This document shows, piece by piece, positions 1 through 64,000 of a DNA stretch of 64,000 bases. The notes under the pieces are model-generated. The model was not told the origin of the DNA, ran no database searches, and saw only the letters and a program-made list of their open reading frames with translations. Numbering within the stretch: the first letter of the stretch is position 1; each line of letters opens with the position of its first letter. Source of the stretch: Escherichia phage PECP20; the sequence record OQ873415.1; one strand, written 5' to 3'. The translations under genes were made by a program, and so were the position numbers.

Positions 1-145
1 AGACATGAACTGCTTTAACTTCATTGCCTTCAACGCGTAATGGCTCAATCCAATACTTGATAGTGTTCTCGAATCCATCATCATCTTTAACGTCTATTTC
101 AACTTCAAGCCCGAGCCCAGCATTATTAAATTCATCTAAAGTCAT
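1..145 (-). CDS. Hypothetical protein, N-terminal fragment (gene runs off the window); start overlaps gene 47 stop (ATGA)
   Basis: Minus-strand ATG at 143-145 overlapping the gp47 stop; translation MTLDEFNNAGLGLEVEIDVKDDDGFEN... has no P-loop, so it is not gp46 and is more likely a small 46.x-like ORF. Confidence 0.3.
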   Translation of the reverse strand, partial: MTLDEFNNAGLGLEVEIDVKDDDGFENTIKYWIEPLRVEGNEVKAVHV

Positions 146-1161
146 TGTGTTGCCTCAATATAAAGTTCGTTGGAATATTTGACCAGCGCTTCTCTGTCTT
201 CGTCTGAGATATCTGGAATCGCGTCAATATATTCTTTAATGATATCTTGAAGTGATTTAATCTCGATTTCCTGGTCGTCATCAGATTCAACACTGTTATC
301 AACTTTAGAAACCATACGAAGAGAGTGAACTACTTTTTCAAGTTCAGATTCAAACTTAGTCAACTCTGAATCAATTTCTGATACTATAACACGTACGGCT
401 AGATTAGTATAATCAGAATAATTGATTTTGCCTTTAAATGGATAAGTGATTCGTCGATGCCATGTTGTTTCATTAGGAATAAATTCCATACGTTCAACAT
501 CAGTGTCAAATACCCAGAATCCACGTGGGTCGTTCTCGTCACCTGCAGTAAGGGTCCATGGTGTCCCAATATATTTGACGTTAGCAGCTTCAGAGATTGT
601 GTGGAAGTGGCCGGACCAGACTTGTTTATAGGTCTTTAAGAAATCAGGTTCAAGCCCATGGGACTTCATTCCTTTATAGAAATAAAAGCCGTTCAGTTCC
701 CAGTGACCAACACAATACGCAGCAGAAGAAGTCTTGATGTGCTCTAAGATTTCACCTGTATTTTCTTCACACATCCATGGAACGATATCAATCAGACATC
801 CGTCAAAATCTACAGTAGTTGGATGCTCGTAAATAGTAAAGTTTTCAAATTGAGTTAACAATTCAGAAACAGTGTTAGGTGTTATTGTATTCTTAAACGC
901 CATGTCATGGTTTCCTATCGTGACATGAACGTGAATGCCTGCTTTAGAAATCATATCAACGATTTCACGATTGAATTCCATTGTACGATGTGTTATTGCT
1001 TTACGGACGTCAAACCAATCACCGTACTGAATCCAAGTTTTAATCCCGTGTTTCTTAGAGTATTCAATTGCTTGTCGAATACCATCACGTTGAATATCTT
1101 GAACCCATGGGTCGTCTTGTTTGACTCCGATATGGAAGTCGCCTAAGTGCAAAATTTTCAT
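142..1161 (-). CDS. 47: Recombination endonuclease subunit gp47 (Mre11/SbcD-like calcineurin-type phosphoesterase)
   Basis: 339-aa ORF; N-terminus MKILHLGDFHIG and GNHD metallophosphoesterase motifs; same length as T4 gp47. Confidence 0.9.
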   Translation of the reverse strand: MKILHLGDFHIGVKQDDPWVQDIQRDGIRQAIEYSKKHGIKTWIQYGDWFDVRKAITHRTMEFNREIVDMISKAGIHVHVTIGNHDMAFKNTITPNTVSELLTQFENFTIYEHPTTVDFDGCLIDIVPWMCEENTGEILEHIKTSSAAYCVGHWELNGFYFYKGMKSHGLEPDFLKTYKQVWSGHFHTISEAANVKYIGTPWTLTAGDENDPRGFWVFDTDVERMEFIPNETTWHRRITYPFKGKINYSDYTNLAVRVIVSEIDSELTKFESELEKVVHSLRMVSKVDNSVESDDDQEIEIKSLQDIIKEYIDAIPDISDEDREALVKYSNELYIEATQ

Positions 1162-1204
1162 ATTATTTCCTCATTAGTTAATTCATTCTATCATCCGTTT
1201 ATAA

Positions 1205-1231
1205 AGCAAAAAAGGAACTCCGAAGAGTTCC
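1205..1231 (-). terminator. Intrinsic terminator-like hairpin (GGAACTC-TTCG-GAGTTCC followed by a U-run on the minus strand)
   Basis: Perfect 7-bp stem with 4-nt loop followed by TTTTTTG, read on the minus strand. Confidence 0.5.
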
Positions 1232-1404
1232 TATCCACATAGTACACCGTACAGAGGCTCATTTGAACTTTTAAATCGAATGGGCTTGTACGTAATAGTT
1301 CCTTCGGCTTTAGCTTTATCATAAGACTCTTTAAAACGTCTCATTCTTTCTGCTTTGCCTTTACGGATTTTATCGAAATTTTCAGAAGTCGGGATGTTCG
1401 TCAT
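1231..1404 (-). CDS. Small hypothetical protein (57 aa), not in the ORF track
   Basis: Hand translation MTNIPTSENFDKIRKGKAERMRRFKESYDKAKAEGTITYKPIRFKSSNEPLYGVLCG; GAGGTG upstream; terminator directly after. Confidence 0.35.
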   Translation of the reverse strand: MTNIPTSENFDKIRKGKAERMRRFKESYDKAKAEGTITYKPIRFKSSNEPLYGVLCG

Positions 1405-1443
1405 GCATAAGCACCTCTCAGAAAATACCTAAATCGATTTCTC

Positions 1444-1650
1444 TCATCGTTTCCACCATTTCTTAACTTGAAATGAATCGACCCACACGAGTTGTTTTGG
1501 GTCTGCCTTTACAATAGGCGGACAAATTTCTGTAATAGAACCGTCGTGATATTCCTTTTCAGAAATTTTAACGCAAAGAGGACCACCCAATTTAACGGTG
1601 AACCCTGCGTTCAGCTTCAGACGTTTAAACTTTGTTTGAACTAGCGCCAT
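1444..1650 (-). CDS. Hypothetical protein (~68 aa)
   Basis: ORF track; internal ATG with GAGGA ribosome-binding site; first codon of the track ORF is TTG. Confidence 0.45.
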   Translation of the reverse strand: MALVQTKFKRLKLNAGFTVKLGGPLCVKISEKEYHDGSITEICPPIVKADPKQLVWVDSFQVKKWWKR

Positions 1651-1948
1651 TAATGATGTCCTCAATAGCCTGACGAGTAGTAACCCACTGGATTTTAATT
1701 AACTTGTCATTATACGGTTGTCGTAGAATATCCCGAGATTTCTTAATAGCATATTCGTAAGCTTCGAAGTTGTTTTGAATTGCTGCTTCTTGAGCATGTG
1801 CATAAAGACGGTTTAGTTCAAAACGATTCTTTTTAAGAATCTTTTCGGATTTTTTACGTGCTTCAGCTTCATTTTTCTTTTGGATTTCTTGTAGCATTTT
1901 AGCTACTGCATCTTCTGCTTCTTTATTTTCAATAATCTCGGTAGTCAT
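1625..1948 (-). CDS. Hypothetical protein (107 aa), charged/helical
   Basis: ORF track; packed head-to-tail in the minus-strand operon. Confidence 0.5.
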   Translation of the reverse strand: MTTEIIENKEAEDAVAKMLQEIQKKNEAEARKKSEKILKKNRFELNRLYAHAQEAAIQNNFEAYEYAIKKSRDILRQPYNDKLIKIQWVTTRQAIEDIINGASSNKV

Positions 1949-1949
1949 A

Positions 1950-2165
1950 TTATCTCATTAAATTAAAATAAAAACGTCCATCCTCTTCAATACAGAACTC
2001 GTACTCAACTGGAGTCCCATTTATCGAAAATGACACGTCATGTGGGTTCAAAGGGTCGATGTCAAAATTAATTTTAAATTCACGACCCAACAGTTTTACC
2101 AAATAAGGGATTGCTTCGTCAAAAGGTTCTTCTAAGTAGTTAGAGATGTCAATTGTCATCCTCAT
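1950..2165 (-). CDS. Hypothetical protein (~71 aa)
   Basis: ORF track, start moved to an internal ATG to limit overlap with gene 55. Confidence 0.4.
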
Positions 2166-2706
2166 ATAAAAAATCCAAACTAGGCGAATCGCTAACAACT
2201 TCCTTCTTTTCAGCCCCAGGAGCTTTATAAGCGGATTCTTCATAATGCGTCATTTTATCGTAGATGTCTTGAATAAACGTTTCATCTACCAACGCTACCA
2301 TATCATCGTCATGACTGTCGTAGACATTATGAACGAAGTAACTATATTTCTTTGCAACTTCCTTACGTTCTTTTTTGATACGTTGGACAAAAGCATTAAA
2401 ACAAGCTCGAGTTATGTATGCATGTGGGTTATTGTACTTAGTTTCGTCGAAATTATGAAGTCCCTTAATAGAGGCTTCAATCCCATCTGCAATCATCTCC
2501 TGCTTCCAAGACTGGGTATATCCTGAAAAGTTGAAACGTTTGGACAGGCCTTCGGCGATAAGCATAATTGCTAAACCGATGGTATCATTCTGACGAATAA
2601 TTTTGTTTGGGTCTTTATTATTTAAGAGCTCCTTTTTCCACTCGATTATAGCAGCGAGAAGCTCTTTATTATTCACATAGTTATTTTTAGGTTTTTGTTC
2701 AGTCAT
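2149..2706 (-). CDS. 55: Late-transcription sigma factor gp55
   Basis: Translation ...[79 protein letters not shown]... is near-identical to T4 gp55 as I remember it; start placed at the internal ATG (185 aa). Confidence 0.9.
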
Positions 2707-2778
2707 AAGTACCTCTTGGCTCAATTCATAGGTCTATTATATCATAATATTTAGAGACCTATCTTAAAGCACGAGATA

Positions 2779-3048
2779 CTATCGGAGCAAACAATAAGCC
2801 TGAAACACTTTTTCCATTAAACGTTTGAACTCATGGATATCGATATAAAGCTCAGTAAGACCGGCATTATAAAGAAAATCTAAAAAGTTCTCATGTGTTT
2901 CGTTATAGTCGCCTTCGTTTAATTGAGATACATGAGTTTCCCAAAAACCGACACCTTTAACAAATGGAAAATACGTAACTTTCATAAAGTTGTCGACGTA
3001 AAATTCGCCCAGCTTTTCTTCAGTTATACTGATTCGAGTTAATTTCAT
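2779..3048 (-). CDS. Hypothetical protein (89 aa)
   Basis: ORF track; ATGA overlap with neighbour. Confidence 0.5.
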   Translation of the reverse strand: MKLTRISITEEKLGEFYVDNFMKVTYFPFVKGVGFWETHVSQLNEGDYNETHENFLDFLYNAGLTELYIDIHEFKRLMEKVFQAYCLLR

Positions 3049-3272
3049 TCTAGTTCCTTTGCTGCAAATAAGGCAGCATCCAATGAATCAAATTGGTCAA
3101 CGAAATCAATATTCAACGCATCGTCAACCGTAGCATATAGCCACCATTGTTTGAATTCGTATTCTAGAATAAATCCAGGACCTTCGATCTGAGGAAGACC
3201 TAGACTATTTGTACCAACTTCGTAACCAGCTAGACGCAGGTCATTAATCAAAGTTTCTGTTAATACGCTCAT
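3045..3272 (-). CDS. Hypothetical protein (75 aa)
   Basis: ORF track. Confidence 0.5.
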   Translation of the reverse strand: MSVLTETLINDLRLAGYEVGTNSLGLPQIEGPGFILEYEFKQWWLYATVDDALNIDFVDQFDSLDAALFAAKELE

Positions 3273-3601
3273 TTTACCGCCTTAACAATTTTAAGGTCAA
3301 CGAATTTTTTCTTACGTTGATTTTTCATACGACGGATAGTCTTTTCAGAGATTTCATGTTTCTGATAAGCTTTAGATTCAACACCAAATGCAGCAACGTC
3401 AAATTCAGAAAGAATATATTGTACTAGAATTTCACGAATAGAATTACGTCCAATTTTCTGGTCGTGTTTTTGCATGATTTCATAAAGACGGAATTCCCAC
3501 GCGTCAAGAACTTGAGGAGTAACAATATTGCCGGATTCCAGAAGAGCAACAACTTTATCGAAAGCGAAAGAATTAACTACGTTTTTGATTTTAGTAGACA
3601 T
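3269..3601 (-). CDS. Hypothetical protein (~110 aa)
   Basis: ORF track; internal ATG preceded by GAGGAAAATAAT. Confidence 0.5.
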   Translation of the reverse strand: MSTKIKNVVNSFAFDKVVALLESGNIVTPQVLDAWEFRLYEIMQKHDQKIGRNSIREILVQYILSEFDVAAFGVESKAYQKHEISEKTIRRMKNQRKKKFVDLKIVKAVK

Positions 3602-3638
3602 ATTATTTTCCTCGGTTATTTTATTATCCAACGAGAGA

Positions 3639-3667
3639 ATTATACTCATCTCTCAAGAGTTTGTATA
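3639..3667 (-). promoter_or_regulatory. T4-type early promoter (-35 TATACA, 17 nt, -10 TATAAT) with the -10 inside a GAGAGA/TCTCTC inverted repeat
   Basis: Read on the minus strand; the ~50-nt element recurs at 33090-33140. Confidence 0.5.
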
Positions 3668-3907
3668 TTATTTTTTAAGCATGAAAAGTAAGTAATTTGT
3701 ATCACGTGGAGTAATATCAACACCCATATCAAAGATGCCTTTATAGATTGGGTATTTGTTTTCGGTTGTATCGAAGCTGAAACTATTTCCATCACAACTA
3801 ACAGTAATAGCATCTGTTAAAATGTCATACTCAATCCTAACAATTGAATTCCCAATTTTAACGTCGAGGTGTTTTTTGAATTTGATAAAATCTAATTCTT
3901 GGGCCAT
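3668..3907 (-). CDS. Hypothetical protein (79 aa)
   Basis: ORF track; GAGGAAAATATC ribosome-binding site upstream. Confidence 0.5.
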   Translation of the reverse strand: MAQELDFIKFKKHLDVKIGNSIVRIEYDILTDAITVSCDGNSFSFDTTENKYPIYKGIFDMGVDITPRDTNYLLFMLKK

Positions 3908-3970
3908 GATATTTTCCTCATTTTAAGACGATAGAAAGATAATAACATGTCTTCCTATCGTTGTACATTA

Positions 3971-4171
3971 TTAACCGAACTTTTTAGCGCCTTTCCAGCC
4001 TTCGTACATAGCTGCACAAGTCAATAGTACAGCGTGCTGGCATTCTTTGTATTTGTAAATCCAGAACCAGCGTAAGAAGTCTTCATCCTCAACGCCGTTG
4101 AGTTTCATATTGGCAAAGAATTCGGCACGTTCTTCACGAAGCTTTTGCGATAACATAGATTCAGGATTCAT
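3971..4171 (-). CDS. Hypothetical protein (~66 aa)
   Basis: ORF track; start set to the first ATG (track start is GTG). Confidence 0.4.
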   Translation of the reverse strand: MNPESMLSQKLREERAEFFANMKLNGVEDEDFLRWFWIYKYKECQHAVLLTCAAMYEGWKGAKKFG

Positions 4172-4302
4172 TTTGTATTCCACGCCCCATTTTCATCGAT
4201 GAACTTAATCCAGTCATTTACAGACCATTTAGTTGTATCACCCTTTGGATTAACATTTAAAGTATATAATCCTTGCTTAAAAAGCATTCGTTTAATATTC
4301 AT
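4168..4302 (-). CDS. Small hypothetical protein (~44 aa)
   Basis: Internal ATG of track ORF 4168..4395 with GAGGAA ribosome-binding site; the upstream part of the track ORF overlaps the next gene. Confidence 0.3.
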   Translation of the reverse strand: MNIKRMLFKQGLYTLNVNPKGDTTKWSVNDWIKFIDENGAWNTK

Positions 4303-4309
4303 AATTTCC

Positions 4310-4603
4310 TCAACTGTAACGATAACATTCGTTAGCTTTACGTTTGGCTTCAGTATGAGAAGTATTATAATCATACTCTTCTTTACTGTAAACATCTTTT
4401 TTCAACTTACGAACCTCTTTGCGGAGTTGTCGATTCATTTCATTCTTGACTTCAGAATCAACACCTTTCATACGTTTCCATTTATCTGAGCGGAAGATGT
4501 TTTCAACCATGTCTTTGTGGCTAACACCGTCAGGAGCTTTACGCTTACCAAAATAGTCGTAATCGCGAACTTTCAAATCTTTACGACGATATGTTTTACC
4601 CAT
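4310..4603 (-). CDS. Hypothetical basic (Lys/Arg-rich) protein (~97 aa)
   Basis: ORF track; internal ATG with GAGGT ribosome-binding site. Confidence 0.45.
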   Translation of the reverse strand: MGKTYRRKDLKVRDYDYFGKRKAPDGVSHKDMVENIFRSDKWKRMKGVDSEVKNEMNRQLRKEVRKLKKDVYSKEEYDYNTSHTEAKRKANECYRYS

Positions 4604-4610
4604 AAGTACC

Positions 4611-4859
4611 TCAGAGGTTGATTGATACAATGCGTTTGATAAAATTCACTTCACTTACTGAAAGGTCTTTAAGACCGATTGATTCTAAACGCTGAGTAAG
4701 CGTCAACATTGGGATATAGTCCCATTGAGTTTTAGACATTTGATAAGTACGAACGCCATTAGCAATTTCAACATGCAAATCTGAAATGGTAACGAATACC
4801 GGTCGCTCATCATTAACTTTAAGGGTTAGAACAACTTTCTTTGAATCTAAACTAATCAT
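4611..4859 (-). CDS. Hypothetical protein (82 aa)
   Basis: ORF track. Confidence 0.45.
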   Translation of the reverse strand: MISLDSKKVVLTLKVNDERPVFVTISDLHVEIANGVRTYQMSKTQWDYIPMLTLTQRLESIGLKDLSVSEVNFIKRIVSINL

Positions 4860-5038
4860 AGTTTAATTTCCTTCGCAATTGAACAGAAGATACTACGGTC
4901 ACAAAGCATTTCACCAATTTCTGGATATTTGATTGAACGGTACCAAACATCCAGGCTTGAAACTCTGGTTATCTGTACTGCATTACCGTTGACAGAATAG
5001 TACTGGTCAACCTTAATTTCTTTATCTTCAATTGTCAT
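4856..5038 (-). CDS. Hypothetical protein (~60 aa)
   Basis: Internal ATG with AGAGGAAAACAAA ribosome-binding site; track start is TTG. Confidence 0.4.
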   Translation of the reverse strand: MTIEDKEIKVDQYYSVNGNAVQITRVSSLDVWYRSIKYPEIGEMLCDRSIFCSIAKEIKL

Positions 5039-5066
5039 TTTGTTTTCCTCTATAGCAGATGGTTTA

Positions 5067-5095
5067 ATCTTAACACATCTATCGAGGATGTAAAC
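5067..5095 (-). promoter_or_regulatory. T4-type early promoter candidate (-35 GTTTAC, -10 TAAGAT)
   Basis: Minus-strand GTTTAC followed 17 nt later by a TAAGAT hexamer. Confidence 0.35.
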
Positions 5096-5175
5096 TGTTT
5101 TATGAAAAATATTTTTGATTTGAGAGGGGCGCAAGGAGATAGTGAAGTGAAGATTCCAATGGATTATATTAGAAA

Positions 5176-5207
5176 TAGGATAAAGAAGACCAGGCGCCGC
5201 CTGGTCA
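5176..5207 (-). terminator. Intrinsic terminator-like hairpin (GACCAGGCG-CCG-CCTGGTC) at the stop of the redoxin gene
   Basis: Palindrome followed by a T-rich tract on the minus strand. Confidence 0.45.
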
Positions 5208-5528
5208 ATCTTCTATGATATCAGAGTCATATCCTAATGAAATCAAGGACTTTTTAAACTCTGCAATATTCTTTTGTTTCTTATCATTTAAAAATATGAC
5301 AGGATAACGAATATTAAGTGAAGTGAATCCTGCACGTTTAGCAAGAGATACGATTAAAGGACGGTCGTATTCAATCTTACCATTATTAGTGAGGACTTTA
5401 TAAAATGTATAAGGAACATTGAGCTCCTTTAAAAGTTTTGTAACAGTATAACATCCTGGACAACGTCCAACTTCTTCAGGGATGCCATAAATTTCAATCT
5501 TGTTCTTTAAGTTCGAGTTTTGTTCCAC
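5205..5528 (-). CDS. Glutaredoxin/NrdH-like small redoxin (CPGC active site)
   Basis: Motif ...KIEIYGIPEEVGRCPGCYTVTKLL... typical of the thioredoxin-fold N-terminus; no in-frame ATG near the domain start; GTG at 5526-5528 with AAGGAA upstream proposed as start. Confidence 0.5.
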   Translation of the reverse strand: MEQNSNLKNKIEIYGIPEEVGRCPGCYTVTKLLKELNVPYTFYKVLTNNGKIEYDRPLIVSLAKRAGFTSLNIRYPVIFLNDKKQKNIAEFKKSLISLGYDSDIIED

Positions 5529-5811
5529 GAGAAATAATTCCTTGATAAGCCCAATAAGGAGGATTAACAGAATCATCACCAGAGTTTTCTTCAGGAAAAT
5601 AAACCTGGATAACAAATCCAGATGCATCAAATGTAAAATAAACTGTAGGCAGTTCACCTAACAATTCGACACGAGCATTAATTTCTTCGAGATCTCGTTC
5701 GCGTCCAGCCCAAAAACTAGGATTTAGATTACATTCGTAAAAATAATAGTCATTACCGAACATATCAAACCCATTCCAACTCTCTACCACGTACCGCTCA
5801 AAACTAATCAT
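5494..5811 (-). CDS. Hypothetical protein (105 aa)
   Basis: ORF track; 3' end overlaps the redoxin gene in another frame. Confidence 0.45.
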   Translation of the reverse strand: MISFERYVVESWNGFDMFGNDYYFYECNLNPSFWAGRERDLEEINARVELLGELPTVYFTFDASGFVIQVYFPEENSGDDSVNPPYWAYQGIISRGTKLELKEQD

Positions 5812-5813
5812 AA

Positions 5814-6029
5814 TTAAGCCTTTTTATCAAGAACAGCATTCAGCTTGTTAGTAATTTTATCCAGACGCTCATTGAACTCACTAGAAGATAAGCCCTTTTC
5901 TGGAGAAATTAAACTAATCACGAAAAATACACCAGTAAAAGGAATAAGAAAAATAGCTCCAACTGCCATAAACAAAAAGAACGTTACAGTTGTAAGAAAA
6001 TCAGCTAAACCTTTACGAAATTTATACAT
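5814..6029 (-). CDS. Small membrane protein (71 aa, one predicted transmembrane helix)
   Basis: Hydrophobic stretch TVTFFLFMAVGAIFLIPFTGVFFVISLI. Confidence 0.5.
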   Translation of the reverse strand: MYKFRKGLADFLTTVTFFLFMAVGAIFLIPFTGVFFVISLISPEKGLSSSEFNERLDKITNKLNAVLDKKA

Positions 6030-6140
6030 ATTTACCCCTAATTAATTAACCAAGCATTGATAAGCAAACCATATTGCGAATAAAATTCTGGACCAAAATG
6101 AAAAATCATATCATTTATAGTATCCATAATGTAATTCAAT

Positions 6141-6611
6141 TTAATCATGTTTCCACACCCCATCGGTATTTGACCAAAGTCGCTGATTATCTGATCCTCG
6201 CCACAGCTTTTTGGTCGGAAGATTTTTCTCATACTTCCCATCAATAATAACATCAACATATTTAAGCATTTCTAGCTGTTTAATATCTTCAAACTTATAT
6301 CCTGTCCACAACCAAATGCTTTTATTGGGATAAAGATTTTTAATAGTTTGAACTACAGAGTGAATAACATCTCGGTTATCAGGATAGAGAGGGTCTCCTC
6401 CGGTTATAGTCAATCCTTCTATATAATCATTATTCAAACATTCAATTAATTGTTCTAGTGTTTCACCAGTGAATGGAATACCATTTCTAGCATTCCATGT
6501 TGATTTATTATAACACCCTTCGCATTTATGCAAACAACCTGTAACGAAAAGAACGACCCTGCAACCAGGGCCATTAACAAAATCGCAAGGATAAAATCTA
6601 TCATAATTCAT
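6141..6611 (-). CDS. nrdG: Anaerobic ribonucleotide reductase activating protein NrdG (radical SAM)
   Basis: N-terminal CLHKCEGC cluster (CxxxCxxC); 156 aa; directly downstream of nrdD. Confidence 0.9.
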   Translation of the reverse strand: MNYDRFYPCDFVNGPGCRVVLFVTGCLHKCEGCYNKSTWNARNGIPFTGETLEQLIECLNNDYIEGLTITGGDPLYPDNRDVIHSVVQTIKNLYPNKSIWLWTGYKFEDIKQLEMLKYVDVIIDGKYEKNLPTKKLWRGSDNQRLWSNTDGVWKHD

Positions 6612-8425
6612 TGGTGTTTAACCCTATGCATGATTTCTTTATTTTTACCGAGATTAAATCCGCGTTCGTTCGGATTTCCCAAATAACCGCATGTCCTTCT
6701 TATAGTGTTCATCTTTTTAGGATCAGTTTCTCCACAAACTGAACAAACAAATCCGTTTTCAGTAGGAGTCATTTCATGAGTACTTCCACACGTAAAACAT
6801 TTATCTACTGGCATATTAACACCAAAATAATCTAAATGTTGTGCAGCATAATCCCACACGGCCTCAAGACCTTTTAGGTTATTTTTCATATCAGGAAGTT
6901 CAACATAAGAAATGTGACCACCTGTCGCAATGAAATGATATGGCGCTTCACGAGAAATCTTTTCAAACGGAGTAATATTTTCTTCTACTGAAACGTGGAA
7001 ACTATTAGTGTACCAGCCTTTATCGGTAACATCTTTTACGCTTCCATATTTTTCTGTATCAAGTTTACAGAAACGATAACACAAGTTTTCAGCAGGAGTA
7101 GAATATAAACTAAAAGCAAATCCAGTTCTTTCGGTCCACTGTTTAAGATGAGCATTCATTTTAGTTAAAATTTCTTGCCCAATATCACGACCGACAAGAA
7201 TATTCAATTCGTGAATACCAATGTATCCCAAAGACACTGAACTTCTACCGTTTTTAAATAACTCAATTATATCGTCGTCAGGTTTAAGACGAACCCCAAA
7301 TGCACCTTCTTGGTAAAGAATAGGAGCAACAGTCGCTTTAACTCCTTTTAAGGAACTAATTCTACACATCAAGGCTTCAAAGCACAGATCCATTCGTTCA
7401 TTAAATAACTCAACAAATTTCTGTTCATTGAACTGTGTTCCAATATAAGAATCTAACGCGATGCGAGGAAGATTCAGTGTTACAACACCGAGATTATTAC
7501 GTCCATCAAGAATTTCATTACCAGTCGAATCTTTCCATACACTCAAGAAACTACGGCAACCCATTGGAGAAACTGGAACTGAAGAACCAGTAATAGCTTT
7601 ATTATTCTTAACCGAAATAATGTCAGGATACATTCTTTTGCTTGCACATTCTAACGCAAGTTGTTTAATATCATAGTTCGGATCATCTTTATAAAGATTA
7701 ACACCTTCTTCAACAAACATAACAAGTTTAGGAAAAATAGGAGTTATTCCATCACGACCAAGACCTTTAATCCGATTTTTCAGAATTGCTTTCTGAATCA
7801 TTCGTTCGGTCCAATCAGTTCCAGTACCAAATGTAATTGTTACAAAAGGCGTTTGCCCGTTTGAACTAAAAAGAGTATTTACCTCATACTCATAAGCTTG
7901 AAATGCGTCATATACATCTTTTTCTGTTTTAGATTGAGCATAATTCAGAATGTCTGGTATTTGCCATTTTTCTGCATCTTCAACATGTTTAGCGTATGTA
8001 CGTTTAACATAAGGAGAAAGAACTTTATCGACATTCGCAAATGTAGTTCCGCCGTACTGATGTGAAGCAACTTGTGCAGTAATTTGTGCCATAATTGCAG
8101 TAGCAACACCAATCGATTTAGGCGTTTCAATTTGAGCATTGCCCAATTTAAATCCGTTCTCAAGCATCCCCTTTAAATCGACTAAACAGCAATTGGTAAA
8201 CGGAAGAGCAGGAGAATAATCAATATCATGCATGTGGATAATTCCACTTTCATGCGCATTCATAATAAAAGACGGGACCATATTTTTGGCAATGTGCTTA
8301 GACACAATACCAGCCATAAGGTCCCGTTGAGTTGGAAAAACACGAGAATCTTTATTAGCATTCTCGTTCAAAAGATCTTTATTAGTTTTATAAATTAATC
8401 CTTCAATTTCTTTTTCAATTTTCAT
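6608..8425 (-). CDS. nrdD: Anaerobic ribonucleoside-triphosphate reductase NrdD (glycyl radical enzyme), uninterrupted
   Basis: 605 aa; C-terminal glycyl-radical motif RRTCGYLG and Zn-ribbon cysteines; same length as T4 NrdD; one continuous ORF, no intron. Confidence 0.95.
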   Translation of the reverse strand: MKIEKEIEGLIYKTNKDLLNENANKDSRVFPTQRDLMAGIVSKHIAKNMVPSFIMNAHESGIIHMHDIDYSPALPFTNCCLVDLKGMLENGFKLGNAQIETPKSIGVATAIMAQITAQVASHQYGGTTFANVDKVLSPYVKRTYAKHVEDAEKWQIPDILNYAQSKTEKDVYDAFQAYEYEVNTLFSSNGQTPFVTITFGTGTDWTERMIQKAILKNRIKGLGRDGITPIFPKLVMFVEEGVNLYKDDPNYDIKQLALECASKRMYPDIISVKNNKAITGSSVPVSPMGCRSFLSVWKDSTGNEILDGRNNLGVVTLNLPRIALDSYIGTQFNEQKFVELFNERMDLCFEALMCRISSLKGVKATVAPILYQEGAFGVRLKPDDDIIELFKNGRSSVSLGYIGIHELNILVGRDIGQEILTKMNAHLKQWTERTGFAFSLYSTPAENLCYRFCKLDTEKYGSVKDVTDKGWYTNSFHVSVEENITPFEKISREAPYHFIATGGHISYVELPDMKNNLKGLEAVWDYAAQHLDYFGVNMPVDKCFTCGSTHEMTPTENGFVCSVCGETDPKKMNTIRRTCGYLGNPNERGFNLGKNKEIMHRVKHQ

Positions 8426-8895
8426 TTTAAACTCTTTCTAAGCTGCTTTTTGAATGAAGCTATTAATTGTGTTTTAGTATCAGATTCATTATATTCAAAT
8501 CCTCTTTGAAGCATCTCAGTCATCATTTCCTCTTTACCTAGTCTTGAGAACTCTTTAGTTTTGTCTGGAACAAAATTAGGATGGATATTATTATCAGAAT
8601 AATCTTGTTTCAAATAAGCAAGAAGAGCTTCAAGCCATTCGAGGTAGTCGACATCACGACCTTTAAGACCAGAACGGTTGAACTTATGCTTCATTTGGCC
8701 TTCTGCTGCGTTGCACAGATTACAGAGTAATCCACGAACTCTACCGGCTTTTGGCCCGTTTAACTCGTGGTCGTGGTCAAGATGGTTACCTTGAACATCA
8801 GGGTCTAATTCACGGTGGCAAATAGGACACTTACCGTTCTGTGCATCATAAAATTTTTGTTTTTCTTCTTTATATTTTGCGCCTGATAATAACAT
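8422..8895 (-). CDS. 49: Endonuclease VII gp49 (Holliday-junction resolvase)
   Basis: 157 aa; N-terminus MLLSGAKYKEEKQKFYDAQNGKCPICHREL... matches T4 endo VII as I remember it. Confidence 0.9.
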   Translation of the reverse strand: MLLSGAKYKEEKQKFYDAQNGKCPICHRELDPDVQGNHLDHDHELNGPKAGRVRGLLCNLCNAAEGQMKHKFNRSGLKGRDVDYLEWLEALLAYLKQDYSDNNIHPNFVPDKTKEFSRLGKEEMMTEMLQRGFEYNESDTKTQLIASFKKQLRKSLK

Positions 8896-8924
8896 GATAA
8901 ACCCTTACCTTAAATAGATAAGGG

Positions 8925-8932
8925 TATTTATA
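8925..8932 (-). promoter_or_regulatory. T4 late promoter (TATAAATA) upstream of gene 49
   Basis: Exact TATAAATA on the minus strand about 30 nt upstream of the gp49 ATG. Confidence 0.6.
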
Positions 8933-8934
8933 AT

Positions 8935-9105
8935 TTAGTAAATGTTATAAAAGTTACGATGAGAACGTTTAGCTTTGCGAAGCTGACGTTTAGTAGGACG
9001 AACTGTAAATGGTTGTCCAGAGAAAAAATTCGGATCGGTTTTAATAAGCAAATACCAATCACGCTTGCCATTTTTTAATAAACGGTACAATAATTTAACT
9101 TGCAT
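8935..9105 (-). CDS. Small basic hypothetical protein (56 aa), not in the ORF track
   Basis: Hand translation MQVKLLYRLLKNGKRDWYLLIKTDPNFFSGQPFTVRPTKRQLRKAKRSHRNFYNIY; GGAAGAG ribosome-binding site. Confidence 0.35.
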   Translation of the reverse strand: MQVKLLYRLLKNGKRDWYLLIKTDPNFFSGQPFTVRPTKRQLRKAKRSHRNFYNIY

Positions 9106-9233
9106 AATAATCTCTTCCCATTTCCATATCGATTAATTCATTTATTGAAGGTTCATCATAACATGGTTCTTCGTCGTTGTAAACTGTTTCGACGTCTGGC
9201 TCGACAGTCTCCCATCGAGCAGAATACCACGGT

Positions 9234-9590
9234 TTAACCCCGGAGTTTATTGAGCTCTTCATAATCAATCCAGGATTCTAGCCCTGACGGCAGGTCACAT
9301 TCAATGTTCCACAGAAGCTCTTCAATGGCTTGCAGGCGATTATATTCTTCAACGGTAATGGTAACCATTGGTGCAACCGGTTCTGCCTTTTTAACCATCA
9401 TGTCATTCATCAGGACATACAAGTCATCACGAACGACGGTGTCGTTCCAACCCCATGATTTGGCTTCATACGCTAATGATGAAGGGAGCACATTTAAAAC
9501 TTCAATAATAGATGGAGATTCAGGACCAAGCTCTGATACACAAACTTCGTATGCATCTTGGAAATCTTTAAGATTTAATGAATATGTCAT
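9234..9590 (-). CDS. Hypothetical protein (118 aa)
   Basis: ORF track. Confidence 0.5.
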   Translation of the reverse strand: MTYSLNLKDFQDAYEVCVSELGPESPSIIEVLNVLPSSLAYEAKSWGWNDTVVRDDLYVLMNDMMVKKAEPVAPMVTITVEEYNRLQAIEELLWNIECDLPSGLESWIDYEELNKLRG

Positions 9591-9609
9591 TTAAAATATT
9601 CTCGCAGTT
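9588..9609. repeat. 22-bp direct repeat CATTTAAAATATTCTCGCAGTT, copy 1 (gene junction)
   Basis: Exact match to 9903-9924. Confidence 0.8.
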
Positions 9610-9905
9610 TATTGTTCTACCCAGGCATAGGAAACTTCGAAATCAGGACCACCGTATTCCCAGTGATATTCACCAACAGGAATCCAGTCACCGTGCTCGT
9701 TTTCTTCATAGTCCTCAGCCTCAAGGCCAACGAATCGCCATTGGACACCGATGATTCGATTACCCATCATTACTCTAAATTCACCCCATGGATTATCGAT
9801 AGCATATTGGATATCGTTCTTAGCACGAGAACACATTTCTTGATATAACAAAGCTTCTAATTTACCCTGGTCATAAGAGCCCGGGAAAGTTAAATCAATA
9901 CTCAT
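9609..9905 (-). CDS. Hypothetical protein (98 aa), flanked by the 22-bp direct repeats
   Basis: ORF track. Confidence 0.5.
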   Translation of the reverse strand: MSIDLTFPGSYDQGKLEALLYQEMCSRAKNDIQYAIDNPWGEFRVMMGNRIIGVQWRFVGLEAEDYEENEHGDWIPVGEYHWEYGGPDFEVSYAWVEQ

Positions 9906-10165
9906 TTAAAATATTCTCGCAGTTGGTCAAATCCACCAATATGACTTCCATCAGGAGCAAACACTTGAGGCATAGTCAATCCGACTTGTGATTCACGTCC
10001 AAGCTTAACCAGAAGCTCAGCAATTTTCTCATCATCAAAAACACCTTTTTCTGGCATAACATTAATGAATTCGAATGGCTGTTTCTTAACAGTCAGCAAT
10101 CGTTTCGCATTATCACAATAAATGCATTTATGAATAGTAGAGTCATACCCGTACACTTTAAACAT
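9902..10165 (-). CDS. nrdC: Glutaredoxin NrdC (phage thioredoxin), CIYC active site
   Basis: MFKVYGYDSTIHKCIYCDNAKRLLTVKKQPFEFINV... near-identical to T4 NrdC; 87 aa from the internal ATG. Confidence 0.9.
   Translation of the reverse strand: MFKVYGYDSTIHKCIYCDNAKRLLTVKKQPFEFINVMPEKGVFDDEKIAELLVKLGRESQVGLTMPQVFAPDGSHIGGFDQLREYFK
9903..9924. repeat. 22-bp direct repeat CATTTAAAATATTCTCGCAGTT, copy 2 (encodes the nrdC C-terminus ...REYFK and stop)
   Basis: Exact match to 9588-9609. Confidence 0.8.
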
Positions 10166-10571
10166 TATTTTTCCTTTCATCGATTAAATATGCAATGCCA
10201 AATACAATACATGTAATAAAACCTGTGATACAGATAGAAACCAACAACACTGTACCAAAGAACCAAATCAAGTTATCTTTAGTAGTTTGTTTGATATCCA
10301 TCTCACGAATTTCTATAGCTATCGTATCACCTTTATTCAGAAGCGTATAAAACGACGGTGATACACGCCTGTCAAAAACTCGTCCTTGCTCATCTTTATA
10401 GACTGCAATAAATTCTAATTTAGAATATTTTCCTGTAGATTGGCCTGAGATTAATTCCACTACCTCCACAGGAATTACTTTAGTTTCCATGTAAGTATTC
10501 TGGCTGTTCCAAATGAATGGAATAATGGCAAAAACTAAAGCTGCGATAAAACAACGAAGGCTATATCTCAT
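10158..10571 (-). CDS. Hypothetical membrane protein (137 aa; N- and C-terminal transmembrane helices)
   Basis: Hydrophobic segments in the translation. Confidence 0.5.
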   Translation of the reverse strand: MRYSLRCFIAALVFAIIPFIWNSQNTYMETKVIPVEVVELISGQSTGKYSKLEFIAVYKDEQGRVFDRRVSPSFYTLLNKGDTIAIEIREMDIKQTTKDNLIWFFGTVLLVSICITGFITCIVFGIAYLIDERKNNV

Positions 10572-10876
10572 TATAATGTTCTCTCAAATTTGTGGAAGCA
10601 TTTACGGCATTTCAATTTCAAGTTATCAGTGGTCCAGTTAACCAGTTGGACTTGGATAGTTCCACATTCCGGGCATGGATGTTTTGCTGCTGATTTGGCA
10701 GCATTTTCACGTCGTTCAACCATTTTCATTATTTCGTTCCATGCTGGAGGAACGAACTCTTCTTCACCGTGGATTTTATCTCGCTGAACAAATTCAATCT
10801 TTGAACTATCGTCAATAAACTTAACCAAGCCATGATTAGTGCTCATATCAATATCCTCTAAAAGACGTAGTTTCAT
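10571..10876 (-). CDS. Hypothetical protein with C-terminal zinc-ribbon (CPEC...CRKC), 101 aa
   Basis: Cys pairs CPEC and CRKC about 20 aa apart. Confidence 0.5.
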   Translation of the reverse strand: MKLRLLEDIDMSTNHGLVKFIDDSSKIEFVQRDKIHGEEEFVPPAWNEIMKMVERRENAAKSAAKHPCPECGTIQVQLVNWTTDNLKLKCRKCFHKFERTL

Positions 10877-11826
10877 TATAACACCTCAATGGCATTTCGT
10901 AAACCGTCCGCTTTCGCATTCAGAGTTTTTAACGATTTAGTCTGTTCTTTAATCTGGGCTTCGACTTCTTTCAGACGAGATTTGAGATATTCACGTTCTT
11001 CGCTCAAGTTGTCAACTTTTTCTACTTTAGGTTCTTTAATAGTCTTAAGTTTATACTCGTTAGGGTTCTTCAGCTTAATTCGGGTGCGAGAACTGTATAA
11101 CATTGAACCGTTATCTTCGGATTCGTCGAACGTTTCAACAACATCCATAGTCTCTAACAATGTAATAAGTTTATAAGACAATGAACGAACGGTTTTATTA
11201 TGCTTATTAATTTCTTCAGCTTTCATGGTACCGAGATTACGTGAGTAGTAATAAGGAACCTGGATATCAATTGATAATGATGCGTTACCATTACCGGTCG
11301 GTTTGAATACTGCAGTAACCCAATCTTTAACATGAACTTTATTTGTACGACAATCACCGCCCGTGAATAATTTACGAGAATGTTTAAAAAGCATATTCAC
11401 TTGGTTATTGAATTCACAAGCAAATTTATCAGCGAATTTAGTTTCAGGAATGGTAGATAACCAATCAGCCAAATGAGTCTTTTTAACATCATTAACAATA
11501 GTGAATTCAACCAAATCAGTTTTAGATGTCACAGATTTAATAAAGCTCGGTTTCATAAAGTTTTTAATGTTATCGCGAGCTACAGTAGAAGATAATAAAC
11601 GAGAACGTTTGAACCATTGAAGCAGTGTCCCTAATGAATGAGAATACGCATTCTGAGTATCTTTACAGATATGATTTTCTTGACCTGTGTATGTACCAAA
11701 ATCGCGAAGAATACCACTTACTACATCTCGGTGTGGAACATCAAATCCTAGTGCACCAACAGCGCGCTGGGCACGAACGTTAGCGATAAGACCGGCAAAG
11801 TATTCAATGTAATGTGAACGTGTCAT
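10876..11826 (-). CDS. Hypothetical protein (316 aa) with C-terminal coiled coil
   Basis: ORF track; own promoter; no recognisable catalytic motif. Confidence 0.55.
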   Translation of the reverse strand: MTRSHYIEYFAGLIANVRAQRAVGALGFDVPHRDVVSGILRDFGTYTGQENHICKDTQNAYSHSLGTLLQWFKRSRLLSSTVARDNIKNFMKPSFIKSVTSKTDLVEFTIVNDVKKTHLADWLSTIPETKFADKFACEFNNQVNMLFKHSRKLFTGGDCRTNKVHVKDWVTAVFKPTGNGNASLSIDIQVPYYYSRNLGTMKAEEINKHNKTVRSLSYKLITLLETMDVVETFDESEDNGSMLYSSRTRIKLKNPNEYKLKTIKEPKVEKVDNLSEEREYLKSRLKEVEAQIKEQTKSLKTLNAKADGLRNAIEVL

Positions 11827-11854
11827 AATATTTTCCTCTCGTTAAGATAGATTT

Positions 11855-11883
11855 ATTATACTCCAACCATCCTTGGTTGTAAA
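11855..11883 (-). promoter_or_regulatory. T4-type early promoter (-35 TTTACA, 17 nt, -10 TATAAT) inside a 30-bp repeat
   Basis: The 30-mer ATTTATTATACTCCAACCATCCTTGGTTGT (11851-11880) is identical to 12871-12900. Confidence 0.55.
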
Positions 11884-11888
11884 CCGTT

Positions 11889-12848
11889 TTATGATTTTAA
11901 TGCATTCATTGCATTAAAAAGTTTAGAGTACTGCAACTGGAGATTCGTTACAACACTTTGAGCATCACGAAGCTTAGCTTGTGCTTTGTCAAGTTCAACG
12001 GACAGTTGGTCTGCAGTAGCCTTGATTTGGTTGTAATGATAATCTTCGGCCGGAAGAAGGTCATTAGAAACATTTAGTTTTACTGCCGACAGTTTGCACA
12101 CATTTGGCAAACCTTTAAACATACCGGGTTGTGTCGGAGAATATGCGCTTAGAACCTCTGCATTACCGACTGGTGTTGCTGTGATATTGCCTTCGAACGT
12201 TGCATTTTCCTTTTTAAGATTTTGATAGTATTCAGAGTCTTTGTGCCACCATGGCGCAGGAACCTTTTTACCAATAGATACACGAGCCTGGATAGCGATA
12301 TGGCCCTTATTCTTGATAGGGTCGATAATATTAAGCTCACGAGAATAAATTGCTTTAATCTGGTGGATATTATCACCTAAAACTTCTAACGCTTGGTGGA
12401 ATACACGAGCAACGTTATCGTTCTTAGGTTTATACGTGAGAGTGAACTCGTTCTCGCTGATAACCATGATTTCCAACTTATCGTAAGTATATTTCAAATG
12501 TTTCATGTTAATTGCTTGAGGACGAATACGAGAAGCAATGGCCATCAGATTGTTAAGGTTATTCCGGAACTGCTTAGCGAAATATTGTCCTTCACCGCCA
12601 ATACAAAAATTACGAAGTTTCTGTTTGGCTAATAAACGGCTGAACTCACCATTTTTAATGAACTCTTTAACGGGCGTGTTAGTAACACATTCAAATTGAG
12701 TAAACATACGAGAAGTAATCCCATAATACGAACAGACTTCCTCAATCTCTTCAGGAGTTTTTACAGGCATACGGATAGGATTAGGTCCTGGAGTATATGC
12801 GTTCGAGGTAAATTCTTTGATAAGTTCTCTACGTGTAATAAAAGCCAT
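11889..12848 (-). CDS. Hypothetical protein (319 aa) with C-terminal coiled coil
   Basis: ORF track; own promoter. Confidence 0.55.
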   Translation of the reverse strand: MAFITRRELIKEFTSNAYTPGPNPIRMPVKTPEEIEEVCSYYGITSRMFTQFECVTNTPVKEFIKNGEFSRLLAKQKLRNFCIGGEGQYFAKQFRNNLNNLMAIASRIRPQAINMKHLKYTYDKLEIMVISENEFTLTYKPKNDNVARVFHQALEVLGDNIHQIKAIYSRELNIIDPIKNKGHIAIQARVSIGKKVPAPWWHKDSEYYQNLKKENATFEGNITATPVGNAEVLSAYSPTQPGMFKGLPNVCKLSAVKLNVSNDLLPAEDYHYNQIKATADQLSVELDKAQAKLRDAQSVVTNLQLQYSKLFNAMNALKS

Positions 12849-12874
12849 TTTATATTCCTCATGTTGAAAAATTT

Positions 12875-12903
12875 ATTATACTCCAACCATCCTTGGTTGT
12901 ACA
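12875..12903 (-). promoter_or_regulatory. T4-type early promoter (-35 TGTACA, 17 nt, -10 TATAAT) inside the second copy of the 30-bp repeat
   Basis: Identical 30-mer at 12871-12900. Confidence 0.55.
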
Positions 12904-13899
12904 TCATTCCTTAAGAAGTTTTACTACTTGAATAAGATTAGCTCGTTCTGTTTTATTTTTACCATTTAAGCCTGCTAATCGTGAGATTTCATCGTCAGTC
13001 TGTTGAATAGTTACATTAAGTTCGTTAATCAAAGCTTCAAAGTATTTGATTTGCTCAGCATGTTTTGATTCAAATTTCTGAACCGGAATAACGTCTTGGT
13101 TCAGTTCATCAATAAGGTCTTTAAGAGCATCTTCTTGGTTGATATCGTATTCAACTTCTTTTATTTCTTCAACGAACTCGTTTTTATATCTAACATCTTT
13201 TAGTCCTGGTGCCGGTCCTGAAATCTCTTCTTTAAGAGTACAAACATACCCAATACGGTATTGGATACCGTCTCGCTTGATATCAACTTCGTCGATAAAT
13301 CCGCAATGTTTAAGACCAGAGCCGATTAGGTCAAAATATCCTTGACGTCGTCCTTCAAACGTTACACGAACTACTAAGACAGTTTTGCCAGCGACCTTTT
13401 GAAGCTCACATTTATAAAAGTTCGTTGAACCTGAATAACGTGGATGAGTTTTAAAGTTCATCTGACGATCTAGGCCCATTTGTAAACGTGCTGTTACGGC
13501 CATAAAACGTGTTTGGTTCTCGTTAAGATGAGCAACAATCCATTTCAAAGGCATTTTACCCTGTTCACGACCGAACAAATCAGTACATCCTAGATTACGC
13601 AGGATGTTGTTAGAGTTAATCATCGACAGAACGTTAAGTTTATTCAGCGCGCTGAAGATTCCATCAGCCATTGATTTTCCATAACCTTTACACGCTTTAA
13701 TAAGTGCTCGCGGCAGATTAGTATAGATTTCAGACGGCATATGAAAATCAAATTTACTAGTCAGTAATTGATGAACTTGGATAGCAATTTGCTCGTAATT
13801 AAGTGCTCTGCGATCATTATGGTCTTTAAACCACACTTTAATCTGTGAAGCACATAAACCGTTAATTTCATGTTTTACCGCATCAGATGTAATGCTCAT
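12904..13899 (-). CDS. Hypothetical protein (331 aa) with C-terminal coiled coil
   Basis: ORF track; related CCNTCCTTGG promoter element upstream. Confidence 0.55.
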   Translation of the reverse strand: MSITSDAVKHEINGLCASQIKVWFKDHNDRRALNYEQIAIQVHQLLTSKFDFHMPSEIYTNLPRALIKACKGYGKSMADGIFSALNKLNVLSMINSNNILRNLGCTDLFGREQGKMPLKWIVAHLNENQTRFMAVTARLQMGLDRQMNFKTHPRYSGSTNFYKCELQKVAGKTVLVVRVTFEGRRQGYFDLIGSGLKHCGFIDEVDIKRDGIQYRIGYVCTLKEEISGPAPGLKDVRYKNEFVEEIKEVEYDINQEDALKDLIDELNQDVIPVQKFESKHAEQIKYFEALINELNVTIQQTDDEISRLAGLNGKNKTERANLIQVVKLLKE

Positions 13900-13961
13900 A
13901 ACTATTTCCTCAGATTGAATTGGAACTCAAAACCATTATAACCCGTCCTTGGGTAAAGCGT

Positions 13962-14489
13962 TTATGCGTGAACCGTCTTTAAACGTTCTTCAAATTTCCG
14001 AAGAGTACTAATACGTTCTGCTTTCTGTTTTGTATAGTTTGCAATACGTTCTGAAGTGAGAGCGTATCGTTCGTTTACTGTTTCTTTCATGAAGTCAGGG
14101 ATTTCACGAGAAGCTTTAATTTCATCAAACTTGTCGAGTACTGCCTGGTCTTCAGCGATTAAATTTTCATACATCTCGATATCTTTCTTGATAAACTCGA
14201 TATCTTCCTGGGTTACTTTGGATAAACGAGACGCTTTATCCTTTTTGTACTGCTCGTTAGTTTCACGAGACCAGAATAATGTACGTTTTTTGTTAGTGTT
14301 TTTGTAGACTTCCACAATTCCAACTGAATCGATGATAACAATCCAATTCCAGCGAGATTTGAAAATCTGACCTCCGTCCACGGTAATCTCGTTATCATAA
14401 GCAACGTCATTAAAGAACTTGCTTTGTGCTTCAGATTTAAATTTACCGTCGTTATAATTTACCAGGTTGAAAATATCTTTAGCGTTCAT
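13962..14489 (-). CDS. Hypothetical protein (175 aa)
   Basis: ORF track; GGAGG ribosome-binding site; early promoter upstream. Confidence 0.55.
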   Translation of the reverse strand: MNAKDIFNLVNYNDGKFKSEAQSKFFNDVAYDNEITVDGGQIFKSRWNWIVIIDSVGIVEVYKNTNKKRTLFWSRETNEQYKKDKASRLSKVTQEDIEFIKKDIEMYENLIAEDQAVLDKFDEIKASREIPDFMKETVNERYALTSERIANYTKQKAERISTLRKFEERLKTVHA

Positions 14490-14516
14490 GTTTTACCTCC
14501 AGTAGTTGATAGGTCT

Positions 14517-14545
14517 ATAATAACATAACCATAGACCTTGTAAAC
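14517..14545 (-). promoter_or_regulatory. T4-type early promoter (GTTTACA ... TATTAT) with AGGTCTAT/ATAGACCT inverted repeat in the spacer
   Basis: Minus-strand GTTGTTTACA, 17 nt, TATTAT. Confidence 0.5.
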
Positions 14546-14547
14546 AA

Positions 14548-14835
14548 CTAAAAGAAACTTTTTTCAGTATTTTTTCCACTGAACCAAACAGACTTCGGGA
14601 TTTTTTGTAATTTTTCAGACTTAAGTTTCTCTTCCTGTTCTTTCTTATATACTCCCTTGTCGTACTGGAGCATCTCTAGGGCATTCTTTTGCAAACGATC
14701 TAAGGTAATTAAGGCTTTAGTTTTTCCTTTCAAGGAAGAGTCCTGGCGAACTTCCTCGCTATATTGCATCGTAGAACTAACCATACGATGTGCATACAGT
14801 TCGACTGCGGCTTTGATTTTTTGCATAAAATCCAT
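14548..14835 (-). CDS. Hypothetical protein (95 aa)
   Basis: ORF track. Confidence 0.45.
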   Translation of the reverse strand: MDFMQKIKAAVELYAHRMVSSTMQYSEEVRQDSSLKGKTKALITLDRLQKNALEMLQYDKGVYKKEQEEKLKSEKLQKIPKSVWFSGKNTEKSFF

Positions 14836-14973
14836 AACATATCCTCTTTGATTTGTACATCATTATTTTTAAATATTTCTATGCCCTCAGTAGGTTCCTG
14901 GTGTCCTTCTTTGAGGTAAGCCATATGGTTATTAATCTTTGTGGCTTTTGTTACCTCAGGACTTCCTGTAAGC

Positions 14974-15954
14974 TTATTTCAGTAAAGTTACTTCAGAGAT
15001 TTCCTCCCAACCATCTTTATCGGTTGAAATAAAATCTGCTACATAAAGAGCCGTACGTAATGATACATTGCGAAGACGAGATACATTAGCCTTCATCCAG
15101 GACAATGCTTTATACGTTTCAGCATCAGTCAAGCCACGTTTCTGCATCATATCAGTAGATAATATTACATCTTCAACTCGAACCATAATCTCTTCATTAG
15201 AGTGTACTCCAAGGTCGAGATACACTGAACGAGATACTAAAGCTTGAAGGTGTGGAGCAAGTTTCGAACCCCGTTCTAACTCTTTATCGATATCAACGTT
15301 TGTAATGAAAACGATAGTACCTTCAAACTCAAATTCTTTATCAATACCCTTATCCTCGAGATAAGATGACGCAGTGCTCCAACAAACTTTGCGTTTATCT
15401 CCGGTATCTAATGCTGCTTTAAGAAGGTTCAGGATGTCCATATCTGAGAATACGTCAACGTCATCGATTAAGAGAACGCTGTCTTCATCACGGTTGAGCC
15501 AAAGTTGTTCGTAAAGGCCAATACCGGAGATTTTACCATTAATGCTTTTGTATTTGATGAAACCATTATCATTAGCATTATTAAGTGCTTTATCCAGAGA
15601 ATACGTCTTACCAATACCAGCTGCACCTGAAATAATGAGTGAACGAATTTTGCCATCAATAATGCCATTCGTCATCATGTTCATTACTTTAAAGCGTTTG
15701 TTGATACGAGTTTTCATATCTTCAGTGCTTTCAACAACTGCAACTGGTGACGTCTCAACTCCTTCCATTACGATGTCTGATTTGAAGACCCATACTCCAC
15801 GTTCAGAACCATCAATCATAACGAAAATTTTACCATCACCTAAGTGGGAACATTCAGGATTAAGCTTTGCCGGGAACCATGTCTTTGTGGCAACATAAGA
15901 ACCAGAGATTTCGTTATTACGATAGATACCTTTTTTGATTTGAACGTTGAACAT
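14974..15954 (-). CDS. P-loop NTPase, AAA-like (Walker A GAAGIGKT, Walker B LLIDDVD)
   Basis: Motifs read in the translation; start at internal ATG with GGAG ribosome-binding site. Confidence 0.6.
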   Translation of the reverse strand: MFNVQIKKGIYRNNEISGSYVATKTWFPAKLNPECSHLGDGKIFVMIDGSERGVWVFKSDIVMEGVETSPVAVVESTEDMKTRINKRFKVMNMMTNGIIDGKIRSLIISGAAGIGKTYSLDKALNNANDNGFIKYKSINGKISGIGLYEQLWLNRDEDSVLLIDDVDVFSDMDILNLLKAALDTGDKRKVCWSTASSYLEDKGIDKEFEFEGTIVFITNVDIDKELERGSKLAPHLQALVSRSVYLDLGVHSNEEIMVRVEDVILSTDMMQKRGLTDAETYKALSWMKANVSRLRNVSLRTALYVADFISTDKDGWEEISEVTLLK

Positions 15955-15992
15955 TTTATTCTCCAATTTACTCATTTCGTTTCGATAGGTCT

Positions 15993-16020
15993 ATAGTATC
16001 ATATCCTAAAAGCATGTACA
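15993..16020 (-). promoter_or_regulatory. T4-type early promoter candidate (TGTACA ... TACTAT); also carries a TGCTTTTA MotA-box-like sequence
   Basis: Minus-strand read. Confidence 0.4.
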
Positions 16021-16041
16021 CTACTTTTTAAAAATATTTTG

Positions 16042-16069
16042 ACCCCCTAAAGGGACCCGAAGGTCCCCA
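16042..16069 (-). repeat. Dual-hairpin element ACCCCCTAAAGGGACCCGAAGGTCCCC (possible terminator half of a promoter/stem-loop cassette), copy 1
   Basis: GC-rich palindromes; near-identical element at 34001-34026. Confidence 0.5.
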
Positions 16070-16144
16070 CATTTACTTATCGCACTTAGCAACATAATTA
16101 GGCATATCACAGAATACGGAGCGTGTAACTACTCGACCCTTTGA

Positions 16145-16333
16145 CTATGCTTCAGTTGCTTGTCCGGCAGTGCTATTAATATAGCTCGATTTGATATTCT
16201 CAATACCCTGAGAATGTGATGCATTTACCGAACCGTTGGAAGGCCCAGAAGACTGGTTACCACCAGCTCCTGTGGTAGCACCAACAGAGAATGCCATCAT
16301 TACTGCGAATAAACCAATTGCTAATTTTTTCAT
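16145..16333 (-). CDS. Small secreted Ser/Gly/Asn-rich protein (62 aa) with N-terminal signal peptide
   Basis: MKKLAIGLFAVMMAFSVGA followed by a low-complexity tail. Confidence 0.45.
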   Translation of the reverse strand: MKKLAIGLFAVMMAFSVGATTGAGGNQSSGPSNGSVNASHSQGIENIKSSYINSTAGQATEA

Positions 16334-16364
16334 ATTTACCTCAAGTTAAGGGTTATTTATCTAC

Positions 16365-17354
16365 TTATTTATAGTAAGAATTATGATTTTCGAGATAGAC
16401 TTGCTCAAGGAAATCATCCCAGAAACTCATATCTACTTTTTGTTGCATACCATTCTTGGCAGCTTGTTCTGACGCATGTTCAACTTGGTCAACGATATCT
16501 TCTAGGAATTCTTGTACAGTTTTAAACGTATGTTTACCAAGCTTAACATCGAGAATAAATGGAGCATCCTGAAGTGGGTAAACCAGGTCGCCGGTTTTGT
16601 AAATTTCCAATAATTGAAGTCCACCACGACATGCATGACTCAATGCTTTCCAGTCAATACCTTCGTTAGCTTCTGCTTTACGAGCACGTTCACCATAGTT
16701 CTCTTCCAGTTTAACCAGGATAGCATTGAACTCTTTATTGGTTAACGTGTCTTGGAATTTACGGTCTAACAGACTATAGAATGTTTGCTTACCTGTTTTC
16801 TCGTTTTCGGTTTCAACCCATGAAGCAAATTCACCTACAGGTAGAACATTCTTCATATGTGATAAACGAATTACTGCACCATTATCAAAGTATTGTCCCC
16901 ATTCATTAGAACGTTTAAGGGCTTGACGAAGAACAGCCAGTCGAGAACCCTTGACACCGTATTTAGAAGCTTGCTTACGGACGTACCCTAAATAAGATTT
17001 CATGTTAGTGGTATAGAAACGAGACCTGTTATCTTGAATATACTTCCATACATCAGGCAAATCAGATTTAACTACTAGACTTGGTGGAGTATGAAGCATA
17101 TCTAATGCGACGGTTTCACCATCTGCAGCTAGTTTAAAGAAATATTTGAGACTATATAACTCATGGTCTACGTCGTCTTTTGTGTTCTTAGAAGATGTGT
17201 TATTCGTGTTCTTGCTCATATGTTCTTTAACGTTACCGGTCAAAATATCACGAGCATGAGGGACATAAATTTCTTTAAAATCGACGTCAGATTCAGGAGT
17301 AGACGTTCCATAAAGGTGGCTACCAAAGTAGCTTTTCATAATTGTTTTCATCAT
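16365..17354 (-). CDS. Predicted nucleotidyltransferase-fold protein (Pol-beta-like GS...DVD motif), 329 aa
   Basis: N-terminal YFGSHLYGTSTPESDVDF matches the hG[GS]x(9-13)DhD signature of the minimal nucleotidyltransferase fold; rest helical. Confidence 0.55.
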   Translation of the reverse strand: MMKTIMKSYFGSHLYGTSTPESDVDFKEIYVPHARDILTGNVKEHMSKNTNNTSSKNTKDDVDHELYSLKYFFKLAADGETVALDMLHTPPSLVVKSDLPDVWKYIQDNRSRFYTTNMKSYLGYVRKQASKYGVKGSRLAVLRQALKRSNEWGQYFDNGAVIRLSHMKNVLPVGEFASWVETENEKTGKQTFYSLLDRKFQDTLTNKEFNAILVKLEENYGERARKAEANEGIDWKALSHACRGGLQLLEIYKTGDLVYPLQDAPFILDVKLGKHTFKTVQEFLEDIVDQVEHASEQAAKNGMQQKVDMSFWDDFLEQVYLENHNSYYK

Positions 17355-17824
17355 TTAGCCTTATATTCAAGAGTAGGACAGACTTTTTCTTTACGAGCTT
17401 TAAGGTATTCACCTATTAATGATTTCTTACGTTCAATAGGCTCAAGTCCATTTTTAATTCGTTCTTGGTTTTGCGCAATGAGCTCAATTTCTTTATAATA
17501 TTTTCTGTCGTTATATTTGTCTAACAACCAAGACGGACCAATTACCAACCCGGTAGCAATAAAAGCCATGACTGCTACAATTAAAATGCCTACACCAATT
17601 GAGGCTGGAACTAATGTCCATAGACTGCTAAAAACAAAGAATTTAGTTAAAATTTCCTGGCCAATGATTGTGACTGCTGCTAAAATCGCAAATCCAATAA
17701 TTGAAACAGCCAATACCGGGATTAACGTTTTCCAAAAATAAGCACACAACGTTTTCGGACGATTCCATGTACTATTGAACGCGGCATAAATTTTAAAGTG
17801 CCAAGAGTTTTCATTGATAATCAT
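17351..17824 (-). CDS. Hypothetical membrane protein (157 aa, 2-3 transmembrane helices); stop overlaps the nucleotidyltransferase start (ATGA)
   Basis: Hydrophobic segments LIPVLAVSIIGFAILAAVTII and GVGILIVAVMAFIATGLVIG. Confidence 0.5.
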   Translation of the reverse strand: MIINENSWHFKIYAAFNSTWNRPKTLCAYFWKTLIPVLAVSIIGFAILAAVTIIGQEILTKFFVFSSLWTLVPASIGVGILIVAVMAFIATGLVIGPSWLLDKYNDRKYYKEIELIAQNQERIKNGLEPIERKKSLIGEYLKARKEKVCPTLEYKAK

Positions 17825-17833
17825 AATAATTCC

Positions 17834-18364
17834 TTATTTCAAAGTTGGGATAATAGAATCGAGATAAGCTTTAAGAGCAACTGCTTCATCTTTGTCTAAT
17901 GTAACGATATGTTGACGAAGGTCATCAATTTGACGAATAACTACAACATCGCCATCTTCATAAGAAGGATTAACGCCTAGGACCGTTGTATAGTCAGGGC
18001 GGTCCTGATTTGTAATAAAAGCATTACGGCATTTAGCCCATTGAAGTTTGGCCTTTTTGGCTATTTCAGATTCCATTAATTCTTTCACCTTAGTGACGAA
18101 TGTTTTCCAATTATTGATAGAAAGGCATTCATCTTCTGTTTCGATATTAACCCCACTATAAAGACCGTGATAAAAACGAACTTGAAGGTCTTCATCGATG
18201 TTAATTACAGATGCATGGCCCGGCGGATTGAGTTTCAAAATCTTGTCCAGTTCCATAGGAAGAATAGTAACAGAATCATCTTCTTGTGTCAGAACGTAAG
18301 CATAACCACGTTTTTCGATACATAAATCACCAAACAACTCGGTTGTTTCAATTACAATTTTCAT
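17834..18364 (-). CDS. Hypothetical protein (~176 aa)
   Basis: ORF track, start at internal ATG. Confidence 0.45.
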   Translation of the reverse strand: MKIVIETTELFGDLCIEKRGYAYVLTQEDDSVTILPMELDKILKLNPPGHASVINIDEDLQVRFYHGLYSGVNIETEDECLSINNWKTFVTKVKELMESEIAKKAKLQWAKCRNAFITNQDRPDYTTVLGVNPSYEDGDVVVIRQIDDLRQHIVTLDKDEAVALKAYLDSIIPTLK

Positions 18365-18376
18365 ATTATTCACCAA

Positions 18377-18544
18377 TTAAAGTTTCAACAAAATTCACCA
18401 AAGCATTCTGGCACGCATCAACCTGATTTTCATAAAAGTCTCCGTTATCATTTACCGCGTGATAAGCTACATCATTCAAATCTGAATCGGCTTCACGTAG
18501 GTCACGGATAAGGTCCATCAATTTATTAGCTTGTTCACGGGTCA
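18377..18544 (-). CDS. Small hypothetical protein (55 aa), not in the ORF track
   Basis: Hand translation MTREQANKLMDLIRDLREADSDLNDVAYHAVNDNGDFYENQVDACQNALVNFVETLIGE. Confidence 0.3.
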
Positions 18545-18680
18545 TTTTACCATACTCGTTTCAATAAGATTCACTATGCCGTTTACCATGTTATAAGTAA
18601 ACATCGGATAATTGTATTGTACTACAACATAAGCGATAAGCAAAAGTTTCATTTTGTTCTCCGTTCGTTTTGGTAGGACT

Positions 18681-18710
18681 ACTATAACATAGTCCTACCA
18701 AGATGTAAAC
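18681..18710 (-). promoter_or_regulatory. T4-type early promoter (GTTTAC ... TATAGT) with perfect 10-bp inverted repeat GGTAGGACTA/TAGTCCTACC around the -10
   Basis: Minus-strand read. Confidence 0.5.
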
Positions 18711-18916
18711 TACCGATTGTGTTTTAAATGTTGATAAAGTTCTTCAACTTGTTTAGGGTCCAAAACAATTAGGTCATTTTCTTGACGAAGATAAATCCAT
18801 CCCTTATCCCCAGGGCCATTTTTACAAAACATCACCACCATATCATCATCTTCAGCGCTTTCAGGCAAAAGTTCAAGTACACCGTCTTCAGATTTTCCAG
18901 TATAATCGTAAAGCAT
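18710..18916 (-). CDS. Hypothetical acidic protein (~68 aa)
   Basis: ORF track, start at internal ATG. Confidence 0.4.
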   Translation of the reverse strand: MLYDYTGKSEDGVLELLPESAEDDDMVVMFCKNGPGDKGWIYLRQENDLIVLDPKQVEELYQHLKHNR

Positions 18917-18923
18917 AATGTCC

Positions 18924-19103
18924 TCACATAATCTCGTTAACATACATTTGCAATTCGGTGTGGGCGTCGGCCATCTTTTTCATAGCTCTGTTAATGTCGA
19001 TGTCTCCATCTTCGCAACCATGAGCATTTTCCCAATCAGATACCGCATTAGCGTACTCTTCAATCAAAAACATCAACTTAGAAATCTTTTCTTTACGTGT
19101 CAT
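18924..19103 (-). CDS. Hypothetical protein (~59 aa), at the T4 rI.-1 position
   Basis: Internal ATG with GAGGAG ribosome-binding site; lies downstream of rI. Confidence 0.4.
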   Translation of the reverse strand: MTRKEKISKLMFLIEEYANAVSDWENAHGCEDGDIDINRAMKKMADAHTELQMYVNEIM

Positions 19104-19130
19104 AACGTTCTCCTCTAGTAAGTAAGGACT

Positions 19131-19159
19131 ACTATAACACATCTCAAGGAGAAGTAAAC
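19131..19159 (-). promoter_or_regulatory. T4-type early promoter (GTTTAC, 17 nt, TATAGT)
   Basis: Minus strand: GTTTACTTCTCCTTGAGATGTGTTATAGT. Confidence 0.55.
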
Positions 19160-19170
19160 TGTTAAATACC

Positions 19171-19198
19171 AAAAAGCCCCAACCATAAGGAAGGGGCT
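19171..19198 (-). terminator. Intrinsic terminator after rI (AGCCCC stem, then TTTTTGG)
   Basis: Hairpin plus U-run on the minus strand just past the rI stop. Confidence 0.6.
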
Positions 19199-19204
19199 AG
19201 TAAA

Positions 19205-19507
19205 TTAGATAGATGTAGGCTCTAATTTTATTTTCATGAACTCAGCAAATTGTCTGGCAGTTTTTATGCCTTGTTCATGACATTCAAATGCATCATCACA
19301 GGGGCTATTTTTGTAATGCTTTGCCATATACTTATAGAATTTTTCAGAATTCTCGACATTTTGAATTTCAAACAAAGTATATACGTTTTTAATCCCTGAT
19401 TCCATAAAGTTATCAAAATATGGGTCAATATGTGCAGTACCAACGATAGGAGTTGTTGCTGCAAAAAACCCCAGCATCGCCATGACAGCTATCGCTCTTA
19501 AGGCCAT
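19205..19507 (-). CDS. rI: Lysis-inhibition regulator rI (signal-anchored periplasmic protein)
   Basis: MALRAIAVMAMLGFFAATTPIVGTAHIDPYFDNFMESGIKNVY... matches T4 rI in length (100 aa) and sequence as I remember it. Confidence 0.8.
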   Translation of the reverse strand: MALRAIAVMAMLGFFAATTPIVGTAHIDPYFDNFMESGIKNVYTLFEIQNVENSEKFYKYMAKHYKNSPCDDAFECHEQGIKTARQFAEFMKIKLEPTSI

Positions 19508-19519
19508 ATAGGCCTCCTG

Positions 19520-19732
19520 TTAATTTTGGCCAGTATTTATTTTTCGCCTTTGGACGGCCTTAACATCTGTGAGGTATTTTTCCAGCTTGCGCTTGCGTGT
19601 ATAATCAGCTTTAGAACCAGTTTGACGGATATCCTCGTTTAAATGAGAAATAGAATGTCCTAATTCTCTTCGGATTTCATCCAATTGGGTTACAGTAAGA
19701 TTACGAAGTTGTCTTTCGTTTAATTGCTGCAT
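19520..19732 (-). CDS. Hypothetical protein (70 aa), at the T4 rI.1 position
   Basis: ORF track; synteny. Confidence 0.45.
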
Positions 19733-19759
19733 ATATACCTCTTGGTTAGATATTAGTAT

Positions 19760-20341
19760 TTATAACAACCCTGTCAAATCATTCCAATGCTTCCGGCATA
19801 ATGACACATATCTATCGGTATCACCAATTTCAATTTGACTGCCATCTGTAATTGGAAGTCCGTCTTCCGTGACTCTAGCTACCATTGTGGCCTTTTTACC
19901 ACAATGACAGACACCTTTAAGTTCAACAAGCTTATCGGCAATAGCCATTAATGCTTGAGAACCTTCAAATAGATTACCTTTAAAATCTGTTCGTAGTCCA
20001 TATGCCATTACCGGCACATTGTATACGTCAACAATACGACTAAGTTGATACACCTTTTCAGTAGTTAAGAACTGAGCTTCGTCAACAAATACGCAGTGAA
20101 TATCCTTTTGTGCTGCAGCCCATTTATAGAATTCAAAGATATCCATGTCTTTTGTAATTATATTGGCATCCTGACGAATACCAATACGAGAGACTATTTC
20201 ACCTTTTGAATCACGAGTATCAATAGCCGGTTTAAGAACTAATACACCCATGCCACGTTCTTTATAGTTATGTGCGGCAGTAAGTAATGAAGCAGACTTA
20301 CCAGCGTTCATAGCGGCATAGGTAAAAATTAAACTAGCCAT
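19760..20341 (-). CDS. tk: Thymidine kinase
   Basis: 193 aa; P-loop NAGKSASLL; same length as T4 Tk. Confidence 0.9.
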   Translation of the reverse strand: MASLIFTYAAMNAGKSASLLTAAHNYKERGMGVLVLKPAIDTRDSKGEIVSRIGIRQDANIITKDMDIFEFYKWAAAQKDIHCVFVDEAQFLTTEKVYQLSRIVDVYNVPVMAYGLRTDFKGNLFEGSQALMAIADKLVELKGVCHCGKKATMVARVTEDGLPITDGSQIEIGDTDRYVSLCRKHWNDLTGLL

Positions 20342-20350
20342 AAGAGTCCC

Positions 20351-20533
20351 TTATAGTGAATTCACGTAGTCAATGAGTTCTTGTTCTTTCCTGTCAAATG
20401 ATTCCATCAATGCTTGATATTCTTCGTCTGTTAAAGGAGCATATTCATCGTACGCATTAGTGGCTGCTTGCTCATCCAATAGGTCATGGATAAGTTCGAA
20501 CAGTTTAGTTTTCTCTTCTTTAGTCAATTTCAT
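20351..20533 (-). CDS. Hypothetical acidic protein (60 aa), tk.1 position
   Basis: ORF track; synteny. Confidence 0.45.
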   Translation of the reverse strand: MKLTKEEKTKLFELIHDLLDEQAATNAYDEYAPLTDEEYQALMESFDRKEQELIDYVNSL

Positions 20534-20736
20534 TTAGGTTCACCTTCTTTAACGAAATCTGGGTAAGGGTAAAATCCTGAGTAAAACCCTTCACCTTTAT
20601 GATTGCTACAACCTTTGTTCGAACAGTAACACCAATAATCAAAATCACAAGCCATTTCGTCATTGCATAAAGCAAAAACTACAGGCCATTCGCATTTTTC
20701 GCATTTAGCACCTGTAAGAATTTTTGTTTGACTCAT
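20530..20736 (-). CDS. Small Cys-rich protein (~68 aa; CEKC...C...C), tk.2 position
   Basis: ORF track; multiple Cys pairs suggest metal binding. Confidence 0.4.
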   Translation of the reverse strand: MSQTKILTGAKCEKCEWPVVFALCNDEMACDFDYWCYCSNKGCSNHKGEGFYSGFYPYPDFVKEGEPK

Positions 20737-20945
20737 AACCATTTGACCTGCATGCAATATTCTTCGACATGCTTTTTACGACATTTCTTATCAATAAAGG
20801 TATATTCCATAAAGCGTCCATGATAACGACGTTCAACATCGTGAGGGGTGTTAATAGGACACTTAGTCTGGCGAATTTCTTCCCATTCACGAATAATAAC
20901 TGCTTTATTCTTTGGGTCATACGGGTGAGGATAATGCACATTCAT
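20733..20945 (-). CDS. Hypothetical protein (~70 aa), tk.3 position
   Basis: ORF track. Confidence 0.4.
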   Translation of the reverse strand: MNVHYPHPYDPKNKAVIIREWEEIRQTKCPINTPHDVERRYHGRFMEYTFIDKKCRKKHVEEYCMQVKWL

Positions 20946-21409
20946 AACAATGGTTCCCAATCAACAATCACAATTTCTAGTTTAGTGGAATACGTATCTA
21001 AAATCTCTTCGATGACATCCCAGTTTCCACCACCAATACCTGCACCAATTCTTGGCATATAAATTACAGGCTTTGTTATCTTATTTTTTCCGAATTCATT
21101 TAATTCTATTATACAATTCATTAAAGCAGAGTACTCAAAATTAGGTCCCGGCTCAAACTGTGTATAAAGATTAAAGCAATAAGCTTTATGGGTCTTAAAA
21201 TATTTTTCATAAACCGAATAAGTCCCGAGTTTAGACTCGTCTCCGAATTCGGTTTGAAGTTTATCGGCTTCTAAAATTTTTGGATAAGCCTTTGCCAATT
21301 GACCTGCTACACCGGCACCCATTGTATGAAAACAATTGCACCCATGAGCAATATTATTACCTTTAGAAAACAGGGCGACAATATCGCCCTTGATATAGTT
21401 TTTAATCAC
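20942..21409 (-). CDS. Macro-domain-like protein (candidate ADP-ribose binding/processing), 155 aa
   Basis: Gly-rich motifs HGCNCFHTMGAGVAGQLAKAY and GAGIGGGNW resemble macrodomain signatures. Confidence 0.45.
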   Translation of the reverse strand: MIKNYIKGDIVALFSKGNNIAHGCNCFHTMGAGVAGQLAKAYPKILEADKLQTEFGDESKLGTYSVYEKYFKTHKAYCFNLYTQFEPGPNFEYSALMNCIIELNEFGKNKITKPVIYMPRIGAGIGGGNWDVIEEILDTYSTKLEIVIVDWEPLL

Positions 21410-21749
21410 TTGCTACAAGTCCTCTAGTATAAGAGTCAACTAGACGGTCCACCATAGAATTGCATGCTGCCTTATCTTTAGGTTCCGCCACCGAGCATTC
21501 TAATATTTGCCATTTTTTATAGTATCTTTTAATTAAGGTAGACGCCTTGAACCTACTAGACGCCCCATCTTTTTCTCCGTCTTTATACGCATATAACAAT
21601 TTTTGTGAAAAATCTACTTTACACTCTTGACTTTTACCACAATAATCAGACGCCGTTCTGTTTGTATACTCCGTTACATCAGTATATGTAGTATTAGCAA
21701 GAGCGTTAAATGAAACCAAGCCAACTATTAAAGCTAACATTTTGGTCAT
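21402..21749 (-). CDS. Secreted protein with signal peptide (115 aa); position and length match T4 vs
   Basis: MTKMLALIVGLVSFNALA signal peptide; synteny only. Confidence 0.4.
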   Translation of the reverse strand: MTKMLALIVGLVSFNALANTTYTDVTEYTNRTASDYCGKSQECKVDFSQKLLYAYKDGEKDGASSRFKASTLIKRYYKKWQILECSVAEPKDKAACNSMVDRLVDSYTRGLVASD

Positions 21750-22288
21750 TCTTTTATTTCCAGTAGTTTATTTGATTTAAGGTAATTAGCCTTTTCTAGG
21801 ACTTCAGAAGCATATTTACTTCCAGCACTTGTCTTCCACCCCGCATTATATGAGGATATAGCTTTTCTTATATCCCCGTTATGTATATTTAACCAATAAG
21901 AAAATTCGATATAAGCCCATCTGGCCGAATTAGACCGCTTAGATAGCATTTTCTTAATTTGGGCATCAGACATATTATAACCAAGCTGGTTAATTCTTGC
22001 CCTCATTGTTGGTAGATAGTTTTGGAACATTCCATACGCATGGTGACCTTTCTTATCTTTAAGATTAATACCGGCAGATGATTCTTGCCATAGTATTGCG
22101 GCCATTATGTATCCAAGTCCTTTCTTATGCATATTTTCATGCGTTTTAAATTTTCCGTCCTTAGAAAACTGTTCCCCAAACTGATAAGCATAATTCAAGT
22201 TATCGAGTTGGACATTACTAAAAGTATGCTCGGAGCTATGTGCTGATAACGAAAGAGCAAATAGACCAGCGAGTAGTGCTTTTCTCAT
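21746..22288 (-). CDS. Secreted lytic transglycosylase-like protein (SLT domain; ES, GMFQ and SYNAG motifs), 180 aa
   Basis: Signal peptide MRKALLAGLFALSLSA plus motifs WQESSAG / YGMFQ / SYNAGW. Confidence 0.55.
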   Translation of the reverse strand: MRKALLAGLFALSLSAHSSEHTFSNVQLDNLNYAYQFGEQFSKDGKFKTHENMHKKGLGYIMAAILWQESSAGINLKDKKGHHAYGMFQNYLPTMRARINQLGYNMSDAQIKKMLSKRSNSARWAYIEFSYWLNIHNGDIRKAISSYNAGWKTSAGSKYASEVLEKANYLKSNKLLEIKE

Positions 22289-22296
22289 GTTTACCT

Positions 22297-22755
22297 CTAG
22301 ATTTTAATCACTGCTTTAGAAGCTTTTCCTGGTAGTCGTTTACTGTTAATAATAGCCATTCTACATTGAAGAGTCTTCATTTTGAATGTTGGATTTTCGC
22401 GACAGACTGTAAGTCCTAACCAAAGATTTCCATCAGTTATTTCTAAACGGCCTGGGCGATATTCGACACCTTCGACAAAATCTTCATCAACATCTGGACG
22501 TGCCGGCATTGATAAAAATTCTGCAACTTCTTTAACATGATTTTTTACTTTATGAAATAATTCAAAAACGTAATTCTCATCTATTTCTCTCTGGATGGCG
22601 CGATCTAAGAGATGTTGAGAATACTTGATATGAAAGCCTGGTAGTCCAAAAGACTTTGCAGCATCTTTTATACCGGCATTTATTTTGCGGAACTCCGTTT
22701 CAAAGATTCGACGGAGTTTATTACGGCGGATAAAAACTTCCGAATTGATAGTCAT
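22297..22755 (-). CDS. regB: Site-specific RNA endonuclease RegB
   Basis: MTINSEVFIRRNKLRRIFETEFRKIN...HLLDRAIQREIDE...QCRMAIINSKRLPGKASKAVIK is near-identical to T4 RegB as I remember it. Confidence 0.9.
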   Translation of the reverse strand: MTINSEVFIRRNKLRRIFETEFRKINAGIKDAAKSFGLPGFHIKYSQHLLDRAIQREIDENYVFELFHKVKNHVKEVAEFLSMPARPDVDEDFVEGVEYRPGRLEITDGNLWLGLTVCRENPTFKMKTLQCRMAIINSKRLPGKASKAVIKI

Positions 22756-22783
22756 TTTGATTTCTCCTCTAGTTGACAGGTCT

Positions 22784-22812
22784 ATAGTAACACAACTAGA
22801 GGAGAAGTAAAC
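22784..22812 (-). promoter_or_regulatory. T4-type early promoter (GTTTAC, 17 nt, TACTAT) with 11-bp inverted repeat TCCTCTAGTTG/CAACTAGAGGA around the -10
   Basis: Minus-strand read; upstream of regB. Confidence 0.55.
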
Positions 22813-23111
22813 TACTCTTTGAAAGGAATTAACTTTTTAACTGCTTTAGATACTTCGTCACGAACCTGATGGAAGTTCTTGAGCTGTTCAAGGCGTTGTT
22901 CGTAATACGCAATCTCATCTTCTTCAAGACAATCGTCAGCGTCTTCTTTCAGATATGCCTTGTACTCATTAAAGAGGGCCCATAGGCGGTTCTCAAAGTC
23001 ATCAAGGCTTTGAATTTTCTTGTGCTTCGGAACAAGGCCAAAAGGATTGCTTTCAGTTATGCGTCTAGATGCTTCATAATGAGTTCCAAAGCCTGATAGG
23101 ATTTGAGCCAT
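22812..23111 (-). CDS. Hypothetical protein (99 aa), vs.3 position
   Basis: ORF track. Confidence 0.45.
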
Positions 23112-23377
23112 TAGTATTTTTCCTCAGGTCGAAATACTGCACGACAGGCCCACATGCTGGCTTCTTTTAGATGTTGCTTAGCATACTTAAGAGCCTGTAC
23201 TGCATCCATATCTTCTTTGGTTTGTTGCTCTGTTTCATTTTCTTTCAAGATATATGCTTCTTCAATCAGAGCATCAAACAACAATCCAAGACGGACTTCT
23301 GCATCTTTAATAGCGTTCACTTTACCGATTTTATCGTCGGTATGTGGCTTGTAGCCTTTAATATCTTCAATCGACAT
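23111..23377 (-). CDS. Small protein at the T4 vs.4 position; candidate Acb2-like cyclic-oligonucleotide sponge
   Basis: Synteny (regB - vs.3 - this gene) and size (~88 aa); start at internal ATG with GAGGAA ribosome-binding site; identity not confirmed. Confidence 0.4.
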
Positions 23378-23591
23378 AAGGAATTTCCTCATCGGTGGCA
23401 AGGTCATATTCGACCAATTGGATAGGCTCATTAATACCATATCCACGTACAGTGATATCAGTTGCCGGATAGTTTCCAGTAATATCACCCATTCTAAATG
23501 CTTCAATGAATGATTGCTCGCCTGAGCAACTAAACCAGGCGGCAAAACATTTTAAAACATCTTCAGACCCTTCTATAATCAATTTAGCCAT
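23367..23591 (-). CDS. Hypothetical protein (74 aa)
   Basis: ORF track. Confidence 0.45.
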   Translation of the reverse strand: MAKLIIEGSEDVLKCFAAWFSCSGEQSFIEAFRMGDITGNYPATDITVRGYGINEPIQLVEYDLATDEEIPYVD

Positions 23592-23953
23592 TATAGACTC
23601 TCAGTAAAGGTACGAGCGATAACGTCACGCTGCTGTTCCGGAGTCAGAGAGTTAAAGCGAACTGCATAACCGGATACACGGATGGTCAGCTGCGGATATT
23701 TTTCCGGATGCTTAACTGCATCTTCCAGAGTTTCACGACGCAGAACATTAACGTTCAGGTGTTGACCACCTTCAATTTTAACTTTAGGTTGATGTTCAAT
23801 TTCAATTTCGCGGGCATGTAAACCGTAGAAAATTTCCGGGTCTACAATAGCGTCTTCTTTAAAAGTCTTAGAGACAATAATCCGGGCTTGAGTACCGTCT
23901 TCAAAATAAATAGTGCCTTTGTGTGTGCCTTCAAGAATTTGATATGCTTTCAT
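23591..23953 (-). CDS. Autonomous glycyl radical cofactor (GrcA/YfiD-like)
   Basis: C-terminal half ...[60 protein letters not shown] carries the glycyl-radical signature RVSGY and matches E. coli GrcA as I remember it. Confidence 0.8.
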
Positions 23954-23959
23954 ATAACC

Positions 23960-24268
23960 TCAATTAGAAAATAAATTTATCCAAGTTTTTTCTTTAATCA
24001 AAAATGGGTCGGAATTAAACGCCATTAAACTTTGAGTGATTAATCCCTTAAATGGCCCATCAATAAATTCCATTTTGAAATGCGGAATACTAGTCATCAA
24101 CCGTGCATTAGGAGCAGTACAAAGAACCTGCTGCCCTGCGAACGGACCTTTAGTCAAACGGTATCGTTTAGGTTTAAAATGGTAAATCTCGTAATTTTCT
24201 ACAAGAGCCCTTTTATTGCATACTGGGCTGTTATAACAATACTCAAAAACTTCAATAGTGGTCATCAT
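23960..24268 (-). CDS. Hypothetical protein (102 aa)
   Basis: ORF track. Confidence 0.45.
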   Translation of the reverse strand: MMTTIEVFEYCYNSPVCNKRALVENYEIYHFKPKRYRLTKGPFAGQQVLCTAPNARLMTSIPHFKMEFIDGPFKGLITQSLMAFNSDPFLIKEKTWINLFSN

Positions 24269-24804
24269 TGCATTCCAATCACAAAAAATTGAGGACGAGC
24301 ATTACCGCCGATGCAATATTTGCTTTTGCAACAGTGTTGGACTGTTTTAATATGTACATTGTAAATCTTATCCATATCAGGAGCTTTAATAGGCTCGTCA
24401 ATTATATACAGAATACGAGAAAGCGTTAATCCACGGAATTTAGAACCTTCATTGCCAATAAAACTACGAACAGAATCAGTAAATAAACGGAATCGAATAT
24501 CGTCGCTAGAATAACGAGAAAATTCTTTTTTAATGTTGCCAGCAGAAATTTTAGAATAAGCTGAAGTATTAGAAAGAACAATAACTGTTCCACCATCATA
24601 CAGCCAATTAACAGCAAAATTAGTTACTGCGGTCGATTTACCTGATTGTCGGCCGCCGTCTAAACGAAGTGTACAGTACTGCTTGAGTACGTCTTCAAAC
24701 GGTGGGATATAACCGTTCTTACAAATTTCTTCTACTCTAGCATCAGAATGGTGTGTAAAAGCATTCATCAGGGATAGATAAGGTCCAGTTAAAAATGTTC
24801 TCAT
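24265..24804 (-). CDS. Hypothetical P-loop protein (Walker A GGRQSGKST), 179 aa
   Basis: Walker A motif in the translation. Confidence 0.5.
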   Translation of the reverse strand: MRTFLTGPYLSLMNAFTHHSDARVEEICKNGYIPPFEDVLKQYCTLRLDGGRQSGKSTAVTNFAVNWLYDGGTVIVLSNTSAYSKISAGNIKKEFSRYSSDDIRFRLFTDSVRSFIGNEGSKFRGLTLSRILYIIDEPIKAPDMDKIYNVHIKTVQHCCKSKYCIGGNARPQFFVIGMQ

Positions 24805-24976
24805 TTAGTTTCTCTTAAGGTTGGGGCCATTCCATGGCACATGTTAGGTCCTTCGACTCGCTATGTAAACCCATTACCGCATTGCGCTCGACCTTATTAC
24901 AGGTTGGAAAAGGTACATCACTCAGAGGACTCGACGTTCATGAGGAGAGGTTGCGTTTCCCTTTATTAGGCAAGAA

Positions 24977-25306
24977 TTATACTCTAGGCTTTTGAGCTTG
25001 TTTGGTATTGGATTCCCATGTGGCTTTGGTAATTTTGTTAGCGGCATAACCAAAGGCATTAGATAGAACACCTTTAGAGTTGAATACATCCAATCCAATA
25101 AGTACACCGGCTGTGTTAAATTTAGGAGCAAAGTACGCATTAGTTTTAGAAAGAGCTTTTTTCAATTCAGGGTCTTGAACCAAGTCATCAAAAACGCCTT
25201 TACTATTTACTTTATATGTTACTTTGGGATTTTTACTTTCTTCGATAGCAGCTTTCTGTTCCGCAGATAATGTAACTTCAGTGATAAACTCTTGATATGT
25301 TTTCAT
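24977..25306 (-). CDS. Internal-protein-like head protein with N-terminal capsid-targeting sequence (MKTYQEFITE...)
   Basis: N-terminus matches the T4 internal-protein targeting consensus MKTYQEFIAE; AAGGAAAAA ribosome-binding site. Confidence 0.55.
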   Translation of the reverse strand: MKTYQEFITEVTLSAEQKAAIEESKNPKVTYKVNSKGVFDDLVQDPELKKALSKTNAYFAPKFNTAGVLIGLDVFNSKGVLSNAFGYAANKITKATWESNTKQAQKPRV

Positions 25307-25313
25307 TTTTTCC

Positions 25314-25727
25314 TTAGTAAATTGATTTACCATAGTATTTGTACCAAGTCGGACGTTGAGCAATTTTTTCATCTAAGCGTGCTTGACTTATCGCAATGGA
25401 CACTTCGGACGGGACATAATTATTACGAAATTCGGCAGGAATGTCGGAAATATCCTGGACTGTCGTGTCCTTGATTTTGAAACCACGTTTCAAACATTCA
25501 GCGATTAGCTCGATTTGTCGTAAACGTAAAAATTCAAGTTTGTCGTAAAAGAATGTTACGTGACCTGTGCCTAAGATAAATGTTGGAGAGATTTTAAAAT
25601 CCTTTACACGTTTACCGTTTTGAACATGTTTACGGACTGCACCAAATACGCGTGGTAATTCACGATACTCAGCCATAAGATGTTGGTCGGACAGTTCAGA
25701 AACAAGTGTTAAATTGATACGAGTCAT
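25314..25727 (-). CDS. denV: Endonuclease V (pyrimidine-dimer DNA glycosylase) DenV
   Basis: [34 protein letters not shown]... near-identical to T4 DenV; 138 aa. Confidence 0.9.
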
Positions 25728-25754
25728 AATTTCCTCCAAGTAGTTGATGAATGT

Positions 25755-25784
25755 ATAGTATCAAAACCCTTGGAGGAAGTAAAC
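25755..25784 (-). promoter_or_regulatory. T4-type early promoter (GTTTAC, 18 nt, TACTAT) upstream of denV
   Basis: Minus-strand read. Confidence 0.5.
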
Positions 25785-25785
25785 A

Positions 25786-26067
25786 CTATTTTTCTGAAGC
25801 GCCTGAAATATATTTTTCAAGACGTTGTTTCATCAGCGAGCCGTTCTTAGCGATTTCTTCTGGTTTATCGCACATACGCAACAAGGCTTCAAGCTTAGCG
25901 ATATCGCTGGTACGTTCAAATTTGCGAGTATCTATCTTACTAGCAAGTTCAGAAATACGTGCTAATAGACTTTCAGCTTCAACCAAAGCTGCACCTAGCT
26001 TAGTTGCAAATGTGTCAGTAGCTTCGTTAAGAATAGATTCTGATAAAAATTCACTATATGTTTTCAT
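25786..26067 (-). CDS. Internal-protein-like head protein with capsid-targeting N-terminus ([10 protein letters not shown]...)
   Basis: Capsid-targeting consensus; start ATG overlaps the e stop (ATGA). Confidence 0.55.
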
Positions 26068-26552
26068 ATATACGCTTTCCAAGTTCCTGTTTTAAATGTT
26101 GAGATTACGCGTTTCGCGCGATTAGGTGTCTGACGATACCATTTAGATTGAGCTAGATTTACTGCCGCTTCATCCCAACGTTTCTGTTTAAGCATACGAA
26201 GAGAATTAGTAAAACCGGCGACTCCTGCTACACCCATTTGGAAGACCATATTGACCAATGCACACCGACGAACTGCATCTAAAGAATCATATACCGGTTT
26301 AAGTTTAGCATTACCCAAGATTCCGCGAACGGCTTTATCGACGTCTTCATTAAATAGCTTTTCAGCCTCATCAAGGGTAATTGTACCGTTGCATTTACGA
26401 CCGATCATTCTGTCAAGTTCAGCTTTAGCTACGGCTAAAGACTGGTTCTTTGTTACCAAGTGGCCTATGCCAATCGTCCAAAAGCCTTCAGTGTCTTTGT
26501 ATAAAGTCAGTCTAAGACCTTCGTCATTACGAAGCATTTCAAATATATTCAT
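26064..26552 (-). CDS. e: Lysozyme (endolysin) e
   Basis: [32 protein letters not shown]... roughly 80% identical to T4 lysozyme by eye. Confidence 0.95.
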
Positions 26553-26554
26553 AA

Positions 26555-26578
26555 TACCTCCCACGTTTATAGGAGGTA
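26555..26578 (-). promoter_or_regulatory. Hairpin that sequesters the gene e ribosome-binding site (TACCTCC ... GGAGGTA), with a late-promoter-like TATAAACG in its loop
   Basis: 7-bp inverted repeat whose 3' arm is the Shine-Dalgarno sequence; same arrangement as described for T4 gene e. Confidence 0.6.
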
Positions 26579-26586
26579 TTTATTAC

Positions 26587-27045
26587 TTATAGGATGGTAG
26601 TGAGCACCTTATATAATGATTTGCCCATTACATATTCCCATTGAGAAGGTTTAATTAAAGCGAATGCATCAAATTCAGGAATCTGTCGTCCGTCTGGGAA
26701 TGTATGATAGGAATTACAAACACTGTTTCTGAATTGCTCGTGCTCTACAGGGATGGTATATAGGAACAGATGAATATTCTTATTATCTGAGTAATGATGT
26801 TCACCTAGGTCTTTCAGGAAGACAGGGTCATATTGTGTAAACCCAGTTTCTTCTTCGCATTCACGAATAGCGGCTTCAATAGGAGATTCGCCAGGTTCGA
26901 CATGGTCTTTAGGAATATCCCACCGATGAGCTAAAGAACCTTTAGGACGAGAACCAGTTACACGACCCATGAATAACTCTTTATCTTTTGTCATGAAGAT
27001 AATACCGGCTGATAGTTCTTTCACTTTATTTTTCTTACTCATCAT
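26587..27045 (-). CDS. nudE: Nudix hydrolase NudE
   Basis: Nudix box ...GESPIEAAIRECEEETG; 152 aa. Confidence 0.85.
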   Translation of the reverse strand: MMSKKNKVKELSAGIIFMTKDKELFMGRVTGSRPKGSLAHRWDIPKDHVEPGESPIEAAIRECEEETGFTQYDPVFLKDLGEHHYSDNKNIHLFLYTIPVEHEQFRNSVCNSYHTFPDGRQIPEFDAFALIKPSQWEYVMGKSLYKVLTTIL

Positions 27046-27271
27046 ATCGGTCCCATGATTTGGCCATCAATTCGGACATAAATTCTTCAATGCGCGTTTC
27101 TTTAGATGGACTTTCACTATTAGAGACCGCAAGTTTGTAATCTGCAATAGGACAGAACATATCAAGGTCCATATTAAGATCGTCTTTGATTTTTTCTTCT
27201 GACACATCTTTATCATACGTGTACAGATAACTATCGCATGATTCTGATTTAATGTAAATTGCTATACTCAT
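27035..27271 (-). CDS. Hypothetical acidic protein (~78 aa)
   Basis: ORF track; internal ATG with AGGAAT ribosome-binding site. Confidence 0.4.
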   Translation of the reverse strand: MSIAIYIKSESCDSYLYTYDKDVSEEKIKDDLNMDLDMFCPIADYKLAVSNSESPSKETRIEEFMSELMAKSWDRYDE

Positions 27272-27759
27272 CTCAAATTCCTGCATTCGGTAATAAAACG
27301 TTCAACTTCGTTATTCTTGGCCTTTATCTTGTCTTTACGTTCCTGTAAACTACTTTTAACAAGATTAATAATGATGGCGGCGGTACCGCCGCCAATGATG
27401 CCACCAACAACACTTACGATACTAGATGCTAATAAGATAGCAATAATATCAACAAAACCGAAAGAACTCACCTTAGTACTGAAAAACCATACCGACGGTA
27501 CAAATATAATCCATCCTGTTATCCATTGGCACTTATTGAAAAACTTTTCAAGCTCAGCTTGAGTTGTTCGTATTACTTCATCGATAGGTTGATATCCATT
27601 AATGTATCTGTTCACGATAATACCTGCTGGCTGGTCGATTTTAAATTCTTGGCAAATACGTTTCACTAAGTAGGATGGACATCCTGTCCAATCCACTGAA
27701 TAGTACGAAATACCTTCGTTGCCATCGTCTATATTAGACCAATATGTTTTGTTAATCAT
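27268..27759 (-). CDS. Membrane protein, C-terminal ...ERFITECRNLR (FIxECR-tail family member 1)
   Basis: Transmembrane segments plus conserved C-terminal motif shared with ORFs at 28447, 31113, 31451 and 31815. Confidence 0.5.
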   Translation of the reverse strand: MINKTYWSNIDDGNEGISYYSVDWTGCPSYLVKRICQEFKIDQPAGIIVNRYINGYQPIDEVIRTTQAELEKFFNKCQWITGWIIFVPSVWFFSTKVSSFGFVDIIAILLASSIVSVVGGIIGGGTAAIIINLVKSSLQERKDKIKAKNNEVERFITECRNLR

Positions 27760-28445
27760 TACCAGCCTTCCATAGGGAATTCCAGATAAACTTGAGCATT
27801 GACACGAATTTCATTGGTAATCTTTTTAACTCGGTCTGTATTACGAGATACACGTCCGAACCAACGCCATCCATTACTAATTGCACGAGAACCAGTGTGC
27901 CATGTTTGCCAATCAAACTGAAGAAGAGTACGGTCCGGAGCTTCCCATTTCTCTAGTTCACCTTTTTCAATTTTTTCGAGGACTTCTTTGTGCCACTGGC
28001 GATAGATAAGTTCGCCATCAGGAATCTGACTGAACTCTGCAGTTCCTGTTGCAAAATGAGTAGGACACACATCAGCGTTAACAAGACCAAGAATATGTTC
28101 AGACAAATAGCGAGGATTGTCATAGTCAGGTTGTCCTGCAGTAATAAAATGTTGACCAACCGGAATATCCGGGCGTGGTACGTCATCATGGTGATAACCA
28201 GGAATAGCAGGATACCAACCAGGCATCAGCATATGGACTCGTGAATCAAATACTACATCTGAGTCTTTCCAATCGTCAGGGAGATTTTGGATAAAGCTAC
28301 GAGTAATTGGACCGCCGTTATCAAAAGCAAAATTCAAATCGCAATTAAAGAACATAGGCTCGTTTTTAATCTGGTCATTTTTAATCGCATGAGCAAAACC
28401 ACCTACTGCACGAGCTTGACTATTAAACACTTTAGAACTATTCAT
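27759..28445 (-). CDS. Hypothetical protein (228 aa)
   Basis: ORF track. Confidence 0.5.
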   Translation of the reverse strand: MNSSKVFNSQARAVGGFAHAIKNDQIKNEPMFFNCDLNFAFDNGGPITRSFIQNLPDDWKDSDVVFDSRVHMLMPGWYPAIPGYHHDDVPRPDIPVGQHFITAGQPDYDNPRYLSEHILGLVNADVCPTHFATGTAEFSQIPDGELIYRQWHKEVLEKIEKGELEKWEAPDRTLLQFDWQTWHTGSRAISNGWRWFGRVSRNTDRVKKITNEIRVNAQVYLEFPMEGW

Positions 28446-28446
28446 A

Positions 28447-28752
28447 TTATTTTCCTCGACATTCTTTAATGAAATTTTCTAGATTGGTAGATTCAATAGC
28501 TTTTTTACGAGCTTCTGCGTGTTCTTCTTCAGACAATTTACATTTATAATTGACCCAGACGTTATGGTCGAAACTAGTCGTGGCATATAATAACAATGCT
28601 CCAACGAATAGCAAAAACGGCGATAAGAATACAAAACCAGGAACACCATCCATACTGTAAGCCTTTTGTAATACTGCAACAGAAAGAGCTGCGTAAAAAA
28701 GTGATACAAATATTGTTAAAAGACCAATTCGGTTGGTTTCGCCTAATTTCAT
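28447..28752 (-). CDS. Membrane protein, C-terminal ...ENFIKECRGK (FIxECR-tail family member 2)
   Basis: Two transmembrane helices plus conserved tail. Confidence 0.5.
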   Translation of the reverse strand: MKLGETNRIGLLTIFVSLFYAALSVAVLQKAYSMDGVPGFVFLSPFLLFVGALLLYATTSFDHNVWVNYKCKLSEEEHAEARKKAIESTNLENFIKECRGK

Positions 28753-28780
28753 AATATTCTCCTCATGTTTTAATAGGACT

Positions 28781-28809
28781 ACTATAACATAGTCCTATCA
28801 GTTTGTACA
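28781..28809 (-). promoter_or_regulatory. T4-type early promoter (TGTACA, 17 nt, TATAGT) with inverted repeat ATAGGACTA/TAGTCCTAT around the -10
   Basis: Minus-strand read. Confidence 0.5.
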
Positions 28810-28810
28810 C

Positions 28811-29011
28811 TTATTTTGACATTTCTTCGATGTCACGACGATACCCATCACGAACTTCACGAAGAGCTTCAAGGCCACACATAGGCTCGATACCAGTAAT
28901 GTGAACTTGATTAATCTGATACTCTACATCTTCTAACTGAGCGAAAACATAACGACGTTCTGCTGCACAACCAGGTTTAGCTTTACCGAAACGTTTATTC
29001 AAAGTAGTCAT
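28811..29011 (-). CDS. Hypothetical protein (~66 aa)
   Basis: ORF track, internal ATG. Confidence 0.4.
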   Translation of the reverse strand: MTTLNKRFGKAKPGCAAERRYVFAQLEDVEYQINQVHITGIEPMCGLEALREVRDGYRRDIEEMSK

Positions 29012-29049
29012 TTTTATATCTCCATTCACTCATTTGTTTTGATAGGTCT

Positions 29050-29079
29050 ATAGTATCAACAACTACAGACCTTGTAAAC
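29050..29079 (-). promoter_or_regulatory. T4-type early promoter (GTTTAC ... TACTAT) with AGGTCT/AGACCT inverted repeat
   Basis: Minus-strand read. Confidence 0.45.
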
Positions 29080-29091
29080 TGTTTTGTGAAA

Positions 29092-30048
29092 TTATTTGAA
29101 AGGTTTTACCATATGAAAGTTTTGTTTGAAACGCTTGACGTAATCGTCGTGTCCTAAGCTTTGGTACATACTTACTACTTTGTTATAATTTTCCCAAGCG
29201 AACTCACGGAACCATCCTGATGTGATTGATGTACAGACCTTTTCAAGGGCCATCATAAAACTATCACGTGGATGGATTTCAAAGTTATTAGGAATCTGAG
29301 AACGTTCTAACGCTAGTACACATGATTCTTCGTATACGCCGGCCAATTTGACCATTTCTGGTAATGATTCGAACTTCTCGCGTGAGGTCATGACTTCAGA
29401 ACCATCTTTCATATAAAATGTATACGCTGGACGGTCTGTTAGTGCAATGGCTTCATGAATAGTATCATGGTCATATGTATAGATGTCATCTTTAAAGAAC
29501 GCACTTTTAGAAGTGTCAAGAACTGGGTGAGCATAATTCAAGGTTTCTTTCTGGCGTTTCAGCATAATTTCAGTAAGTTCATCGTTCAGTGTAACACCTT
29601 TACCACGAAGATACTGAATATGGTTCATAGTCTTTAAAAAGAATGGATTATTTTTCTTGAAACGATGAGACATCTTAATTGCAAGACATATCTCAGGAGT
29701 TGCCCAGTAAAACCCGTTCAAACGGTCTTTAGTCAAATTTTTCTTGGCGTATTTTAAAAGGTCATAAGAAGACGTGAAATCTTCAGGAGTGAGTTCACCG
29801 ACTAGTTCGCGAACGTTAGTGATAGCCGGAACGATGTATGCTTCAAAATGAGTTTCGCGTCCATTATGGAAGCATTTGAAAACTTGGACATCAGGGTTAT
29901 CTTGGTGAACATATACACCCATCATTTGATTTTTGAATGCATTCCAAGAACCTTGGTCCGCAATAAAGTCCCAATCACTATTTTTAATAGCGCTAGAATC
30001 AATAAGACCGTGATAGTGAAGTGCACGAGAACCAATAACTAACATCAT
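29092..30048 (-). CDS. Hypothetical protein (318 aa); weak nucleotidyltransferase-like N-terminal motif (IGSRALHYHG...SDWDF)
   Basis: GS ... DxD spacing is 17 residues, longer than canonical, so the fold call is tentative. Confidence 0.5.
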   Translation of the reverse strand: MMLVIGSRALHYHGLIDSSAIKNSDWDFIADQGSWNAFKNQMMGVYVHQDNPDVQVFKCFHNGRETHFEAYIVPAITNVRELVGELTPEDFTSSYDLLKYAKKNLTKDRLNGFYWATPEICLAIKMSHRFKKNNPFFLKTMNHIQYLRGKGVTLNDELTEIMLKRQKETLNYAHPVLDTSKSAFFKDDIYTYDHDTIHEAIALTDRPAYTFYMKDGSEVMTSREKFESLPEMVKLAGVYEESCVLALERSQIPNNFEIHPRDSFMMALEKVCTSITSGWFREFAWENYNKVVSMYQSLGHDDYVKRFKQNFHMVKPFK

Positions 30049-30076
30049 AATATTTTCCTCGGATTAATTCATTAAC

Positions 30077-30328
30077 TTAAATTTCACGACATGCGATATT
30101 ATATTCATCCCAGAGGTCATCATGTGAAGCCTCTACCAATGGAACGATTGTACCGTTTATGTCTTCATTATAAGGGCAAATTGTACAGTGCGCATCTTCG
30201 AATCGGATGCCTTTGTGTTCAGATTTTTTATAACGCATATCGAATATCTTTGCAAACTTTTCACGAGTAATGGTTTTACCAACCACTTTGGTTCCGATAC
30301 TTTCGTAATAAATCATTGTGGACTCCAT
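30077..30328 (-). CDS. Hypothetical protein (83 aa)
   Basis: ORF track. Confidence 0.45.
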   Translation of the reverse strand: MESTMIYYESIGTKVVGKTITREKFAKIFDMRYKKSEHKGIRFEDAHCTICPYNEDINGTIVPLVEASHDDLWDEYNIACREI

Positions 30329-30344
30329 TTGTTTTGATAGGACT

Positions 30345-30374
30345 ACTATAACATAGCCCTATCTTGTTGTAAAC
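30345..30374 (-). promoter_or_regulatory. T4-type early promoter (GTTTAC ... TATAGT) with inverted repeat ATAGGGCTA/TAGTCCTAT
   Basis: Minus-strand read. Confidence 0.5.
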
Positions 30375-30378
30375 TGTT

Positions 30379-30576
30379 TTAGCAAGAATAACTAGATGAT
30401 ACCCAGCCTTGAACAGTGATACTATTGTGGGATAATGAGATCGCGTCCTGGAGATTCAGACCTGCGTTATCTTCAATCCATAATGTAACTTCTTCGCGTT
30501 CTTCTGCTGCAATTTGGAACAGGTTTTCCAGAGCAGCTACTGCCGTACGTACAGCACAATCTAATTCACGAGACAT
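30379..30576 (-). CDS. Small acidic protein, C-terminal ...GWVSSSYSC (SSSxxC-tail family member 1)
   Basis: C-terminal motif shared with the two genes upstream. Confidence 0.5.
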   Translation of the reverse strand: MSRELDCAVRTAVAALENLFQIAAEEREEVTLWIEDNAGLNLQDAISLSHNSITVQGWVSSSYSC

Positions 30577-30585
30577 ATTGTTTCC

Positions 30586-30813
30586 TTAGCAAGACATAGA
30601 GGAAGAGAACCAGAAACCTTTGCCTTCCGGAATTCCATAATCGTTACGGATCCAGCCATATTCATCATATTCTGAACTGGTCGCCGGAATATATCGGTTA
30701 AGTCCTTCAGCATACACATGAAAATACTCGCCGGTTTTATCAGCTAATTGTTGGCCTTCACAGATTAGTGCTCGAATTTGGTCTTCAATTTCTTTAACGG
30801 TTTTAGTGGTCAT
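30586..30813 (-). CDS. Small acidic protein, C-terminal ...GFWFSSSMSC (SSSxxC-tail family member 2)
   Basis: Conserved tail; junction TGCTAAGGAAACAATATG. Confidence 0.5.
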   Translation of the reverse strand: MTTKTVKEIEDQIRALICEGQQLADKTGEYFHVYAEGLNRYIPATSSEYDEYGWIRNDYGIPEGKGFWFSSSMSC

Positions 30814-30822
30814 TTTATTTCC

Positions 30823-31116
30823 TTAACATATTTGAGAAGAGGAGATCCATACACCGGAAGTAACGATACCATTTTCGTCAACTTCACCGCCATAGTTTTC
30901 AATTTCATCGCGCATCCAGCGACTACATTCATAACCAACAGGATAGTAAGTACGACCTGAACCATATTCACCTACATCAAATGAAACACCATACTTATCT
31001 GCGATAATAGTAGCTTCATTCTCGATATGGTCTTGAGCACGAAGAAGTTTGCTGATTGCTTCTTCTGCAGATTTAGCGTCATTGTATTCAGGGATTACGA
31101 TTTCAATTTTACTCAT
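30823..31116 (-). CDS. Small acidic protein, C-terminal ...GVWISSSQIC (SSSxxC-tail family member 3)
   Basis: Conserved tail; junction TGTTAAGGAAATAAAATG. Confidence 0.5.
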   Translation of the reverse strand: MSKIEIVIPEYNDAKSAEEAISKLLRAQDHIENEATIIADKYGVSFDVGEYGSGRTYYPVGYECSRWMRDEIENYGGEVDENGIVTSGVWISSSQIC

Positions 31117-31472
31117 TTTCTACATTCCTTAATAAAGTTTTCGATTGTTTCATTTTCACGTTTAGCTAGGAGTTCATTATAACTAATCATTTGAGAAGCG
31201 TAAACCTTTTTATTTTTCTTGTTGTGGTTTATAAAATCGTAGTAAAAATAGACTACAGTACAAAATGATGCGATGGATGCAAAGGCTTGGGTATACCGTA
31301 AGTCCTGCCATTGGTCTGTGAATCCACCAGTGTTCCCTATAAATCCTAACACAACGCCGTCAATAAGAAATCCAACTAATCCAAAGGCAAATCCCATGCC
31401 AATACTCATAATAAAAATTAGAATGTTCTCACCAAGAGAAGGCCATACGGTTAAGAGTTGAGGCTTTTGCAT
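31113..31472 (-). CDS. Membrane protein, C-terminal ...ENFIKECRK (FIxECR-tail family member 3)
   Basis: Transmembrane segments plus conserved tail; stop overlaps the next start. Confidence 0.5.
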   Translation of the reverse strand: MQKPQLLTVWPSLGENILIFIMSIGMGFAFGLVGFLIDGVVLGFIGNTGGFTDQWQDLRYTQAFASIASFCTVVYFYYDFINHNKKNKKVYASQMISYNELLAKRENETIENFIKECRK

Positions 31473-31846
31473 CTTATTTCCTTAACGAATTCCATAGCTT
31501 CTTCATATTCATACTTTTTAACAGCTTCATCATACTGAGCTTGGGCTTTTGCGCACTGAACTTTCCATTCTCTTAATCGGGCTCTGTGATGACGGCCTTG
31601 GTGCCAATATCCTACCCAATTAATAGGCATTAATAAAAACGGTACAATAAGTGGTGCGACGAACATTAATGAAAATGCTGCATCAGACGATATAACTTCA
31701 CTAGAATCTAAAACAGCTCCTATAATCATAAAGATTAAAAATGCTAAAGCTAAAATAGGACCAAATAATACTTCATACGGGATTAATTTACGTTTGTATT
31801 CGTAGGCCCAGGGCTTACTTGGCATGTATAGGGTTGGCTTTGACAT
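31451..31846 (-). CDS. Membrane protein, C-terminal ...EFVKEIRCKSLNS (FIxECR-like tail, family member 4)
   Basis: Transmembrane segments; related tail. Confidence 0.45.
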   Translation of the reverse strand: MSKPTLYMPSKPWAYEYKRKLIPYEVLFGPILALAFLIFMIIGAVLDSSEVISSDAAFSLMFVAPLIVPFLLMPINWVGYWHQGRHHRARLREWKVQCAKAQAQYDEAVKKYEYEEAMEFVKEIRCKSLNS

Positions 31847-32438
31847 ATTCTCTACATTCCATAATAAATTGCTCAAGGATTAAATTGTTAGTGAAATTAG
31901 GACTAACAACCATAGTTTCATAAAGCGCATCAATAGCACTTAAAGCATCAACTCTTTTAAGCAAAGGCTTGCCTTCATACATAGTTTCAGAATCGATGAT
32001 TAACGTAAAGTAATATTTTTTATTATCGACTAGAACTTCTGTATCGATATAAAACATATTAGACCTCAGAAGCTTATCTCTAAAACCATAATAATCTTCA
32101 GAGCGTTCGCTGATATATTCCCATTCAGTGTTTAAACAACAAACAGACCACGTAGGAGCAACGAAATCAGTGAATCTAATATCATGGTCTGCAACTAGTT
32201 TAGCAATAGCTCCGATATCATGAATCATAATACCTGGGGCTAATAAAGATTTTCTGCTATGGCTAGCCGTTTTCTCGGTGGTCTCATAAGAAGACGACCA
32301 GTACCATTTACGTCCGGTTGCAACATATCGTAATGAATCAACTAAAGACGTAGGTGGATTTACCTTATCTCGGAACTCTTCGAACATTGAGTCAATATCA
32401 TTATTTTGGTTTCGCATGTTAGCTCCTTTATTATCCAA
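31815..32438 (-). CDS. Hypothetical protein (207 aa) with internal ...EQFIMECREYVK motif
   Basis: ORF track; start uncertain. Confidence 0.45.
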   Translation of the reverse strand: MDNKGANMRNQNNDIDSMFEEFRDKVNPPTSLVDSLRYVATGRKWYWSSSYETTEKTASHSRKSLLAPGIMIHDIGAIAKLVADHDIRFTDFVAPTWSVCCLNTEWEYISERSEDYYGFRDKLLRSNMFYIDTEVLVDNKKYYFTLIIDSETMYEGKPLLKRVDALSAIDALYETMVVSPNFTNNLILEQFIMECREYVKANPIHAK

Positions 32439-32466
32439 AAGGAGGACCGGAGTCCTCCGTATTATT

Positions 32467-33060
32467 TTATTTCAAAGAGTTAATATATTCTTGTACATCA
32501 GCAGAAGTGGTTTCGACACCAGCTGGAGTGCCATTGAACGTTTCAACACGAGTCAGAGTGTCTTCGATATCAACCTTAGTCAGTGCAGCGATTTCAATTA
32601 CATCGTCAGCGGTAGAGATACCAAGGGCATTGGCTGCTCGAGTTTCACGAATGTATTCGAGTTTGATTGCCAGGTTCTGACGAGCATCGTCAAGTTCAAC
32701 CACCTTACGAGCAATTTCAATTCGCATAGCGGCATACCCGTCAGCTTTTGTATTAAGTTGTTCGGCAGTTCGACGATACAGAAGACCAAGCTTAGCATGC
32801 ATGGTAACATCTTGTCCTTCAGCCAGGAGTTTACGAATTTCACGTTCCTTAGAAGCGGCTTGCTTGTTCTTTTCATTAACAAGTTCGCGAATACGTTTTT
32901 CTTCATTAATAGATTTAACAGAAGCCGTTTTTAGTTCTTTGATTTGGGTAATCAACTTATCTGCAGCTGCGTTATACTGTTCTTCGACAGTCAGATTTTT
33001 AGCCATGGCAGTACCCAGTTTAGTGCGAATGAATTCAACAAGTTTCTTCAGAGTGTTCAT
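32467..33060 (-). CDS. Coiled-coil protein (197 aa)
   Basis: Long heptad-like charged helices; no catalytic motif. Confidence 0.5.
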
Positions 33061-33102
33061 ATTATTACCTTTTCAATTAGTGGGTTTATTATCCATGAGA
33101 GC

Positions 33103-33131
33103 ATTATACTCTGCTCTCAAGAGTTTGTAAA
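33103..33131 (-). promoter_or_regulatory. T4-type early promoter (-35 TTTACA, 17 nt, -10 TATAAT) with GAGAGC/GCTCTC inverted repeat around the -10
   Basis: Second copy of the ~50-nt element at 3615-3670. Confidence 0.55.
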
Positions 33132-33359
33132 TTATTTTTTAATCAAATTGACATAAAACTTGGCGTCTTCGGGGTGCATGCCTTCGCAGTATTCTTCAAC
33201 CATGAACTTCTTAACAGCTTCATAAGGACCACTCAGATTAAGCTCGGTTGTCCAGAACTTGGAATCTTGTACTGAATCGATACGAACTTCAGGGTGACGG
33301 TTGCGAATAACTTCTTCTGTGTATTCATAATCAACGACATCAATACTAACTTTAGCCAT
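33132..33359 (-). CDS. Hypothetical acidic protein (75 aa)
   Basis: ORF track. Confidence 0.45.
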   Translation of the reverse strand: MAKVSIDVVDYEYTEEVIRNRHPEVRIDSVQDSKFWTTELNLSGPYEAVKKFMVEEYCEGMHPEDAKFYVNLIKK

Positions 33360-33388
33360 TTTGTTTCTCCTCTTGATTTGATAGGTCT

Positions 33389-33417
33389 ATAGTAACACCA
33401 TCCTTGGCGTTTGTACA
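33389..33417 (-). promoter_or_regulatory. T4-type early promoter (TGTACA, 17 nt, TACTAT)
   Basis: Minus-strand read; contains the CCATCCTTGG core. Confidence 0.45.
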
Positions 33418-33921
33418 TCATTTATTTTTAATTTTACAAATTTTTCCAGCTTCGATACACGCGGCATAGATGATGCTCTGGGCAATTTTATTGCTAGTAG
33501 ACCTTGCAATCACACTAAGAACAATTTCTTTTTCTTCACCACCCCATCCCCAGCTATTTTGTCCATAGGTACCTTTAACTACGGCCGAAACTTCAACAGA
33601 ACGTCCACCATCAGAAGTTTTAACATCTACAACCCAATCGCCATCTTTCTCTTCAACTCGTGGTTTATCCCAAGAAATACTAATATATGATTCACTGCCG
33701 ATAGAAGTTGCCGGGTTTTTCTCTATCGTAAGCCCTTCACTTTCCAGCCATTCAATAGTATTTGCACATAAATCCGAAGAACACCTCATCGGAAAGCGGC
33801 AAGATTTTTCACCTTTAGAGGCGGCTTCATACGTCTTTTCTAAAATACGCTTTTGCACGTTTTTAAAAATAGTTTCAGCAGATTCTTCAGATTTTTTATT
33901 CAGTTCAGTATAAAGACTCAT
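33418..33921 (-). CDS. Hypothetical protein (167 aa)
   Basis: ORF track. Confidence 0.5.
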   Translation of the reverse strand: MSLYTELNKKSEESAETIFKNVQKRILEKTYEAASKGEKSCRFPMRCSSDLCANTIEWLESEGLTIEKNPATSIGSESYISISWDKPRVEEKDGDWVVDVKTSDGGRSVEVSAVVKGTYGQNSWGWGGEEKEIVLSVIARSTSNKIAQSIIYAACIEAGKICKIKNK

Positions 33922-33950
33922 AACATTTTCCTTTGTGGTTGATATGTCTT

Positions 33951-33979
33951 ATAGTATCATGTCCTTAGAAGAAGTAAAC
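33951..33979 (-). promoter_or_regulatory. T4-type early promoter (GTTTAC, 17 nt, TACTAT)
   Basis: Minus strand: GTTTACTTCTTCTAAGGACATGATACTAT. Confidence 0.5.
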
Positions 33980-34000
33980 AACTTTTTCAGTAAGTTGTAG

Positions 34001-34026
34001 ACCCCCTAATGGGGACCGAAGTCCCC
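34001..34026 (-). repeat. Dual-hairpin element ACCCCCTAATGGGGACCGAAGTCCCC, copy 2
   Basis: Near-identical to 16042-16069; directly upstream of an early promoter. Confidence 0.5.
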
Positions 34027-34031
34027 ATTCT

Positions 34032-34658
34032 TTACTTACGAGTTTTTGCATACTGAGCAGCGTCAGCAGCCAAACGACCTGCTTGTCGAAGTTTTTCTTT
34101 AATCTCATCATGAAGTGGTTGAGTATACTTCAAACCTTCGATAGTCAAATAAAGACGATAAAGGTCTGGGGTATCAAGGTTGTTGATATGTTGGCCATTA
34201 CGAAGACTATTGAATTCACGAACGAGTGAAGATGTATCAGATTCAATATCACGAACAAGCGAAGATAGTTGTTTATATTTTTTTTCCAGGCTAGAAGTAT
34301 CAAACTTAAGAGCAGGAGCTTTAGGAGTTGCTTTTACTTCCGGCTTAGGCTCAGGTTTTGCTACTGCTTTAGGGGTCGCAGGTTTAGGAGTGGTAGGAGC
34401 AGGTTTTACTTTAGGCGAACCAGATTTAGCAGAAACACCACCACTAACAATATCTTTGAATGCTTTAGAAGCTCTGTAATATTCTTTTTGGCTGGAAGTG
34501 TCGATACCGTACATGGCTTGAACGTTTTTGAAAAACTCTGTACTAGTTTTTGTACCAGAAATAGCATCGTAAGCAGCTTGCCATTTCTCTTTTGTCATAC
34601 GTACACCGGCTTCGGTGATTACTTCCGTTTCGGCTAAAAATTCATTAAAAGTATACAT
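34032..34658 (-). CDS. Internal-protein-like head protein (208 aa) with capsid-targeting N-terminus (MYTFNEFLAE...) and Pro/Lys-rich low-complexity core
   Basis: Capsid-targeting consensus; preceded by late promoter TATAAATA. Confidence 0.55.
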   Translation of the reverse strand: MYTFNEFLAETEVITEAGVRMTKEKWQAAYDAISGTKTSTEFFKNVQAMYGIDTSSQKEYYRASKAFKDIVSGGVSAKSGSPKVKPAPTTPKPATPKAVAKPEPKPEVKATPKAPALKFDTSSLEKKYKQLSSLVRDIESDTSSLVREFNSLRNGQHINNLDTPDLYRLYLTIEGLKYTQPLHDEIKEKLRQAGRLAADAAQYAKTRK

Positions 34659-34693
34659 TGATGGTCCTTAGAAAGTAGGTTTATTGTTTACTA

Positions 34694-34701
34694 TATTTAT
34701 A
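34694..34701 (-). promoter_or_regulatory. T4 late promoter TATAAATA for the internal-protein gene
   Basis: Exact octamer on the minus strand about 35 nt upstream of the ATG. Confidence 0.6.
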
Positions 34702-34702
34702 C

Positions 34703-34731
34703 AAAAAAGCCCCAACCTTTCGGAAGGGGCT
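34703..34731 (-). terminator. Intrinsic terminator (GCCCC stem, then TTTTTTG) ending the tRNA/small-RNA transcription unit
   Basis: Hairpin plus U-run on the minus strand. Confidence 0.6.
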
Positions 34732-34740
34732 ATATACCTT

Positions 34741-34900
34741 GTCGGGGTTTCCACCTACTAGGTAAGTGTTTGTACGAAACGCCGGGATTCGAACCCGGTT
34801 ATTAAGCAGTTGACGCTACTCAATATTTTTAAAAGGCCATATCTCTACCATATCCGAACGTCCCGTCAAAAACGCTACTCGGCTTACGGCAAAGATATTT
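34741..34900 (-). ncRNA. tRNA-like element with canonical T-arm (CCGGG-TTCGAAT-CCCGG) but no canonical acceptor stem; possible small stable RNA or tRNA remnant
   Basis: T-loop consensus at complement(34781..34799); I could not fold a full cloverleaf; sits in a 330-nt non-coding stretch. Confidence 0.3.
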
Positions 34901-35033
34901 CCTCGAATCGATAATTCTGTGCGCCGTTTCTGCTGTGATGTAAGGGGATATTAACGAATCATAAAGATTTATTAAGACCAGTCCCTACTCAGGGAACATC
35001 AGTCCGACGACTTGCCGGTAGCGACCCGGCTTC

Positions 35034-35378
35034 TTATTTTGGCATATCATCAATTTGCTCTCGACGCCGACGCCATAGATTAATCGCTTCATAGGCACAT
35101 TCTGCGTTTGGTATATGACGGCAATAATATAATGATTCGCGTTTCTGGAACCGATGTTGTAATGGAATTTCGTTTAAAAGGTCTTTACGGTCAAAGTATT
35201 CAAAACTAGTTAACCCAGAACGGTTTTTAAGAAACTTCCAATGTCCGAATTCATTTTGAACATAGATGTAATCGGCATGCTGATACAGCGAATTAATCAA
35301 TCGATGAGAAATAACTGTATCATATTCGTTAAAATAAAACGTTAAATCATGAACTACCAGATAAATATTGCCTTTCAT
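35034..35378 (-). CDS. Hypothetical protein (~114 aa)
   Basis: Internal ATG with GAGGAAAAT ribosome-binding site; track start is TTG and would run into the tRNA. Confidence 0.45.
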   Translation of the reverse strand: MKGNIYLVVHDLTFYFNEYDTVISHRLINSLYQHADYIYVQNEFGHWKFLKNRSGLTSFEYFDRKDLLNEIPLQHRFQKRESLYYCRHIPNAECAYEAINLWRRRREQIDDMPK

Positions 35379-35396
35379 ATTTTCCTCACTTAAAGT

Positions 35397-35473
35397 TGGT
35401 CGAGACAGAAGGATTCTAACCTTCAACCTACGGATTAGAAGTCCGTTGCTCCATACAATTGAGCTATGCCTCG
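35397..35473 (-). tRNA. tRNA-Arg (anticodon TCT), CCA encoded
   Basis: Hand fold: acceptor CGAGGCA/TGTCTCG, D-arm GCTC...GAGC, anticodon stem ACGGA/TCCGT with loop CTTCTAA, T-stem GAAGG/CCTTC, discriminator A plus CCA. Confidence 0.75.
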
Positions 35474-35479
35474 AATATA

Positions 35480-35553
35480 TGGCCCAGACCAGATTCGAAC
35501 TGGTAACCTTTCCCTTATGAGGGGACTGCTGCTAACCATTGAGCTACAGGGCC
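35480..35553 (-). tRNA. tRNA with anticodon CAT (Met, or Ile if lysidine-modified)
   Basis: Hand fold: acceptor GGCCCTG/CTGGGCC (one U-U mismatch), anticodon loop CTCATAA, T-arm ACCAG-TTCGAAT-CTGGT; no encoded CCA. Confidence 0.7.
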
Positions 35554-35632
35554 TAAATAACTTTCTATTATGAAAGGCACTTTAGAGCACCTTTGGTAAT
35601 AGAGAGTATGAATTAATAATAACACATAATTC

Positions 35633-36148
35633 TTAAAGCAAATCAATCATTTTAACGGTTGGCAAAACGATTTCTTCTTCAATATAAGCAAATTCGACAC
35701 GTTCAACTACACGCAAGAAATCGTAATCATAGTATTCAGAAGCATAGCCAAGAATATCAATAAGTCCTTGAGATATCTCATCGCCTTTCACAAAGAACAG
35801 GTCGAATACGCGGGCTTCGTCTTCTTCAGATTTATCACCAAGGTCTACTTCGATGCCAAAGACCTTTTTAATAAATTCCGGTTGGAGTTGGTCTGAGAAC
35901 AGTCCTTCAACCAGATATTCGTAGATAATAAGCGAGCAACGACCGAATGGTGTATTACCGCAATAACGTTCGGCTTTGGTGCTAGAATGACGGCTCTTAA
36001 ATTTCTTCAAGAGATATTTAAACTGTTGGAGCTCATGCTCTTCCACTTCAAACAATGTTTTGGTTTTATAGTTGTCACCATCACTTTCATAGGTAGTGAC
36101 ATCAATTACGTAGCCCTTAGGAATTGTACTGCCTAATCGAATATTCAT
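35633..36148 (-). CDS. Hypothetical protein (171 aa)
   Basis: ORF track. Confidence 0.5.
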   Translation of the reverse strand: MNIRLGSTIPKGYVIDVTTYESDGDNYKTKTLFEVEEHELQQFKYLLKKFKSRHSSTKAERYCGNTPFGRCSLIIYEYLVEGLFSDQLQPEFIKKVFGIEVDLGDKSEEDEARVFDLFFVKGDEISQGLIDILGYASEYYDYDFLRVVERVEFAYIEEEIVLPTVKMIDLL

Positions 36149-36152
36149 TTAA

Positions 36153-36443
36153 TCACCGTACCATATTAATGTAATTATATTCAATGCAACGTAATTTCAA
36201 AGGATTCTTGAAAATATCATATTCAAGAGGGCCTTTTTCTGTTTCAATAAAGAAATCAAAGTTAACTGTGTTAAATTTATCATCTTCACAGAGTAATTTA
36301 ACCTGTGAAGACGAACGGTCAATGTAAACCTTTTCAACTTCAAAATATGTTAAAATGCCATAATCATCGATCAATGCTTTAGCTGCACGTTGATCGCTTT
36401 CGTATCCATTCTCGACAGATTTTACTTTAGCATAAAGAATCAT
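36153..36443 (-). CDS. Hypothetical protein (96 aa)
   Basis: ORF track. Confidence 0.45.
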   Translation of the reverse strand: MILYAKVKSVENGYESDQRAAKALIDDYGILTYFEVEKVYIDRSSSQVKLLCEDDKFNTVNFDFFIETEKGPLEYDIFKNPLKLRCIEYNYINMVR

Positions 36444-36802
36444 GAGTGTTCCACCACTTCAAAAGTATGTGCATTTACAATCTGGTACCAGTCAAAATTT
36501 TCTTCAGCATTTTTGTAGATTTCACGAAGAGCTTCAGCAGTTTTTCCTGTAGCAACAAGATCGTCAATACCGCCAAGAGGATAACAGTCGTAACCAGCAA
36601 ACAGAAGGAAATTAATAGTTTCTGTAGGTTCTGGATGCAGTGTACCATTGTCATCGACTACTTCAAAGAACATATAACCAGGCGATTTAGATTTAATCCA
36701 AGCCCATGCTTGAGCTGCTGAATCAAATGGTCTGCGTATCAAACGACAATCAGGGTCTTTAGAAGGATTTGCTTCAAAATCTGCATATACATGATATTTC
36801 AT
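36440..36802 (-). CDS. Hypothetical protein (120 aa)
   Basis: ORF track. Confidence 0.45.
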   Translation of the reverse strand: MKYHVYADFEANPSKDPDCRLIRRPFDSAAQAWAWIKSKSPGYMFFEVVDDNGTLHPEPTETINFLLFAGYDCYPLGGIDDLVATGKTAEALREIYKNAEENFDWYQIVNAHTFEVVEHS

Positions 36803-37009
36803 TTACTCACCTTTTGCAATTTTATCCATAACGATAGCGATTAAGCCGATTAGAAATGCTACTACCAATGAGATAGAGTTTTCAGTTGTTGTCAGTAGTC
36901 CACAAATGAATCCTACAAACATCGAAAAGCTAAAAGCCATTGAAGCAATTACTACAGCAACATTACGAATCAGTTCAGCGCGTTTCATTTTATTTCTCCA
37001 TTTACTCAT
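36803..37009 (-). CDS. Small membrane protein (68 aa, two transmembrane helices)
   Basis: Hydrophobic segments. Confidence 0.45.
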   Translation of the reverse strand: MSKWRNKMKRAELIRNVAVVIASMAFSFSMFVGFICGLLTTTENSISLVVAFLIGLIAIVMDKIAKGE

Positions 37010-37026
37010 TTTGTTTTGATAGGACT

Positions 37027-37056
37027 ATTATAACATAGTCCTATCGGCATGTAAAC
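37027..37056 (-). promoter_or_regulatory. T4-type early promoter (-35 TTTACA, 17 nt, -10 TATAAT) with inverted repeat ATAGGACTA/TAGTCCTAT around the -10
   Basis: Minus-strand read. Confidence 0.55.
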
Positions 37057-37059
37057 TAC

Positions 37060-37347
37060 TTACAGAAGAGTTTTTGCAATAATTTTAAGCTGAGCTACAG
37101 AAATGTGCTTAGCTTTAAACAGTGCAGTCTCTTCAGCCGGAGAGATAACAATAGTAGCGCCATCTTTCTTAGCAGACCATCCGTCCCCTAAGTAAACAGT
37201 ACCTTTTACTTCTTCACCGTCAACCAGACTAATCATTGGTTTACCCTCACGTCCTTTATTTGTTTTAATAACTTCAGAAGTAAGGGATGCTTCGGTCAGA
37301 GTAGAAACGTTAGCAACAGGTGATATAAATTCTTTATAGGTTTTCAT
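37060..37347 (-). CDS. Internal protein I-like head protein (95 aa) with capsid-targeting N-terminus MKTYKEFISP...
   Basis: Capsid-targeting consensus; same length and position (next to 57B) as T4 IPI. Confidence 0.6.
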   Translation of the reverse strand: MKTYKEFISPVANVSTLTEASLTSEVIKTNKGREGKPMISLVDGEEVKGTVYLGDGWSAKKDGATIVISPAEETALFKAKHISVAQLKIIAKTLL

Positions 37348-37380
37348 TTTATTTCCTTGGGGCTGTTTATTTGATAGGAT

Positions 37381-37410
37381 GATAGTAACACACCATCATC
37401 TTTATGTAAA
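37381..37410 (-). promoter_or_regulatory. T4-type early promoter (GTTTAC ... TACTAT)
   Basis: Minus-strand read. Confidence 0.45.
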
Positions 37411-37424
37411 CTGTTTTGTGAAAA

Positions 37425-38110
<686 letters not shown>

Positions 38111-38114
38111 TTTA

Positions 38115-38849
38115 TTACCTTAAGATTTTTTCAATTTTAGAATAAAGCTCTTCTAACGAGCCGTCGTTTGTAATAACTAAGTCGCCTTCTTCAATAGGCA
38201 ACCCAGCTTCTGTAATATGTTTATCAGTGGATTCCGTACCAGAGCGAACCACATGAATAACTGTAGCACCCATCGCTCTAGCGGTTTCCATTTCATGGAC
38301 TTGGCGTGTATCGGTCACAACGTAGTAATCGAAATCACTTCCAATATAATCCATATAGTTTAATGCAAAAAGCTTAACCCAATACATACGGTCAAATAAA
38401 TTAACGACAACATCCGTACCGAGGGCTTGCATAAGACGGCGGATCGACCATGTGTCGTTGATATTATTTATAGCTTCACGCAGGGCTTCATATGGTTTAA
38501 TATCTAGATATGAATATCCACCTTCTAACGATGATAATACTTTAACATTATTAATTGGTAAATATTGACTTTGTAAATAAATTAGCGCTTCTTCCAATAA
38601 TTCAATAACATCCAACTTATTGAGATTTAATGGTGTTTCACGGTCGTATCCAATGCCTTCAAAGTATTCGTATTTCAACTCTGTGAATACATCAGGATTT
38701 TCAGCATGTCTACGTCCCCAGGCTATTGCTAGAGCGTCTTTAATTGGATATGCTAATTGGTATTTTACGGATTTAAAGTTTGAATTGATGTAATCAGCAG
38801 TAGTGTCTTTACCACTACGTTTGATGCCACTTAAAAAGATTAGCTCCAT
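38115..38849 (-). CDS. 1: Deoxynucleoside monophosphate kinase gp1
   Basis: MELIFLSGIKRSGKDTTADYI... P-loop; similar in length to T4 gp1. Confidence 0.85.
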   Translation of the reverse strand: MELIFLSGIKRSGKDTTADYINSNFKSVKYQLAYPIKDALAIAWGRRHAENPDVFTELKYEYFEGIGYDRETPLNLNKLDVIELLEEALIYLQSQYLPINNVKVLSSLEGGYSYLDIKPYEALREAINNINDTWSIRRLMQALGTDVVVNLFDRMYWVKLFALNYMDYIGSDFDYYVVTDTRQVHEMETARAMGATVIHVVRSGTESTDKHITEAGLPIEEGDLVITNDGSLEELYSKIEKILR

Positions 38850-38902
38850 AGGTTTTCCTCATATAATTTATAAGTGATTATAACATACGGAGCTAGAAGC
38901 GA

Positions 38903-39487
38903 TTAACGCAAGGAAGGGTGTCTAGAAATGGATTTAGATTCGGCTGCTTGACGAGGCTGTTGAGATACAATGACTTCGCCGTCTTTTTCTATCGTCATAT
39001 ACGCGTAGTGAATAGTTGCTACGCACGTAACGGCAGGATCAGAATCTTCAGTGTAACTAAATTCAATTTCGCTCAAATCGGAAATCCATGGTTTATAGAA
39101 ATTTGCCGTCAAAACGACTTCAGTCTTATTGTTGTTTAAAATGTGCAAAGTAACAAACTCAGGACCATCGGCATGGGCTGTATTATGACCGGTTATATAG
39201 TTATTAGTGCTGAGCATCCATTTATACATGTTCATCCAGGACGTCATGTCTTCATCAACTATAAATCGTACAATAAAAGGGTCATATTCAAATGTAGTGC
39301 CTGCGCGCATTGCACGTCCTAACCCCATTGTGCCTGTCACAGTTTCAACAACAGGAATTCTCACACCTGGCAATGGTGCCGTTTGGGCATTGAGCACAAA
39401 ACCTGAAGTTCGTGTACTATCTGGGATATCCACAACAAAGTTTGTTATATTTGTTTGGTTAAAAATCTGTCTCGTTGGACGAGTCAT
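38903..39487 (-). CDS. 3: Tail completion / sheath stabiliser protein gp3
   Basis: Position between genes 1 and 2; size; start uncertain. Confidence 0.65.
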   Translation of the reverse strand: MTRPTRQIFNQTNITNFVVDIPDSTRTSGFVLNAQTAPLPGVRIPVVETVTGTMGLGRAMRAGTTFEYDPFIVRFIVDEDMTSWMNMYKWMLSTNNYITGHNTAHADGPEFVTLHILNNNKTEVVLTANFYKPWISDLSEIEFSYTEDSDPAVTCVATIHYAYMTIEKDGEVIVSQQPRQAAESKSISRHPSLR

Positions 39488-39589
39488 AAGCACCTCAAAA
39501 ACGCTTTAATAAAAATACAGTATAATGGTTTTAGGTCTCTTCCATTAATCCGGTTCAACAGAATATCAGAAGAACGGAAGAGAATAGAA

Positions 39590-40411
39590 TTAAGATTTCC
39601 AAACAGTATTCGCAGAGAAACGTTTTCCTTTTGACATAAATTGCTGAGTAGGTAACATGATTATGTTAGCCCAGTCTTTAGGAGCGATTTCTGTTATTGT
39701 TCCTCTAATGTGGCCTGGCAGGTATGCTTTAATCATTTTGTCAGCACCTTGAAATCCTTTCACCTTGCTCCAGTCTATCTTCAACTTTGTGTTATTAGTA
39801 ATAGTAGTTGTGCTAGCATATTGCTTCAGCAATTCTTCAAGAAACTGTTGACGTGCTTTAGGTGGGATATAGTGCAAGTTTAACCCGTACATCAAATTAT
39901 GTTTACCTAATCCTAAATAAATAATCAAAGGATATCGGTCCCAGTATGGCAGAGTATCTTTATGTTTAGCATCATACACGTAAGTATAAATTTTGCCTGG
40001 CGTAGGCTTGACTACTTTATGACCTTTTACACTTTTCTTAATTGTTTCAACAAACCACTTAGATGATTTGTTGTTTACTGCTGCGCCTTCATTTCTAATC
40101 TTTTCTCGTATTGAACTGCGAAACGAGTTTATCATCAGAAGTTGACGTTCTTGCTTATTGAGTTTATTTTTAGGTTTAGATTCAAGCGTTTCAATTTTCT
40201 GTGCAGTCTTAATAGATGATGCATATCTAGACATTGCAGATGTAAACGACGAGTATTTTATTCCTTTTGATTCTGCAAATGCTTTTGCAGTGATTCCTTT
40301 CTCTTTAGCTTTCTTGTATTCTAATCCTATCTCAATCCATTTTCTTTCATTCATAGACTGAGCAATCTTAGGGGCTTGTACGCCTTCAGATATAATTTGG
40401 AATATACTCAT
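39590..40411 (-). CDS. 2: DNA end protector protein gp2
   Basis: 273 aa; synteny between genes 3 and 4. Confidence 0.8.
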
Positions 40412-40413
40412 AA

Positions 40414-40863
40414 TTACCCCTTGTATCCGAGTTTCCTAAGTCCGTCTTCGGTTAGAACTCGAAATTTTATATTTCTCTTTTCTGCGACAGCAGAAGCAGC
40501 TTTCCATTTGTCGCAGTTCACAGACCAGGTGTATATTTCATTCATATAACGTTTCTTTGCTGCGGTCGTAAGATTTGCAGGCTTAATAGGTGGTTGAGTT
40601 TCTTTCTTTGGTTTTATTTCTACAAAGAACTCTTGACCTGATGCATCTTTCATCCATATGTCCATATAGTATCGACGTTTCTTACCTTCAGCATTACAAA
40701 AATATGGAATTACGGCTGTTTCACTACCCCATGCAATAATTTCCGGATTTTTATCCAACCATTCGAAAAAGAATTTTTCCCAGTTTGAACGATACGTTAT
40801 TTTGGTATGGTCTCCACGGTATTTTTTTAAATTTTTTGGGACCCATTTACCAGAGTAGGCCAT
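40414..40863 (-). CDS. 4: Head completion protein gp4
   Basis: 149 aa; synteny; divergent from gene 53. Confidence 0.8.
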
Positions 40864-40874
40864 GTTGTCCTCCT

Positions 40875-40882
40875 TATAAATA
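40875..40882 (+). promoter_or_regulatory. T4 late promoter TATAAATA for gene 53
   Basis: Exact octamer about 40 nt upstream of the gp53 ATG. Confidence 0.65.
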
Positions 40883-40889
40883 GTATTAT

Positions 40890-40897
40890 TATTTATA
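40890..40897 (-). promoter_or_regulatory. T4 late promoter TATAAATA for gene 4 (divergent)
   Basis: Exact octamer on the minus strand upstream of gp4. Confidence 0.6.
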
Positions 40898-40924
40898 CCA
40901 ATTTAATATTGGAAGGAGACTATT

Positions 40925-41500
40925 TTGTTATTTACATTCTTCGACCCAATAGGATATAGTGCTAAAACAGTTGATAAGAATGCACCTACTATTCCTATGA
41001 CAGACATATTTCGTAACTATAAAGAGTACTTTAAACGTGTTGCTGCCAATTATAGATTACGTTCTTATTACATTAAAGGCTCTCCACGTCCTGAAGAACT
41101 AGCAAACATAATTTATGGCAACCCTCAATTATACTGGGTCCTTTTGATGTGTAATGATAACTATGATCCGTATTATGGTTGGATTACATCTCAGGAAGCA
41201 GCGTATCAAGCGTCTATTCAGAAATATGCAAATGCTGGCGGAGACCAAATTCTTTACCATATTAACGAGAACCGTGAGAAATTTTACAATTTAGTTTCAT
41301 ATCCAGACGAGCCTTTAGTGTGGTACGATAAAGGTGATGAAGCTCGTAAGTATCCGCAATATAAAGGACCTTTAGCTGCAGTAGATACTTATGAAGCGGC
41401 AATATTAGATAATGAAAAACTTCGTAAAATAAAAATTGTTGCAAAAGAAGATATAAACTCGTTTATTACTGATTTGATTCGTGAGATGGAGATTGCATAA
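40925..41500 (+). CDS. 53: Baseplate wedge protein gp53
   Basis: MLFTFFDPIGYSAKTVDKNAPTIPMTDIFRNYK... matches T4 gp53 N-terminus. Confidence 0.9.
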   Translation: MLFTFFDPIGYSAKTVDKNAPTIPMTDIFRNYKEYFKRVAANYRLRSYYIKGSPRPEELANIIYGNPQLYWVLLMCNDNYDPYYGWITSQEAAYQASIQKYANAGGDQILYHINENREKFYNLVSYPDEPLVWYDKGDEARKYPQYKGPLAAVDTYEAAILDNEKLRKIKIVAKEDINSFITDLIREMEIA

Positions 41501-43233
41501 TGGAAATGATTAGCAGTAGCCTTAATTGGTTCGTGGGTGTTGTTGAGGACAGAATGGACCCATTAAAACAAGGGCGAGTTCGAGTTCGAGTCGTTGGTCT
41601 TCATCCAGCACAGAGAGCACAAGGTGATGTACAAGGTATTCCTACAGAAAAACTTCCGTGGATGACTGTTATTCAACCTATTACGTCTGCATCAATTTCA
41701 GGTATTGGTGGTTCTGTTACAGGTCCTGTTGAAGGAACTCGAGTATACGGTCATTTCTTAGACAAATGGAAAACAAACGGGATTGTACTTGGTACATACG
41801 GCGGAATCGTACGTGAAAAGCCTAATAGACTTGAAGGTTTTTCAGACCCGACTGGCCAATATCCGCGACGTTTAGGTAATGATACGAACGTATTAAACCA
41901 AGGTGGTGAAGCTGGTTATTATTCAAACTCTAACGTAATTCAAGATAACAACTTGGATTATGGTATAAACCCAGATGATACAGATTTGGCAAATATTCCA
42001 GAAGATGATGACCCTAATTTTACAATAACAGAAATGTTACGTCGTGACGAAGGACTTCGTGATAAAGTGTATTGGGACCATCTAGGGTATCCTACAGTAG
42101 GTATTGGACACCTTATCGTAATGGAAAAGACCCGAGATATGTCTCGAATTAATAAATTGTTATCTGATCAAGTAGGGCGTGAAGTAACAGGAAATCCAGG
42201 GACTATTACATTAGAAGAAGCAACAGCGTTATTTGAGAAAGACCTTGCTAAGATGCAGAAAGATATTCGTTCTAATTCTAAAGTAGGTCCTGTTTATGCC
42301 AAAATGAATAGGTCTCGCCAAATGGCATTAGAAAACATGTGCTTCCAAATGGGTGTTGGCGGTGTAGCAAAATTCAATACTATGCTTAAAGCAATGGCCA
42401 CAGGTGATTGGAAAACTGCATACAAATCTGGGCGTGATTCGTTATGGTTCCAACAGACTAAAGGACGTGCTTCACGCGTAACAACAATTATTTTAACTGG
42501 TAACATGGAATCATACGGTGTTCCTGTTAAAACACCACCTTCGCCTGGTGTTGGTGCCGATTTAGTTACTAGAAATACAGATCCAGAAGACCCGGCTGGT
42601 CCTCCTGTTCCATTAGATTCGCGTATCCTTTTTAAAGAACCTGAATCAAGTTATCGCGGTGAATACCCGTATGTTCATGCTATGGAAACAGAAAGCGGTC
42701 ATATCCAAGAATTTGATGACACTCCAGGTAACGAACGTTATCGCTTAGTTCATCCAACAGGGTCATATGAGGAAGTTTCTCCATCCGGGCGTCGTACTCG
42801 TAAAACTGTAGAAGACCTTTTTGACATCACTAATGGTGATGGGAATTTCCTGGTTTCTGGTGATAAACTTGTTAACGTTGGTGCTAATGAAATATATTAT
42901 AACATGGCAGACCGCCTCCATCAAATAGATGGCAACGACACAATCTTTATTCGTGGCAACCAAGTTAAAACTGTTGAAGGCGATGGAACTCTTTACGTTA
43001 AGGGCAATATCAAAATAGTCGTTGACGGGAATGCAGATATTCTTGTTAAAGGCGATGCTAAAACTCAAGTTGAAGGGAATCATGACTATACTGTCAATGG
43101 TAATGTTAAATGGACTGTCAATGGTAATGTTGATATGACTGTTGCTGGTGATTGGTCGGAGACAATGACTACAATGAGCTCAATAGCTTCAGGACAATAT
43201 ACTGTTGACGGATCTCGTATTGATATTGGGTAA
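41500..43233 (+). CDS. 5: Baseplate central spike / tail lysozyme gp5
   Basis: 577 aa; internal lysozyme domain ...ITEMLRRDEGLRDKVYWDHLGYPTVGIGHL...; C-terminal beta-helix repeats VxGxxxxxV. Confidence 0.95.
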   Translation: MEMISSSLNWFVGVVEDRMDPLKQGRVRVRVVGLHPAQRAQGDVQGIPTEKLPWMTVIQPITSASISGIGGSVTGPVEGTRVYGHFLDKWKTNGIVLGTYGGIVREKPNRLEGFSDPTGQYPRRLGNDTNVLNQGGEAGYYSNSNVIQDNNLDYGINPDDTDLANIPEDDDPNFTITEMLRRDEGLRDKVYWDHLGYPTVGIGHLIVMEKTRDMSRINKLLSDQVGREVTGNPGTITLEEATALFEKDLAKMQKDIRSNSKVGPVYAKMNRSRQMALENMCFQMGVGGVAKFNTMLKAMATGDWKTAYKSGRDSLWFQQTKGRASRVTTIILTGNMESYGVPVKTPPSPGVGADLVTRNTDPEDPAGPPVPLDSRILFKEPESSYRGEYPYVHAMETESGHIQEFDDTPGNERYRLVHPTGSYEEVSPSGRRTRKTVEDLFDITNGDGNFLVSGDKLVNVGANEIYYNMADRLHQIDGNDTIFIRGNQVKTVEGDGTLYVKGNIKIVVDGNADILVKGDAKTQVEGNHDYTVNGNVKWTVNGNVDMTVAGDWSETMTTMSSIASGQYTVDGSRIDIG

Positions 43234-43236
43234 TAT

Positions 43237-43752
43237 ATGGCACAAATACTTCCTTTAAATACCGACTTAGGAGAAGACATGGAAGGGGCGTCTATTGACG
43301 TCCTTTTTACTCCGCAGCTAGAAACGTCCGAAACTTTAGTGTCAATAAATATAACAGATTATGAACCGACACAAGGCATTACGGTAGATGGTAATCGTTT
43401 ATATGGAACATATGAAAGTGTGTTTAGCTTTTCTTCGGATGCATTGAAATATCGATTAAATGATGATTTTAAAACTGCATCTTCATGGGATGATTTACCG
43501 AAAGATGAATCCGCACAGTTATATTTGTGGAGAGCTCCTCAGAATCTTCGTAAAGTGTTTAGTTATACGGTTGAAATGATTTATAACTACCAAGAAGAAA
43601 GTTCATCAGGCGGCTCAAGAAGTGACTCTAGTACAGAACCTCCGCCAGCTCCGGTACAAAAAACTCTTACTAAGGTTTATACAAAAACTATAGTAGGAAA
43701 TTGGAGCAAATGGGCCCAACAATTACGAAACTATGTTTATGCGAGGTCATAA
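43237..43752 (+). CDS. gp5.1-like protein (171 aa)
   Basis: Position between genes 5 and 5.4. Confidence 0.55.
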
Positions 43753-43754
43753 AA

Positions 43755-44048
43755 ATGTCTGGATTAAGTTACGACCAGTGCGTTACAACAGGTCATGAAG
43801 CATGGCCTCCTACAGTAATTAATGCTTCTCAATCTAAAGTATTCACAGGCGGTATTCCTGTTCTTGTAGCAGGAGACCAAATAACACCTCATACAGAAAT
43901 TAAAAAACCGTACGAGACTCATGGTGGTGTTACTGAACCTCGTACATCTAAAGTATATGTCACCGGTAAAAAGGCCGTTCAAATGGCTGACCCAATTTCA
44001 TGCGGGGACACTGTTTCTCAGGCCTCGTCAAAAGTCTTTATAAAATAG
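43755..44048 (+). CDS. 5.4: PAAR-repeat spike tip protein gp5.4
   Basis: 97 aa from the internal ATG with GAGGT ribosome-binding site; synteny. Confidence 0.7.
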
Positions 44049-44056
44049 GAATTAAA

Positions 44057-46027
44057 ATGGCAAACACTCCTGTAAATTATCAGTTAGTCAGAACGGCGAA
44101 TGCTATTCCCGAAATTTTTATCGGGGGCACATTTGCCGAAATTAAAACAAATATAATCGAATGGCTCAATGGACAGAACGAATTTCTTGATTATGATTTT
44201 GAAGGTTCGCGTTTAAACGTATTGTGCGACCTTTTAGCATATAATACTCTTTATATCCAACAGTTCAGTAATAGTGCGGTGTATGAAAGCTTTATGCGCA
44301 CTGCAAACTTGCGTAGCTCTGTTGTACAAGCGGCTCAAGATAACGGATACCTGCCTTCATCTAAATCGGCAGCACAAACAGAAATTATGCTCACATGTAC
44401 GGATGCATTAAATAGAAACTATATCACTATTCCACGTGGTACTCGTTTCCTGGCGTATGCTAAAGGTACTTCTGTAAATCCATATAACTTTGTTTCCACA
44501 GAAGACGTCATTGTAGTTAAAGACAAAAATAATCAATATTTCCCACGTCTTAGGTTAGCTCAGGGACGTATTGTTCGTACTGAATTAACATTTGATAAAT
44601 TAAAACCTATCATTATTCGTGATAAGAACATTGACCGTAATTTGGTTAAATTGTATGTTGACGGAGCAGAATGGATTAACTGGACTCGCAAATCGATGGT
44701 TCATGCTGGTTCTACTTCAACCATTTATTATATGCGAGAAACTGTTGACGGGAACACTGAATTTTATTTTGGTGAAGGTGAAATCTCTATTAACACGTCA
44801 GAAGGTGCTTTAACATCTAACTACATTGGCGGCCTTAAACCTGTCCAGGGTTCTAAAATCGTAATTGAATATATTTCTACTAATGGTGCTGAAGCAAATG
44901 GTGCAGTAGGATTCTCTTATGCTGATACATTAGCTAATATCACAGTTATTGGAATTAATGAAAACCCAAGTAATAACCCTGACTTCGTTGGTGCGGATGG
45001 CGGTGGCGACCCTGAAGATATTGAACGTATCCGTGAATTAGGTACAATTAAACGCGAAACTCAACAACGATGTGTGACTGCGACCGATTACGACACATTC
45101 GTCTCTGAACGATTTGGTTCTATTATTCAAGCGGTTCAGACATTTACGGATTCATCTAAGCCTGGGTACGCATTTATTGCTGCTAAACCTAAGTCTGGGC
45201 TATATTTGACTTCCGTCCAACGAGACGATATTAAAAATTATCTTAATGAGTATAACTTAGGGACGATAACTCCTGTTGTTATTTCTCCTGATTATTTGTT
45301 TATTAAAATGAATATTCGCGTTACGTATGCATTGAACAAATTACAAGAATCTGAACAATGGTTAGAAGGCCAAATTATTAATAAAATCGACCGGTATTAT
45401 ATTGAAGACGTGGAAATTTTTAACTCGTCATTCGCAAAATCTAAAATGCTAACGTATGTCGATGACGCAGATATTTCTATCATTGGTTCGTCTGCGACTA
45501 TTCAAATGGTTCGCGAGGTACAGAACTTCTACAAAACACCTGAAACAGGTATTAAATACAATAACCAGATTAAAGATAGAACATTAGAATCTAACGTGTT
45601 TTCATTTGATAGTTTACGCGTTGACCCTGAAACGGAAGATACTATTAAATATGACGTTCGCATTGTAGGTTCAGATAGAAATGACCGTGGCATTGGACAA
45701 GTTATTATTGGCCCGTTTGCAGATGGTGACGTTATAGAAAATGCTTATATTCAACCATATACTGGTGACGATTTTAATAAACTTCATGTTACGGACGGAA
45801 GAAACAAATATTACTCTATAGGTGAAGTAAATTATCCGGCTGATTCAATTTATTGGAATATAGCTAAAATTGATTTAACTTCCGATAGATTTGAAGTTCA
45901 AACTATTGAACTCTATTCAGACCCAGCTGATGATGTTATCTTTACTAAAGACGGGTCATTAATTGTATTTGAAAATGACTTACGTCCACAATATTTAACC
46001 ATAGATTTGGAGCCTATTTCACAATGA
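44057..46027 (+). CDS. 6: Baseplate wedge protein gp6
   Basis: About 656 aa from MANTPVNYQ...; synteny and size. Confidence 0.9.
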   Translation: MANTPVNYQLVRTANAIPEIFIGGTFAEIKTNIIEWLNGQNEFLDYDFEGSRLNVLCDLLAYNTLYIQQFSNSAVYESFMRTANLRSSVVQAAQDNGYLPSSKSAAQTEIMLTCTDALNRNYITIPRGTRFLAYAKGTSVNPYNFVSTEDVIVVKDKNNQYFPRLRLAQGRIVRTELTFDKLKPIIIRDKNIDRNLVKLYVDGAEWINWTRKSMVHAGSTSTIYYMRETVDGNTEFYFGEGEISINTSEGALTSNYIGGLKPVQGSKIVIEYISTNGAEANGAVGFSYADTLANITVIGINENPSNNPDFVGADGGGDPEDIERIRELGTIKRETQQRCVTATDYDTFVSERFGSIIQAVQTFTDSSKPGYAFIAAKPKSGLYLTSVQRDDIKNYLNEYNLGTITPVVISPDYLFIKMNIRVTYALNKLQESEQWLEGQIINKIDRYYIEDVEIFNSSFAKSKMLTYVDDADISIIGSSATIQMVREVQNFYKTPETGIKYNNQIKDRTLESNVFSFDSLRVDPETEDTIKYDVRIVGSDRNDRGIGQVIIGPFADGDVIENAYIQPYTGDDFNKLHVTDGRNKYYSIGEVNYPADSIYWNIAKIDLTSDRFEVQTIELYSDPADDVIFTKDGSLIVFENDLRPQYLTIDLEPISQ

Positions 46028-49000
46028 CAGTAAAAGCGCCAGCAGTCACGAGTCTCAGATTATCTAAATTGTCCGCAAACCAAGTTCAAATTCGCTGGGA
46101 TGAGGTTGGCGCTAATTTCTACTATTTTGTGGAAATAGCTGAGACCAAAACAGCTAACGGGGAAGAAATTCCCCGTAATAGCTATAGATGGACTAATTTA
46201 GGATATACCGCTGATAACAATTTCTTTGAGTCTGGTTTAAATTCATTAACAACATATATGATGCGTGTGGCTACAGCAGCGGAGGGATTTGAGCAGTCTG
46301 ATTGGAGATACACTGAAGAGTTTGAAACATTTGAAATAAACGCTTACACATTCCAACATATGATTGAAATGCAATTAGCTAACGAGTTTATTTCTGAAAA
46401 ATTTACAAAAAATAATACAAACTACGTTGATTTTAATAATGACACGATCATGGCAGCACTGATGAGCGAGTCGTTCCAATTTAGTCCTGCATACACCGAT
46501 GTGTCGTCGATTAGAAATTTTATAATTGGTGAAAATCAGTATCATGAAATCCAGGGGCATATCCAGGATGTATGTAAAGATATAAATCGAGTATATCTAA
46601 TGGAATCTGAAGGAATTCTTTACCTTTTTGAAAGATTCCAACCTATTGTAAAAGTATCTAATGATAAAGGCCAAACATGGAAAGCGGTTAAATTGCTTAA
46701 TGACCGTGTAGGATATCCACTTTCACGAACCGTATATTACCAATCAGAATATACGACGTATTTGCTCGGCTATGATAAGATTTTTTACGGGCGTAAATCA
46801 TCGGATATTCGTTGGTCTGCTGATGATGTTCGTTTCAGTTCACAAGACGTAACATTTGCTAAAATCGGGGACCAATTAAATTTAGGTTTTGATGTAGAGA
46901 TTTTCGGTACATACGCGTCATTACCAGGAAACGTATCACGTATTGCAGAAGCTATTACTTGTAATGATGACTATGTTTATATTGCGGCCAGAGATAAAGT
47001 TCGCTTCGTTAAAACCAGTAACGCTCCTATTGATTCAGATCCATTATCTCCGACCTATTCCGAACGGTTGTTTGAACCTGAGACGTTTACAATAACAGGC
47101 AACCCTAAAGCAGTTTGTTATAAAATGGATTCTGTTGGTGGAAGAATATTCGCTCTTATTATTGGTGAAGTTGAAAACGTTAATGACGACCCAAGAACAA
47201 AGCCTATTTTGGATTCCGTTGATAAAGGTGTATACGTTTTAGACCATGACGCTGGAACATTTAAAAGGATATTTGGTAATACCGAAGAAGAACGCCGTCG
47301 TATAGAACCGGCTTTCACCAATATGTCTACTGATGGTGTTGAGCTTTATATCTCTTCTAGTAATTTTAAATTTTTAGAATCTGATATTGTTGACGACCCA
47401 GAAACGCAATCTAAGTACGGACTTTTTGGAGCAGTTAAGTATGAATATCCTAGAGAATGGCTCGCAGATAAACATTACCATATGATGATTTTCGCATCAA
47501 ACGAAGAAAGTAATTGGGAAACTTTTTCACCAACTCCTATGCAGTATTATGCAGAACCTTTCTTTAGTTATTCTAGAAAATCAGGCACACGTTCTTGGAT
47601 TAATAACTCTGATAGAGCGGTAGTGATTTATTCTGATTTGCTTTACACAAAGGTAGTGGAAAGCTACCCTAGCACTTCACCTGATCGTAAAGTTCACGAA
47701 TACTGGAATGATGGCGATTGTAAGATTGTTATGCCGAATATAGAATTCACTGGATTTAAAAAATACGCATCTGGTATGTTGTTTTATAAATCATCAGGTG
47801 AAATAATTTCATATTATGATTTTAGTTATCGTGTTAGAGATAACGTTTCTATAATTTGGAAGCCCACTAACGTATTTTTGACCGCCTCATTACAAAACCA
47901 AGAAAAAGAAACTTCTTGGGTTCCTGTTGAAGAGACAGGTCTAGCTGACCCGGATTTACGCCCATTACTCACTACAATGATGCCAGAGTCTTATCTGTTG
48001 GATAGTACAAACTTTGAAGCATTTTGTGAAGCGTATATTCAATATCTTTCTGATGGATACGGGACTCATTATAATAACTTATTGAATTTGATTAAAAATA
48101 AATACCCACGAGAAGAACACGCATGGGAATATCTTTGGTCTGAAATTTATAAACGGAACATTTATTTGAATGCTGAGAAACGTGATTTAGTTTCTAGGTT
48201 CTTTGAGTCCAGAAGTTATGATTTTTATTCTACTAAAGGAACTGAAGCGTCGTATAAGTTTTTGTTTAAAGTTCTTTATAACGAAGACGTTGAAGTGGAA
48301 ATTGAGTCATCTGCTGGAACAGAGTACGATATCATAATTCAATCTGATTCTATAAGTGAAGATTTGGTTGGACAAACTATATACACCGCTACAGGTAGAT
48401 GTAATGTTACATATTTAGAAAGAAGCTATTCTAAAGGTAAATTACAATGGACTGTGACTATTCATAACCTTTTAGGTAGGCTTTTAGTCGGTCAAGAAGT
48501 AAAAGCCGAAAGACTAGCAGATTTTGAAGGTGAAATAGTTCGCGGTATTAAAGGTAAAGAACTTGCCCAAAACACTATCGATTATTTTAATCGTGGTAGA
48601 GCTTATTACGTCATGAAAATAAAGTCAAATCTTCCATCCTCTCGTTGGAAATCTGACGTACTACGTTTTGTACATCCGGTAGGATTTGGATTTATTGCAA
48701 TAACCTTATTAACAATGTTTATTAATACAGGATTAACGCTTAAACATGTTGAAACTATTATTAATAAATATAAAAATTATAAGTGGGATTCCGGACTGCC
48801 TACGGAATATGCAGACCGCGTCGCTCGTTTAGACCCTCAAGGTAATGTAGAATTCAATCCTGTTACAGGTGAAGTAATTTATGATGCTGGTCCTTATGCC
48901 GGTATCGAATACCCTTTACCTGCAAATTATAATGAAGAAAATGATAACTCTATTTTCCAAGGACAATTACCGTCCGAACGACGCAAGCCAATGAGCCCAT

Positions 49001-49122
49001 TATTTGATGCATCAGGTACAACGTTCTCTAGATTTAGAGAGCTTGTTAATGAAAGATTGTTAGATAACGTGGGAAATCCTAGAGACCCGATTAATCCACC
49101 ACAGGTTAAATTAGATGAATGA
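46024..49122 (+). CDS. 7: Baseplate wedge initiator gp7
   Basis: 1032 aa, identical in length to T4 gp7. Confidence 0.9.
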   Translation: MTVKAPAVTSLRLSKLSANQVQIRWDEVGANFYYFVEIAETKTANGEEIPRNSYRWTNLGYTADNNFFESGLNSLTTYMMRVATAAEGFEQSDWRYTEEFETFEINAYTFQHMIEMQLANEFISEKFTKNNTNYVDFNNDTIMAALMSESFQFSPAYTDVSSIRNFIIGENQYHEIQGHIQDVCKDINRVYLMESEGILYLFERFQPIVKVSNDKGQTWKAVKLLNDRVGYPLSRTVYYQSEYTTYLLGYDKIFYGRKSSDIRWSADDVRFSSQDVTFAKIGDQLNLGFDVEIFGTYASLPGNVSRIAEAITCNDDYVYIAARDKVRFVKTSNAPIDSDPLSPTYSERLFEPETFTITGNPKAVCYKMDSVGGRIFALIIGEVENVNDDPRTKPILDSVDKGVYVLDHDAGTFKRIFGNTEEERRRIEPAFTNMSTDGVELYISSSNFKFLESDIVDDPETQSKYGLFGAVKYEYPREWLADKHYHMMIFASNEESNWETFSPTPMQYYAEPFFSYSRKSGTRSWINNSDRAVVIYSDLLYTKVVESYPSTSPDRKVHEYWNDGDCKIVMPNIEFTGFKKYASGMLFYKSSGEIISYYDFSYRVRDNVSIIWKPTNVFLTASLQNQEKETSWVPVEETGLADPDLRPLLTTMMPESYLLDSTNFEAFCEAYIQYLSDGYGTHYNNLLNLIKNKYPREEHAWEYLWSEIYKRNIYLNAEKRDLVSRFFESRSYDFYSTKGTEASYKFLFKVLYNEDVEVEIESSAGTEYDIIIQSDSISEDLVGQTIYTATGRCNVTYLERSYSKGKLQWTVTIHNLLGRLLVGQEVKAERLADFEGEIVRGIKGKELAQNTIDYFNRGRAYYVMKIKSNLPSSRWKSDVLRFVHPVGFGFIAITLLTMFINTGLTLKHVETIINKYKNYKWDSGLPTEYADRVARLDPQGNVEFNPVTGEVIYDAGPYAGIEYPLPANYNEENDNSIFQGQLPSERRKPMSPLFDASGTTFSRFRELVNERLLDNVGNPRDPINPPQVKLDE

Positions 49123-50119
49123 TTCAAGTGTTGTCTATCGTGCGATAGTTACTTCAAAATTTAGAACTGAAAAAATGTTGAATTTTTACAATTCAATAGG
49201 TGATGGCGATAATAAAAACACCATCTTTATAACGTTTGGTCGGTCTGAACCATGGGCTGCTAATGAAAATGAGGTGGGCTTCGCCCCACCGTATCCAACA
49301 GACTCGGTTTTAGGTGTAACAGATATGTGGACTAACATGATGGGTTTAGTTAAAGTTATCCCATCTATGTTAGACTCGGTTATTCCTAGACGTGACTGGG
49401 GAGATATTCGTTATCCGGACCCTTATACATTCAAAATAAATGATATAGTCGTATGTAATACAGCCCCATATAATGCCACTGAAGTCGGAGCTGGATGGTT
49501 AGTATACCGTTGCGTAGATGTTCCTGATGTTGGGATGTGTTCTATTGAGTCTCTCGACAACAAAGAAGAATGTCTTAAATTAGGCGGTAAATGGACTCCA
49601 TCTGTTAGGTCTTTAACCCCTCCTGAAGGCCGTGGAGACGCTGAAGGGATTATCGAAGTTGGTGATGGATATATATGGGAGTATCTTTATGAGATTCCAC
49701 CCGATGTGTCTATAAACCGATGTACTAATGAATATATAGTCGTTCCATGGCCGGAAGAAGTTAAAGAAGACCCTGCTCGGTGGGGATATGAAAACAATCT
49801 AACCTGGCAACAAGATGATTTTGGCCTTGTGTATAGAGTTAAAGCAAACATAATTCGTTTTAAAGCCTATTTAGACTCAGTTTATTTCCCTAATGCAGCA
49901 CTGCCTGGTAATAAAGGATTTAGACAAATTTCTATTATCACAAACCCCTTGGAAGCTAAACTCCGTCCTAATGACCCTAATATAAAAGCTGAAAAGGATT
50001 ATTATGACCCCAGAGATTTACAGCGTCATTCGGGTGAAATGATTTATATGGAAAACCGTCCACCTATTATTATGGCAATGGACCAAACCGAAGAGATCAA
50101 TATTTTGTTTATGTTCTAA
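49115..50119 (+). CDS. 8: Baseplate wedge protein gp8
   Basis: 334 aa; synteny. Confidence 0.9.
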   Translation: MNDSSVVYRAIVTSKFRTEKMLNFYNSIGDGDNKNTIFITFGRSEPWAANENEVGFAPPYPTDSVLGVTDMWTNMMGLVKVIPSMLDSVIPRRDWGDIRYPDPYTFKINDIVVCNTAPYNATEVGAGWLVYRCVDVPDVGMCSIESLDNKEECLKLGGKWTPSVRSLTPPEGRGDAEGIIEVGDGYIWEYLYEIPPDVSINRCTNEYIVVPWPEEVKEDPARWGYENNLTWQQDDFGLVYRVKANIIRFKAYLDSVYFPNAALPGNKGFRQISIITNPLEAKLRPNDPNIKAEKDYYDPRDLQRHSGEMIYMENRPPIIMAMDQTEEINILFMF

Positions 50120-50123
50120 TTTA

Positions 50124-50147
50124 GGGAGACTTCGGTCTCCCTTTCGT
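50124..50147 (+). terminator. Terminator-like hairpin (GGGAGAC-TTCG-GTCTCCC) after gene 8
   Basis: Perfect 7-bp stem followed by TTTCGTG. Confidence 0.5.
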
Positions 50148-50148
50148 G

Positions 50149-50156
50149 TATAAATA
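50149..50156 (+). promoter_or_regulatory. T4 late promoter TATAAATA for gene 9
   Basis: Exact octamer 26 nt upstream of the gp9 ATG. Confidence 0.65.
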
Positions 50157-50181
50157 GTATAAACTATTAAGGATTAGCCAC

Positions 50182-51045
50182 ATGTATATTCAAACTCCAA
50201 AACAATTGATTGACGTTGGCGAAATTGGTAACGCTTCTACAGGCGATATCCTTTTTGACGGCGGTGTTAAAATAAACAATGATATAAATGCTATTTACAA
50301 TGCGTTTGGCGACCAACGAAAAATGGCAACTGCTAATGGGACAGGACCAAATGGACAAATAATCCATGCTACTGGATACTACCAAAAAGGAGGTCCTACT
50401 GATTATTTCACCCCTGTTCCAGTAGGAAGTAGACACGACATAGATGCTTCCACCGGTGGTGTTATTGTTACTGTTGCTAGAGGTGAACTCGGTGATTCCG
50501 TGGAATTTATAAATTCAAACGGGTCAATTTCGGTAAACAACCCATTAAGTATCCAAGCATTAGATTCTATTAAAGGTGTTGCAGGTAATTTAGTTATAAC
50601 CACACCTTATACTAAAGTTACTCTTCGTTGTATTTCTTCTGGTACAGGCGGCTCAATATGGGATTATTCTACAGAAAGTATGTTTAGTCATACCGAAATT
50701 CCTGTAGACGGGACATGGAATATTATTTCAGACTATGTCAATATTCCTCTATTTTATAAAACTGAATATAATGCTGCTAAACTTTTGGTTACATGCCAAT
50801 CTGCCAACGGCAGAAAAATTAAATCATGCGAAATAAATATTCTAATAGATACAATTAATTCAAGAGTTATTTCAACCGAATACGCAGTGATGCGCGTTGG
50901 TAATGATAACGAAGAAGATGAAATTGCGAATATTAGTTTTTCGATAATTAACAATTTTGCCACTATGACAGTTTCTTCACATATAAATGGTCTTCGAGTG
51001 GCAGCTAAAGTTATTTCAACTCAGAAAATTAGGGTCGCTCAATAA
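50182..51045 (+). CDS. 9: Baseplate wedge / long-tail-fibre socket protein gp9
   Basis: 287 aa; synteny. Confidence 0.85.
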   Translation: MYIQTPKQLIDVGEIGNASTGDILFDGGVKINNDINAIYNAFGDQRKMATANGTGPNGQIIHATGYYQKGGPTDYFTPVPVGSRHDIDASTGGVIVTVARGELGDSVEFINSNGSISVNNPLSIQALDSIKGVAGNLVITTPYTKVTLRCISSGTGGSIWDYSTESMFSHTEIPVDGTWNIISDYVNIPLFYKTEYNAAKLLVTCQSANGRKIKSCEINILIDTINSRVISTEYAVMRVGNDNEEDEIANISFSIINNFATMTVSSHINGLRVAAKVISTQKIRVAQ

Positions 51046-52859
51046 TGAAACAAAATATTAAAATTGGGAACGTCGTTGATGACGGACAAGGCGATTACCT
51101 TCGTCGTGGTGGTGCAAAAATTAATGAAAACTTTGATGAGTTGTATTATGAATTAGGCGATGGCGAAGTTCCATATTCCGCTGGTGCCTGGAAAACATAC
51201 CATTCTTCAGATGGACTTAATTTAGCTGCTGAATGGGGTAAATCATACGCAATTGATACTTCAACAGGGCGTGTTTCTATAAATTTACCTAAAGGAACAG
51301 TGGAAGATTATAATAAAGTAATTAGAGCCCGTGATGTATTCGCCACGTGGAATATTAACCCTGTAACATTAATTGCTGCCAGCGGTGATACTATTAAAGG
51401 TTCTTCCAGCCCAGTAGAAATCAATGTGCAGTTTTCAGACTTAGAATTAGTTTACTGTTCTCCTGGGCGCTGGGAATACGTTAAAAATAAACAAATAGAC
51501 AAAATTACTAGTTCTGATATTAGTAGTGTAGCTCGTAAAGAATTTTTAGTCGAAGTTCAAGGTCAAACTGATTTTCTTGATGTATTTGGGTCTGTTTCTT
51601 ATAATGTGAATAATATCCGTGTAAAACATCGTGGTAACGAATTATACTACGGTGATGCGTTCAGTGACAATAGCGACTTTGGTTCTCCAGGAGCTAATCC
51701 TGGAGAAATCGTTGCATTAGATGGTAAAAACATCCGTTTAAGACAACCATGTAATATTGGCGACACCGTACAAATTGAAACCTTTTTGGATGGGATTACA
51801 CAATTACGCAGTTCTTATTCTCGCCGCCAAATACGTATTTTAGATTCGAAATTAACAACCCGTCCTTCCTTAGAAGGAAGTGTATATGTCGCTGATTTGT
51901 CAACTTTGAAATCTATTCCTTTTTCCGCATTTGGAGTTAATCCTTCAGAACCGGTCAATACCAATTCTTTAGAAGTTCGTTTTAACGGTATTCTTCAAGA
52001 ATTAGCTGGTACTGTTGGTTTACCTATGTTCAGGTGCGAAGGTGCTGATGCAGAAACTTCTACCGAGTGTTCAGCTTTAGGTGGGACTTGGGTTACATCT
52101 AATACCGATTATTCTATTGAATATGATGATAATGATGCAACTATTGCACGTGCTTTAGTCTTTGACCGTAAGTTTGAAGACCAAGACATTATTGATATTA
52201 CATGGTTTAATAACGATTTAGGCACTTTATTAAGTATCGATGACATTTTAGATACAACTGATGAAAGGTATGTCGCACAAGGCGCAACCGTAAATGTGAC
52301 AGGCGATGTGGCTTTGACCGATTTCAATAATATCGGATGGCCTAATGTAGAACCTGTTCCGACATATAGCAGGGAATTCTCGTCTATTGCAAATATTTTT
52401 AACACCATTTACCCTGTCGGTACTATTTACGAAAATGCAGTGAACCCTAATAACCCAGCCACATATTTAGGATTTGGCTCTTGGAAATTATGGGGACAAG
52501 GAAAAGTATTAGTTGGATGGAACGACGATATTAGCGATCCTAATTTTGCATTAAATAATAACGACCTTGATTCTAGCGGGAATCCTACACATACCGCCGG
52601 TGGAACAGTCGGAACAACGTCTAACACACTAACTAATTCTGATTTACCTCCTACTCAAACTGACGAGAAAGTTCTTATTTCCGATGAGAACGGTACAATT
52701 ATTATTGGTGGTTGTCAATACGACCCTGATGCGGAAGGTCCTATATACACCAAATACCGTGAAGGCCACGCCACAACGAATAGTACACACGTACCGCCTC
52801 AAGCTGTAAATAATATTCAACCGTCAATTACCGTATACCGTTGGGTAAGGATTGCATAA
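51045..52859 (+). CDS. 10: Baseplate wedge / short-tail-fibre attachment protein gp10
   Basis: 604 aa; synteny. Confidence 0.85.
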
Positions 52860-53518
52860 TGACCATACTTAATACTAAAGCGGGAGTAATATCCCGCGAA
52901 GCAGATTTTTTAGGATTTAGAAAAAATCCTACTCAAATTGATATTTTAAACAACCAAGGCGTAGGTTCTGTAACTATTTCTCAATTGGCAAAAGGATTCT
53001 ACGATGATAACGTGGAATCTGCAATAAACGATGTTCATAATATTGCTAGAGCAGATGTAGGAACAGTTACAATTAACACCTCAGGTGTATCTCCTGAAGG
53101 AACTTCACAGGTAGATTATTGGTCATTTAGTGGAAGTGTAACTGACCCTAGTTTGCCCGATGGAAGCCCTGTTATTGTAAAAGTTTACGGGCTTCCTGTT
53201 AACGCTACTGTAGGTATGACAGCCGACGAATTTGTTGTACAATTACGTACTACTCTCCGGAATGCGATTTCCGACCAATTGGCTATTGCAGAGTATAAAG
53301 ATGACCCTACTGTTGGGACTAAATTACAAATAACATATTTAGATAACCAAAGACACATACTCCCAACGTATTCCGCTTATGGTATCACGGTTTCTCAAGA
53401 AATAGTGTCTCAGGCTAAGTCCGGATACGGCACTTGGAATTTACTAGGTGCGCAAACCATTACTCTTGACAACCATACTTCACCTACAACCTTTTATTAT
53501 TTTGTGAGAAGCGCATGA
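52859..53518 (+). CDS. 11: Baseplate wedge protein gp11
   Basis: 219 aa from the ATG overlapping the gp10 stop (TAATG). Confidence 0.85.
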
Positions 53519-55065
53519 GTAACAATACATATCAACACGTTTCGAATGAATCGGTATATGTTGAATTTGACCCTGCAGGGTCAAATTTTGATAGTTCAAT
53601 AACCAATGTCCAGGCAGCCTTAGCCTCAATTAGCGCATATGGTGTTAAAGGTGTTCCGGACGCAAGCGAAGCAGAAAAAGGTGTAATTCAATTAGCGACA
53701 GAACAAGAAGTTCTTGATGGATTTAATAGTACTAAAGCCGTTACACCCGCCACATTAAATGCAAGACTTCAGTATCCGAACGCGTCAGAAACACAATACG
53801 GTGTAACTAAATATGCAACACAAGAGGAAGCCATTGCCGGCACTTTAGACACTGTTTCTATTACTCCACTTAAATTAAACCAAACTATTGATAACACGTT
53901 CTCTACTCGTTATTCCACCGAAACAACTAATGGTGTTATTAAAATTGCAACTCAAACCGCTGCACTTGCCGGGTCTGATGATACCACGGCAATGACACCG
54001 CTTAAAACTCAGCAATTAGCAATAAAATTAATTTCTCAAATAGCTCCTAATAACGACCCGGCTTCAGAATCTATTACCGGTGTTGTGCGTTTAGCTACGG
54101 TGGCTCAAACACGTCAAGGAACTCTTCGCGAAGGATATGCAATTTCCCCATACACCTTTATGAATTCTGTTGCAACACAAGAATATAAAGGTGTTATACG
54201 TCTAGGAACACAAGCGGAAATTAATAGTAATTTAGGAGATGTTGCTGTAACAGGTGAAACGCTAAATGGTAGAGGAGCTACCGGTTCTATGCGTGGAGTC
54301 GTAAAATTAACGACGCAGGCCGGTGTTGCACCCGAAGGCGATAACTCTGGAGCATTAGCATGGAACGCGGATGTAATTAATACACGCGGTGGGCAAACTA
54401 TTAATGGTTCTTTAAATTTAGCCCATCTCACAGCAAATGGAATTTGGTCACGTGGCGGAATGTGGAAAAACGGTGACCAGCCGGTTGCAACAGAGCGATA
54501 TGCATCTGAACGTGTTCCTGTTGGAACAATTCAAATGTTCGCAGGTGATAGCGCTCCTCCAGGTTGGGTTTTATGTCATGGCGGGACCGTTTCTGGGAAC
54601 CAATTTCCGGACTATCGAAATGTGGTTGGAACGAGATTTGGTGGTGATTGGAATAATCCTGGAATTCCAGACATGCGCGGTCTTTTTGTTAGAGGAGCTG
54701 GTACAGGCAGCCATATTTTAAATAATCGCGGTCAAGACGGCTATGGAAAGGATAGATTAGGTGTAGGATGTGACGGTATGCATGTTGGTGGTGTCCAAGC
54801 ACAGCAAATGTCATATCATAAACACGCTGGTGGATGGGGCGAATATCAACGTCATGAGGCACCATTCGGAGCATCCGTATATCAAGGTTATTTGGGTACT
54901 AGAAAATACGCTGATTGGGATAACGCATCATATTTCACAAATGACGGCTTCGAATTAGGTGGTCACCGCGACGCAACAGGCACTCTTAACCGTGAAGGAC
55001 TTATCGGATATGAGACTCGTCCATGGAATATATCTTTAAATTATATTATTAAAGTCCATTACTAA
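53515..55065 (+). CDS. 12: Short tail fibre gp12
   Basis: 516 aa; synteny. Confidence 0.85.
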
Positions 55066-55074
55066 GGGTAAAAA

Positions 55075-56517
55075 ATGATCGAATTAAAAAGTCTACCATA
55101 CGTTGATGGCCCTCCTGATGAGGGTCAAAAACGTTTAAACTGGATTAAAAATTCAGAAGAAATAACTGGCGCTGATACGTTATACGGTTCTGAAGGAGTA
55201 ATGAACCGTCCAATAACAGAAGTTCAACGAAATGTAGAAACAATTAACGATAACGTTAAGACTATCGCAGAATCTTTAGATACCGCTAATGCTGATATTG
55301 TCACAATTAAAAGTATCTTGGATGTTTCTGGTGACGTAGATGCTTTAGCACAAATTGGACATAACACTGATGATATTGAAGTATTAAAACACACTGTAAA
55401 TTCACACGGTGTTGATATTTTAAACACTGAAGAAAAACTAGATGATACTATTGCTAATATCGGAGTAGTTAATCCAGAAACAGATTCAGTGTATCGTACG
55501 GTGCGTAACGACCTTCTTTGGATTAAAACCGAATTAGGGCAATATACTGGACAAGATATTAATGGTGTTCCGACCGAAGGTAATGAAAGCACCGGGATGA
55601 AACGACGTATTATTACTAACAGCTCAGTGTTGGTTGACCAAGGCGTTCGTTTAACCGAGTTAGAAAATAAATTTGCCGATTCTGATGTTGGGGCTCTGAC
55701 AACCGAAGTTGAAAACCTCCGTCAAGAAATAGGTCCTAGACCATCGTTAACAGTACCGGTTTACACTCGTTTATCCGGTATTGATTCATCCATTTCTATC
55801 CAAACCAGAGATATTGCGGCATTAAAAGATTTTGTTGGATATCCTAATTCAACCGCTATTAAAACTCAAGACGAGGCCAATCGTCTTTCTATATCAACAA
55901 TAAATTCAGACATTAACTCGCCTGGTGGTATTAAACCACGTTTGACAACGTTAGAAACTACTATAGGCTCTCCAGATTTACCAACTACTCTTCAGGGTAA
56001 GATCAAATTAAATACCGATTCCATTTCAGGTATTAACACAGTTTTAGGTGTTGATTCTTCTAGTGGTTTACGTTTTAATGTAGCATGGCTTAATCAGGTG
56101 GTTGGAGTTGATTCAAACGGTGGACAACCTGAACCGGTTGGTTCACTTTTATATAGGACTCGTATTCTTGAAACCGGTGTTACCGACCTAGGCAATAACA
56201 TTCAAAACGTTCAAACTGAATTGGGAACTAATTCGTCTGGTATTAAAGGACAAGTAACTAGTTTAAATAAACTTATAAGCGGCACTAACCCAAACGGTCA
56301 AACCATAGAAGAACGTGGTATATTGCCAACAGTTAAAAACCACGACACGACAATTACGGATTTAACTACGCGTGTTACCACTTTAGAAACAGACCTTGCT
56401 GCAGCAGAAGCAGAAATTCAAGCCCTTAAAGAGGCTGGATATATCGAAGATGCTCCTTCAGACGGTAAATTCTATGTTCGTAAAGATGGTGCTTGGGTTG
56501 AACTTCCTACAGCTTAA
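55075..56517 (+). CDS. wac: Fibritin (whisker antigen control, wac)
   Basis: 480 aa with segmented coiled coil and C-terminal foldon-like ...GYIEDAPSDGKFYVRKDGAWVELP. Confidence 0.85.
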   Translation: MIELKSLPYVDGPPDEGQKRLNWIKNSEEITGADTLYGSEGVMNRPITEVQRNVETINDNVKTIAESLDTANADIVTIKSILDVSGDVDALAQIGHNTDDIEVLKHTVNSHGVDILNTEEKLDDTIANIGVVNPETDSVYRTVRNDLLWIKTELGQYTGQDINGVPTEGNESTGMKRRIITNSSVLVDQGVRLTELENKFADSDVGALTTEVENLRQEIGPRPSLTVPVYTRLSGIDSSISIQTRDIAALKDFVGYPNSTAIKTQDEANRLSISTINSDINSPGGIKPRLTTLETTIGSPDLPTTLQGKIKLNTDSISGINTVLGVDSSSGLRFNVAWLNQVVGVDSNGGQPEPVGSLLYRTRILETGVTDLGNNIQNVQTELGTNSSGIKGQVTSLNKLISGTNPNGQTIEERGILPTVKNHDTTITDLTTRVTTLETDLAAAEAEIQALKEAGYIEDAPSDGKFYVRKDGAWVELPTA

Positions 56518-56523
56518 TGAAAA

Positions 56524-56537
56524 GGGCCTTCGGGCCC
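56524..56537 (+). other. RNA hairpin GGGCC-TTCG-GGCCC between wac and gene 13
   Basis: Perfect palindrome; no clear U-run. Confidence 0.4.
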
Positions 56538-56549
56538 TAAAGGATTTAT

Positions 56550-57476
56550 ATGTCAGGTTATAATGCACAAAACCCTAAAGAATTAAAGGATGTAATATTA
56601 CGTCGTTTAGGCGCTCCTATTGTAAATGTTGAATTAACTGCAGACCAAATTTATGATTGTATTTCACGGGCGTTAGAACTTTATGGCGAATATCATTTTG
56701 ATGGATTGAATAAAGGTTTCCACGTATTTTTTGTTGACGACGAAGAAAAATATCGTCATGGCGTATTTGATATGCGTGGTTCTAATGTATTTGCTGTAAC
56801 AAGAATTATAAGAACAAACGTTGGCTCTATTACTTCAATGGACGGTAATGCAACTTATCCTTGGTTCACTGATTTCCTTTTAGGAATGGCCGGTGTTTCT
56901 GGTGGTATGGGTAGTAATTGTGGTAAATTCTACGGTCCGAACGCTTTTGGTGCCGACCTCGGGTATTATTCTCAATTAGTATCTTATATGGGTATGCTTC
57001 AAGATATGATTGCTCCTCTTCCGGATTTTTGGTTTAACTCTGCAAACGAGCAATTAAAAGTAATGGGTAATTTTAGACAGAAAGATGTCATTATCGTTGA
57101 ATCGTATGTTCGCTCTTATATCGAGACCCATAAGATGGTAGGAAATACAGTAGGGTACGGACAGGTCGGTCCTCGTGATTCATGGTCTCTTTCTGAACGT
57201 TATGACAACCCAGACCATAATTTGGACGGACGACGAGTCGGTGAAGATCCTGCAACCAAACAAGGCGCATATAACAACCGCTGGGTTAAAGATTATGCGA
57301 CTGCATTAGCTAAAGAGCTTAATGGACAAATTCTTGCTAAACATCAAGGTATGATGTTACCTGGTGGTGTCACTGTTGATGGTGTTCGATTAATTGAAGA
57401 AGCTCGTTTAGAGAAAGAAGCTTTACGAGAAGAGTTATATTTACTAGACCCTCCTGCAGGTATTTTGGTAGGTTAA
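56550..57476 (+). CDS. 13: Neck protein gp13
   Basis: 308 aa; synteny. Confidence 0.85.
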
Positions 57477-57477
57477 T

Positions 57478-58242
57478 ATGGCGACTTATGATAAAAATCT
57501 TTTCGCCAAACTAGAAAATCGTGGCGGGTATTCTCAGACAAATGAGACCGAAATCCTCAATCCATTTGTCAATTTTAATAACTATGAGAATAGTCAGACA
57601 TTAGCTGATGTTCTAGTGGCAGAAAGCATACAAATGCGCGGTATTGAATGTTTTTATGTTCCACGTGAATATGTTGCTGTGGATCTTATCTTTGGTGAGG
57701 ACCTTAAAAATAAATTTACTAAAGCATGGAAATTTGCTGCGTATCTGAACTCTTTTGAAGGTTATGAAGGAGCGAAATCGTTCTTCAGCAACTTCGGAAT
57801 GCAAGTTCAAGATGAAGTTACATTATCTATTAACCCGGGTCTTTTCAAACACCAGGTCAACAATCAGGAGCCTAAGGAAGGTGATTTAATATACTTCCCA
57901 ATGGACAACAGTTTGTTTGAGATTAACTGGGTTGAACCATATGACCCGTTCTATCAAGTAGGTAAAAATGCGATTCGTAAAATTACTGCAGGCAAGTTTA
58001 TTTACTCTGGCGAAGAAATCAATCCGGTGCTTCAGAAAAATGAAGGTATCAATATACCTGAATTTAGTGACTTGGAACTTAACCCTGTTAGAAATCTTGA
58101 CGGTATCCATGACATTAATATCGATGAATATTCTGAAGTTGAGCAAATCAATTCAGAGGCAAGTGAATACGTTGAACCATATGTAGTAGTTAACAACCGT
58201 GGTAGACAAAATTCACCATTTGACGATGGGTTTATGAATTAA
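57478..58242 (+). CDS. 14: Neck protein gp14
   Basis: 254 aa; synteny. Confidence 0.85.
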
Positions 58243-58294
58243 TAAATAGATAAGATAAAGCAAACACCGGTCGAAAGGCCGGTTAGGAGAAATG

Positions 58295-59116
58295 ATGTTT
58301 GGTTATTTTTACAACTCGTCGTTCAGGCGATATATCACAATGATGGGCGATTTGTTTTCAAATATCCAAGTTAACCGTCAATTGACTACAGGCAATAAAT
58401 TAATTAGAGTTCCTATTACGTATGCATCTAAAGAGCACTTTATGATGAAACTTAATAAATGGACCTCTATAAACTCACAAGAAGATGTGGCTAAAGTCGA
58501 AACTATTCTACCACGTATAAATCTCCAAATGGTAGATTTCGTTTATAACCCGACTTTTAAAACGAATATATTGAATAACTCTCTTTTGAGTAAATCGACT
58601 AAGGATATTGTAGACCAATACAACCCATCACCAATTAAAATGATTTTTGAACTGAGCATCTTTACTCGTTACGAAGATGATATGTTCCAAATCGTTGAGC
58701 AAATTATTCCATATTTTCAGCCGCATTTTAATACGACTATGATTGAGCAATATGGGCAGGATATTCCATTTGAAAGGGATATTAAAGTCGTATGGATGGC
58801 GGCAGCAATGGATGAACAAATAGACGGTGATAATTTATCCCGTCGACGTTTAGAGTGGTCATTAACATTTGAAGTAAATGGATGGATGTATCCTCCGGTA
58901 GGCGCAGCTGAAGGCCTTATTAAAACGACTTATCTTGATTTTCATGCTAATGAACGAGACCTTCAAACAGCCGCCAGCGTTTTTGAATCAGTTGATACAG
59001 AAATTAAACCGAGAGACGTTGAAGCACAAGATTGGAATGGTGAAGTTGAACAAACTTATACTCATGATATTCCAATCCCGACTCCACCAACCCCTCCTGG
59101 TCCTAGAAAACAATAA
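58295..59116 (+). CDS. 15: Tail sheath stabiliser / tail terminator gp15
   Basis: MFGYFYNSSFRRYITMMGDLFSNIQ... near-identical to T4 gp15. Confidence 0.9.
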   Translation: MFGYFYNSSFRRYITMMGDLFSNIQVNRQLTTGNKLIRVPITYASKEHFMMKLNKWTSINSQEDVAKVETILPRINLQMVDFVYNPTFKTNILNNSLLSKSTKDIVDQYNPSPIKMIFELSIFTRYEDDMFQIVEQIIPYFQPHFNTTMIEQYGQDIPFERDIKVVWMAAAMDEQIDGDNLSRRRLEWSLTFEVNGWMYPPVGAAEGLIKTTYLDFHANERDLQTAASVFESVDTEIKPRDVEAQDWNGEVEQTYTHDIPIPTPPTPPGPRKQ

Positions 59117-59125
59117 GAGGTAAAT

Positions 59126-61441
<2,316 letters not shown>

Positions 61442-61469
61442 AAAATAAAGCAAATTAAGAGGAATTAAA

Positions 61470-63452
61470 ATGTCACTTCTCTCTCCGGGCGTTGAGCTCA
61501 AAGAAACTACCGTACAGAGTACTGTAGTTAATAACTCCACTGGTACTGCTGCTCTGGCTGGAAAATTCCAATGGGGCCCTGCATTCCAGATTAAACAAAT
61601 CACCGATGAAGTTGCATTGGTTGATATGTTTGGTACTCCTAATACGGATACAGCAGATTATTTCATGTCTGCTATGAACTTCCTTCAATACGGTAATGAC
61701 CTTCGTGTTGTACGCGCAGTTGATCGTGATACTGCTAAGAACTCATCTCCTGTAGCAGGCAATATCGAATTCACAATCTCAGCTGCAGGTAGTAACTATG
61801 CGGTTGGTGATAAAATTATCGTTAAGTATTTGTCCGAAACTGTTGAAGCAGATGGTTATGTCACTTCAGTTGATGTCGATGGTAAAATCCTTAACATTTA
61901 TATCCCAACCGGTAAAATTATTGCTCGTGCAAAAGAAATTAATGAATATCCGGCATTAGGTTCTAACTGGACCGCCGAAGTTGCCGGTTCTTCTTCTGGA
62001 CTCTCTGGCGTTATTACAATTGGTTCTATCGTAACCGATTCAGGTATTCTGTTGACTGAAGTTGAAACTTCAGAAGAAGCTATTACTTCTCTAACTTTCC
62101 AAGAATCTATTAAAAAATATGGTGTCCCAGGCGTAGTTGCTCTTTATCCTGGTGAACTTGGCGACCGGCTCGAAATTGAAATCGTATCTAAAGCAGACTA
62201 TGACAAAGGTGCTTCAGCCCAGTTAAAAATTTATCCTGATGGTGGTACTCGCGCATCTACTGCTAAAGCAATCTTTGGGTATGGCCCACAAACTGATGAC
62301 CAATATGCGATTATCGTTCGTCGTAACGATGCTGTAGTCCAGAGTGTAGTTCTTTCTACTAAACGCGGTGAACGCGATATTTATGGTAGTAATATCTTTA
62401 TTGATGATTTCTTTGCTAAAGGCGCAAGCAATTATATTTTCGCTACTGCACAAGGTTGGCCAAAAGGTTTCTCTGGTGTAATCAAACTGAGTGGTGGCTT
62501 ATCATCTAATGAAACGGTTGACGCTGGTGATTTAATGGAAGCTTGGGATTTGTTTGCGGACCGCGAATCTGTTAATGCGCAGTTGTTTATTGCCGGTTCT
62601 TGTGCAGGTGAATCTTTAGAAGTTGCTTCTACAGTTCAGAAACATGTTGTAGCAATTGGTGATTCTCGTCAAGATTGCTTGGTTCTTTGCTCACCACCAC
62701 GTGCAACTATAGTCGGTATTCCTGTTAATCGTGCAGTTGATAATCTGGTTGATTGGCGTACTGCATCAGGATCTTACACTGATAATAACTTTAATGTAAG
62801 TTCTACTTATGCTGCTATTGACGGTAACTATAAATATCAATACGACAAATATAACGATGTGAATCGTTGGGTTCCGTTAGCTGCTGATATTGCCGGTCTT
62901 TGTGCTCGCACAGACAATATTTCTCAGCCTTGGATGTCTCCGGCCGGTTATAACCGTGGACAAATTCTTAACGTTATTAAGCTTGCAATTGAAACTCGTC
63001 AACCACAACGTGATCGTTTGTATCAGGAAGCTATTAACCCTGTTACTGGTACCGGTGGTGACGGATATGTTCTGTACGGCGATAAAACTGCCACTTCCGT
63101 TCCTTCACCATTTGACCGTATTAACGTTCGTCGTTTGTTCAATATGGTTAAAACGAACATTGGTTCAGCATCTAAATATCGCCTGTTTGAATTGAACAAC
63201 GCATTTACCCGTTCTTCTTTCCGTACAGAGACTTCTCAATATCTACAGGGTATTAAAGCTCTCGGTGGTGTATATAACTTTAAAGTTGTTTGTGATACTA
63301 CCAATAACACCCCAGCAGTTATCGACCGTAATGAATTTGTAGCTACTTTCTACTTACAACCTGCCCGCTCGATAAATTATATTACGTTGAACTTTGTAGC
63401 AACAGCAACTGGTGCCGATTTCGACGAACTGATTGGTGCTGTAGGTGGTTAA
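61470..63452 (+). CDS. 18: Tail sheath protein gp18
   Basis: 660 aa; MSLLSPGVELKETTVQS... Confidence 0.95.
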   Translation: MSLLSPGVELKETTVQSTVVNNSTGTAALAGKFQWGPAFQIKQITDEVALVDMFGTPNTDTADYFMSAMNFLQYGNDLRVVRAVDRDTAKNSSPVAGNIEFTISAAGSNYAVGDKIIVKYLSETVEADGYVTSVDVDGKILNIYIPTGKIIARAKEINEYPALGSNWTAEVAGSSSGLSGVITIGSIVTDSGILLTEVETSEEAITSLTFQESIKKYGVPGVVALYPGELGDRLEIEIVSKADYDKGASAQLKIYPDGGTRASTAKAIFGYGPQTDDQYAIIVRRNDAVVQSVVLSTKRGERDIYGSNIFIDDFFAKGASNYIFATAQGWPKGFSGVIKLSGGLSSNETVDAGDLMEAWDLFADRESVNAQLFIAGSCAGESLEVASTVQKHVVAIGDSRQDCLVLCSPPRATIVGIPVNRAVDNLVDWRTASGSYTDNNFNVSSTYAAIDGNYKYQYDKYNDVNRWVPLAADIAGLCARTDNISQPWMSPAGYNRGQILNVIKLAIETRQPQRDRLYQEAINPVTGTGGDGYVLYGDKTATSVPSPFDRINVRRLFNMVKTNIGSASKYRLFELNNAFTRSSFRTETSQYLQGIKALGGVYNFKVVCDTTNNTPAVIDRNEFVATFYLQPARSINYITLNFVATATGADFDELIGAVGG

Positions 63453-63464
63453 TAAGACGCCTGA

Positions 63465-63484
63465 TGGGCTATTTCGGTAGCCCA
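63465..63484 (+). other. Hairpin TGGGCTA-TTTCGG-TAGCCCA between genes 18 and 19
   Basis: 7-bp palindrome immediately before a late promoter. Confidence 0.45.
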
Positions 63485-63492
63485 TATAAATA
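63485..63492 (+). promoter_or_regulatory. T4 late promoter TATAAATA for gene 19
   Basis: Exact octamer about 70 nt upstream of the gp19 ATG. Confidence 0.55.
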
Positions 63493-63563
63493 TACTATAT
63501 CGTTTAAAAATTAATTCTATGGGCATCTGGTTAATCCTAAGCCCATATTACTACAGAGGCTAA

Positions 63564-64000
63564 TATGTTTGTAGATGATGTAACTCGCGCCTTCGAATCT
63601 GGTGATTTCGCTCGCCCTAACCTGTTCGAAGTAGAAATCTCTTATCTTGGGCAAAACTTTAGCTTCCAGTGTCGTGCTACGGCTCTTCCTGCTGCAATTG
63701 TTGAAAAGGTTCCTGTTTCTTATATGAACCGTAAAATTAACGTGGCCGGTGATCGTACATTCGATGATTGGACTATTACAGTAATGAACGACGATGCTCA
63801 TAGTATTCGTCAGAAATTTGTTGATTGGCAAGGTATTGCAGCAGGCCAAGGTAATGAAATTACCGGTGGTAAACCTGCTGAATATAAAAAGACTGCTATC
63901 GTTCGTCAATTTGCTCGTGATGCTAAAACGGTCACTAAAGAAGTTGAAATTGTTGGCTTGTGGCCTACTAACGTTGGTGAAGTATCTCTTGACTGGGATT
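63564..64000 (+). CDS. 19: Tail tube protein gp19, N-terminal part (runs off the window)
   Basis: MFVDDVTRAFESGDFARPNLFEVEISYLGQNF... matches T4 gp19 N-terminus. Confidence 0.9.

Follow-up and report, generated by a model that had tools for sequence, protein, structure and literature searches.

Sequence comparisons give good confidence that the 329-aa protein at this locus of Escherichia phage PECP20 is an RlaP nucleotidyltransferase, NrdC.11, with a likely role in RNA-end repair, and that the genes next to it are unrelated accessory genes. The first-pass annotation had seen in this nucleotidyltransferase (NTase), together with a membrane protein and a secreted peptide, the components of an undescribed system. 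This did not hold up: the central gene is the known nrdC.11, and its neighbours are distributed independently. NrdC.11 and its RlaP membership are themselves already known, not new. As a discovery the locus is of little significance; the analysis removes a misleading lead and improves the annotation, with two by-products, i.e. a membrane family without Pfam model that has an invariant cysteine pair, and a large insertion in the phage RlaP clade.

Gene layout and transcription signals

The window (the whole stretch of 64,000 nucleotides analysed, from record OQ873415.1) comes from a Mosigvirus, an RB69-like T-even phage, and is 99.6% identical to phage ATK47 in this part. The three open reading frames were found on the minus strand at the positions first given for them (Table 1), including the ATGA stop/start overlap between the 157-aa and the 329-aa frames, which is read in ...AAATGATGAAA.... 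In many relatives, the annotated NTase gene begins at its second ATG (328 aa), and this start, too, adjoins the stop codon. None of the products had been placed among T4 proteins; instead, the NTase corresponds to NrdC.11, the ATPase to NrdC.10, and the 180-aa protein encoded upstream to MobD.1. The latter matched the Pfam models T4_y05I_N (1e-40) and T4_y05I_C (1.5e-19) and is 45% identical to T4 MobD.1. We consider it probable that the locus is simply part of the mosaic early region between nrdC and tk, in which the gene of a known enzyme lies beside two accessory genes unrelated to it.

Table 1. Features of the nrdC.11 locus in the PECP20 window
Feature	Position	Strand	Basis
MobD.1 ortholog (y05I-like), upstream syntenic anchor	17834..18376	minus	Pfam and identity to T4
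Phage membrane protein with two transmembrane helices, 157 aa, PHROG 944 family	17351..17824	minus	
NrdC.11 ortholog, 329 aa, RlaP-family (PF10127) Pol-beta nucleotidyltransferase	16365..17354	minus	
Small secreted protein, 62 aa, PHROG 2243	16145..16333	minus	signal-peptide heuristics and PHROG match
Terminator-type hairpin	16051..16068	minus	fold, terminator scan, annotation of a relative, conservation
Putative T4-early-type promoter of nrdC.10	15993..16021	minus	comparative alignment
NrdC.10 ortholog, P-loop/AAA-like ATPase, separate transcription unit	14974..15954	minus	

The hairpin and promoter noted downstream of the peptide gene were recovered. The hairpin (GGGGACC-UUCG-GGUCCCU) has a 7-bp stem and a UUCG loop and was reported as a terminator-like site in the scan. 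Its position is kept in T4, T2, and KIT01, with compensatory changes in the stem, and in the close relative SA79RD it is annotated as a rho-independent terminator. It ends the transcription unit formed by mobD.1, the membrane protein gene, nrdC.11, and the peptide gene. The putative promoter, which comes next, consists of a −35 element GTGTAC (16016-21), a 17-nt spacer, and an extended −10 element TGATACTAT (15993-16001); it is conserved as GTTTACA...TGnTAyTAT in T4, T2, KIT01, and SA79RD. A scan for the E. coli sigma-70 consensus returned no promoter after the hairpin; the T4-early-type site falls below its threshold.

Downstream of these signals, the AAA-like ATPase was borne out by a 333-aa open reading frame with weak AAA/P-loop Pfam matches and a strong match to PHROG 1250 (6e-162), 78-81% identical to NrdC.10 of T4, T2, and KIT01. 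Although this frame is open to 15975, the gene probably starts at 15954, where a conserved ribosome binding site and start codon are found (GGAGAATAAAATG).

A further motif, TATAAATA at 16366-16373, is annotated as a late promoter in a relative. We make no such claim, because the motif occurs 11 times in the window where 8.7 are expected, which is no enrichment, and, at this position, overlaps conserved terminal codons.

An RlaP-family nucleotidyltransferase

Sequence comparison identifies the 329-aa protein as the T4 NrdC.11 ortholog. Full-length identity amounts to 79% with T2 (tblastn) and 80-81% with T4 and T2 (alignment), and the gene has the same map position as in these phages, between nrdC.10 (78-79% identity) and mobD.1 (45%). 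It matched PHROG 388 at 2e-126, and nrdC.11 was found in 1,535 phage records.

The protein matched the Pfam RlaP model with 49.6 bits (E = 5.7e-13), the gathering threshold being 23 bits. PF10127 was carried by 240 of 240 listed homologs, a set that includes a re-query by profile of divergent orthologs, the direct query having returned near-identical copies. Alignment to cellular full-length RlaP (hhalign 99.4%, E = 3e-21) joined residues 3-319 to template positions 17-246; the templates were Bacillales proteins that themselves match PF10127 over positions 25-248 of 249. The GS...DxD motif first noticed at the N-terminus lies at residues 9-26 (YFGSHLYGTSTPESDVDF), and the call of a Pol-beta nucleotidyltransferase stands, with RlaP above the Pfam cut-off and G11, S12, D23, and D25 invariant. 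In total, nine residues did not vary among 75 sequences (G11, S12, D23, D25, D61, D85, K236, H240, and R243), while D63 was conserved in at least 90% of them; catalytic residues were unvarying in sequences down to 27% identity.

An N-terminal NTase core (residues 1 to about 115) is followed by a C-terminal helical domain, which carries the motif D234-x-K236-x3-H240-x2-R243 common to cellular RlaP; in the predicted model (pLDDT 86), this part comprises helices at 206-328. Compared with the 253-aa cellular RlaP, phage NrdC.11 contains an inserted segment of about 95 aa (roughly 135-232), in which a beta-sheet element is predicted and which the short Krischvirus version lacks as well. Judged by Pfam score, catalytic signature, and two-domain architecture, the protein is a member of the RlaP family. 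This family was reportedly defined by Burroughs and Aravind in 2016, and its name goes back to an association with RNA-ligase genes in the neighbourhood, which is not needed for Pfam membership. Sequence and profile searches of a PDB copy, for which the protein itself, two alignments of NrdC.11, and one of cellular RlaP served as queries, returned nothing significant, and no RlaP structure was detectable by sequence in that copy.

T4 NrdC.11 was placed in a nucleotidyltransferase COG in 2006 (PMC1524935), and a preprint of December 2025 names it as an RlaP of SSN cluster 5 (Carruthers, Fatma and Huang; PMC12776372). The Pseudomonas enzymes PfRlaP and PaRlaP add one or two NMPs to the 3′-OH of RNA before ligation but do not modify DNA or protein, and they restore the aminoacylation of a tRNA that lacks one anticodon-loop nucleotide (PMC12776372). 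By homology to Pseudomonas RlaP, NrdC.11 would bind an NTP with two divalent metal ions, preferably Mn2+. These metals would be held by D23, D25, and one downstream conserved Asp, for which D61, D63, or D85 could be candidates. The enzyme would then add one or two nucleotides, template-free, to the 3′-OH of a broken RNA. Its role would be to replace a nucleotide that an RloC-type ('smart') anticodon nuclease has removed from a tRNA cut in its anticodon loop, after which the phage's Pnkp (PseT) and RNA ligase 1, whose genes lie elsewhere in the genome, could reseal a functional tRNA. The literature already proposes such a nucleotide-restoring RlaP step as the likely role of T4 NrdC.11, extending the tRNA repair by T4 Pnkp and Rnl1 to RloC-type nucleases; for phage NrdC.11, we infer the RNA substrate, the number of added nucleotides, and the action against RloC.

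Both PseT and Rnl1 are encoded in Mosigvirus genomes, with identities of about 74% and about 67%, respectively. Across T4-like hosts, record counts for NTase, PseT, and Rnl1 were near-identical, with 286, 286, and 287 for Klebsiella and 83 each for Shigella; in Mosigvirus relatives, the association with PseT and Rnl1 was one of co-occurrence at genome level only. In jumbo phages, the distribution of RlaP mirrors that of RNA ligases (PMC7824862). T4 nrdC.11 can be deleted on laboratory hosts (PMC9825161), a dispensability that fits a conditional anti-defence role and supports no specific one. In Vibrio phage RYC, the NTase gene lies three genes from that of a CCA-adding-type enzyme and thereby in a setting of RNA-end processing.

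Possibly, NrdC.11 is an RlaP-fold enzyme with a task other than the repair of tRNA breaks, such as the tailing of RNAs from host or phage, maintenance of tRNA 3′ ends (CCA-type), or nucleotidylation of small molecules or proteins. The phage-specific insertion, missing from both cellular RlaP and the Krischvirus version, would enable this and could alter the substrate with respect to cellular RlaP. Aminoglycoside and lincosamide NTases and MNT are among the structural neighbours of NrdC.11, Pseudomonas RlaP discriminates little between NTPs and labels many RNAs of the cell (PMC12776372), and no RNA ligase gene adjoins nrdC.11, whose neighbours are mobD.1 and the genes for the membrane protein, the peptide, and NrdC.10. 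Nevertheless, we regard another substrate as unlikely: the catalytic and C-terminal family motifs are kept as in cellular RlaP, the characterised RlaPs left proteins and DNA unmodified, the distribution of nrdC.11 among T4-like phages goes along with that of PseT and Rnl1, and the RYC enzyme sits near a CCA-adding-type enzyme.

Neighbouring genes and their distribution

The 157-aa protein belongs to the PHROG 944 family, for which there is no Pfam model. It had been described as polytopic; the predicted model (pLDDT 85) is instead a transmembrane hairpin of two helices (26-61 and 68-124), not a many-pass protein. Family members share an N-terminal SWH...LC.YFW and a C-terminal KA.K.K.CP motif, which are predicted to pair up on the cytoplasmic side. 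The family is widespread in phages, and its cysteine pair is invariant. Among 92 NTase loci, a member abuts the NTase gene in 17, lies 0.3-1.8 kb away with other genes intervening in 29, and is absent, i.e. not found within 4 kb of the NTase, in 46. Its place in T4 is occupied by the HNH homing endonuclease gene mobD, and phage ICP1 has the membrane family and, by whole-genome scan, no NTase. The 157-aa gene is a syntenic neighbour of nrdC.11 in some T-even lineages, not an obligate partner. In other lineages, the NTase start is overlapped by frames of unrelated families, whose products are often soluble. Hydrophobic frames at this position in Aeh1-like and RYC phages were considered as remote homologs of the 157-aa protein and rejected (hhalign probability 0.1%).

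The 62-aa product showed the features first ascribed to it: by heuristics, a signal peptide with MKK, a hydrophobic core, and a V-G-A cleavage-type site, followed by a mature part rich in Ser (9), Gly (6), and Asn (5). It matched PHROG 2243 at 1e-20. The Sec-type signal peptide is followed by a variable Gly/Ser linker and a conserved C-terminal stretch of about 25 aa; variants differ by in-frame indels, with both ends conserved. The peptide occurs in 102 phage records, almost all from Mosigvirus, and in 4 of the 92 NTase loci. The slot between nrdC.11 and the terminator holds different cargo in other genomes and is empty in T4-type genomes, and one Mosigvirus with a 98% identical NTase has an unrelated 72-aa frame there. 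The 62-aa gene is lineage-restricted cargo in this variable slot.

The 17 loci in which the membrane gene overlaps the NTase start leave a small chance of a lineage-specific functional link, and the best solved structural neighbour of NrdC.11 is Hailong HalB (PDB 9dbh), a DNA-synthesising NTase and not an enzyme of RNA repair. One might read the two genes as a two-component module like Hailong (HalB NTase and HalA channel), in which the NTase makes an oligonucleotide that would gate the membrane protein or be detected by it, in exclusion, signalling, or counter-defence. If true, the phage would encode an NTase-membrane module here, and not simply an RNA repair enzyme. We consider this very improbable. 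The match to HalB is at fold level only, with 15% identity and no sequence-level match from three profiles, whereas the Pfam threshold for RlaP is passed and the alignment to cellular RlaP runs over the full length. Nor is the pairing obligate, given the 46 loci without the membrane gene within 4 kb, the 29 with separated genes, mobD in T4, and the situation in ICP1; unrelated, often soluble families fill the overlap elsewhere. The 157-aa protein showed no HalA-like fold (a tetrameric channel with cytoplasmic crown), and PADLOC gave no match, although its 2023 release may predate Hailong. There is a slim chance that the protein with two transmembrane helices and two cysteines, translationally coupled to NrdC.11, acts as a sensor or anchor, or that NrdC.11 makes a HalB-like oligonucleotide, and the insertion might mediate either.

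A Mosigvirus-specific exclusion or signalling module of all three genes is hardly credible: they form one transcription unit up to the hairpin and are intact together in many Mosigvirus genomes, yet the co-conservation by which the first-pass annotation proposed to judge them does not hold across the 92 loci, the peptide occurs in only 102 phage records and the NTase in 1,535, the peptide's slot can be empty or hold the unrelated 72-aa frame, the three families differ in taxonomic range, and small genes in T4 early regions are as a rule transcribed together with others unrelated to them. Such a module is already contradicted by the distribution data.

Comparison with known systems

Assignment to a cGAS/DncV-like or MNT/AbiEii-like clade, as originally suggested, was rejected by profile and structure searches. 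CD-NTases of the cGAS/DncV type and MNT/AbiEii share with NrdC.11 only the generic GS...DxD signature of Pol-beta enzymes. With PADLOC and NCBIfam profiles, nothing was assigned to a defence system, to CD-NTases, to AbiEii, or to MntA (NCBIfam MntA, 13.1 bits; cut-off 60), no CD-NTase (cGAS/DncV, CBASS) profile or fold was matched, and Pfam and PHROG annotation of the neighbours revealed no HEPN or AbiEi partner beside the NTase.

Hailong HalB (217 aa) carries out tyrosine-primed synthesis of poly-dA (review PMC13434031) and has the tetrameric channel HalA as its obligate partner, whereas pairing is facultative here. Kanamycin and lincosamide nucleotidyltransferases and the JCSG 'nucleotidyltransferase-like protein' 3c18 resemble NrdC.11 in the combination of a Pol-beta core with a helical (HEPN/KNTase_C-like) domain. 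Cellular RlaP (PF10127) has in common with NrdC.11 the NTase and C-terminal helical domains, the conserved Asp residues, and the D-x-K-x3-H-x2-R motif; the phage clade differs from it in SSN cluster (5 instead of 1a), in the insertion of about 95 aa, and in its location outside an RtcB or RNA-ligase operon. T4 NrdC.11 (T4p095, NP_049709; UniProt P39242) is alike in the catalytic and C-terminal motifs as well as in the downstream terminator and early promoter, whereas its locus differs in having mobD in the place of the membrane gene and no gene between nrdC.11 and the terminator.

Identity of the central gene

The 329-aa protein is the known T4 protein NrdC.11, a member of the RlaP family (PF10127) of Pol-beta nucleotidyltransferases; we regard both assignments as secure. 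A tblastn search gave 79% identity to the T2 ortholog; in the alignment, identity to the T4 and T2 proteins was 80-81%. With 49.6 bits the protein exceeded the Pfam RlaP threshold of 23, and PHROG 388 was matched at 2e-126. Comparison with annotated T2 and T4 further identified the downstream ATPase as the NrdC.10 ortholog and the upstream 180-aa protein as the MobD.1 ortholog (Pfam T4_y05I_N/C). The first-pass annotation stated that none of these products could be assigned to a T4 protein; the three orthologs contradict this. The region was 99.6% identical to Mosigvirus ATK47, with matches in 557 phage records.

The three ORFs, the overlap of the first two (...AAATGATGAAA...), the nucleotidyltransferase motif (residues 9-26, YFGSHLYGTSTPESDVDF), the signal peptide, and the hairpin were all present as initially described. 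That observation is accurate. The finding itself is already known: a match between NrdC.11 orthologs and a nucleotidyltransferase COG was reported in 2006 (PMC1524935), and a December 2025 preprint assigned T4 NrdC.11 to the RlaP family (PMC12776372).

Coordinates of the genes under study and adjacent signals
Feature	Position	Strand
157-aa membrane protein ORF	17351-17824	(-)
329-aa nucleotidyltransferase (NTase) ORF	16365-17354	(-)
TATAAATA, T4 late-promoter consensus	16366-16373	(-)
62-aa peptide ORF	16145-16333	(-)
Terminator hairpin (7-bp stem, UUCG)	16051-16068	(-)
Hairpin plus T4-early-type promoter	15993-16068	(-)

Residue conservation was assessed in two NTase alignments, of 11 orthologs (27-100% identity) and of 75 diverse homologs. 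G11, S12, D23, and D25 were invariant in both; in the larger set, so were D61 and D85, and D63 nearly so. A C-terminal block (D234/K236/S239/H240/R243) was also conserved and, except for D234, invariant in both alignments. Profile-profile comparison aligned residues 3-319 with Bacillales chromosomal proteins (99.4% probability, E = 3e-21), which are full-length PF10127 (positions 25-248 of 249) and have a D-x-K-x3-H-x2-R motif in common with the phage NTase. The AlphaFold model built from the 75-sequence alignment was confident (pLDDT 86, pTM 0.70), with an alpha/beta NTase core followed by a helical domain. Its significant Foldseek matches were all Pol-beta NTases (3c18, kanamycin NTase, LinB, HalB, Tam41, and MNT). 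Pfam and the conserved residues bear out the original Pol-beta call. PDB sequence and profile searches found nothing, the PfRlaP structure being undetectable by sequence in the copy searched. A CD-NTase assignment was rejected, since cGAS/DncV was not among the significant Foldseek matches and defence-profile searches gave no assignment; MNT/AbiEii was rejected on profile comparisons.

Many GenBank records wrongly label NrdC.11 orthologs "thioredoxin", an error that seems to have spread from the name of the nrdC gene, and one has "putative HNH homing endonuclease"; a nearby 59-aa ORF carries the RefSeq label "helicase loader". Full-length homologs (36-52% identity) also occurred on contigs (L098-L116) whose MAGs are classed as Bacilli, Nitrospiraceae, Desulfobacterales, and other groups. 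They appear to be not cellular genes but parts of T4-like phage contigs that were placed in bacterial MAGs during binning.

Transcription signals around nrdC.10

Between nrdC.11 and nrdC.10, the terminator hairpin and early-type promoter are conserved in Tequatrovirus, Dhakavirus, and Mosigvirus. In T4, T2, and KIT01 the hairpin lies at the same place and its stem shows compensatory substitutions; the promoter and a conserved GGAGAATAAAATG start of nrdC.10 come after it. Given this conservation, the nrdC.10 ATPase constitutes a separate transcription unit. Its ORF is open from 15975; the RBS and start are conserved with T4, T2, and KIT01, and translation probably begins at 15954, giving 326 aa. 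The TATAAATA motif overlaps the last nrdC.11 codons and lies 33 nt ahead of the peptide ORF; in phage SA79RD it carries a late-promoter annotation. Late-promoter function is uncertain because 11 copies in the window, against 8.7 expected, do not amount to enrichment.

RNA repair as a candidate function

For two RlaP enzymes from Pseudomonas, addition of one or two NMPs to the 3'-OH end of RNA has been shown, with a preference for Mn2+ and for mimics of damaged tRNA; they are inactive on DNA and proteins, and partly restore aminoacylation of tRNA missing an anticodon-loop nucleotide (PMC12776372). The authors proposed that RlaP counteracts "smart" ribotoxins, of which RloC is an example, a role predicted earlier for phage RlaPs by Iyer et al. 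2021 (PMC7824862); in jumbo phages, RlaP distribution mirrors that of RNA ligases (PMC7824862). Homologs of the T4 RNA repair proteins PseT and Rnl1 were found in Mosigvirus genomes (~74% and ~67% identity), and their per-host record counts follow those of NTase almost exactly (NTase/PseT/Rnl1: Klebsiella, 286/286/287; Shigella, 83/83/83; Enterobacter, 56/56/56). Judged by homology, an RNA-repair mechanism for phage NrdC.11 would be slightly favored; our literature search found no experimental study of a phage NrdC.11/RlaP protein itself.

Vibrio phage RYC encodes a CCA-adding-type tRNA nucleotidyltransferase (L011:20-1354; Pfam PolyA_pol head and RNA-binding domains) three genes upstream of its NrdC.11 homolog. 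The T4 segment from nrdC.11 to mobD.3 is deletable (PMC9825161). Consistent with this dispensability, nrdC.11 is deleted in OL964745.1 (a "T4" record of 159,752 bp), as only its last 39 codons are left.

Alternatively, the phage clade might have acquired a different substrate, enabled by an insertion. Compared with the 253-aa cellular RlaP, T4-like NrdC.11 carries ~95 additional residues (~135-232), modeled as a helix and a three-stranded sheet; the 232-aa ortholog of Krischvirus TB34 (L009:2504-3202) lacks the same segment. We consider this substrate change unlikely.

Distribution of the flanking genes

Partners were sought with iterative profiles, one per partner, at 92 NTase loci of 28-100% identity; 80 came from IMG/VR contigs, 11 from annotated phages, and one was that of the window. 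The membrane family adjoined NTase at 17 loci and lay 0.3-1.8 kb away at 29, almost always upstream with 1-3 unrelated genes between; at the remaining 46 it was not found within 4 kb. The peptide was present at 4 of the 92. The three genes are therefore not co-conserved, an outcome that the first-pass annotation had itself named as refuting its proposal, and this distribution leaves the suggested coupling of NTase to membrane and secreted partners unsupported. In T4, the homing endonuclease gene mobD occupies the junction where the window has the membrane gene (PMC2988022). ORFs overlapping the NTase start in other lineages came from families of no relation, many of them soluble; where such an ORF was hydrophobic, homology to the membrane family was tested and rejected.

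The membrane family is independent of NTase. It comprises 489 representative clusters (50% identity) in 1,210 phage records, has no Pfam model, and includes ICP1 gp169, phiR1-37 g265, and a Pseudomonas phage member. A whole-genome scan of ICP1 recovered gp169 (E = 5e-15, L093:19923-20345) and no NTase at E <= 1. For the 157-aa protein of the window, which belongs to this family, simple hydropathy analysis gave ~70 hydrophobic residues and then a basic tail, and the model a two-helix TM hairpin with both termini paired on one side. The sole invariant residues of the family are C27 and C149, within SWH...LC.YFW and KA.K.K.CP motifs, respectively. In phage T2 (L002:3545-4004), the N-terminal 61 residues align in another frame than residues 28-157, and the N-terminus is missing from T2_099 as annotated (135 aa); by its reading frames, the T2 copy appears frameshifted. 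Some T4-like contigs, Acinetobacter-type ones among them, have two paralogs, in tandem (L060, 2712-3592) or flanking NTase (L071, 2934-3416 and 5315-5737).

The 62-aa ORF encodes an MKK/hydrophobic/V-G-A signal peptide and a Ser/Gly/Asn-rich mature part, and occurs in 102 phage records. It looks like a real gene, since the indels that distinguish its variants are in frame and fall in the linker, and both the signal peptide and the C-terminus are conserved. Its slot is empty in T4-type genomes and holds other cargo in other genera; in one Mosigvirus, whose NTase is 98% identical, it holds an unrelated 72-aa ORF. Insertion of this variable cargo takes place upstream of the hairpin.

The most interesting alternative is a pair resembling Hailong, which combines the HalB NTase with the HalA membrane channel. 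Obligate pairing fails, the membrane-protein fold does not fit, and sequence-level relatedness is absent, making it very improbable. A three-gene module, contradicted by the distribution data, is hardly credible. Without a PDB sequence or profile match, HalB is a neighbor of the phage NTase at the level of the fold only.

Follow-up and report, generated by a model that had tools for sequence, protein, structure and literature searches.

Three adjacent genes at positions 20942-22288 of Escherichia phage PECP20 (OQ873415.1) raise the question of which activities are encoded between tk.3 and regB in a T4-like phage. The stretch of DNA that was analysed, referred to here as the window, comprised 64,000 nucleotides. 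The initial annotation had placed a macrodomain-like protein, a signal-peptide protein and a secreted protein resembling SLT lytic transglycosylases at this locus. Taken together, it is probable that the three genes encode an AdfM-type macrodomain protein (Tk.4), an exported GH23 protein (Vs.1) and an exported Vs. As the macrodomain assignment of Tk.4 and the SLT assignment of Vs.1 were both published by 2006, nothing at the locus is new in this respect.

Identity and organization of the block

The region is the conserved vs.1 - vs - tk.4 block of a Mosigvirus-type T4-like coliphage. It consists of three consecutive, overlapping ORFs on the minus strand, which span exactly positions 20942-22288. 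The vs.1 orthologue (21746..22288) encodes an SLT/GH23-like, predicted secreted protein of 180 amino acids, and its Shine-Dalgarno sequence GAGG at 22297-22294 overlaps the stop codon of regB. The vs orthologue (21402..21749) encodes a precursor of 115 amino acids; its ATG overlaps the stop codon of vs.1 (ATGA), and its last 8 nucleotides overlap the start of tk.4. The tk.4 (adfM) orthologue (20942..21409, 155 amino acids) begins with a GTG codon at 21409-21407 and ends with TGA at 20944-20942, and this stop codon shares bases with the ATG of tk.3. The overlapping stop and start codons suggest coupled translation of vs.1, vs and tk.4, and the three genes, which lie downstream of regB, would be transcribed from the minus strand. 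As a promoter scan gave 17 sites compared with 18.2 in shuffled sequence, and thus no excess, no claim is made about a transcription start. No RNA families were found by Rfam in positions 19000-24500.

The DNA of the block was 100% identical to that of phage CAU_ECP01 and 97.9% identical to that of Mosigvirus phages, and it matched 656 phage records in total. Matches to Vs and Vs.1 were found in 795 and 2058 records, respectively. Because of these many matches, the three ORFs were regarded as real genes and not as chance ORFs. The gene order tk, tk.1-tk.4, vs, vs.1, regB is that of T4, and the initial annotation had correctly assigned the first protein to the tk.4 position (tk.3 - tk.4 - vs). 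Identity to the T4 orthologues was 85% for Tk.4, 67% for Vs and 83% for Vs.1. In T4, all three genes are dispensable in rich medium.

Tk.4 as a macrodomain protein

Tk.4 matched the Pfam Macro model (PF01661) with 28.3 bits at a cutoff of 22, and residues 22-136 were aligned to positions 2-117 of the 118 positions of the model. The glycine-rich motifs on which the macrodomain call had been based were present as MGAGVAG (residues 30-36) and RIGAGIGGG (residues 120-128). Among sequences of solved structures, Tk.4 matched the macrodomains BT1257, Poa1p, SCO6735, DarG (5m31, 5m3i) and TARG1, the best match being BT1257 (E 6.5e-11), with SCO6735 at E 7.3e-5. Profile searches, one of the checks proposed for this annotation, supported the Macro assignment and, through its relatives, the SLT assignment of Vs.1 discussed below. 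The sole match of Tk.4 in NCBIfam was DarG, and the same was true of PADLOC. The full-length DarG model NF048014 was matched with only 31.9 bits (cutoff 250), over model positions 4-146 of 338. By both sequence and profile, the closest relatives of Tk.4 belong to the ALC1-like class (TARG1/DarG/SCO6735). Comparison of the Tk.4 family with TARG1 by hhalign gave a probability of 98.5% and an E-value of 2.8e-15; the TARG1 sequence used was confirmed against 2LGR. The family comprised 5318 representative clusters at E<=0.001, and Tk.4 matched phrog_335 with E 4.7e-67.

The putative active site was examined in 56 family members. Asn25 (codon 21335..21337, minus strand), the conserved macrodomain asparagine, was invariant in all of them and is the equivalent of DarG N22 and SCO6735 N27; the HGCNC motif that contains it aligned with the HCISE segment of TARG1. 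At the position of the catalytic lysine, Tk.4 has Gln84 (codon 21158..21160, minus strand), and the motif Y82-T83-Q84 did not vary in the 56 sequences. In the hhalign comparison Q84 was paired with TARG1 K84 and G125 with TARG1 D125, so that Q84 corresponds to DarG K80 and SCO6735 Gln85. Tk.4 was initially assumed to have the catalytic lysine seen in DarG and TARG1, but this profile alignment ruled it out. Hence, the Asn + Lys pair of the DarG type is absent: N25 is present, and the lysine position is occupied by an invariant glutamine. The SCO6735-type active site, with a glutamine at the lysine position held by an asparagine, is present in Tk.4 as N25 and Q84. Since residues Q84-Y93 aligned without gaps with TARG1 K84-Y93, Tk.4 lacks the five-residue-longer mobile loop of the SCO6735 subclass. 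The pairwise phmmer alignment of Tk.4 with BT1257 mis-registered the catalytic-lysine segment.

SCO6735 confers protection against DarT and strips ADP-ribose off thymidine in DNA that DarT has modified; its residues Gln85 and Asn27 are both needed for hydrolysis of thymidine-ADP-ribose. In T4, tk.4 was the only gene identified by transposon screening on a host carrying DarTG2, and a clean tk.4 (adfM) knockout was sensitised to DarTG2 (bioRxiv 10.1101/2025.11.20.689424, a 2025 preprint containing genetics only). As the T4 gene is needed to resist DarTG2, Tk.4 likely removes ADP-ribose from thymidine in DNA. The ADP-ribose metabolism originally suggested for this protein was thus the right field and too general a description, as the T4 orthologue has a specific anti-DarTG2 role. 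Based on this analysis, Tk.4 is most likely a cytoplasmic, stand-alone ALC1-like macrodomain that would remove the ADP-ribose added by DarT2 to thymidines in single-stranded DNA. The host toxin DarT2 ADP-ribosylates thymidines of single-stranded phage DNA, and removal of these groups by Tk.4 would restore phage replication. With Asn25 and Gln84 paired as in SCO6735, the glutamine would position the distal ribose, and water would do the chemistry. This chemistry is extrapolated from SCO6735, matched at the above E-value of 7.3e-5, because Tk.4 has neither the lysine of DarG and TARG1 nor the aspartate of TARG1 nor the long loop, and the T4 phenotype would presumably carry over to PECP20.

T4 and many other phage annotations describe Tk.4 as 'phosphatase / A1pp motif', and phrog_335 likewise carries the name 'phosphatase'. 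Tk.4 would then dephosphorylate ADP-ribose-1''-phosphate, or process ADP-ribose or O-acetyl-ADP-ribose more generally, and would act on small metabolites and not on DNA. Matches to yeast Poa1p, which is an ADP-ribose 1''-phosphate phosphatase (E 1e-8), and to OARD1, an O-acetyl-ADP-ribose deacetylase (E 1e-3), are consistent with this. However, the similarity to Poa1p was strong only over residues 4-95, and the best structural relatives were BT1257 and SCO6735, the latter being a thymidine de-ADP-ribosylase in which the Asn/Gln pair is also found. Moreover, the phenotype of T4 tk.4 is specific to DarTG2 (bioRxiv 10.1101/2025.11.20.689424). Activity on small metabolites is therefore considered improbable.

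It would also be surprising if Tk.4 served chiefly to reverse or tune the ADP-ribosylation of host proteins or RNA by the phage's own enzymes Alt, ModA and ModB, with protection against DarT2 being incidental. ADP-ribosyltransferases are encoded by T4-like phages according to the T4 gene table, and ADP-ribose attached to proteins is a further substrate of SCO6735 and TARG1. Yet insertions in T4 tk.4 carried no fitness cost in the absence of DarTG2 (45 of 46 sites hit, log2FC of -0.07 in LB versus M9), and no link to Alt or Mod was found. The action on DarT2-modified DNA remains the preferred reading, and the annotation 'phosphatase' would be better replaced by 'anti-DarT2 macrodomain (AdfM-type, Asn/Gln active site)'.

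The predicted exported proteins Vs.1 and Vs

Signal peptides were called for Vs and Vs.1 by a heuristic composition scan with internal controls and by family alignments. In Vs, residues 1-18 (MTKMLALIVGLVSFNALA; 21696..21749, minus strand) are a predicted Sec signal peptide that would be cut before N19. It consists of a basic start (MTK), a hydrophobic core (MLALIVGLVSF) and NALA, which provides a single small-x-small site (ALA before N). Cleavage of the 12.9-kDa precursor would yield a mature protein of 97 amino acids and 11.0 kDa. Of 37 relatives, nearly all have retained the hydrophobic N-terminus, although sequence identity among them was low. In Vs.1, composition and conservation likewise predict a Sec signal peptide in residues 1-18 (MRKALLAGLFALSLSAHS; 22235..22288, minus strand). 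A basic start (MRK) is followed by the hydrophobic core ALLAGLFALSLSA and by HS before a further serine, with a net charge of +2 and several small-x-small sites; the cleavage position is uncertain and could be after residue 15, 16 or 18. The signal-peptide character was conserved across 31 relatives. The maximum Kyte-Doolittle value over 9 residues was 3.07 for Vs and 2.56 for Vs.1, while the cytoplasmic neighbours Tk.4 and RegB gave 1.53 and 1.04, and the signal peptide of the T4-type RI encoded in the window gave 2.48. Composition and family-wide conservation therefore agree with the signal peptides that had been predicted for the second and third proteins. A signal-arrest-release (SAR) anchor was considered for Vs.1 and provisionally dropped, because the hydrophobic core has only about 13 residues and is followed by small-x-small sites.

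Family-1 lytic transglycosylases are recognized by a catalytic glutamate in an E-S motif, a GLMQ-like motif and an AYNxG-like motif. The corresponding motifs of Vs.1 are QESS (E69-S70), GMFQ (residues 86-89) and SYNAG (residues 146-150), and E69, S71, G86, Q89, N90, Y147, N148 and G150 were invariant in 31 sequences. Glu69 (codon 22082..22084, minus strand), conserved in these sequences, is the predicted acid/base of the E-S motif. Vs.1 itself scored 18.3 bits with Pfam SLT (PF01464; E 0.0017), just under the cutoff of 21.3, but 30 of the 31 relatives matched SLT at E<0.01, the best with E 1.3e-7, and the precomputed label PF01464 is attached to several of them. Vs.1 matched phrog_600 with E 4.6e-67; no match was obtained in NCBIfam or PADLOC. 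Nothing meaningful was found among PDB sequences, either with the single sequence or with the profile of 31 sequences. The AlphaFold model had a pLDDT of 89.1 (about 60 for residues 1-20) and a pTM of 0.82 and showed a lysozyme-like alpha-helical fold. The 21 best fold matches of this model in the PDB were all GH23 enzymes (probability 0.92-1.0, TM 0.38-0.52, E 0.015-0.3); overall, the Foldseek E-values were weak (0.015 to 0.7). They included a Ralstonia GH23 chitinase, MltD, g-type lysozyme and Slt; Slt70 appeared lower in the list. The SLT resemblance of T4 vs.1 and its orthologues had already been reported, and the SLT domain assigned by the initial annotation is borne out by the motifs, the relatives and the fold matches, with the Pfam score of Vs.1 itself lying below the cutoff.

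According to sequence and model, Vs.1 is most likely a small single-domain family-1 (GH23) lytic transglycosylase that would be exported by the Sec pathway, lose its signal peptide and reside in the periplasm. The predicted reaction is cleavage of the MurNAc-GlcNAc linkage in peptidoglycan with Glu69 as acid/base, after which the cut strand would terminate in 1,6-anhydroMurNAc. Alternatively, Vs.1 could be a GH23 enzyme that acts by hydrolysis, like a muramidase or chitinase, or it could bind peptidoglycan without catalysis. The score under the SLT cutoff, the presence of the GH23 chitinase and g-type lysozyme among the best fold matches, all with weak E-values, and the label 'C-type lysozyme' on an orthologue in one phage record would agree with this. 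On the other hand, the ES, GxxQ and YNxG motifs are invariant in the family, and nearly all relatives match SLT. A hydrolase of the g-type lysozyme kind is expected to carry a second acidic catalytic residue, and such a residue was not identified among the invariant columns. We consider it unlikely that Vs.1 is something other than a lytic transglycosylase. In annotations, 'hypothetical protein' for the gene upstream of vs could be replaced by 'secreted SLT/GH23-like lytic transglycosylase'.

The protein encoded between vs.1 and tk.4 had been described as a signal-peptide protein only; this was appropriate, but its identity as the classical vs product, the 'valyl-tRNA synthetase modifier', had been missed. 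Residues 1-112 of Vs matched phrog_1256 'valyl tRNA synthetase modifier' with E 6.5e-35, and all 41 Vs homologues carry a precomputed PF26829 label. No match was obtained in the Pfam copy that was scanned, nor in NCBIfam or PADLOC. The label 'Valyl-tRNA synthetase' given to Vs in several phage records is wrong. Four cysteines were invariant in the family alignment of 37 sequences. The AlphaFold model (pLDDT 87.7) is a four-helix bundle, in which residues 1-20 have low confidence and the first helix starts at residue 20. Comparison of the Vs profile with the sequences of solved structures gave nothing meaningful; the best PDB fold match of the model was a helical protein of an archaeal virus with E 1.1, and among viral predicted structures only Vs orthologues and insignificant 'lipoprotein' matches were found. 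The idea that Vs is a recognisable type of lysozyme inhibitor was dropped, because it has no resemblance to Spackle or known lysozyme inhibitors. In Acinetobacter phage AbTZA1, vs.1 is followed by a gene for a distant Vs homologue, in which the signal peptide and the arrangement of cysteines are the same. No Vs-like ORF was present beside the distant Vs.1 homologues of one Ackermannviridae phage and one Felixounavirus phage.

Vs is most likely an exported four-helix bundle of 97 residues, as sequence and model suggest, and may be stapled by two disulfides, C37-C43 and C85-C96. Vs looks exported, yet its annotation gives it a target in the cytoplasm, and this conflict is the one puzzle of the locus. 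In T4, vs was the most depleted gene on M9 glucose, and T4 without vs shows a growth defect on minimal medium. Full-length T4 Vs with an N-terminal His tag was insoluble. Vs could be tau, a cytoplasmic factor binding to valyl-tRNA synthetase, with a hydrophobic N-terminus that does not function in export or allows only partial export. The long-standing annotation to this effect is based on the classical T4 biochemistry of Muller and Marchin (1975, 1977), from which alone the binding and modification of host valyl-tRNA synthetase are known. The nutrient-dependent phenotype of the T4 vs knockout would also suit a role related to translation. Nevertheless, the signal-peptide character persists in nearly all 37 relatives while the sequence varies, the four cysteines are invariant, and the folded domain begins at residue 20. 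The purified tau factor is said to have a mass of about 10 kDa; if this is right, the mature protein of 11.0 kDa comes nearer to it than the precursor of 12.9 kDa. This cytoplasmic reading is considered less likely than export.

We tentatively suggest, as a possibility of limited likelihood, that modification of valyl-tRNA synthetase in the cytoplasm is not the function of Vs, or is just one of its functions, and that Vs is a Sec-exported, disulfide-stapled four-helix protein of the periplasm working with Vs.1, e.g. as a regulator or partner. In this case, vs and vs.1 would together constitute an envelope module whose importance would be greatest during host growth on poor medium, and the classical binding of Vs to valyl-tRNA synthetase would be secondary or an artefact of the mixing of compartments in extracts.

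Comparison with T4 and other known systems

The T4 orthologues are the closest well-known counterparts. T4 Tk.4 (AdfM, anti-DarT factor) has the same position between tk.3 and vs, and all 155 residues of both proteins can be aligned without gaps at 85% identity, with the HGCNC, YTQ and GAGIG motifs common to both. The 24 substitutions include K126 in T4 versus G126 in PECP20. In T4, tk.4 overlaps vs by 4 nucleotides, while the PECP20 gene has a GTG start and an overlap of 8 nucleotides. The anti-DarTG2 phenotype is known from T4 only. T4 Vs ('tau') agrees with the protein described here in length, position, signal-peptide-like N-terminus, four cysteines and the C-terminal motif SMVDRLVDSYxRGL at 67% identity, and no structural difference was seen. 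From the features of the family, a periplasmic protein with disulfide bonds is predicted; the annotation of T4 Vs, in contrast, names a cytoplasmic partner.

Vs.1 shares the ES, GxxQ and YNxG motifs and a lysozyme-like fold with the family-1 lytic transglycosylases of GH23, such as Slt70, Pseudomonas Slt and MltD. It differs from these enzymes in being a small single-domain protein of about 162 amino acids in the predicted mature form, with TM scores of about 0.5 and no solved relative at the sequence level. Neither the T4 endolysin e nor the tail lysozyme gp5 is related to Vs.1 in role, and vs.1 is non-essential in T4.

Tk.4 resembles SCO6735 of Streptomyces coelicolor and BT1257, which are ALC1-like macrodomains with a glutamine in place of the catalytic lysine and have the same pair of asparagine and glutamine. 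In contrast to Tk.4, the SCO6735 subclass has the five-residue-longer mobile loop with DNA-binding lysines, and SCO6735 is bacterial while Tk.4 is borne by a phage. Tk.4 also shares the macrodomain fold with DarG and with the AdfM of chimalliviruses (PhiKZ gp104), and its asparagine is equivalent to N22 of DarG. DarG has in addition a C-terminal DarT-binding domain, which is absent from Tk.4. The name AdfM was given independently to two different proteins, T4 Tk.4 and PhiKZ gp104. Both follow the same logic, in which a phage carries an orphan enzyme resembling an antitoxin. Thermus aquaticus DarG (N22/K80) and PhiKZ AdfM (N23/K78) combine asparagine with lysine, whereas Tk.4 has a glutamine at the lysine site. 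The T4-type AdfM thus represents a glutamine-type branch of the TARG1/DarG class and the chimallivirus AdfM a lysine-type one, which suggests that phages have recruited two chemically different macrodomains against one toxin.

Arrangement and conservation of the genes

Positions 20942-22288 of the window were filled exactly by three ORFs on the minus strand, namely the orthologues of T4 vs.1 (180 aa; 21746-22288), vs (115 aa; 21402-21749) and tk.4 (155 aa, with a GTG start; 20942-21409). The GAGG ribosome-binding site of vs.1 enclosed the stop codon of regB, the vs.1 stop overlapped the ATG of vs (ATGA), the final 8 nt of vs overlapped the GTG start of tk.4, and the tk.4 stop overlapped the ATG of tk.3, again as ATGA. 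Because every junction from regB to tk.3 (20942-22299) overlapped or abutted, translational coupling along this block is suggested.

The DNA of positions 20500-22800 matched 656 phage records; it was 100% identical in Escherichia phage CAU_ECP01 and 97.9% identical in Mosigvirus phages such as phiC120. The order tk, tk.1-tk.4, vs, vs.1, regB is the same in T4, and identities to the T4 proteins were 85% (Tk.4), 67% (Vs) and 83% (Vs.1). The ORFs, the DNA matches, the T4 gene order and the protein identities confirmed the initial annotation, which had described a macrodomain-like protein, a signal-peptide protein and a secreted SLT-domain protein; its interpretation also held. The three genes are real and widely conserved. 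Neither they nor their domain assignments are new, the resemblance of T4 vs.1 to SLT and of tk.4 to A1pp having been reported in 2006 with reference to earlier work, and the function of the macrodomain has now been named in T4. Two matters remain of note: the active site of T4-type AdfM (anti-DarT factor, macrodomain), which is of the glutamine type, and the location and role of Vs.

The minus strand at 21372-21390 carried a G+C-rich hairpin of 8 bp, AGGGCGAUAUUGUCGCCCU, with GUUUUCU after it; it lies just past the GTG start of tk.4, 17 nt inside the coding sequence. Its fold z-score was -2.47. The hairpin was unchanged in T4 and almost unchanged in IME08, and Klebsiella phage F48 had lost it. 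It could act in translation or RNA stability, or could simply follow from conservation of the KGDIVAL codons.

In the GenBank record that matches the window, PQ572755, several products appear to be misnamed. Vs is named 'valyl-tRNA synthetase', vs.6 'pyruvate formate-lyase', vs.3 and pieces of vs.8 'endoribonuclease', and a run of nrdC.x genes 'thioredoxin'. Two overlapping CDSs are annotated in this record at the place of vs.8; the window has one intact ORF of 179 aa there (24265-24804, minus strand), in which residues 1-40 of T4 Vs.8 are missing. The tRNA cluster (35397-35553, minus strand) consisted of only two genes, Arg (TCT) and Met (CAT), whereas the T4 gene table contains at least eight.

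Vs.1 and Vs, two predicted exported proteins

Vs.1 alone scored 18.3 bits against Pfam SLT (E 0.0017), just under the cutoff of 21.3, and had no sequence-level relative among solved structures. Its family is large (128 clusters; 2058 phage records) and reaches past the T4-like phages into Ackermannviridae and Felixounavirus; SLT was matched at E<0.01 by 30 of 31 diverse members. The motifs ES, GxxQ and YNxG are the signature of family-1 lytic transglycosylases, and the residues invariant in all 31 members (E69, S71, G86, Q89, N90, Y147, N148 and G150) correspond to them. The AlphaFold model was confident (pLDDT 89.1), and its 21 best fold matches in the PDB were without exception GH23 enzymes, namely the Ralstonia GH23 chitinase, MltD, a g-type lysozyme and Pseudomonas Slt, with Slt70 lower in the list. 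These matches had probabilities near 1, but weak E-values and TM scores of about 0.5. The SLT-like character of the third protein was supported.

The signal-peptide protein is the product of vs (phrog_1256, E 6.5e-35). Its N-terminal sequence varied among 37 relatives, nearly all of which had a basic-then-hydrophobic segment and a small-x-small site, while C37, C43, C85, C96 and a C-terminal SMVDRLVDSYxRGL motif were conserved. In Vs.1, residues 1-18 resembled a Sec signal peptide in composition, a character likewise kept across the family, and the signal peptides proposed for both proteins are therefore supported. The Vs model (pLDDT 87.7) was a four-helix bundle beginning at residue 20, with the cysteine pairs placed at the two helix-hairpin turns; searches of the PDB and of viral models gave nothing that resembled it apart from its own orthologues. 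As a Sec-type signal peptide, four invariant cysteines and a folded domain from residue 20 occur together, Vs is predicted to be a periplasmic, disulfide-bonded protein with a mature form of 97 residues (11.0 kDa). Vs is annotated as a factor binding the cytoplasmic valyl-tRNA synthetase, and its apparently periplasmic character conflicts with this target.

In Acinetobacter phage AbTZA1 (Twarogvirinae; 1438-2707), where regB and tk.4 were absent at this place, the gene directly after vs.1 encoded a distant homologue of Vs (hhalign E 3.6e-5), in which a signal peptide was present and all four cysteines aligned. No Vs-like neighbour was present beside the Vs.1 homologues of one Ackermannviridae phage and one Felixounavirus phage. 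In T4 transposon data from LB, insertion reads in vs and vs.1 stood at about one tenth of the level in the flanking genes (Data S8, bioRxiv 10.1101/2025.11.20.689424). On M9 glucose both dropped further, vs with a log2FC of -2.19 (adjusted p 0) and vs.1 with a log2FC of -0.87 (p 0.0055, adjusted p 0.155), and tk.4 was unaffected (same preprint); all three genes are classed as non-essential. Either vs and vs.1 share a phenotype or their signal is polar; insertions in vs.1 that are polar on vs could account for part of it. We rate a periplasmic partnership of Vs and Vs.1 as possible, though less likely than not. The 141-aa ORF after the vs homologue of AbTZA1 also begins with a signal-peptide-like segment.

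Tk.4 and its active site

Tk.4 scored 28.3 bits against Pfam Macro (cutoff 22). Its best match among solved structures in a sequence search was BT1257 (E 6.5e-11); others were yeast Poa1p, SCO6735, the DarG macrodomains of Thermus and Mycobacterium, and human TARG1. The sole match in NCBIfam and PADLOC was DarG, covering the macrodomain part of the model only. These matches bore out the proposed macrodomain. When 1.84 billion representatives were scanned in full with HMMER, 5318 family clusters were obtained at E<=0.001; most of these are stand-alone proteins some 150 residues long. Invariant in a 56-member alignment were G23, N25, C26, G33, D49, Y82, T83, Q84, G122 and G124.

Profile-profile alignment with human TARG1 (sequence identical to PDB 2LGR) had a probability of 98.5% and paired Tk.4 Q84 with the catalytic K84 of TARG1, and G125 with D125; the loop after Q84 aligned without gaps. 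Tk.4 therefore lacks the catalytic lysine that TARG1 and DarG use and has Gln84 in its place.

In a 2025 preprint, a transposon screen of T4 on a host expressing DarTG2 gave tk.4 as its only hit; a clean knockout confirmed this, and the gene was named adfM (bioRxiv 10.1101/2025.11.20.689424). The resistance of T4 to DarTG1 comes from another protein, AdfN. Tk.4 of the window is an AdfM orthologue, and we infer that its most likely activity is hydrolysis of ADP-ribosyl-thymidine, with a mechanism of the glutamine type.

The name AdfM was given independently to a different phage macrodomain, PhiKZ gp104 of the chimalliviruses, for which DNA de-ADP-ribosylation was shown in vitro, and the shared name could confuse annotation. 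The chimallivirus AdfM is of the Asn/Lys type, whereas T4 Tk.4 is of the Asn/Gln type according to our alignment. The closest described mechanism is that of SCO6735, which takes ADP-ribose off thymidine in DarT-modified DNA; here the lysine is replaced by Gln85, which is held in place by Asn27, and both residues are required. SCO6735 and BT1257 have a longer mobile loop, in contrast to Tk.4, which lacks such a loop.

Follow-up and report, generated by a model that had tools for sequence, protein, structure and literature searches.

Does the small gene between vs.3 and vs.5 in Escherichia phage PECP20 (OQ873415.1) encode a sponge for the cyclic nucleotides of bacterial immunity? This question was addressed in a window of 64,000 nucleotides, which is the whole stretch of DNA that was analyzed. 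The first-pass annotation had placed an open reading frame at positions 23111-23377 and had proposed an Acb2-like product, based on gene order, size and the reported identity of T4 vs.4 with the anti-CBASS sponge Acb2. This reading frame is real and its coordinates are exact. On the minus strand it extends from an ATG at 23377-23375 to a TAA at 23113-23111, and its 88 codons preceding the stop translate into 88 amino acids (vs.4/acb2, putative RB69-type cyclic-dinucleotide sponge, 23111..23377). A mechanical list of open reading frames contains a longer, TTG-started version of the same frame (23545..23111), but T4 and 120 other sequences are homologous only from the ATG at 23377 onward. A Shine-Dalgarno-like GAGGAAA (23384..23390, minus strand) is located upstream of this ATG within the 3' end of vs.5, and corresponds to GAGGAAG in the DNA alignment with T4. 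The stop codon of vs.5 (TGA 23369-23367) lies within vs.4, resulting in an overlap of 11 nt that suggests translational coupling of vs.5 and vs.4. At its other end vs.4 shares a single base of its stop codon with the ATG of vs.3 (TAATG). T4 also shows the 1-nt overlap between vs.4 and vs.3, whereas its vs.5/vs.4 overlap amounts to 8 nt. The pattern of substitutions agrees with the minus-strand frame, and two open reading frames on the plus strand (23154-23354 and 23171-23425) were therefore dismissed as by-products. A scan for promoters and terminators around the vs.4 locus yielded matches at chance level (nine promoter-like sites compared to 8.3 expected), and therefore no transcription signals are claimed.

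The neighborhood of the gene is that of vs.4 in T4. All neighbors assigned here are encoded on the minus strand, like vs.4 itself. RegB (22755..22297; PF10715, E 4e-69) and a vs.3 homologue (23111..22812; phrog_2037) are found on one side, a vs.5 homologue (23591..23367; phrog_1986) and vs.6, encoding a GrcA-like glycyl-radical protein (23953..23591; PF01228, E 2e-18), on the other, and homologues of vs.7 and vs.8 also occur near the locus. The order regB, vs.3, gene of interest, vs.5, GrcA-like gene, from which the Acb2-like function had been proposed, was thus confirmed by Pfam and PHROG matches. The annotated T4T record lists vs.8-vs.7-vs.6-vs.5-vs.4-vs.3-regB-vs.1-vs, matching the order in PECP20, and its vs.4 product has the same length of 88 amino acids. 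Since the order is identical, the synteny argument holds; the gene is flanked by vs.3 and vs.5 and lies near regB, as vs.4 does in T-even-like phages, and the match in size and synteny to T4 vs.4 is borne out. Over 1.66 kb around the locus, the sequence shares 99.8% identity with Escherichia phage CAU_ECP01 and 99.3% with Shigella phage SHSML-52-1, which is classified as Mosigvirus, the RB69-like genus. The phage is a member of Mosigvirus rather than T4 itself. Nucleotide identity to T4 varies strongly among the small genes: it is only about 30-45%, with indels, in the first third of vs.3 (22812-23111, minus strand), drops to about 30-45% in the 5' part of vs.7 (24170-24268, minus strand), and reaches 98-100% in the 3' half of vs.6. 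As judged from these alignments, the small-gene cluster around vs.4 is mosaic below the scale of single genes with respect to T4.

Homology searches gave the same assignment. The only significant match of a phmmer search against all PDB sequences was 7UQ2, 'Vs.4' of T4 (E 9.8e-31), and the pairwise BLASTP alignment with T4 Vs.4 showed 57 identities over 87 positions (66%, E 4e-38). The Pfam model PF24729, 'Acb2/Tad1 hairpin domain', matched with 65.7 bits (cut-off 27; E 4.4e-18), and no other Pfam family reached its cut-off for this protein. NCBIfam holds no model for either the vs.4 protein or Acb1. The protein was also assigned to PHROG 717 (E 3.6e-28), the family that was used for Vs.4 homologues by Jenson et al. 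2023 (PMC10097602). Among 5.8 billion proteins searched, 142 homologues were identified, and PF24729 was present in 120 of 120 among the matches listed. A profile built from 121 homologues reached the structures of the founding Acb2 protein, from Pseudomonas phage PaMx33 (8H2J/8IXZ, E 6e-5), with its ligand residues Y11, the stacking tyrosine, and K26 aligned to Y9 and K24 of the PECP20 protein. Of 50,697 phage records searched with tblastn, 134 encode a protein with at least 95% identity, and 1,231 a homologue. The proposed relationship to Acb2 is supported by the identity to T4 Vs.4, the PF24729 score and the profile link to PaMx33; similarity to the Acb2 family is strong. The gene is very probably the Mosigvirus (RB69-type) orthologue of T4 Vs.4/Acb2. 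The equation of T4 vs.4 with Acb2 was likewise correct (Jenson et al. 2023, PMC10097602), and the Panoptes paper uses the name 'acb2/vs.4' (PMC12657218).

The protein was then compared with T4 Vs.4 at the level of functional residues. In T4 Vs.4 the cGAMP bases are stacked against Y8 and F82, hydrogen bonds and salt bridges involve Y8, H11, K23 and R79, a further ligand contact is made by S74, T12 forms a helix cap, and the hexamer interface includes L29, F33, A66, A73 and A77 (PMC10097602). Mutation of residues of the pocket, the helix cap or the hexamer interface abolishes the inhibition of CapV (PMC10097602), and the substitutions F82C and Y8A abolish activation of Panoptes (PMC12657218). 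The PECP20 protein possesses one extra serine after the initiator methionine, and its N-terminal residue numbers are therefore shifted by one with respect to T4. Identical amino acids were located at 12 of the 13 positions that have been probed experimentally in T4. These comprise the cyclic-dinucleotide pocket with Y9, H12, K24, S74, R79 and F82 (T4 Y8, H11, K23, S74, R79 and F82), the hexamer interface with L30, F34, A66, A73 and A77 (T4 L29, F33, A66, A73 and A77) and the helix cap T13 (T4 T12). The sole difference is a valine in position 60 instead of the leucine of T4, and T4 Vs.4 carrying L60F retained CapV inhibition in vitro (PMC10097602). Among 122 aligned homologues Y9, H12, K24, A66, S74, R79 and F82 are invariant, and T13, L30, A73 and A77 reach a conservation of at least 90%.

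On the minus strand these residues map to the following blocks. The N-terminal conserved arm (codons 1-37, 23267..23377) carries Y9, H12, T13, K24, L30 and F34, and the C-terminal conserved arm (codons 70-88, 23114..23170), which shares the numbering of T4, carries A73, S74, A77, R79 and F82. The hairpin tip between them (codons 38-69, 23171..23266) comprises the last part of helix 1, the loop 43-49 and the first part of helix 2; the family-invariant A66, a hexamer-interface residue in T4, falls within this block. Residues 38-69 of the PECP20 protein and T4 Vs.4 share almost nothing, and C47 and C50 of the T4 tip are absent from PECP20. RB69 Vs.4 (AAP76020.1, Q7Y526), on the other hand, differs in a single residue (L33M) and belongs to the same 90% cluster. 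By these sequence comparisons the protein is an RB69-type allele, the central third of which differs from T4.

An AlphaFold2 monomer model calculated on the homologue alignment (pLDDT 85.8) shows two long helices at residues 14-42 and 50-81. The predicted fold is a two-helix hairpin, as in T4 Vs.4/Acb2 (7UQ2; PMC10097602), which is encoded at the same locus. In a Foldseek comparison of the model with the PDB, the top three matches were chains of 7UQ2 (E 8e-7 to 1e-5, TM 0.72-0.74), followed by PaMx33 Acb2 (TM 0.66). The latter protein (p26; 8H2J, 8H2X, 8IXZ) thus belongs to the same family by profile and by fold, although its identity to the PECP20 protein in the Foldseek structural alignments is only about 15-18%. 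The termini of the model, which form the ligand site, were predicted with low confidence (pLDDT 58 and 67).

Work on the proteins of T4 and PaMx33 suggests how the PECP20 protein may act. The 88-amino-acid hairpin would be produced in the infected cell and would assemble into a homohexamer, for which the conserved interface residues and the T4 homologue argue. This hexamer would contain three pockets, each positioned between two protomers and formed by the N-terminal residues Y9, H12 and K24 together with the C-terminal residues S74, R79 and F82, and each pocket would hold one cyclic dinucleotide through salt bridges and stacking on its bases. Likely ligands are 3'3'-cGAMP and related dinucleotides including 2'3'-c-di-AMP; T4 Acb2 binds 3'3'-cGAMP with a Kd of approximately 30-85 nM (PMC10097602, PMC10312549) and 2'3'-c-di-AMP at approximately 62 nM (PMC12657218). 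Acb2 leaves its ligand uncleaved (PMC10312549, PMC12657218). The signal would accordingly be sequestered without degradation, so that CBASS effectors such as the phospholipase CapV would not be activated and the phage cycle could be completed. Sequestration of 3'3'-cGAMP and the resulting anti-CBASS action are thus attributed to the PECP20 allele by analogy with its T4 homologue. Hosts can overwhelm Vs.4, as Cap2-mediated conjugation of cGAS raises cGAMP synthesis (PMC10097602). In hosts equipped with Panoptes (OptSE) the same activity would be a liability: the effector of this system fires when Acb2 drains the pool of decoy dinucleotides (PMC12657218), and the PECP20 protein may be expected to trigger it in the same way.

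The hairpin tip is the part of the gene in which PECP20 and T4 differ most. At the nucleotide level the arms are about 85% identical to T4, but the center encoding residues 38-69 is 33-40% identical. In the alignment of 122 sequences the column entropy of the center reaches 2-3.5 bits and indels occur, whereas most columns of the arms remain below 1 bit. Single-linkage clustering of the center at 60% identity separated the 122 representatives into 35 classes, with PECP20 and T4 in different classes. Selection on both parts of the gene was assessed by a Nei-Gojobori analysis of 40 full-length vs.4 alleles from IMG/VR loci. The arms show pN/pS values of about 0.07-0.2 at all distances, and between PECP20 and T4 they differ with a pN of 0.092, i.e. 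9% non-synonymous difference, and a pS of 0.61. Between alleles of one center class the pN/pS of the center is about 0.1 as well; for example, the centers of L015 and L019 differ with a pS of 0.52 but a pN of 0.012. Between classes, however, the pN of the center rises up to 0.35-0.65. The gene vs.4 is under purifying selection. The pN/pS of about 0.1 in the arms, and in the center among close relatives, indicates that it is being maintained. The center is constrained in the short term and unrecognizable in the long term.

A reading of the center as a swapped cassette was considered and withdrawn. With an arm pS of 0.61 compared to T4 the synonymous sites of the arms are near saturation, and therefore the data do not require recombination; ordinary divergence over a long time, under weak constraint, could account for the center. 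Some pairs of different classes show a higher pS in the center than in the arms, a value that is unreliable as it is based on 15-20 synonymous sites with multiple hits. Positive selection on the center is not demonstrable either, as the pN/pS within classes is about 0.1 and both types of sites are saturated between classes.

As residues 38-69 cannot be aligned with T4 DNA, the packing of the hexamer and any second pocket could differ from T4. This bears on the ligand range of the protein. In PaMx33 Acb2 the equivalent helices of three protomers form a second pocket for cA3 and cAAG, which are bound through R67 and T74 (PMC10312549); two cyclic trinucleotides are accommodated by these residues and a kinked helix. 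T4 Acb2 harbors D61 and T68 at these positions and does not bind cA3, even after the substitution D61R, and a clash with cA3 has been proposed for the T4 residues Y37, A57, L60, D61 and T64 (PMC10312549). In the profile alignment the PECP20 protein shows Q61 and Q68 in the columns of R67 and T74, and all five clash positions are changed (I38, M57, V60, Q61 and K64). A pocket lining that is entirely different from T4 could permit a different second ligand. The divergent tip might accordingly form a pocket at the three-fold axis that takes up cA3, cAAG or another immune signal besides dinucleotides. The variable segment is equivalent to the very helices lining the trinucleotide pocket in PaMx33, the replacements of the clash residues include the exchange of the acidic D61 for glutamine and of T64 for a basic lysine, and the low pN/pS of the center within a class shows that this segment is not junk. 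However, this constraint is explained equally well by helix packing in the hexamer. Neither of the residues that bind cA3 in PaMx33 is present, the Arg/Thr pair of the trinucleotide-binding Acb2 proteins (PaMx33/JBD67-like) was found in none of the 122 Straboviridae homologues, and neither T4 nor CHI14, the second tested Straboviridae allele, binds cA3 (PMC10312549), with D61R providing no rescue in T4. A sponge of such broader range is therefore considered improbable, and assignment to the trinucleotide-binding subtype itself was rejected on the replacement of R67 and T74 by Q61 and Q68. Due to the missing Arg/Thr pair and the lack of cA3 binding by T4 and CHI14, the PECP20 protein is predicted to be a dinucleotide-only sponge like T4 Vs.4.

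The sequence of the tip is preserved inside each allele class but changes completely from one class to another, with at least 35 classes among the 122 representatives. The tip might be a specificity module, providing the RB69-type protein with a second pocket at the three-fold axis for a ligand other than cA3 or allowing escape from a host system that recognizes Acb2. This idea is put forward as a speculation with a small chance of being correct.

The ligand has changed in some family members, such as Acb2_43, which binds 3'cADPR, and specificity can therefore not be read from family membership alone. Type I Thoeris is inhibited by ten Acb2 homologues, and Acb2_43 has no inhibitory effect on CBASS (Hadary et al. 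2025 preprint), so that the Acb2 family has to be regarded as functionally plastic. By analogy, the PECP20 protein could have exchanged CBASS dinucleotides for the Thoeris signal 3'cADPR or for another nucleotide. It and Acb2_43 are members of one family with hairpin-hexamer architecture, but Acb2_43 possesses extra β-strands at its N- and C-termini and binds 3'cADPR by other residues, with Leu/Val/His contacts replacing the stacking tyrosine. The PECP20 protein keeps the dinucleotide-binding set with every contact residue of T4, and its arms show the low pN given above. A switched specificity is consequently regarded as very unlikely. Tad1 has the PF24729 hairpin domain in common with the PECP20 protein. 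It is a larger protein with an additional gcADPR-binding domain. The PECP20 protein, unlike Tad1, is predicted to consist of the hairpin only, with 88 amino acids and two helices.

That vs.4 of PECP20 is a decaying or non-functional remnant, or a chance reading frame in an AT-rich early region, can be practically dismissed: although two related contigs have a frame that is interrupted ahead of the C-terminal ligand segment and loss of acb2 is selected under Panoptes (PMC12657218), the PECP20 frame is intact and of full length, has a Shine-Dalgarno sequence and coupled neighbors, recurs with at least 95% identity in the 134 phage records and identically on 172 contigs, and has a pN/pS of about 0.1 in the arms. 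The two broken genes are found in T4-like IMG/VR contigs. In L044 (171,911 bp) vs.4/acb2 at 1501-1788 is broken before S74, R79 and F82 and ends with ...LKEASMWLAAPCSSQKRNTNE, and in L048 (180,500 bp) the gene at 1501-1725 is broken before the same residues and ends with ...QIQWQKTD. These breaks could represent natural loss of the sponge, which a Panoptes-type defense would select, or sequencing errors.

For the putative dinucleotide sponge of PECP20 the gene, its family and its position are all known, and the assignment as such is not new. The exact sequence of 88 amino acids is present in NCBI, for example as AIM50695.1, and accounts for the 172 contigs mentioned above. In UniRef it is named 'Acb2/Tad1 hairpin domain-containing protein' and comprises 16 Mosigvirus entries. 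Annotations of Vs.4 proteins from Mosigvirus and Gaprivervirus read 'hypothetical protein', 'DUF7681' or 'Acb2/Tad1 hairpin domain-containing protein'. An 87-amino-acid form of the PECP20 allele is listed among the Acb2 homologues in Table S1 of the Hadary et al. 2025 preprint, the tested Straboviridae set of which comprised only T4 and a CHI14-like allele. In the searchable literature no paper mentions Acb2 together with RB69, and Acb2 and Mosigvirus occur together in surveys only.

Several other features of the window were recorded. Two small open reading frames with an MKTY(Q/S)EF leader flank denV, the three genes being located at 24980-25306, 25317-25739 and 25789-26067, all on the minus strand. 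One of the two matches phrog_3966 and the other phrog_3499 'internal head protein', while denV matches phrog_1183. Such a leader is the capsid-targeting leader of T4 internal proteins (IP). The resulting order in PECP20 is vs.8-IP-denV-IP, as opposed to vs.8-denV-ipII-ipIII in T4. Only two tRNA genes, Arg-tct and Met-cat, were found in the 64-kb window (35397-35553, minus strand), for which ARAGORN and Rfam agree, compared to eight tRNA genes in the equivalent region of T4. The open reading frame at 20945-21409 (minus strand) matches phrog_335 'phosphatase' (E 4.7e-67) and occupies the place of T4 tk.4, the product of which is credited with an A1pp phosphatase motif in the T4T record.

The window also contains a second putative anti-CBASS gene. 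A strong homologue of the anti-CBASS nuclease Acb1 with 151 amino acids is encoded at 37425-37880 on the minus strand (PDB 7T26, E 3.5e-59; phrog_755). It adjoins what we take to be a 57A-like open reading frame (38110..37880) and a gene 1-like dNMP kinase frame (38849..38115), and would presumably be the equivalent of gp57B. Both known T-even anti-CBASS genes are thus carried by this phage, with the Acb1 homologue and vs.4 located about 14 kb apart. T4 likewise has Acb1 alongside Acb2. The Mosigvirus PECP20 thus has the standard T-even anti-CBASS toolkit of an Acb2 sponge and an Acb1 nuclease.

The practical gain of this analysis is a correct annotation, because most GenBank records still say 'hypothetical protein'. 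Experimental knowledge of Acb2 in Straboviridae comes from two alleles, T4 and CHI14, whereas dozens of versions of the hairpin tip, unrelated to each other, occur. If the tip tunes the range of ligands or the recognition by Panoptes-like systems, the RB69-type allele would be an inexpensive and informative test case.

Follow-up and report, generated by a model that had tools for sequence, protein, structure and literature searches.

Two proteins of about 14 kDa, YfiD (GrcA) of E. coli and Y06I of bacteriophage T4, are the sole validated spare-part proteins according to Andorfer et al. 2021 (PMC8683613). In the passage of that article that cites Wagner et al. 2001, pyruvate formate-lyase (PFL) activase gives Y06I its glycyl radical, and Y06I forms a complex with oxygen-cleaved PFL and restores its activity. 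Y06I is the product of the T4 gene vs.6 (NP_049730), which is annotated 'autonomous glycyl radical cofactor GrcA'. In the comparison by Nolan et al. 2006 (PMC1524935), vs.6 was among 11 ORFs of unknown function common to the five T4-like genomes compared; it had a Gly_radical match, and a role in nucleotide metabolism was suggested. Homologues were found here in 1514 phage records, hundreds of which are annotated as GrcA. No report of an in vivo benefit of such a protein to any phage was found in the literature searched.

A parallel at the DNA level is offered by the cyanophage genes psbA and psbD, for which intragenic recombination between phage and host was reportedly described by Zeidner et al. 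2005 and Sullivan et al. 2006. As in the gene described below, a host-type metabolic gene carried by the phage exchanges segments with its host counterpart, and the mosaics track the host clade. The protein and the phage group are different, and the host-derived patch in vs.6 is a fixed block of 175 nt bounded by the end of homology.

The vs.6 gene of phage PECP20 and its neighbourhood

The DNA analysed, called the window below, was a stretch of 64,000 nt from Escherichia phage PECP20 (OQ873415.1). The genome is that of a Mosigvirus (RB69-like), and the 12 kb around the gene were 98% identical to phages ATK47 and ATK48. The gene, its predicted radical residue and its downstream neighbour are located as follows.

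23591-23953, minus strand: vs.6 (Y06I) orthologue, a 120-aa stand-alone GrcA-type glycyl-radical protein (ORF, Pfam, phrog_1209, T4 synteny)
23669-23671, minus strand: codon of Gly95, the predicted radical glycine (RVSGYAV position, PflB alignment)
23367-23591, minus strand: vs.5 orthologue, 74 aa, function unknown (ORF; phrog_1986, E = 1e-38; T4 map)

The ORF has an ATG start, 120 codons and a stop, with the Shine-Dalgarno sequence GAGG 6 nt 5' of the start. Its TAA stop overlaps the ATG of vs.5 (TAATG). Pfam Gly_radical (PF01228) was matched on residues 60-101 (E = 2e-18; 67.2 bits against a cut-off of 22.2), and the phrog_1209 profile over the full length, with residues 1-120 on profile positions 1-121 (E = 5e-63). 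The neighbours are those found in T4: vs.7 and vs.8 lie upstream, vs.5 and regB follow on the downstream side, and all are part of the tk-denV-e block. This position is conserved in the block tk-regB-vs.5-vs.6-vs.7-denV-e, as seen in the T4 map, in the map of Shigella phage SHSML-52-1 and in a colinear blastn comparison of the window with T4. The gene of SHSML-52-1 was 99.4% identical to the window gene. No Rfam family was matched over positions 23000-24600 at a permissive E-value, and the counts of promoters and terminators around the gene were not above those in shuffled sequence.

The window protein and T4 Y06I, both of 120 aa and encoded in the same slot between vs.7 and vs.5, were identical at 114/120 residues. 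The six differences between them are T21I, A35S, I36F, H54P, K57T and R73H. At the DNA level the 5' halves of the two genes differed at 19/178 nt. The flanks were 65-80% identical between T4 and the window, because the window is from a Mosigvirus and not from a Tequatrovirus. The gene is a typical representative of the vs.6/Y06I family.

Comparison with E. coli GrcA and pyruvate formate-lyase

The reference for E. coli GrcA was WP_000627804, taken from the annotated chromosome NZ_CP023386. BLASTP of the phage protein against this reference gave 74/100 identities. Residues 61-120 correspond to GrcA 68-127 and were identical at 60/60 positions, RVSGYAVRF among them. A preliminary description of the window had given these C-terminal ~60 residues as identical to E. 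coli GrcA, and alignment bore this out; the identity was not substantially lower than described. The same description had held that the N-terminal half differs. It does, with an identity to GrcA of only about 27-33% (about one third over the aligned part, residues 22-60), and the two halves are nevertheless not unrelated. When profiles of 11 phage and 10 host N-terminal halves were compared by hhalign with the C-terminal domain cut off, they matched with a probability of 97.7% (E = 2.5e-12, 27% identity, 62 columns). Since the N-terminal halves are homologous without help from the C-terminal domain, the alignments indicate that the whole phage gene is a grcA homologue, and not a foreign N-terminus fused to a host domain.

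The closest solved structure was that of E. coli YfiD/GrcA, determined by NMR (6owr_A, E = 2e-42). The second-best PDB match was the C-terminus of pyruvate formate-lyase, in which PflB 696-759 aligned with phage residues 57-120, and in these alignments Gly95 of the phage protein falls on Gly102 of GrcA and Gly734 of PflB. With 120 aa, a PFL-type glycyl-radical domain containing RVSGYAV and an N-terminal half homologous to that of GrcA, the protein fits the GrcA/YfiD family (TIGR04365, IPR011140; ~120-130 aa). Its score against the NCBIfam GrcA equivalog TIGR04365 was 158.6 bits, below the curated cut-off of 170, because the N-terminal half has diverged and costs the missing 11 bits. T4 Y06I, at 151.1 bits, also fell below 170, and E. 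coli GrcA scored 233.9.

Like E. coli GrcA (YfiD; PDB 6OWR), the phage protein is thus a stand-alone glycyl-radical protein of 14 kDa, with the same presumed partners, PflA and cleaved PflB. It differs in being 7 residues shorter, in its diverged N-terminal half and in falling under the equivalog cut-off. Host grcA has a promoter regulated by FNR, ArcA and acid, whereas the phage protein is encoded by a lytic phage with phage expression signals.

The C-terminal domain of PflB (~696-759) has the same fold element and the same radical motif RVSGYAVRF, and is the piece that GrcA-type proteins replace. PflB is an enzyme of 760 aa, and the phage protein amounts to a counterpart of this domain with a short N-terminal domain added; about a quarter of the positions differ between the PflB C-terminus and the phage protein. 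The phage protein is not a full-length glycyl radical enzyme of the PFL/TdcE class, which has a barrel of ~750-850 aa and active-site cysteines. PFL models were matched over their last ~64 positions only, and TIGR01255 gave 89.6 bits against a cut-off of 994. The label 'pyruvate formate-lyase' carried by some phage records is a misnomer.

DNA mosaic of the gene

At the DNA level the gene is divided into three parts, which differ in their relation to E. coli grcA.

23776-23953, minus strand: phage-type 5' half, gene nt 1-178, codons 1-59, GC 36.5% (57 mismatches to E. coli grcA among 115 aligned bases)
23601-23775, minus strand: host-like tract, gene nt 179-353, codons 60/61-118, GC 48%, encoding the glycyl-radical domain (173/175 identical to E. 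coli grcA)
23591-23600, minus strand: 3'-terminal 10 nt of the gene, with variants of the phage type again at nt 354, 357, 358 and 360 (variable-site table)

The maximum chi-square test placed a breakpoint after gene nt 178, with 57/115 mismatches to E. coli grcA before it and 5/182 after it; the observed value was reached in 0/2000 permutations. The GC content changes there from 36.5% to 48%, the window mean being 37.7%. Over the last 185 nt of the gene, the window differed from E. coli grcA at 5 positions (97.3% identity) and T4 vs.6 at 3 (182/185), the T4 gene being a mosaic of the same kind whose 3' tract is E. coli-like. Homology to E. coli did not continue past the vs.6 stop, and the start signals of vs.5, which overlap vs.6, probably set the 3' limit of the host-like tract. 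The 5' half is an old, diverged homologue of the N-terminal half of GrcA. The host-matched tract is a real and statistically solid evolutionary feature.

The tract was ranked against grcA of 81 host species. E. coli was the nearest, matching the window and T4 at 180-182 of the 185 nt, followed by a cryptic Escherichia species (178-180), Citrobacter amalonaticus (166-168) and others with less; the next-nearest host genus is therefore ~90% identical over the tract. The grcA genes of E. coli and Salmonella differed at 29/185 positions in the tract (156/185 identical) and at 31/199 upstream, an identity of 84% in both halves. Because host grcA has no discontinuity of the kind seen in the phage gene, the comparison points to transfer from host to phage, and the host-like GC content of the tract inside an AT-rich phage gene was counted for the same direction.

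The tract is nearly monomorphic in E. coli, with 5156/5432 records at least 99% identical to the common allele. An E. coli donor allele carrying the private changes of the window at nt 207 and 327 was sought and not found, none of 5426 genomes being more than 97.3% identical to the window tract. These two changes therefore arose by mutation in the phage.

Distribution among phages of E. coli

A search of the phage collection with the 175-nt E. coli tract gave a bimodal distribution of identities. There were 292 records at 99% or more, several of them 100% identical, and 350 at 95-99%; only 2 lay at 90-95%, and 107 at 80-90%. The classes at 95% and above consisted of Tequatrovirus and Mosigvirus phages of E. 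coli and Shigella, some of them isolated on Yersinia or Salmonella. Tequatroviruses isolated on Yersinia keep the E. coli-type tract, a point against host matching. One record, EC.W14-2 (116 kb), had at first looked like a third independent event in a T5-like phage, as its tract is 100% E. coli-like; it was rejected because it is an incomplete Tequatrovirus, and the homologues of true T5-like phages were 66-75% identical to host grcA.

Nine genes of the Tequatrovirus and Mosigvirus types were then compared site by site. The 5' halves of the two types differed at 17-20/178 nt, and these differences were mostly fixed between the groups. Over nt 179-353 not one difference was fixed, all the changes being private. 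The two halves of the gene diverge at similar rates inside each group. Since the fixed differences stop where the tract begins, the comparison indicates that the tract is of far more recent origin than the divergence of the 5' halves.

Klebsiella and other host genera

Host matching was examined in a second genus with ten distinct tract alleles of the K. pneumoniae complex, seven Jiaodavirus genes and more than 90 host sequences. The core tracts of all seven Jiaodavirus genes were identical to K. pneumoniae-complex grcA alleles at 161-167/173 positions, and Klebsiella alleles were always their best hosts among the more than 90 sequences, E. coli reaching only 144-151/173. The Jiaodavirus junction lies at the same codon, Glu61, and the GC content is 55-56% in the tract against 36.5% in the 5' half. 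With a Klebsiella-like tract at the same junction, the alignments imply two or more replacements of the 3' half by host grcA, the donor in each case being the genus that the phage infects.

Host matching was absent in Pseudotevenvirus, Slopekvirus, Krischvirus, a group of T4-like IMG/VR contigs and the T5-like phages, whose homologues were only 66-85% identical to any host tested. Two of these were compared with the genus they infect and rejected as matches: Cronobacter phage leN reached 140-142/173 with grcA of C. sakazakii and C. turicensis, and Klebsiella Slopekvirus CPRSA 149-151/185 with Klebsiella grcA. Other genera retain the 60 residues at ~84% DNA identity, and replacement of the DNA is therefore not needed for perfect matching of the protein. 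Conversion may be a neutral by-product of homology.

Among polymorphic third positions, 9/17 coincided between Jiaodavirus and Klebsiella (hypergeometric p = 0.014), a coincidence that mutational hot spots could also explain. Continuing conversion within a genus is thereby at most weakly suggested. The tract was also considered as a hot spot within Jiaodavirus, as some pairs differed at 0/178 nt in the 5' half and at up to 12/173 in the tract. This candidate was rejected, the flanks being themselves mosaic between phages and the ungapped comparison of the flanks being invalid where the neighbouring genes differ.

Origin of the host-matched tract

We regard the gene, with considerable confidence, as the Mosigvirus orthologue of T4 vs.6, a GrcA-type spare part whose 3' half was replaced by host grcA. 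An old, phage-resident grcA homologue would have had its 3' 175 nt swapped for the E. coli allele in Tequatrovirus and Mosigvirus by homologous recombination, and independently for the Klebsiella allele in Jiaodavirus. T4-type phages recombine very actively and need only ~50 bp of homology. A grcA-like phage gene could accordingly be patched from fragments of host DNA, the exchange being limited at the 3' side by the end of homology, probably together with the start signals of vs.5. Once 175 bp were identical, further exchange would become easy and the tract would be locked to the host allele. Lineages would then either lock on to a host allele or drift under the homology threshold, which would account for the bimodality (642 records at 95% or more, 107 at 80-90% and 2 between).

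How often this happened is a separate matter. Ongoing, repeated conversion is plausible, though we consider it somewhat less likely than not that the tract has been repeatedly re-templated on the grcA allele of the current host. On that reading the ~175 bp of perfect homology would be a permanent substrate for T4 recombination, which would keep the spare part matched to PFL and PflA.

It is somewhat doubtful, though a reading to be taken seriously, that E. coli DNA entered a phage only once and then spread from phage to phage between Tequatrovirus and Mosigvirus, making two host events in total, one from E. coli and one from Klebsiella, with no recurrence. As exchange between phages would lead one to expect, vs.6 as a whole stands out as an island, 87-100% identical in T4 and the window where the flanks reach 65-80%, and the region is visibly mosaic among Jiaodaviruses. 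The boundaries of the shared segment, at nt 179 and ~10 nt short of the stop codon, are nevertheless also those of host homology, which would be a coincidence if phages had been the donors. This agreement favours the host as donor each time.

Far less probable is a single ancient acquisition of grcA, after which constraint, on amino acids together with codon usage or through an RNA element, kept the tract E. coli-like. Many hosts and phages have exactly the same C-terminal 60 residues, and grcA is highly expressed and nearly monomorphic over the tract in E. coli (5156/5432), all of which such constraint would fit. Cronobacter phage leN (Pseudotevenvirus), however, encodes the same 60 residues with synonymous changes in 27/60 codons relative to E. 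coli, against 5 in the window and 2 in T4, so that constraint on the amino acids does not explain the match at the DNA level. Within each group the tract also picks up private changes at about the rate of the 5' half, yet between the groups it shows no fixed difference where the 5' half has 17-20; in Jiaodavirus it is of the Klebsiella type; and the absence of an Rfam match in the region speaks against an RNA element.

Function and relation to nrdD and nrdG

The preliminary description had suggested a spare glycyl-radical module for oxygen-damaged PFL. The suggestion is supported, and it had already been made in print: the spare-part function is published biochemistry for the 95% identical T4 protein and not a new proposal. 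Activation by PflA and rescue of PflB were reported for T4 Y06I and are predicted here for the window protein. Oxygen reaching an anaerobic host would react with the radical on Gly734 of PflB, and the chain would be cut there. The phage protein would bring an exact copy of the glycyl-radical domain of host GrcA; the host activase PflA would install a radical on its Gly95, and the radical domain would dock into the cleaved PflB core, restoring the conversion of pyruvate to acetyl-CoA and formate. As phage shut-off of host expression would leave host grcA not inducible, the phage would supply the part itself.

The gain that we infer for the phage is continued supply of ATP and acetyl-CoA, plus formate as reductant of the phage NrdD. 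The genes concerned were located in the window as follows.

6608-8425, minus strand: nrdD, anaerobic ribonucleotide reductase, a glycyl radical enzyme of 605 aa (Pfam NRDD, E = 2.5e-171; Gly_radical, E = 1.7e-25)
6141-6611, minus strand: nrdG, encoding the radical-SAM enzyme that activates NrdD (Pfam Fer4_12, E = 7e-49; Radical_SAM)

The vs.6 orthologue had been described as carried alongside nrdD and nrdG. Both genes are indeed in the window, in the same genome but ~15 kb from it, neither adjacent nor in the same operon. Class III ribonucleotide reductase uses formate as its reductant, and PFL makes formate; on this general background an indirect link from PFL through formate to NrdD is plausible.

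A direct role, in which the protein would replace the oxygen-cleaved glycyl-radical domain of phage NrdD and not that of host PFL, is unlikely, and as an account of the gene we consider it very improbable. It would agree with the role in nucleotide metabolism suggested by Nolan et al. 2006 (PMC1524935), and in Aeromonas phage ZPAH1, a distant relative, the homologue lies directly 3' of nrdD-nrdG; the window, too, has both nrdD and nrdG. Against it, the domain is of the PFL/GrcA type and not of the NrdD type, being identical to that of GrcA and closest to PflB 696-759, with no NrdD family among the NCBIfam or PDB matches of the phage protein. In addition, PFL activase was the enzyme that activated the T4 protein, and PFL the enzyme that it rescued, in the work of Wagner et al. 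2001 as cited in PMC8683613, and in this genome the gene lies 15 kb from nrdD.

There is still less to be said for a decoy that soaks up PflA or blocks PflB and so redirects host fermentation. By copying the interaction surface exactly, the phage protein could draw the activase away from host GrcA and PflB, yet the published result for Y06I, as cited in PMC8683613, was that PFL activity was restored and not inhibited. Assembly of host reads into the phage contig, for which near-identity to host DNA is the sole argument, can be practically dismissed, as the same in-frame junction occurs in T4 and more than 600 independently sequenced phage genomes, and the 3' end and the overlapping start of vs.5 are phage-type.

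Significance of the mosaic

The new point is limited to the DNA level, namely that the 3' half of the gene is nearly identical to host grcA. No mention of the mosaic was found in a full-text literature search, and an earlier notice in Wagner 2001 or in the T4 genome review is possible. It is an unusually clean case, in which a strictly lytic phage appears to have gained a patch of host DNA at least twice, from two host genera and with the same end codon. If repeated re-templating is true, a lytic phage and its host would be converting part of a gene on a continuing basis, for which cyanophage psbA is the one clear precedent, and would be doing so in the best genetic model system at hand. T4 and E. 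coli are easy to manipulate, which makes the mosaic easy to test experimentally.

There is also a practical side. In a 2026 paper, grcA was chosen as the qPCR marker for Straboviridae. Any primers placed in the 3' part of the phage gene, which matches E. coli grcA at 97-100% identity, would amplify the host.

Conservation of vs.6 and state of its copies

When positions 23591-24070 of the window were compared with T4 (NC_000866, L003), an island of 85-100% identity covered vs.6 together with the 3' end of vs.7, in a region that is otherwise 65-80% identical between this Mosigvirus and T4. In the Jiaodaviruses, the 5' half of vs.6 was without variation (0/178), even though each flanking gene comes in alternative versions. 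The phage-type 5' half of the gene shows extra conservation.

Within the host-like tract, the T4 reference sequence (NC_000866, L003:6558-6920) carries G218A (Arg73His), whereas in another T4 record, MT984581, the 175-nt tract is 100% identical to E. coli. The two records disagree either because a mutation is specific to one T4 stock or because the sequencing differed. Frameshifted vs.6 homologues were observed in the Klebsiella phages KPV15 (L084:1501-1862, 362 nt) and CPRSA (L086:1355-1719, 365 nt), each annotated as two short CDSs, while the homologue in other Jiaodaviruses is an intact 363 nt. The two frameshifted copies are either pseudogenes or the result of sequencing errors.

In Aeromonas phage ZPAH1 (L090:1-1714), nrdD and nrdG are followed directly downstream by a grcA-like gene and then by thioredoxin and glutaredoxin genes. 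This gene order hints that some lineages co-express the grcA-like gene and the module for anaerobic nucleotide reduction.

Annotation, contig assignment and marker use

In many phage records the 120-aa vs.6 protein carries an over-annotation that rests on its C-terminal domain alone: 'pyruvate formate-lyase', '2-ketobutyrate formate-lyase' and, in the extreme case, 'ribonucleotide reductase subunit'.

The 19-kb 'viral' contig L119 (IMGVR_UViG_2706794630_000006) has a gene with a GrcA N-terminus of the bacterial type, which matched Yersinia grcA at 169/185 positions; the sequence appears to be of host or prophage-flanking origin and not a phage vs.6. Two further sequences (L033 and L024, genome_contigs) belong to an assembly labelled Vagococcus sp. 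WN89Y and to a Klebsiella sp. WOUb02 'plasmid' of 275 kb. Each was found to carry a typical enterobacterial chromosomal grcA, which suggests contamination or a misassigned replicon.

The conserved marker gene picked for qPCR detection of Straboviridae in a 2026 typing study was grcA (PMC12845203). The conserved 3' part of the phage gene (window 23601-23775) had 97-100% identity to E. coli chromosomal grcA, and qPCR primers, if sited in this part, would amplify the host.
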